Shown here one piece after another: positions 1 through 16,064 of a DNA stretch of 16,064 nucleotides. Origin of the DNA: Caecitellus pseudoparvulus. Taxonomy: Eukaryota; Protista; Bigyra: Bicosoecida. How positions within the stretch are numbered: position 1 is the stretch's first letter; each line of letters starts with the position of its first letter. Location of the stretch: contig CBFFRQ010000185.1 in the NCBI GenBank assembly GCA_965644315.1, forward strand, positions 1 through 16,064, in the 5' to 3' direction. A model generated the notes under the pieces. That model ran no database searches, was not told the DNA's origin, and was given only the letters and a program-made list of their open reading frames with translations. The translations under genes and the position numbers were made by a program.

Positions 1-7
1 GCCCCCG

Positions 8-541
8 GTGGTCACCCAACCACCACCGGCACAAGAACGCCGCCGCTCACTGTTTGACATTGTCATGCAAGCCTCCGATGCTGGTGCCCACATGACAGCA
101 TCAACTGCATCAGAAGCAGACGCCAGTGTGACAGCAGCACCAGGTGCGTCACTCGGCAAAAGCCTGGCACTGAGACACGACACTCTTGGCATTGAAGCTG
201 CTTTCGACGCCATCAGCCAAGGCGCCCACCACTCGAGTCTCCCGCCCCCCAAACACAATACTTCGGCACACCCTGCTCCAGAGGTACATGACTCCGTCGA
301 CTTTCCTTCCCAGCCTGACCTCACATGTTCAGACAAAACTGGGCCGGCGCAGCCACACTGGACACGCCAGATGGATGCCTTGCTCCTTCGTGGGTTGCTG
401 CAGGGCACACAACCCACATGGACTGGCAGACTCCAAGCCACCTGCACAGCCCTGGCGCCACATGGGGTCTCTTCCGTCGAGCAGGTCGAGCACCGTTGGA
501 ACCTCCAATACGCGGCGAAGGTTAGGCAACCACTACCCTGA
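8..541 (+). CDS. 3' part of a hypothetical protein with a possible C-terminal Myb/SANT-like domain (5'-truncated by window edge)
   Basis: Frame is open from the window edge to TGA at 539-541. The C-terminus HWTRQMDALLL...W...SVEQVEHRW resembles the Myb/SANT pattern WT.EED.LL...W...S..Q...RW. Single-copy sequence outside the array. Confidence 0.45.
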   Translation: MVTQPPPAQERRRSLFDIVMQASDAGAHMTASTASEADASVTAAPGASLGKSLALRHDTLGIEAAFDAISQGAHHSSLPPPKHNTSAHPAPEVHDSVDFPSQPDLTCSDKTGPAQPHWTRQMDALLLRGLLQGTQPTWTGRLQATCTALAPHGVSSVEQVEHRWNLQYAAKVRQPLP

Positions 542-572
542 CATCCCGAAATCACGCAAACCTGCAGGTAAC

Positions 573-1052
573 ATGGCCGGGACCCCACACCAGGGCCCCG
601 CTCTCGCTGGCCTCGCCGCCGGTGCAGCCGTGGCCACGGGAGTGCACCTGGCGAGCCAAACTGCCGGCACTGTTGCTGGCGCGGGCCTCAGCCTGGCATC
701 CACCGCCATGACGGAGGGCACACGGGCAGTGGGCGGTGACGTGGCCGCGGCAGCTGTGGCAGGTGTGTGTGGTGCTGGGTGTGCCCTGGCCGCGACAGCC
801 GCCAGCACCACCGGCACAGTGGCCAGTGCGGCGGCAGGCGCATTCACGTCCGTGGTGGTGACGGCTGTAGGCTCTGCGGCGCTGCATGGTGTGCGTGCGG
901 CGAGCGCGGGTGTGGTGGGTGGTCAGGGCGGGCATGGGGATGTGTGGAGGTGCGGGGAGGGGGGTCCGCTGTGGTGTGAGGTGGATGATGGGTATGTGTG
1001 TGTGTCTCGTCCGGGTGGGTGTGTGAGGGGCGGGGGTGGTGGAGAGGGATGA
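573..1052 (+). CDS. 159-aa Ala/Gly/Thr/Val-rich hydrophobic protein, copy 1 (unknown function)
   Basis: ATG 573 to TGA 1050-1052. Frame is kept in three copies, and several differences between copies are synonymous (TGT/TGC, GCC/GCT, GTG/GTA, TCT/TCC, GCC/GCG). Confidence 0.6.
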   Translation: MAGTPHQGPALAGLAAGAAVATGVHLASQTAGTVAGAGLSLASTAMTEGTRAVGGDVAAAAVAGVCGAGCALAATAASTTGTVASAAAGAFTSVVVTAVGSAALHGVRAASAGVVGGQGGHGDVWRCGEGGPLWCEVDDGYVCVSRPGGCVRGGGGGEG

Positions 1053-1079
1053 GTTGGTGTGCATTGTGGGCAGTGGTGG

Positions 1080-2921
1080 TCATGCGTGTAGGGAGCGGAT
1101 GTGGGTCTTGAGGTGCTCAGCCCGGCCAAACGCCTTGCCACAATGTGGGCAGTGGTGATCTTTGACGCCCTCATGCACGGTGCGGATGTGAGTCTTGAGG
1201 TCGCCAGCCTCGCCAAACGCCTTGCCACAGTGCGGACAGTGGTGGTCTCTGGCGCCCTCATGCACTGTGCAGATGTGCCGCTTGAGATTGCCAGCCGTGC
1301 CAAACGCCTTGTCACAGTGTGGGCAGTGGTGGTCTTTGGCACCCTCGTGCACAGTGCGGATATGCTTCGTGAGGCTGCCAGCCGTGCCAAACGCCTTGTC
1401 ACAGTGTGGGCAGTGGTGGTCTCTGACACCCTCGTGCACGGTGCGGATGTGGACCTTGAGATTGCCAGCCTGTCCAAATGCCTTGTCACAGTGCGGGCAG
1501 TAGTGATCCTTGGCCCCTTCATGCACGGTGCGGATGTGTCTCTTGAGGCTGCCAGCCTCGCTGAATGCCTTGTCGCAGTGTGGGCAGTGGTGGTCTTTGG
1601 CACCCTCGTGCACGGCGCGGATGTGTCTCTTGAGGTCGGCAGCCTGGCCAAATGTCTTGTCACAGTGTGGGCAGTGGTGTTCTCGCGCACCTTCATGCAC
1701 GGTGCGGATGTGGACCTTGAGATTGCCAGCCGTGCCAAACGCCTTGTCACAGTGTGGGCAGTGGTGATCCTTGGCGCCTTGATGCACGGTGCGGATGTGG
1801 ACCTTGAGATTGCCAGCCTGTCCAAATGCCTTGTCACAGTGCGGGCAGTAGTGATCCTTGGCCCCTTCATGCACGGTGCGGATGTGTCTCTTGAGGCTGC
1901 CAGCCTCGCTGAATGCCTTGTCGCAGTGTGGGCAGTGGTGGTCTCGCGCACCCTCATGCACAGTGCGGACATGTTTCCTCAGATACGCAGCTCCACTGAA
2001 GCTCTTCCCACATACAATGCACACCACACGACCCCCAGCACCTGCCCCCCCATGACACTCACGCCTGTGCTCCTCCACAGCACCCCACGACCCCAACACC
2101 ACATCGCACAGCATGCACCGAGGCACGCCCTGCACACGCGCTCCTGCGCCTCGCCCCACATCTGCCCTCGCCGCCCCAGCCATCTCCACCTCGCCCTCGC
2201 TCTCGCCCTCACCCTCATCACGCGGCATGCTCGTTCCCACATCGCCCATGGCGTCGCCCCCGTGCCCACTGCCGTCACGGCTGTCACTGCCCACCTCCTC
2301 ACATGACACCGTGCTGCCACCGTCGCTGTCAGTGCTGTCACTGTCCCACTCGCTGCCACTGCTGTGGCTCTCACCACCACGGCTGTCCTTGGCCCCACCC
2401 ACACCCACACACCCTCCCGCCCCCCACTCCTCACAGGTGCTTGACCCCCCACTGCTCGTCACCGCCAACCCGCCACAACTCGCTCCGCCACACCGACCAC
2501 CACCGACCACACCGACCACACCCACCTTCCACAGTACCGTGTTCGACACCGTCCCGACATGCCACTGTGCAGACCATGACGGCAGCTCACCCTGCAGTGC
2601 CGCGACGCCCGTGCGCGCCACGCCCTCCAGCCGCCCCACCTGCGCCGCTGACTCTCCACACACCTCGCCACCACGCCCTGCGCCAACGCTCTGACCGTCG
2701 CCACACAACGCGCCCCCACTACACCCCGCCACACCACCCGGCACCTCGCCAGCACACGCTGCACCACACTTCCTCTTGCAGGGACTGGCCTGGCCTCCCG
2801 CCAGCCTGCGCTTCGCGCCCCCCACGGCGCTCACCCTGCCCGCTTGCGTTGCAGGCGCTGCGCCGTGCCTCAAACTGCGCCGGCACGCCACGCCGGGCTG
2901 CCTCGTGCCCACGCAGCTCAT
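1080..2921 (-). CDS. C2H2 zinc-finger protein, 11 tandem fingers plus 1 divergent upstream finger (ZF gene 1)
   Basis: Repeated CPHCDKAF..AG.LK.HIRTVH with EGA(K/R)DH linker (C-x2-C-x12-H-x4-H). Start placed at ATG 2921 (MSCVGT) because it is conserved in all four copies. N-terminus is low-complexity Gly/Ser/acidic with an NLS-like KRR...KRK. Confidence 0.92.
   Translation of the reverse strand: MSCVGTRQPGVACRRSLRHGAAPATQAGRVSAVGGAKRRLAGGQASPCKRKCGAACAGEVPGGVAGCSGGALCGDGQSVGAGRGGEVCGESAAQVGRLEGVARTGVAALQGELPSWSAQWHVGTVSNTVLWKVGVVGVVGGGRCGGASCGGLAVTSSGGSSTCEEWGAGGCVGVGGAKDSRGGESHSSGSEWDSDSTDSDGGSTVSCEEVGSDSRDGSGHGGDAMGDVGTSMPRDEGEGESEGEVEMAGAARADVGRGAGARVQGVPRCMLCDVVLGSWGAVEEHRRECHGGAGAGGRVVCIVCGKSFSGAAYLRKHVRTVHEGARDHHCPHCDKAFSEAGSLKRHIRTVHEGAKDHYCPHCDKAFGQAGNLKVHIRTVHQGAKDHHCPHCDKAFGTAGNLKVHIRTVHEGAREHHCPHCDKTFGQAADLKRHIRAVHEGAKDHHCPHCDKAFSEAGSLKRHIRTVHEGAKDHYCPHCDKAFGQAGNLKVHIRTVHEGVRDHHCPHCDKAFGTAGSLTKHIRTVHEGAKDHHCPHCDKAFGTAGNLKRHICTVHEGARDHHCPHCGKAFGEAGDLKTHIRTVHEGVKDHHCPHCGKAFGRAEHLKTHIRSLHA
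1083..2021 (-). repeat. 87-bp coding minisatellite (11 zinc fingers)
   Basis: First Cys codons of finger 1 (2021) and finger 11 (1151) are exactly 10 x 87 bp apart. Confidence 0.95.
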
Positions 2922-3337
2922 GGTGGGAGTGGGGGGAAGGGCAGCAATGTGCAGTGTGATTCGTGTGCAGTGTGTGCTGTGTGTGGCTGGGAAGTGGTGT
3001 GCGGGGGGAAGTGTGGGGGGTGGGGCAGGAGAGACTCGCCGGCGAGCTGCTCGGGCTGCACGCTCGACTCCACACGCCCACGCCCAAGCCACCATTGCCC
3101 CCACGCCCCCACATCACACACGGCCACATGCACGCCAGCCGCCCACGAGCATGCTGCCGTGCATGGTCTGTACCTGGCTGCATCGCGGCGCACAGTGGAC
3201 TGCCCTGATCACGGGCCCGTCCCCAGCAGCACCCGCAACGCCGGCCGCGTTTCCACGGCGTTTCCCCACACCCATCCACAGCCCAGCCGCACACCTCCAC
3301 AGCACACTGACCACACGCCACACACACACATCTGGTC
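2922..3337. promoter_or_regulatory. Putative bidirectional promoter/5'-UTR region between ZF gene 1 (-) and small ORF copy 2 (+)
   Basis: Head-to-head start codons. Each ATG is preceded on its own sense strand by a CA-rich tract. The region is conserved at 5416-5829 and 10828-11266. No core promoter motif recognised. Confidence 0.5.
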
Positions 3338-3817
3338 ATGGCCGGGACCCCACACCAGGGCCCCGCTCTCGCTGGCCTCGCCGCCGGTGCAGCCGTGGCC
3401 ACGGGAGTGCACCTGGCGAGCCAAGCTGCCGGCACTGTTGCTGGCGCGGGCCTCAGCCTGGCATCCACCGCCATGACGGAGGGCACACGGGCAGTGGGCG
3501 GTGACGTGGCCGCGGCAGCTGTGGCAGGTGTGTGCGGTGCTGGGTGTGCCCTGGCCGCGACAGCTGCCAGCACCACCGGCACAGTGGCCAGTGCGGCGGC
3601 AGGCGCATTCACGTCCGTGGTGGTAACGGCTGCAGGCTCCGCGGCGCTGCATGGTGTGCGTGCGGCGAGCGCGGGTGTGGTGGGTGGTCAGGGCGGGCAT
3701 GGGGATGTGTGGAGGTGCGGGGGGGGGTGTCCGCTGTGGTGTGAGGTGGATGATGGGTATGTGTGTGTGTCTCGTCCGGGTGGGTGTGTGAGGGGCAGGA
3801 GCGGTGGAGAGGGATGA
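3338..3817 (+). CDS. 159-aa Ala/Gly-rich hydrophobic protein, copy 2
   Basis: ATG-to-TGA ORF nearly identical to 573-1052. Confidence 0.62.
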   Translation: MAGTPHQGPALAGLAAGAAVATGVHLASQAAGTVAGAGLSLASTAMTEGTRAVGGDVAAAAVAGVCGAGCALAATAASTTGTVASAAAGAFTSVVVTAAGSAALHGVRAASAGVVGGQGGHGDVWRCGGGCPLWCEVDDGYVCVSRPGGCVRGRSGGEG

Positions 3818-3843
3818 GTTGGTGTGCATTGTGGGCGTAGTGG

Positions 3844-5415
3844 TCATGCGTGTAGGGAGCGGATGTGGGTCTTGAGGTTGCCAGCCGTGCCAAACGTCTT
3901 GTCACAGTGTGGGCAGTGGTGGTCTCGGGCACCTTCGTGCACGGTGCGGATGTGGACCTTGAGATTGCCAGCCCGGCTGAAGGTCTTGTCACAGTGCGGA
4001 CAGTGGTGGTCTCTGGTGCCCTCATGCACGGTGCGGATGTGCCTGTTGAGGTTGCCAGCCGTGCCAAATGTCTTGTCGCAGTGCGGACAGTGGTGGTCTC
4101 GGGCGCCCTCATGCACGGTGCGGATGTGAGTCTTGAGGTTGTCAACCTGGCTGAAGGCCTTGTCGCAGTGCGGACAGTGGTGGTCTTTGGCACCCTCATG
4201 CACGGTGCGGATGTGTCTCTTGAGATGGCCAGCCACGGTAAATGCCTTGTCGCAGTGTGGGCAGTGGTGGTCTCTGGCGCCTTCATGGACGGTGCGGATG
4301 TGTGTGCTGAGGCTGCCTGCCTCGCCAAACCTCTTCTCACAGTGTGGGCAGTGGTGATCCTTGGCGCCTTGATGCACGGTGCGAATGTGGACCTTGAGGC
4401 TGCCAGCGTGCCCGAATGCCTTGTCACAGTGTGGGCAGTTGTGGTCTCTGGCGCCCTCATGCACAGTGCGGACATGTTTCCTCAGATACGCAGCTCCACT
4501 GAAGCTCTTCCCACACACAATGCACACCACACGACCCCCAGCACCTGCTCCCCCATGACACTCACGCCTGTGCTCCTCCACAGCACCCCACGACCCCAAC
4601 ACCACATCGCACAGCATGCACCGAGGCACGCCCTGCACACGCGCTCCTGCGCCTCGCCCCACATCTGCCCTCGCCGCCCCAGCCACCTCGCCCACGCCCT
4701 CGCCACGCGGCATGCTCGTTCCCACATCGCCCATGGCGTCGCCCCCGTGCCCACTGCCGTCACGGGTGCCGCTGCTCACCTCCTCACATGACACCGTGCT
4801 GCCACCGTCGCTGTCAGTGCTGTCACTGTCCCACTCGCTGTCACTGCTGTGCCTCCCGCCACCGCCACCGCACTCCTCGACACCACACACGCCCACGCCC
4901 ACACACCCTCCCGCCCCCCACTCCTCACAGGTGCTTGACCCCCCACTGCTCGTCACCGCCAACCCGCCACAACTCGCTCCGCCACACCGACCACCACCGA
5001 CCACACCGACCACACCCACCTTCCACAGTACCGTGTTCGACACCGTCCCGACATGCCACTGTGCAGACCATGACGGCAGCTCACCCTGCAGTGCCGCGAC
5101 GCCCGTGCGCGCCACGCCCTCCAGCCGCCCCACCTGCGCCGCTGACTCTCCACACACCTCGCCACCACGCCCTGCGCCAACGCTCTGACCGTCGCCACAC
5201 AACGCGCCCCCACTACACCCCGCCACCACGCCCGGCGCCTCGCCACCACACGCTGCGCCACACTTCCTCTTGCAGGGACTGGCCTGGCCTCCCGCCAGCC
5301 TGCGCTTCGCGCCCCCCACGGCGCTCACCCTGCCCGCTTGCGTTGCAGGCGCTGCGCCGTGCCTCAAACTGCGCCGGCACGCCACGCCGGGTTGCCTCGT
5401 GCCCACGCAGCTCAT
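3844..5415 (-). CDS. C2H2 zinc-finger protein, 8 tandem fingers plus 1 divergent finger (ZF gene 2)
   Basis: Paralog of gene 1 with a near-identical N-terminus. Eight C-x2-C-x12-H-x4-H repeats. ATG at 5415, TGA at 3844-3846. Confidence 0.92.
   Translation of the reverse strand: MSCVGTRQPGVACRRSLRHGAAPATQAGRVSAVGGAKRRLAGGQASPCKRKCGAACGGEAPGVVAGCSGGALCGDGQSVGAGRGGEVCGESAAQVGRLEGVARTGVAALQGELPSWSAQWHVGTVSNTVLWKVGVVGVVGGGRCGGASCGGLAVTSSGGSSTCEEWGAGGCVGVGVCGVEECGGGGGRHSSDSEWDSDSTDSDGGSTVSCEEVSSGTRDGSGHGGDAMGDVGTSMPRGEGVGEVAGAARADVGRGAGARVQGVPRCMLCDVVLGSWGAVEEHRRECHGGAGAGGRVVCIVCGKSFSGAAYLRKHVRTVHEGARDHNCPHCDKAFGHAGSLKVHIRTVHQGAKDHHCPHCEKRFGEAGSLSTHIRTVHEGARDHHCPHCDKAFTVAGHLKRHIRTVHEGAKDHHCPHCDKAFSQVDNLKTHIRTVHEGARDHHCPHCDKTFGTAGNLNRHIRTVHEGTRDHHCPHCDKTFSRAGNLKVHIRTVHEGARDHHCPHCDKTFGTAGNLKTHIRSLHA
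3847..4524 (-). repeat. 87-bp coding minisatellite (8 zinc fingers)
   Basis: First Cys codons at 4524 and 3915 are 7 x 87 bp apart. Confidence 0.95.
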
Positions 5416-5829
5416 GGTGGGAGTGGGGGGAAGGGCAGCAATGTGCAGTGTGATTCGTGTGCAGTGTGTGCTGTGTGTGGCTGGGAAGTGGTGTGCGGGG
5501 GGACGTGGGGGGGGGGGGGCAGGAGAGACTCGCCGGCGAGCTGCTCGGGCTGCACGCTCGACTCCACACGCCCACGCCCAAGCCACCATTGCCCCCACGC
5601 CCCCACATCACACACGGCCACATGCACGCCAGCCGCCCACGAGCATGCTGCCGTGCATGGTCTGTACCTGGCTGCATCGCGGCGCACAGTGGACTGCCCT
5701 GATCACGGGCCCGTCCCCAGCAGCACCCGCAACGCCGGCCGCGTTTCCACGGCGTTTCCCCACACCCATCCACAGCCCAGCCGCACACCTCCACAGCACA
5801 CTGACCACACGCCACACACACATCTGGTC
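5416..5829. promoter_or_regulatory. Copy of the putative bidirectional promoter; its + arm now points into the retrotransposon
   Basis: Near-identical to 2922-3337. Ends ...TCTGGTCAT, where the small-ORF ATG is cut (AT|A) by the element. Confidence 0.45.
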
Positions 5830-5831
5830 AT

Positions 5832-5950
5832 AGTCCCACGCTAGTGGCACAATTGTCCCCCGCCGCCCCAACGCAGAGTAGACGACGGCAGGACCGGGCA
5901 TGACAAAACCAGTCATTAGCCGGCCTCGTCACTCTCTTTCCTTTTTTTTC
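5832..5950 (+). repeat. Split direct repeat A1
   Basis: AGTCCCACGCTAGTGG...CTCTCTTTCC(T)nC matches 10518-10637 except for T-run length (8 vs 9). Confidence 0.95.
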
Positions 5951-5953
5951 GAG

Positions 5954-6886
5954 ATGGCATCGGATGATCCAGCTTCCAGCGACACGGAGGGCGGAAGCTG
6001 GGAGGACATCCACGACAAAATGATGTCTGTCAACTCCGCCAAGCAAGCCAAGGCGCTCATAACGGAGCAGGAGTTCGAGTACTGGCTGAAGTGGGCGGAT
6101 TCTGAGGATTTTGGTAAGATGGAGGCCGCTTGGCGCCTCCGGGAGGTGCCCGAGGGATTCCGGGCAGATCGCATGCGATCCCTCATTGCGGGCAGAGCTT
6201 TCCGCCTCCCCGCTGACGGTGCCCCTCATCGCGCAGGCGGCTCACCACGGGGGCACGGCACGAAGCGAACCCGTCCGCGCGGTGCGAGCAGTGGCACGCC
6301 CTACGGCCCGCACCTACCCCCGCGCCCGACCCAGCCGGACGCAGTCGCAGGCGACCTCCCGCAAGATCCCGCCACAGTGCTTACGTGGTTCCTGCAGAGG
6401 GGAGCGACGGTGCCGAGCGAGGACGTCGCCGTGCAGCTGCAGTTCTACGTGGGCTTGGCAACGGAGGAGACATCGCCGTACGCCCTCTCCGCTTGGCCTC
6501 CACGGCGCTTCGCCGCATGGTGCAGACTCAACGGTATTCCCCCCGACCTCACCCCCGACGACATCGTGATGCATTTGCAGCGGGTCCTGGAGGCCGCGCT
6601 GGCGGGCGACGACGACTTTGGCGACGACGATGCCGGCGCCCCGTTCTTTCCCGTTTTCCCGGGCACCACACCGGATGCCGCCCGGTTACAGCCCCGTGCG
6701 GCGGCCCCGGGTCACCCCCGGCCTCCAAGAGGCACAGGGCGGCCTATAGCCCGCAGCCCCCCCCTCCCCCGTGGGGCGGCGGAGCCTCGCCGGCAGTCCA
6801 CCCCGAAGGCGGGTCGGCTGTTTTCGGTCACATGGGGGAGAACAGCGGTCGGTCGTCGCCAGCCGACGAGGTACTGGTCACTGTAG
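5954..6886 (+). CDS. ORF1, putative Gag-like protein, N-terminal part
   Basis: Assigned by position only: first ORF, ATG directly after A1, with an in-frame upstream ATG at 5900. Reads as globular/acidic up to ~6700. No CCHC knuckle seen. Confidence 0.55.
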   Translation: MASDDPASSDTEGGSWEDIHDKMMSVNSAKQAKALITEQEFEYWLKWADSEDFGKMEAAWRLREVPEGFRADRMRSLIAGRAFRLPADGAPHRAGGSPRGHGTKRTRPRGASSGTPYGPHLPPRPTQPDAVAGDLPQDPATVLTWFLQRGATVPSEDVAVQLQFYVGLATEETSPYALSAWPPRRFAAWCRLNGIPPDLTPDDIVMHLQRVLEAALAGDDDFGDDDAGAPFFPVFPGTTPDAARLQPRAAAPGHPRPPRGTGRPIARSPPLPRGAAEPRRQSTPKAGRLFSVTWGRTAVGRRQPTRYWSL

Positions 6887-7239
6887 GCGCGCTGCGGGTC
6901 ATTGGGCCGACCGCACACCCCTCGTCGGCGGTGGCCCGGGACCGCCTGTCAGCCTTGGGGGCAGTTTTCGCTGCGGGGACCACAGACGCCTTGACCACGG
7001 TGGCTGTCGAGATGGCTGAGGCTGCTGCACGAGAGGTGCCCGCAGCAACGGGCCCAGTGCCGTTGCGCCGGACCCACACAGTCGGAGGTAAGCCCGCAGA
7101 ACTTACCCAGGCGCAGGCAGTGGCCATGCTGGTGCGCCAGTGGGAGCGGAAGGTGGCATCCAAGGGACGTGACTTCCAGCGGCGCATGCAGCCCCGCGCT
7201 GTCACCACGGCCATGGTGGAGGCAGCTCTCAGCCTCTAG
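6385..7239 (+). CDS. Overlapping -1 frame: probable continuation of ORF1 or N-terminal extension of pol (likely coding from ~6700-6760)
   Basis: Helical-looking protein after ~6760. Same frame as the RT ORF, separated from it by one TAG (7237-7239). Confidence 0.5.
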   Translation: MVPAEGSDGAERGRRRAAAVLRGLGNGGDIAVRPLRLASTALRRMVQTQRYSPRPHPRRHRDAFAAGPGGRAGGRRRLWRRRCRRPVLSRFPGHHTGCRPVTAPCGGPGSPPASKRHRAAYSPQPPPPPWGGGASPAVHPEGGSAVFGHMGENSGRSSPADEVLVTVGALRVIGPTAHPSSAVARDRLSALGAVFAAGTTDALTTVAVEMAEAAAREVPAATGPVPLRRTHTVGGKPAELTQAQAVAMLVRQWERKVASKGRDFQRRMQPRAVTTAMVEAALSL

Positions 7240-7242
7240 GAG

Positions 7243-9003
7243 GTGGGCCGGAGCGCGGTGGTGAGAGCGACCACGGGGTACCGGGCCGTGCCCGTGGAGT
7301 GGAGGGCTGCCGCCCCGCTCTCGACAGACCACCGCGCCATGGCCGTGCTCATCGAATCAATGGTCCAGCAGCTGCATGGGGACCGTTGTTGGACTCCACC
7401 GGGGCTCTTCGAGGACATCTTGCGTGGGGGCTTGGACTGGGGCCCCCACCCCGTGGTCTCATACTGGGGTTGCCAGGAGGCCCACGCTGACGTGTGTCCC
7501 GCATGCGGCGAGACCACTTCCAGATTACGGCAGCTTGAGCGGTGCGCAGCCATGCGACTGCTCACCGTGGTCACGCTGCGCGGGTGGGACCCCGCTTGGC
7601 TGCTGTTCCGCCGCCCCCCGGCAGCGGCATCCCCGTCCTCGGCATACGTGCTGCAGCCGCACGACGAGCGGGCGGTGGCAGCGGCCTATGACGCCTTCGC
7701 GGCTGCGCGCGTGCTGCAGCCGGTCACCCCCCAGCAGCTGCAGCAGCACCGAAAGATGGGGGGGCCAGCCGCTTCTGCCTTCGTTGTCACGACATGGGCC
7801 CCCCAGCCGGGCGTCAGCGACGAAGCTCTGCGACAGTGGGCTGCTGCGAACCCAGGCGAGGCGGTGCAGGCCGCCAGCTCTTCCCGCGCGCCCGCCCGCC
7901 CGAGCCGCCTGTTCCGGGCCAAGCAGCGGGTGGTGTACGATCTGGCAGCCGTCAACCAGGCCTCAGTGAGCCCCCCATTCCACTACCCCACGCTGGAGAG
8001 CTGGGCGCTGCGCCTCCCGCCGAACTCGGACTGTGTTGTCCTGGACGTGGAAGCAGGGTACACGGCCATCCCCATCGCTCCGTCGGGCGCCGGACTGTTC
8101 ACCATGCTCGCCCAGGGCAGGCCAGCCTTCCGCATGCTTCGGATGGCCTTCGGGTACAGCCCGGCCGGGGCCATTTTCTGCTTTTTTTCTGGACTTCTGG
8201 GCGCCAAGATCGAAGCGGCGTTCCCAGCAGGGCATGTGGTTGTGTACGTAGACGACGTCGGGCTTGGGGGAGCTACGTTGGGGCCACGGCCATCGATCGT
8301 GCCCAAGATAACTCAACTGTTCGAGGACGTGGGCTTCCGGGTGTCGCGCAAGAAGACGCAAGGGCCACAGCGCGTCGTTCAGTACTTGGGGATGGTGGTC
8401 AGGTGTGCCCCGTGTGGGGTGTACCTTGAGTGTCCTCAAGCCAAACGAACTCAGCTGCGGTGGCAGCTGGCCGCGGTCCTTAATCGCCTCGGCGCTTGCT
8501 CCACCATCCCCAAGCGCGTTTTCGCCGCGGTCACAGGGCGCTTGCACGGCCTGTCGGCCGTGGTGCCCCACGCAAAACAAACGCTGTCGCTCTTGTACGA
8601 CACCATGCGCACACACAAGTACCGCGTCGGCCCCCCGGCGCTCTCGTGCCTGTCCCCCCGGCGTCGCACGGGGCCCTGCGGACCCTCCTTGAGGCCCTCG
8701 GTGGGCCGTTATCGACGGGCCCGATGCGCCCGCTCTCCCCACTGTCAAGCAGGTGGCGCGCCGCCCTCTTTGGCTCGTGCGACGCGTCGGGGGAAGGCGG
8801 GCTGGGGGCAACAGTGTCGAGGTGGGCAGGGCCAGGAGAACGCACAGACTCCGCTTGGTACGCGTCCATGCGCATCCCCGGCACAGCCCCGGGCGAGGAG
8901 CTCGTGGGAGCCTCCACGATGCTGGAGCTGTACGCAATCGCCTTGGCTATGGCAATGGCGCGGCATGTTTTTCCCGAGCCGGGGCCGCTGCTGCTATGCC
9001 TAG
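7243..9003 (+). CDS. Reverse transcriptase (DIRS/Ngaro type); meaningful frame ends ~8635
   Basis: RT motifs in order: KQRVVYDLAAVN, LDVEAGY, RMAFGYSPA, YVDD (8245-8256), GFRVSRKK, YLG. Confidence 0.93.
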   Translation: MGRSAVVRATTGYRAVPVEWRAAAPLSTDHRAMAVLIESMVQQLHGDRCWTPPGLFEDILRGGLDWGPHPVVSYWGCQEAHADVCPACGETTSRLRQLERCAAMRLLTVVTLRGWDPAWLLFRRPPAAASPSSAYVLQPHDERAVAAAYDAFAAARVLQPVTPQQLQQHRKMGGPAASAFVVTTWAPQPGVSDEALRQWAAANPGEAVQAASSSRAPARPSRLFRAKQRVVYDLAAVNQASVSPPFHYPTLESWALRLPPNSDCVVLDVEAGYTAIPIAPSGAGLFTMLAQGRPAFRMLRMAFGYSPAGAIFCFFSGLLGAKIEAAFPAGHVVVYVDDVGLGGATLGPRPSIVPKITQLFEDVGFRVSRKKTQGPQRVVQYLGMVVRCAPCGVYLECPQAKRTQLRWQLAAVLNRLGACSTIPKRVFAAVTGRLHGLSAVVPHAKQTLSLLYDTMRTHKYRVGPPALSCLSPRRRTGPCGPSLRPSVGRYRRARCARSPHCQAGGAPPSLARATRRGKAGWGQQCRGGQGQENAQTPLGTRPCASPAQPRARSSWEPPRCWSCTQSPWLWQWRGMFFPSRGRCCYA

Positions 9004-9458
9004 CTGCGGACAGCCAGGCAGCGGTGGCGCTGGCGCGACGAGGGTACAGCAAGCACAGCCGTGAACTCACGCGCGTCTGCGGGGTCCTCGAGCGGGTTTC
9101 CCGCGTTTTGGACGTCCACTTGGCGCCTCGGTGGATCCCGAGGAGCCTGAATTGGCGGGCGGACGCCCTCAGCCACCCCGAAAGGGTGGATAGCAGCACA
9201 CCGGCAGCGCTCGGCCTCCCGCCAGGGCAACCAGCCGAGCTGGAGGTATCAGCAGGGGGAAGCAGCGCCGCTGAGCGGTGGCATGATGTGTCCCTAGACG
9301 TAGGGCCGTCGGGAAAGGCCGGGGCGGGCACCGCGTGGATTCACTCAGCTCAACTCTCCGTCGCCCTGCACAGACACACTCTGGATAAGGAAGCAGACCT
9401 TCTGGCAGATGATCAGGGCCATCCCCGCGTCCCCGATCAGCAGGATTCACCAACATAG
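8496..9458 (+). CDS. RNase H domain of pol, in the -1 frame relative to RT (effective from ~8635)
   Basis: Catalytic D-E-D-D motifs: CDASGEGGLG (D 8781), LELYAI (E 8925), ADSQAAVA (D 9009), WIPRSLNWRADALS (D 9162). Confidence 0.9.
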   Translation: MLHHPQARFRRGHRALARPVGRGAPRKTNAVALVRHHAHTQVPRRPPGALVPVPPASHGALRTLLEALGGPLSTGPMRPLSPLSSRWRAALFGSCDASGEGGLGATVSRWAGPGERTDSAWYASMRIPGTAPGEELVGASTMLELYAIALAMAMARHVFPEPGPLLLCLAADSQAAVALARRGYSKHSRELTRVCGVLERVSRVLDVHLAPRWIPRSLNWRADALSHPERVDSSTPAALGLPPGQPAELEVSAGGSSAAERWHDVSLDVGPSGKAGAGTAWIHSAQLSVALHRHTLDKEADLLADDQGHPRVPDQQDSPT

Positions 9459-10278
9459 GCTGGCAAAGGGGACGGTGGTCAAGTACGTTCGCGCGGTTGC
9501 TGGCCTGATCAGGGCCGCTCCAGCACCCCGGGACAGGGCGCGGACCATGGTGGGCATCTTAACGGGCGGCGTGGCCGCAGGCAGATGGGCCCCCCATCGG
9601 GCGAAGCAGATCCTGGCGCAATGGGTCGGTGGTTTTAGGTATCTGGGCCTGCCAATCCCGTCGCTAGCCCCGCTGGGGCTCACAGTCGGCAGCATCTGCC
9701 GGGCAATCCGCCGGCTCCACCGAGGGAGAGGGGAGCAACACCGCCGCCCTATCAGCAAAGAACAAGTCATGGAGGCCATGAAGCGGGCATGGGACGGGCC
9801 ACACCTCGGGAGGCATGCCCCAACTGCCGCCGCAGCTATCTACATCGGCTTTCATGGCATGTGCAGGCCGGGAGAGCTCCGGGGCCTGCGATGGGAGGAG
9901 TTGCACTTCGGGCGGGCGGGCCCCCTGCAGTGGGTGGAGGCCAGGGTCACGGATAAAACGCACCTGAGTGCAAACCGCCACATCCAGGTGGTGCGCCAGG
10001 CCGAGTGGGCGGGGGCCTTCGACCGCCTCCGGGAGCAGGCCCGGGACAAGCGGGGAAGCCTGCTCCCAAGGTGGGCGTGGCTCAGCCTGCAAGGCATCCT
10101 GAAGGCTGTAGCGGGCGTGTCCTTGGCCCACCTGAGACCCGGGGGCAATATGTTCTGGACAGGCCGGGCCCCCGACGTCTTGGTGGAGCACGCGGCGGGC
10201 TGGGCGGCTGGCTCCCCCACCCGGGCACGATACTACACCCAGGGGGGGAGGGGGCGAGGCTGTGGCACGAGGCCATGA
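9409..10278 (+). CDS. Tyrosine recombinase (true C-terminus may run to TGA 10302-10304)
   Basis: GFHGMCRPGEL (R 9865), DKT (K 9955), AHLRPGG (R 10135), AGW (W 10201), RYY (Y 10231/10234). Overlaps the end of the RNase H ORF, as is usual in YR retrotransposons. Confidence 0.9.
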   Translation: MIRAIPASPISRIHQHRLAKGTVVKYVRAVAGLIRAAPAPRDRARTMVGILTGGVAAGRWAPHRAKQILAQWVGGFRYLGLPIPSLAPLGLTVGSICRAIRRLHRGRGEQHRRPISKEQVMEAMKRAWDGPHLGRHAPTAAAAIYIGFHGMCRPGELRGLRWEELHFGRAGPLQWVEARVTDKTHLSANRHIQVVRQAEWAGAFDRLREQARDKRGSLLPRWAWLSLQGILKAVAGVSLAHLRPGGNMFWTGRAPDVLVEHAAGWAAGSPTRARYYTQGGRGRGCGTRP

Positions 10279-10309
10279 CACCCAGGGGAGGAAGCAAGCA
10301 TTGAAAAGT

Positions 10310-10460
10310 ATTGGCGGGTGCCGCAAGGAGGCGTCCCCTCCCCCAAGAGATGCAGCGAGCCCTGGTGGCCGCTGGCATAGAGGGGGGAGGGGACGGCCTC
10401 GAGGCGGGCCCAGTTCAATGCATTTCGATTGCCACGCACAACGCACCAACACGAGGGAAC
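10310..10460 (+). repeat. Split direct repeat B1 (151 bp)
   Basis: ATTGGCGGGTGCCG...ACGAGGGAAC; no difference from 10647-10797 found by eye. Confidence 0.95.
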
Positions 10461-10517
10461 CGAGGTTGCCGGCACCCCAGCCGGCAACCATGTTTCCCGG
10501 CAGGAGGGGCGGCGGGC

Positions 10518-10637
10518 AGTCCCACGCTAGTGGCACAATTGTCCCCCGCCGCCCCAACGCAGAGTAGACGACGGCAGGACCGGGCATGACAAAACCAGTC
10601 ATTAGCCGGCCTCGTCACTCTCTTTCCTTTTTTTTTC
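10518..10637 (+). repeat. Split direct repeat A2
   Basis: Copy of 5832-5950. Confidence 0.95.
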
Positions 10638-10646
10638 TTTTTCTCG

Positions 10647-10797
10647 ATTGGCGGGTGCCGCAAGGAGGCGTCCCCTCCCCCAAGAGATGCAGCGAGCCCT
10701 GGTGGCCGCTGGCATAGAGGGGGGAGGGGACGGCCTCGAGGCGGGCCCAGTTCAATGCATTTCGATTGCCACGCACAACGCACCAACACGAGGGAAC
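10647..10797 (+). repeat. Split direct repeat B2 (element 3' end)
   Basis: Copy of 10310-10460. The last 2 nt (AC) are shared with the resuming host sequence ACGCCGGGCTGCC. Confidence 0.95.
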
Positions 10798-10827
10798 GCC
10801 GGGCTGCCTCGTGCCCACGCAGCTCAT
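10796..10827 (-). pseudogene. Stub of a fourth ZF paralog (only MSCVGTRQPGV remains)
   Basis: ATG at 10827 and ~11 codons match ZF genes 1/2. The frame then runs into antisense B2/A2 and stops at 10615. Confidence 0.8.
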
Positions 10828-11266
10828 GGTGGGAGTGGGGGGAAGGGCAGCAGTGTGCAGTTTGTCTGGTGTGTTGCATGTGATGTGTGCAGTGTGTGGC
10901 TGGGAAGTGGTGCGCGGGGGGAAGTGTGGGGGGGGGCAGGAGAGACTCGCCGGCGAGCTGCTCGGGCTGCACGCTCGACTCCACGCACCCAGCCCCAAGC
11001 CACCATTGCCCCCACGCCCCCACATCACACACGGCCACCTGCACGCCAGCCGCCCACAAGCATGCTGCCGTGCATGGTCTGCGCTTGGCTGCATCGCGGC
11101 GCACAGTGGACTGCCCTGATCACGGGCCCGTCCCCCAGCAGCACCCGCAACGCCGGCCGCGTTTCCACGGCGTTTCCTCACACCCATCCACAGCCCACCC
11201 GCACACCTCCACAGCACACTGACCACACGCCACGCGCCACACGCCACACGCCACACACACCTGGGC
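10828..11266. promoter_or_regulatory. Diverged copy of the putative bidirectional promoter
   Basis: Homologous to 2922-3337 with indels (10853-10895; expanded CCACACG repeat at 11223-11260). Confidence 0.45.
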
Positions 11267-11743
11267 ATGGCCGGGACCCCACACCAGGGCCCCGCTCTCG
11301 CTGGCCTCGCCGCCGGTGCAGCGGTGGCCACGGGAGTGCACCTGGCGAGCCAAGCTGCCGGCACTGTTGCTGGCGCGGGCCTCAGCCTGGCATCCACCGC
11401 CATGACGGAGGGCACACGGGCAGTGGGCGGTGACGTGGCCGCGGCAGCTGTGGCAGGTGTGTGTGGTGCTGGGTGTGCCCTGGCCGCGACAGCCGCCAGC
11501 ACCACCGGCACAGTGGCCAGTGCGGCGGCAGGCGCTGTCACGTCCGTGGTGGTGACGGCTGTAGTCTCTGCGGCGCTGCATGGTGTGCGTGCGGCGAGCG
11601 CGGGTGTGGTGGGTGGTCAGGGCGGGCATGGGGATGTGTGGAGGTGCGGGGGGGGGTGTCCGCTGTGGTGTGAGGTGGATGATGGGTATGTGTGTGTGTC
11701 TCGTCCGGGTGGGTGTGTGGGGGGTGGGGGTGGCGTGGGGTGA
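11267..11743 (+). CDS. 158-aa Ala/Gly-rich hydrophobic protein, copy 3
   Basis: ATG-to-TGA ORF. Frame is preserved, with a net 3-bp shortening near the C-terminus. Confidence 0.62.
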   Translation: MAGTPHQGPALAGLAAGAAVATGVHLASQAAGTVAGAGLSLASTAMTEGTRAVGGDVAAAAVAGVCGAGCALAATAASTTGTVASAAAGAVTSVVVTAVVSAALHGVRAASAGVVGGQGGHGDVWRCGGGCPLWCEVDDGYVCVSRPGGCVGGGGGVG

Positions 11744-11769
11744 GGTGGTATGCATTGTGGGTATGATCG

Positions 11770-14700
11770 TCATGCGTGTAGGGAGCGGGTGTGCTTCTTG
11801 AGGTCGCCAGCTCTTCCAAATGTCTTGCCACAGTGCGGACAGTGGTGATCTTTGACGCCTTCATGGACGGTGCGGATGTGGGTCTTGAGGTGGCCAGCTC
11901 TTCCAAAGGTCTTGTCACAGTGTGGGCAGTGGTGATCTTTGACACCCTCATGTACGGTGCGGATGTGTCTCTTGAGGTCGCCAGCCTCGCTGAATGCCTT
12001 GTCGCAGTGTGGGCAGTGGTGGTCTCGCGCACCCTCATGGACGGTGCGGATGTGTCTCTTGAGATTGCCAGCCTTGCTGAAGCTCTTCCCACATACAATG
12101 CACACCACACGACCCCCAGCACCTGCCCCCCCATGACACTCACGCCTGTGCTCCTCCACAGCACCCCACGACCCCAACACCACATCGCACAGCATGCACC
12201 GAGGCACGCCCTGCACACGCGCTCCTGCGCCTCGCCCTACATCTGCCCTCGCCGCCCCAGCCATCTCCACCTCGCCCACGCCCTCGCCCGCGCCACGCGG
12301 CATGCTCGTTCCCACATCGCCCATGGCGTCGCCCCCGTGCCCACTGCCGTCACGGGTGCCGCTGCTCACCTCCTCACATGACACCGTGCTGCCACCGCTG
12401 TCGCTGCCACTGCTGTCACTGTCCCACTCGCTGCCACTGCTGTGGCTCCTGCCACCATCATCGCCCCTGCACTCCTGGTCTTGACTCTCGTCCACGTAAG
12501 TACACATGCCAGGCTCCCTAACGCTGCCACCCTCCACGTCATCCCCGTCATCACTACTTCCATCGCCAAAGGACGACCTCGCCTGCACACTTCCACTCAC
12601 AGAGTTTTCCACCCACCCCACATCGACACGCTCACCCGCATCCGCCTCCCACTCCTCGGTGCTGCTGGACCCGCCGCTGCTCGTCCCTCCATGGGCCGAG
12701 CTGGGTTGCTGCCTGGGCTCCGTCCGTGACCCCGAGCACCAACGCTCCATCACTGACTGCCGCTCACGCCACAGCCGTGCATGTGCCTCCATGGCAGGTG
12801 AGCCCGGTACACGTTCGCCCGCCACACTTCCATTTATCGAAATTGAGTGTCGCAATGGATGCACGGCACCCATCGATGAGCTCTCACCCTGCAAGGACAA
12901 GTCTGTGCACCAATTGTGTGTCGCAGAGAAGCGCAGTGGCAGTCCGGGTCGGCACCGAAGTGCATGAAGCACTCCGTGATCCTTGACATGATCTTGAACG
13001 GCAGAAGTCTTCGGGCTGAACAGAGCAAGACGAGACATAGAGAAGGCAAGAGATGGCACGCTTCCACCACTGCCTGCACTCGGTAGCCGTGACCATGGCC
13101 CTACCGAGAGACCCCCACTTGACGAAGGAGCAGAGTTCCCGAACCCAAAGAGTTCAGCCGGCATCCTTGCCTCCATGAATCCCAAATCACCACTGTCCCC
13201 CGCTTCGCGCATTCGGCCTAAGGCGGCTCGCTGGGCAGAATACACCACTGGTCCAACACCGCCTTGCTTGCCAGTATCAAGTGCATCTGTCAGACCCTCA
13301 GTCACTGACCCATTCGTGCACGCATACTGGACAGCAAGTGTTTTGCGAGCTTGCCTCCTCTCAGTCCGCCGGCATAACCGAGCGCCCTCTTCACCCACCG
13401 CACGAGTGTTCGCCTCCATCACACTCTCAACACCCTCTAGCATGCCCTTCACCCACGCCAACCACCAACCACATGCATCCGACACACTCATACTGCCGCC
13501 GCTAACCCCATCATCACCCACCACCTCACTCCCACCGTCCTGCAACGCATCCCTCACACTCACGTGAAACGGTGCTTCCACACTCACAGCACTGCTCGTA
13601 CCACCCCCGCCACGCTCACACCGACAATCACACCCCAGCGGCGGGATGGGGTATGGCACTGCCGCCTTCCCCACACCGCCCGCCCCCGCCGGCCACACCA
13701 CCGGCACCCACTGCCCACTGAGTTCCTGCAGGTCCAGGCCCAGGCTTCGCTTGCACGACTCGGACACCCGCTGTCCCGTCCCAGACGCCACGCGCAGCAG
13801 CCACGCCTCCTCGGTCATGGACGCCGGGTGCATGAAGTGCCCTCCGACGCCCACCTCCTCCGCCCCGTGCAGCCACGCCGTTGTCTGATCTCCCCAGCAC
13901 CACACCAGCCAATCACCTACCTGCACATGGTGATTGGAAACAGCAGCCCATGGTACCATGTGTCCCGTCGTTACCACGGAGATGCCCGATGACACGTTAG
14001 ACCGATGGAACACTCCCTCGCCAGGGTAGAGTGCCTCCATATACTCCTGAACACCCTCGTCGCTCACTGACTCGTGCAGCACGTGCACCACGCCCGCACT
14101 CCGCATTTGCTCGGCTGAGTGCTTGTCAAAATCTGCCTGCACACACCGCAAGTGGAACTGCACAATGCGCAAGTGCCAGTTCATGATGCTGACCATGCAG
14201 GCTGGCAGGCCGCCGCCGCCGCCTGCGTCCAACCCTGCCTCAGCAGCCGCTGCCGACCCCAGCTCATCCGCACCACCCCCCACGCTGCAGCACCAGGCAA
14301 AGGCACACCCACTCCATGCCGCCGGACGATGCACAACCCGCCCCCCTGCCTTGCCCAGTGCAGCAACACCCGCTCGCCCCTCCACTGTCATCCACGACAC
14401 CACACGCAGGCGCACATCCTCCGGCACTGATGCGTCACACACCCCCTCCGCACACTCCCGCTCCGCCATACTGCACATGCCAGGCTGCATACCCGAGAGC
14501 TCAAGCACATGTGCCGGGCTCATGACGACGCCAAAGATCGCCATGAACGCCTGGGCGGCCATGACACTGTCCGCCACACTCTTTACGCCCCACGCCTCTC
14601 GCTCACGCTCCGCAGCCCAGGCCCCCTTCTCCGCCTGCGCCGACACCTGCGGCATCACATCCTCGTACAACCCATGCTCCGAGTATGGGTACACCTGCGC

Positions 14701-15997
14701 ACACACGCCACGCCGACACCCTTGCCAGAACACGCAACGCAGCCGCCTCAGCCGCTCACTCACCTTCCGACGCCGGGCCTGCCGCCACGCCAGGTAGTCG
14801 TACGCATTCTCCTCTGCCAGGCAGTGATACCGCCGCTGCAAACAGCTCAGACATGAACATTTGCCCGCTTCTGCCGCCGGCACACACCTTTTGCCGTGGT
14901 ACCCAGTCCCGTGCCCGTGCTTATCCTCACGTGCCCGACTCTCGCTCACCAGGCGTTCCAAGTCTCGAGGGCGGAAGGCCCGCTCACCGTAGACAGCCGG
15001 GTCCAGGTGAGGCAGCAGCCCTCCCCTCTCCGTCGCCTCCATGTGCGCCACCAGTGCCTCCGCCTTGGCCACGCCCTTGCAGAAGGCGTACGGTTCCACG
15101 TACGCCGAGCACTCACGCAGGCCTGCCAAGGCATCACTGTACTGCGGCGGCAGTGCATCACTCCCACCCTCCACCGCCACCTTCACGAAGATCAACACCG
15201 TCGCACAGTGCAGCGCAGCATGTGGGGACAGAGCCGGGTGCGCCAGGCTTGCCAATACTCGCCGCTTCTGCGACGGGCGGGTGAGCAAGCGAGGAGAGGC
15301 GTGGCAAAGCTGCCGCCCGGTACGTGGCCGATGCGCCCACGCACAAGGATCCATGACCACGATATGCTTCCTGTCGCTAAGCACATCTGCAGCAGCCGCT
15401 TCACTCTCGGATGTAGGATGGAGCTCCGGAAGCCCAGAAAAGACACATCCTGCGCAGCAACACACACGCCACCAGGGCGCAACTCGATCCATGACACCGA
15501 CGATGGCACCCAGCACCGCCCACACCCACCTTCCACAGTGACACGTCCTCCCATCCCAAGCCCTGCGCACGCCCAGCGCACGCCCTCCCTGTGGACTGCG
15601 GCCCCAACACACAAACACCGCCGCCGCCGTCACACCACTCCGCCATGCCACGCACCTTCGGCATGTCCGACACCGTCCGCGGACGCCACTGTGCAGACAG
15701 TGCTCGCGGCTCACCGTGCAGTGCCGCGAAGCCCGTGCGCTTCACGCCCTCCAACCGCTCCACCTGCGCCGCTGACTCTCCACACTCCTCGCCACCACGC
15801 CCTGCGCCCACGCTCTGACCGTCGCCAGCACACGCTGCGCCACACTTCCTCTTGCAGGGACTGGCCTGGCCTCCCGCCAACCTGCGCTTCGCGCCCCCCA
15901 CGGCGCTCACCCTGCCCGCCTGCGTTGCAGGCGCTGCAGCGTGCCTCAAACTGCGCCGGCACGCCACGCCGGACTGACTCGTGCCCACACAGCTCAT
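11770..15997 (-). CDS. Large C2H2 zinc-finger protein (4 tandem plus 1 divergent finger) with a ~900-aa unassigned central region; spliced (ZF gene 3)
   Basis: Open frame 11770-15714 ends in fingers. The homologous N-terminus MSCVGTSQSG starts at ATG 15997 in another frame. Removing GT..AG 15714-15450 joins the two in frame. Confidence 0.8.
11773..12102 (-). repeat. 87-bp coding minisatellite (4 zinc fingers)
   Basis: First Cys codons at 12102 and 11841 are 3 x 87 bp apart. Confidence 0.93.
15450..15714 (-). other. Predicted spliceosomal intron region of ZF gene 3 (one 265-nt intron, or three introns of 26, 60 and 80 nt)
   Basis: Donor G|GTGAGC at 15714 and acceptor TTGCTGCGCAG| at 15450, both phase 1. 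Internal sites CACAG| 15689, AAG|GTGCGT 15655, CGCAG| 15596 and AAG|GTGGGT 15529 are also all phase 1. Confidence 0.6.
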
Positions 15998-16064
15998 GAT
16001 GACTGTGGGAGGAGGCAATGTGCATTGTTGGGCGTGCAGTGTGATCAATGTGCGGTGTGTGCAG

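Follow-up and report, generated by a model that had tools for sequence, protein, structure and literature searches.

Are the zinc-finger genes of this locus part of a rapidly re-targeted DNA-recognition system, as an earlier sequence-only reading had proposed, and by what mode of evolution would such a system arise outside the animals? The window, meaning the whole stretch of DNA analysed, covers 16,064 nt on the forward strand of contig CBFFRQ010000185.1 (assembly GCA_965644315.1, Caecitellus pseudoparvulus). It contains three finger genes and their neighbours, arranged as follows:

573-1052: further copy of the small ORF found at 3338..3817
1080..2921, minus strand: gene 1, probable coding sequence of 613 aa (ORF; open frame extends to 3104)
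1086..1934, minus strand: gene 1 array of ten 87-bp CPHC finger units, with triplets in order ESR QNV TNV QDR ESR QNV TSK TNR EDT RHT
1956..2117, minus strand: gene 1 leader fingers, ZF1 at 1956-2021 (triplet GYK) and the invariant ZF0 at 2052-2117
3338..3817, plus strand: small ORF of about 159 aa, convergent with the finger gene upstream of it
3844..5415, minus strand: gene 2, probable coding sequence of 523 aa (ORF; open frame extends to 5598)
3850..4620, minus strand: gene 2 fingers, seven CPHC units with ZF1 and ZF0
3850-4437, minus strand: gene 2 CPHC units, with triplets HSV EST VHR QNT TNR RNV TNT
4459-4524 and 4555-4620, minus strand: gene 2 leader fingers, ZF1 (GYK) and ZF0
5832..10796, plus strand: young reverse-transcriptase retroelement (RVT_1, E = 1e-7), called 'Ngaro' in the sequence-only reading
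11267-11743: further copy of the small ORF
11770..15714, minus strand: gene 3, open frame of 1314 aa
11776..12198, minus strand: gene 3 fingers, three CPHC units with ZF1 and ZF0
11776-12015, minus strand: gene 3 CPHC units, with triplets EDR RHT RDK
12037-12102 and 12133-12198, minus strand: gene 3 leader fingers, ZF1 (KNR) and ZF0

The ORFs of the three genes end in C-x2-C-x12-H-x4-H fingers spaced by exactly 87 bp (29 aa). Helix positions -1, +3 and +6 correspond to residues 10, 13 and 16 counted from the first Cys, and the triplets listed in the sequence-only reading were all reproduced exactly (11 in gene 1, 8 in gene 2 and 4 in gene 3); its finger counts left out the non-canonical leader finger ZF0, which is invariant in genes 1-3. 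In gene 1, an N-terminal region of low complexity, including an acidic stretch rich in Ser and Asp, is followed by ZF0, ZF1 and ten CPHC fingers, of which units 2 and 6 are 100% identical in DNA. Gene 3 encodes about 1,000 residues of unassigned sequence, then an acidic stretch common to the family, ZF0, ZF1 and three CPHC fingers; its region upstream of the fingers had no match in Pfam, PHROG or Atlas. Pfam matches in the window proteins were to finger families only, with E values of 6e-58, 2e-40 and 1e-20 to zf-C2H2 (PF00096) for genes 1, 2 and 3. The searches of these three proteins returned no KRAB, PR/SET, ZAD (PF07776), FiNZ or any other non-finger Pfam domain, as had been claimed for SET and KRAB. 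The closest solved structures are DNA-bound arrays, namely those of CTCF (9e-49) and ZFP568 (2.5e-43), and also Aart and PRDM9.

Genome-wide, the family comprises 14 leader-bearing genes with 133 CPHC fingers and 70 distinct triplets. Of the 122 junctions between tandem fingers that were detected in the genome (30.6 Mb), 118 lie in this family. Close paralogues carry 3 to 17 fingers in total, with 1 to 15 CPHC-frame fingers after the two leader fingers. ZF0 is nearly identical across all 14 genes. All 133 CPHC fingers fit C-x2-C-x12-H-x4-H, the classical ligand pattern of tandem C2H2 fingers, and the core residues Phe (index 7) and Leu (+4) hardly vary. The seven-residue linker, EGA(K/R)DHH, is conserved and keeps the Gly and Lys of TGEKP without its Thr and Pro; matches of the finger junctions to PF13465 fell below the curated cut-off. 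Zero stops or frameshifts were found in the arrays of any family member. An in-frame ATG (peptide MSCVGT...) located 250-278 codons upstream of ZF0 is conserved in 9 of the 14 paralogues, and indels between paralogues downstream of it are multiples of three or compensated, whereas those upstream are not; the N-terminal frame survives many indels. This region of about 270 residues, weakly constrained and ending in an acidic Ser/Asp/Glu-rich stretch, is probably disordered. The duplicated unit is 2.76 kb long, and the small ORF was co-duplicated with every family unit, its copies being 95.6-97.6% identical in DNA.

By its sequences the host is a marine stramenopile and not an animal, in line with the protist suspected beforehand: its HSP90 is closest to oomycete and diatom proteins (73-75% identity). 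No relative of the N-terminal region was detected among 1.84 billion representative proteins, and neither related loci nor N-terminal relatives were found in public metagenome contigs. Family members were absent from every protein catalogue searched, transcript-derived ones included. One marine metatranscriptome contained contigs of 41-88 nt that match the arrays only, a weak hint of transcription that may reflect DNA carry-over; the public contigs of other samples are here unitigs of 40-550 nt. The family is lineage-specific and tandemly duplicated.

We compared close paralogues in their arrays and flanks. Between genes 1 and 2, identity is 97.8% in the region preceding ZF0, 97.6% across the 3' flank and 98.5-99% for ZF0/ZF1, whereas the CPHC arrays match at only 88.1%, with 265 gap letters corresponding to three units. 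GYK and TNR are the only triplets that the two genes share, so that the near-identity outside the arrays and the two common triplets described earlier were both recovered. Gene 3 was compared with its twin on contig C178. Over the 1181 codons upstream of ZF0, pS was 0.048 and pN 0.023 (omega 0.48), with a single, in-frame indel; within the array, scaffold pS was 0.23 and contact pN 0.33. Synonymous divergence is therefore five times higher in this array than in its flank. Runs of adjacent units, five in C178 and four in C57, are nearly alike outside the contact codons, where three-base codon changes also occur; some such neighbours are ~97% identical. The arrays turn over through unit exchange plus point change, and much of their divergence reflects the swapping of whole units and not point substitution. 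Some finger blocks are conserved between paralogues: in one pair, 5 of 10 positional orthologous fingers retain their triplet at a pS of 0.26.

These retained triplets would suit an ordinary transcription-factor family of old and stable regulators of host genes, in which every finger would read its own triplet, as is usual for poly-zinc-finger proteins, and whose resemblance to PRDM9 or KZFPs would be superficial. The high mean synonymous divergence between units (pS about 0.4-0.46) points the same way, since it indicates that most units are not recent copies. Such stability is difficult to reconcile with genes whose flanks are ~98% identical but which differ in finger number and share two triplets, with the 3 to 17 fingers of close paralogues, with the ~97% identical adjacent units that differ only at contact codons, or with the lack of an N-terminal-bearing orthologue in the protein and metagenome searches. 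We consider this explanation highly improbable.

Variation within the fingers is concentrated at the contact positions. Amino-acid entropy over the 133 fingers was 2.2-2.5 bits at -1, +3 and +6 and at most 1.45 bits elsewhere, which extends to the whole family the fixed scaffold and variable contacts seen in the window. pN reached 0.52 at contact codons compared to 0.075 at the remaining positions and 0 at the four zinc ligands, whose residues never change while their codons vary synonymously. The residues used are T/E/Q/R/H at -1, S/N/H/D/Y at +3 and T/R/V/K/A/I at +6. Pro, Leu, Trp, Phe, Cys, Met and stops are absent from the 399 contact codons, and 37-60% of the one-step nonsynonymous neighbours of these codons would give residues that were never seen. 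The contact alphabets are restricted to base-reading residues of the canonical recognition code, and under this code the -1 and +3 alphabets cover all four bases. Because the linker differs from the canonical TGEKP and the +2 residue is almost always Gly, DNA reading may depart from the canonical code; no target sequence stood out in a crude recognition-code scan.

Giving the three contact codons their own omega improved the fit over a single omega (LRT = 258, with a scaffold omega of ~0.14), and the contact-site pattern is therefore far beyond chance. A strict contact dN/dS above 1 was not robust: the choice of neutral reference moved the estimate between 1.0 and 3.1. Contact omega was 1.0 when the unit tree included the contact codons and 3.1 when it excluded them, 1.05-1.4 in unbiased held-out designs (1.05-1.2 in those built on pairs), and 0.65 in one block of ten positional orthologues. 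The ratio of contact piN to piS was 2.2 relative to interleaved codons (gene-level bootstrap 1.65-3.08), 1.8 relative to the helix neighbourhood (1.38-2.31) and 1.31 relative to all other finger codons (1.14-1.45). Even when pairs of units were selected for a likeness of at least 98% over 20 codons, their pS on the other six was 0.23: finger units are mosaic and their sites lack a single common history, which makes tree-based selection tests unreliable here. Of the genome-wide, site-wise dN/dS comparison called for by the sequence-only reading, the excess of nonsynonymous change at contacts over scaffold sites held, but a ratio above 1 depended on the reference. Likewise, its rapidly re-targeted family was upheld as regards tandem duplication and the divergence of contacts and finger number, but not as regards a strict dN/dS above 1, and much of the change is whole-unit exchange.

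Such values raise the question of neutral minisatellite dynamics, in which unequal exchange of 87-bp units and short-tract conversion would shape the arrays, while the contacts would be merely unconstrained and drift in a redundant family. A contact omega of about 1.0-1.2 in the unbiased designs, the elevated synonymous divergence within arrays, the mosaic units and the several family genes already broken by insertions are all compatible with this process. Unconstrained drift, however, should not confine the contacts to base-reading residues or leave seven classes of codon outcome, from Pro to stops, unoccupied, nor raise contact piN to about twice the piS of interleaved codons. Furthermore, any conversion making codons 10, 11, 13 and 14 uniform would be expected to homogenise codons 9, 12 and 15 as well, which it does not, and some triplet blocks are kept between paralogues. 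Neutral dynamics are on balance a rather unlikely explanation.

Ngaro and virophage-like insertions are concentrated at the family loci. The retroelement at 5832..10796 is inserted between gene 2 and the unit bearing gene 3 and is not part of the family, though repeatedly associated with it; at least 23 copies, 99-100% identical over a 2-kb probe, are present in the genome, six of them on family contigs. It occupies several different unit positions and in one case splits an array, which identifies it as an invader and not a partner. Virophage-like elements with a GC content of 22-30% adjoin family loci. A similar landscape of retroelements and virophage-like elements has been described for Cafeteria burkhardae (PMC8547959). 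Could the finger gene itself be carried as cargo by an element of mobile or viral origin, with a mobile 2.76-kb unit whose array serves site-specific integration? Copies do lie at four or more anchored loci, on small repeat-rich contigs next to such insertions. However, the unit carries no transposase, integrase, reverse transcriptase or terminal repeats, the copies are head-to-tail tandem duplicates with a host-like GC content of 65-70%, unlike the virophage-like elements, and the varied positions of the retroelement, including the split array, also argue against a mobile unit. We regard this origin as extremely improbable.

Taken together, these results make it probable that the three genes belong to a lineage-specific stramenopile family of about 14 tandem duplicates, predicted to encode sequence-specific DNA-binding poly-zinc-finger proteins. 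Purifying selection holds the 29-residue frame, the zinc ligands are invariant, and nearly all amino-acid variation falls on helix positions -1, +3 and +6, which change at or above the synonymous rate. The arrays change several times faster than their flanks through gain, loss and exchange of 87-bp units, both between and within genes, together with codon changes at the contacts. The pattern of variation, the residue alphabets and the likeness to DNA-bound arrays suggest that DNA is read through -1, +3 and +6. From the contact-residue variation and array turnover we infer that paralogues recognise different DNA sequences, and selection may favour, or at least protect, diversity at the reading positions against homogenisation. 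In our reading, the family would be a non-animal case of KZFP-like evolution. As to targets, we can only speculate about regulatory sites of the host or about invading DNA, whether from the YR retroelement, virophage-like elements or giant viruses; the acidic N-terminal stretch may act as effector. The transposon or virus surveillance and the recombination targeting put forward in the sequence-only reading are likewise speculative. The family might even have arisen independently as the KZFP-like recognition arm of a genome defence in this heterotrophic marine stramenopile: as units are shuffled and contact codons change, paralogues would be redirected at the young YR retroelement family, the AT-rich virophage-like elements and perhaps the giant-virus DNA populating the genome, with the acidic stretch as effector; we hold this specific proposal to be unlikely. 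If it were true, arms-race evolution of zinc-finger arrays would not be an animal invention.

The pattern seen here has so far been documented mainly in animal KRAB-ZFP and PRDM9 genes, and the systematic survey of Najafabadi et al. ascribed diversification to features of metazoan fingers. As far as sequence goes, the stramenopile family provides a counter-example, with 70 triplets in 133 fingers, alphabets at -1 and +3 covering four bases and differences in finger number despite ~98% identical flanks. It offers a workable single-celled system for probing any link between fast zinc-finger evolution and mobile DNA and, should the proteins bind DNA in the predicted way, a natural collection of fingers with many specificities on one scaffold.

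How does this family compare with known systems? CTCF and ZFP568, its best matches among solved structures, are both canonical arrays reading the major groove, but the likeness is limited to the generic finger frame, with other flanking domains and no orthology. ZAD-ZNF genes of insects and FiNZ-ZNF genes of cyprinid fish are also lineage-specific poly-ZF expansions with a private N-terminal module and fast turnover; here the N-terminal part, seemingly disordered, matches nothing in Pfam, and the host is not an animal. As in PRDM9, there are neighbouring 87-bp units with ~97% identity whose differences lie almost entirely in the contact codons, and the array seems to behave as a coding minisatellite with unit exchange. 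In contrast to PRDM9, the family lacks PR/SET, KRAB and SSXRD domains and a link to recombination, forms a multigene family instead of one hypervariable locus, and has a mean unit identity of ~80-85% instead of above 95%. Tetrapod KZFP clusters, whose genes show contact-site selection (Emerson and Thomas, PMC2604467), likewise consist of tandem poly-C2H2 genes with a fixed frame and variation at -1, +3 and +6. Their young paralogues gain and lose fingers, and the paralogues described here are similarly clustered and diverge in contacts and finger number. KZFP clusters also gather retroelement insertions, as reported in mouse (PMC11952569), and lineage-specific poly-ZF expansions like those of insects and cyprinid fish have been tied to transposon load (Wells et al., PMC10547256); in the present genome the transposon link consists of the physical co-location of retroelement copies with the clusters only. 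The differences from KZFPs are the lack of KRAB and of a known TRIM28-type partner, the 29-aa unit with H-x4-H and an EGA(K/R)DHH linker in place of 28 aa and TGEKP, 14 genes instead of hundreds, and the stramenopile host. The mode of evolution thus appears to be that of animal KRAB-ZFP, ZAD-ZNF, FiNZ and PRDM9 genes, pursued without their effector domains.

The window spans the complete contig C185 of a genome of 30.6 Mb (215 contigs, about 65% GC) and contains the following finger genes and accompanying small open reading frames (ORFs):

1080-3104, minus strand: gene 1, open frame; likely coding sequence 2921-1080
3844-5598, minus strand: gene 2, open frame; likely coding sequence 5415-3844
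11770-15714, minus strand: gene 3, open frame of 1314 residues
573-1052, 3338-3817 and 11267-11743, plus strand: copies of a small Gly/Ala-rich ORF duplicated with every family unit

The 3' ends of all three gene frames are tandem repeats with a period of exactly 87 bp, encoding C-x2-C-x12-H-x4-H fingers separated by a 7-residue linker, EGA(K/R)DHH. Pfam assigned the three proteins to zf-C2H2 (E = 6e-58, 2e-40 and 1e-20) and detected no non-finger domain in them, in agreement with the sequence-only reading, which had described the genes as lacking SET and KRAB. The closest solved structures are DNA-bound arrays, namely CTCF (9e-49) and ZFP568 (2.5e-43), and also Aart and PRDM9. The finger region of every gene opens with ZF0, an invariant leader finger of non-canonical type; next comes a distinct ZF1, and then the repeated CPHC fingers. 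With the first histidine of the helix numbered +7, the -1/+3/+6 triplets listed by the sequence-only reading were reproduced exactly (23 of 23). Upstream of ZF0, the paralogues retain the frame over about 270 codons despite many indels of 3 to 48 bases, while farther 5' their indels disrupt it. An in-frame ATG lying 250-278 codons 5' of ZF0 is conserved in 9 of 14 genes, and together with the retained frame it designates 2921 and 5415 as the likely starts of genes 1 and 2. This N-terminal region is of low complexity, weakly constrained (pN/pS about 0.4-1.2) and terminated by an acidic Ser/Asp/Glu-rich stretch of variable length. The GC3 profile was discarded as a coding discriminator, as it gave no separation in the GC-rich DNA studied here.

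A whole-genome search identified 14 leader-bearing genes (three on C185, two on C178, three on C215, two on C38 and one each on C57, C47, C208 and C160) and the detached 3' half of one gene. Their arrays comprise 3 to 17 fingers in total, and 133 fingers are of the CPHC type. The family units, of about 2.76 kb, are arranged head-to-tail, each with its small plus-strand ORF. The two complete copies of this ORF encode 158-159 residues, and DNA identity among the copies is 95.6-97.6%. They converge with the next finger gene and end about 27 bp from its stop. Of the 122 tandem-finger junctions (PF13465) detectable genome-wide, 118 belong to the family and 4 to a single gene on C41. This gene (C41:83136-83654, in stretch L038), the only other one in the genome with tandem C2H2 junctions, has 4 matches, of which 2 pass the Pfam cut-off. 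It shares 36% identity with the family and probably encodes a conventional, conserved zinc-finger factor. A search of public protein collections with the whole gene 1 protein gave best matches of at most 51% identity, restricted to the fingers, and a five-finger fragment found nothing above 60% identity among public proteins. The N-terminal region matched 1.84 billion representative proteins only via ZF0/ZF1, and in metagenome contigs it had no match, generic fingers alone being recovered. AT-rich metagenomic proteins are the nearest public matches; their unit likewise has 29 residues and the H-x4-H pattern, and their linker is EGxKD. Since they share the unit type and no family member was found, the finger subtype appears to be widespread and the family private to its lineage. 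Among short Logan unitigs, a single marine metatranscriptome yielded contigs of 41-88 nt, all on arrays. Contigs from other samples contained joints that carry 3-4 extra letters and skip about 5-6 units (439 and 526 nt); these may originate from paralogues. For the host HSP90, identity is 73-75% with oomycete and diatom proteins and 99% with a marine metagenome protein, so that the "probable protist" of the sequence-only reading can be specified as a marine stramenopile, hence a non-animal.

When each of the 133 fingers was compared with every other, nonsynonymous diversity was 0.52 at the three contact codons (-1, +3 and +6) versus 0.075 at the other 26. The four zinc ligands showed none, the changes in their codons being synonymous. 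Entropy was 2.2-2.5 bits at the contact positions and at most 1.45 bits elsewhere, and the 133 fingers display 70 distinct triplets. The earlier observation is confirmed and widened to a genome-wide family. The residues used are T, E, Q, R and H at -1 (rarely K, V, I, G or A), S, N, H, D and Y at +3 (and T), and T, R, V, K, A and I at +6; of all nonsynonymous changes possible in one step, 37-60% lead to residues absent from these positions. In the C2H2 recognition code, R, Q, E or T at -1 and H, N, D or S at +3 specify G, A, C or T. The contact alphabets would thus be compatible with a base-reading role. Silent diversity among the same fingers is uneven along the unit: codons 5, 10 and 18 have almost none, the two-fold codons 7, 21 and 22 approach saturation, and there is no linkage across the unit. 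The pattern is indicative of conversion of short tracts between units, or of constraint on some silent sites at the nucleotide level.

In order to estimate selection at the contact codons, a codon model was fitted on a unit tree. It gave a scaffold omega of 0.14 and strongly preferred a separate contact class (LRT 258). The contact omega was 1.00 when the tree included the contact codons, which biases it downwards, and 3.1 when they were left out, which biases it upwards. A held-out version of the tree returned point estimates of 0.9-1.4 from an unconverged fit with negative LRTs. Held-out pair designs, in which close units were chosen by one codon set and pS was taken from another, gave 1.05-1.2. 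In pairs alike on 20 codons the remaining six were unpredicted (held-out pS 0.23), indicating that the units are mosaic and that no single tree is valid for them. Nearest-neighbour unit pairs picked on non-contact sites (omega 1.7-2.6) were rejected as ascertainment-biased. We also compared contact piN with several neutral references, the most local being the synonymous diversity of the interleaved codons +1, +2, +4 and +5. The ratio was 2.2 with this reference (gene-level bootstrap 1.65-3.08), 1.8 with the helix neighbourhood (1.38-2.31) and 1.31 with all other finger codons (1.14-1.45). In a collinear ten-finger block shared by two paralogues, however, 5 of the 10 triplets are retained, with a contact pN (0.17) lower than pS (0.26); some finger specificities thus appear to be conserved between paralogues. 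The outcome of the dN/dS analysis proposed by the sequence-only reading depends on the neutral reference, with omega from 1.0 to 3.1 and local piN/piS above one. We conclude that the contact positions change 7-10 times faster than the frame, at a rate equal to or above the neutral one; diversifying selection inside a functional alphabet is likely, although unproven.

On either side of the array, the flanks of genes 1 and 2 are 97.6-97.8% identical, and ZF0/ZF1 are 98.5-99% identical, whereas the arrays themselves are only 88% identical and differ by three units, just as the sequence-only reading had noted near-identity outside the arrays and unequal finger numbers. Between gene 3 and its close paralogue on C178, pS was 0.048 over 1181 flanking codons versus 0.23 in array scaffold codons, and 8 of 12 contact residues differ. 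Amino-acid selection cannot account for a higher synonymous divergence, so these values imply that whole units or short tracts were exchanged with other family members. Within gene 1, two units are 100% identical and another pair differs solely in a linker patch. On C178 and C57, adjacent units form runs of about 97% identity in which the contact codons differ, in some cases at all three bases, and the codons in between do not. This interleaved pattern calls for selection against homogenisation at the reading positions, or selection favouring new variants there.

Gene 3 and its C178 twin share about 1,000 extra residues in the same frame, with an omega of 0.48 (0.23 in the best-conserved part) and one in-frame indel. 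This extension had no relative in Pfam, PHROG or Atlas, and its single-sequence AlphaFold model was unusable (mean pLDDT 35). The usual family start (MSCVGT...) lies 5' of gene 3 (15401-16048, minus strand) in a frame other than that of the 1314-residue ORF, so that gene 3 would contain an intron or a frameshift, or else start elsewhere. The twin has the same layout, with MSCVGT... in a different frame.

Mobile DNA was found at several family loci:

window 5832-10796, plus strand: retroelement, with further copies at family loci on C178, C215 (three copies) and C160
L029:1547-7312 (stretch of C215): reverse-oriented retroelement copy
L029:7385-8416 and L029:1127-1540: 5' and 3' halves of the C215 gene split by this copy
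C208:48520-56500 (L031:1-8000): AT-rich insertion abutting a truncated family gene

The retroelement has at least 23 copies in the genome, 99-100% identical, of which six are located inside or next to family units, at various unit positions. As the units represent only about 0.13% of the genome by our estimate, the insertion excess is large, roughly hundred-fold, but it may be inflated by small repeat-rich contigs. The family loci may therefore form a regional hot spot of insertion or retention, or the excess may partly be a small-contig artefact. The reverse-oriented copy on C215 cuts cleanly through one linker of a 17-finger gene (…EGARD / HQ-C…). A 57-nt extra segment separates the linker from the retroelement 5' end, and its last 30 letters also occur in the 58-nt loose end that precedes window position 5832 in a marine metagenome contig. 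In the window, the retroelement flanks (5384-5831 and 10796-11233) are copies, 92.5% identical, of the same family-unit part of about 440 bp, and on C178 the two flanks follow approximately one upon the other along the unit. This would fit recombination between elements inserted in different units. The family gene on C208 is cut short 41 codons 5' of ZF0 by an insertion of at least 8 kb that has 22-30% GC and encodes a chromodomain-containing rve integrase as well as a DUF5906/primase-helicase protein. From its gene content and composition, this insertion is a virophage- or polinton-like endogenous element in a host of about 65% GC. The combination of GC-rich host DNA, near-identical retroelement copies and AT-rich virophage-like insertions matches that published for the Cafeteria burkhardae genome (PMC8547959), in a paper whose main text makes no mention of zinc fingers.

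Possible targets were sought with recognition-code PWMs built from textbook rules. The 14 arrays were scanned against the retroelement, the virophage-like DNA, the family's own upstream region and three host stretches. This crude scan revealed no preferred target: top z scores were 2.6-3.4 everywhere, host controls included, and hence carry no signal. The retroelement, called Ngaro in the sequence-only reading, scored no higher than the host controls.

The family resembles the KZFP and PRDM9 genes by its clustered tandem paralogues, fixed frame, variable reading residues, unit turnover and retroelement-rich loci. In contrast to them it has no KRAB or SET domain, which places its genes outside both families; the PRDM9/KRAB-ZFP-like mode of evolution first proposed is seen in several tested respects. 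In mouse, young KZFP clusters are rich in retroviruses (PMC11952569), and the family loci are similar to them in insertion load, a likeness that is silent on binding. As C2H2 fingers outside animals are considered to diversify little (PMC5588721), such a family in a stramenopile is noteworthy.
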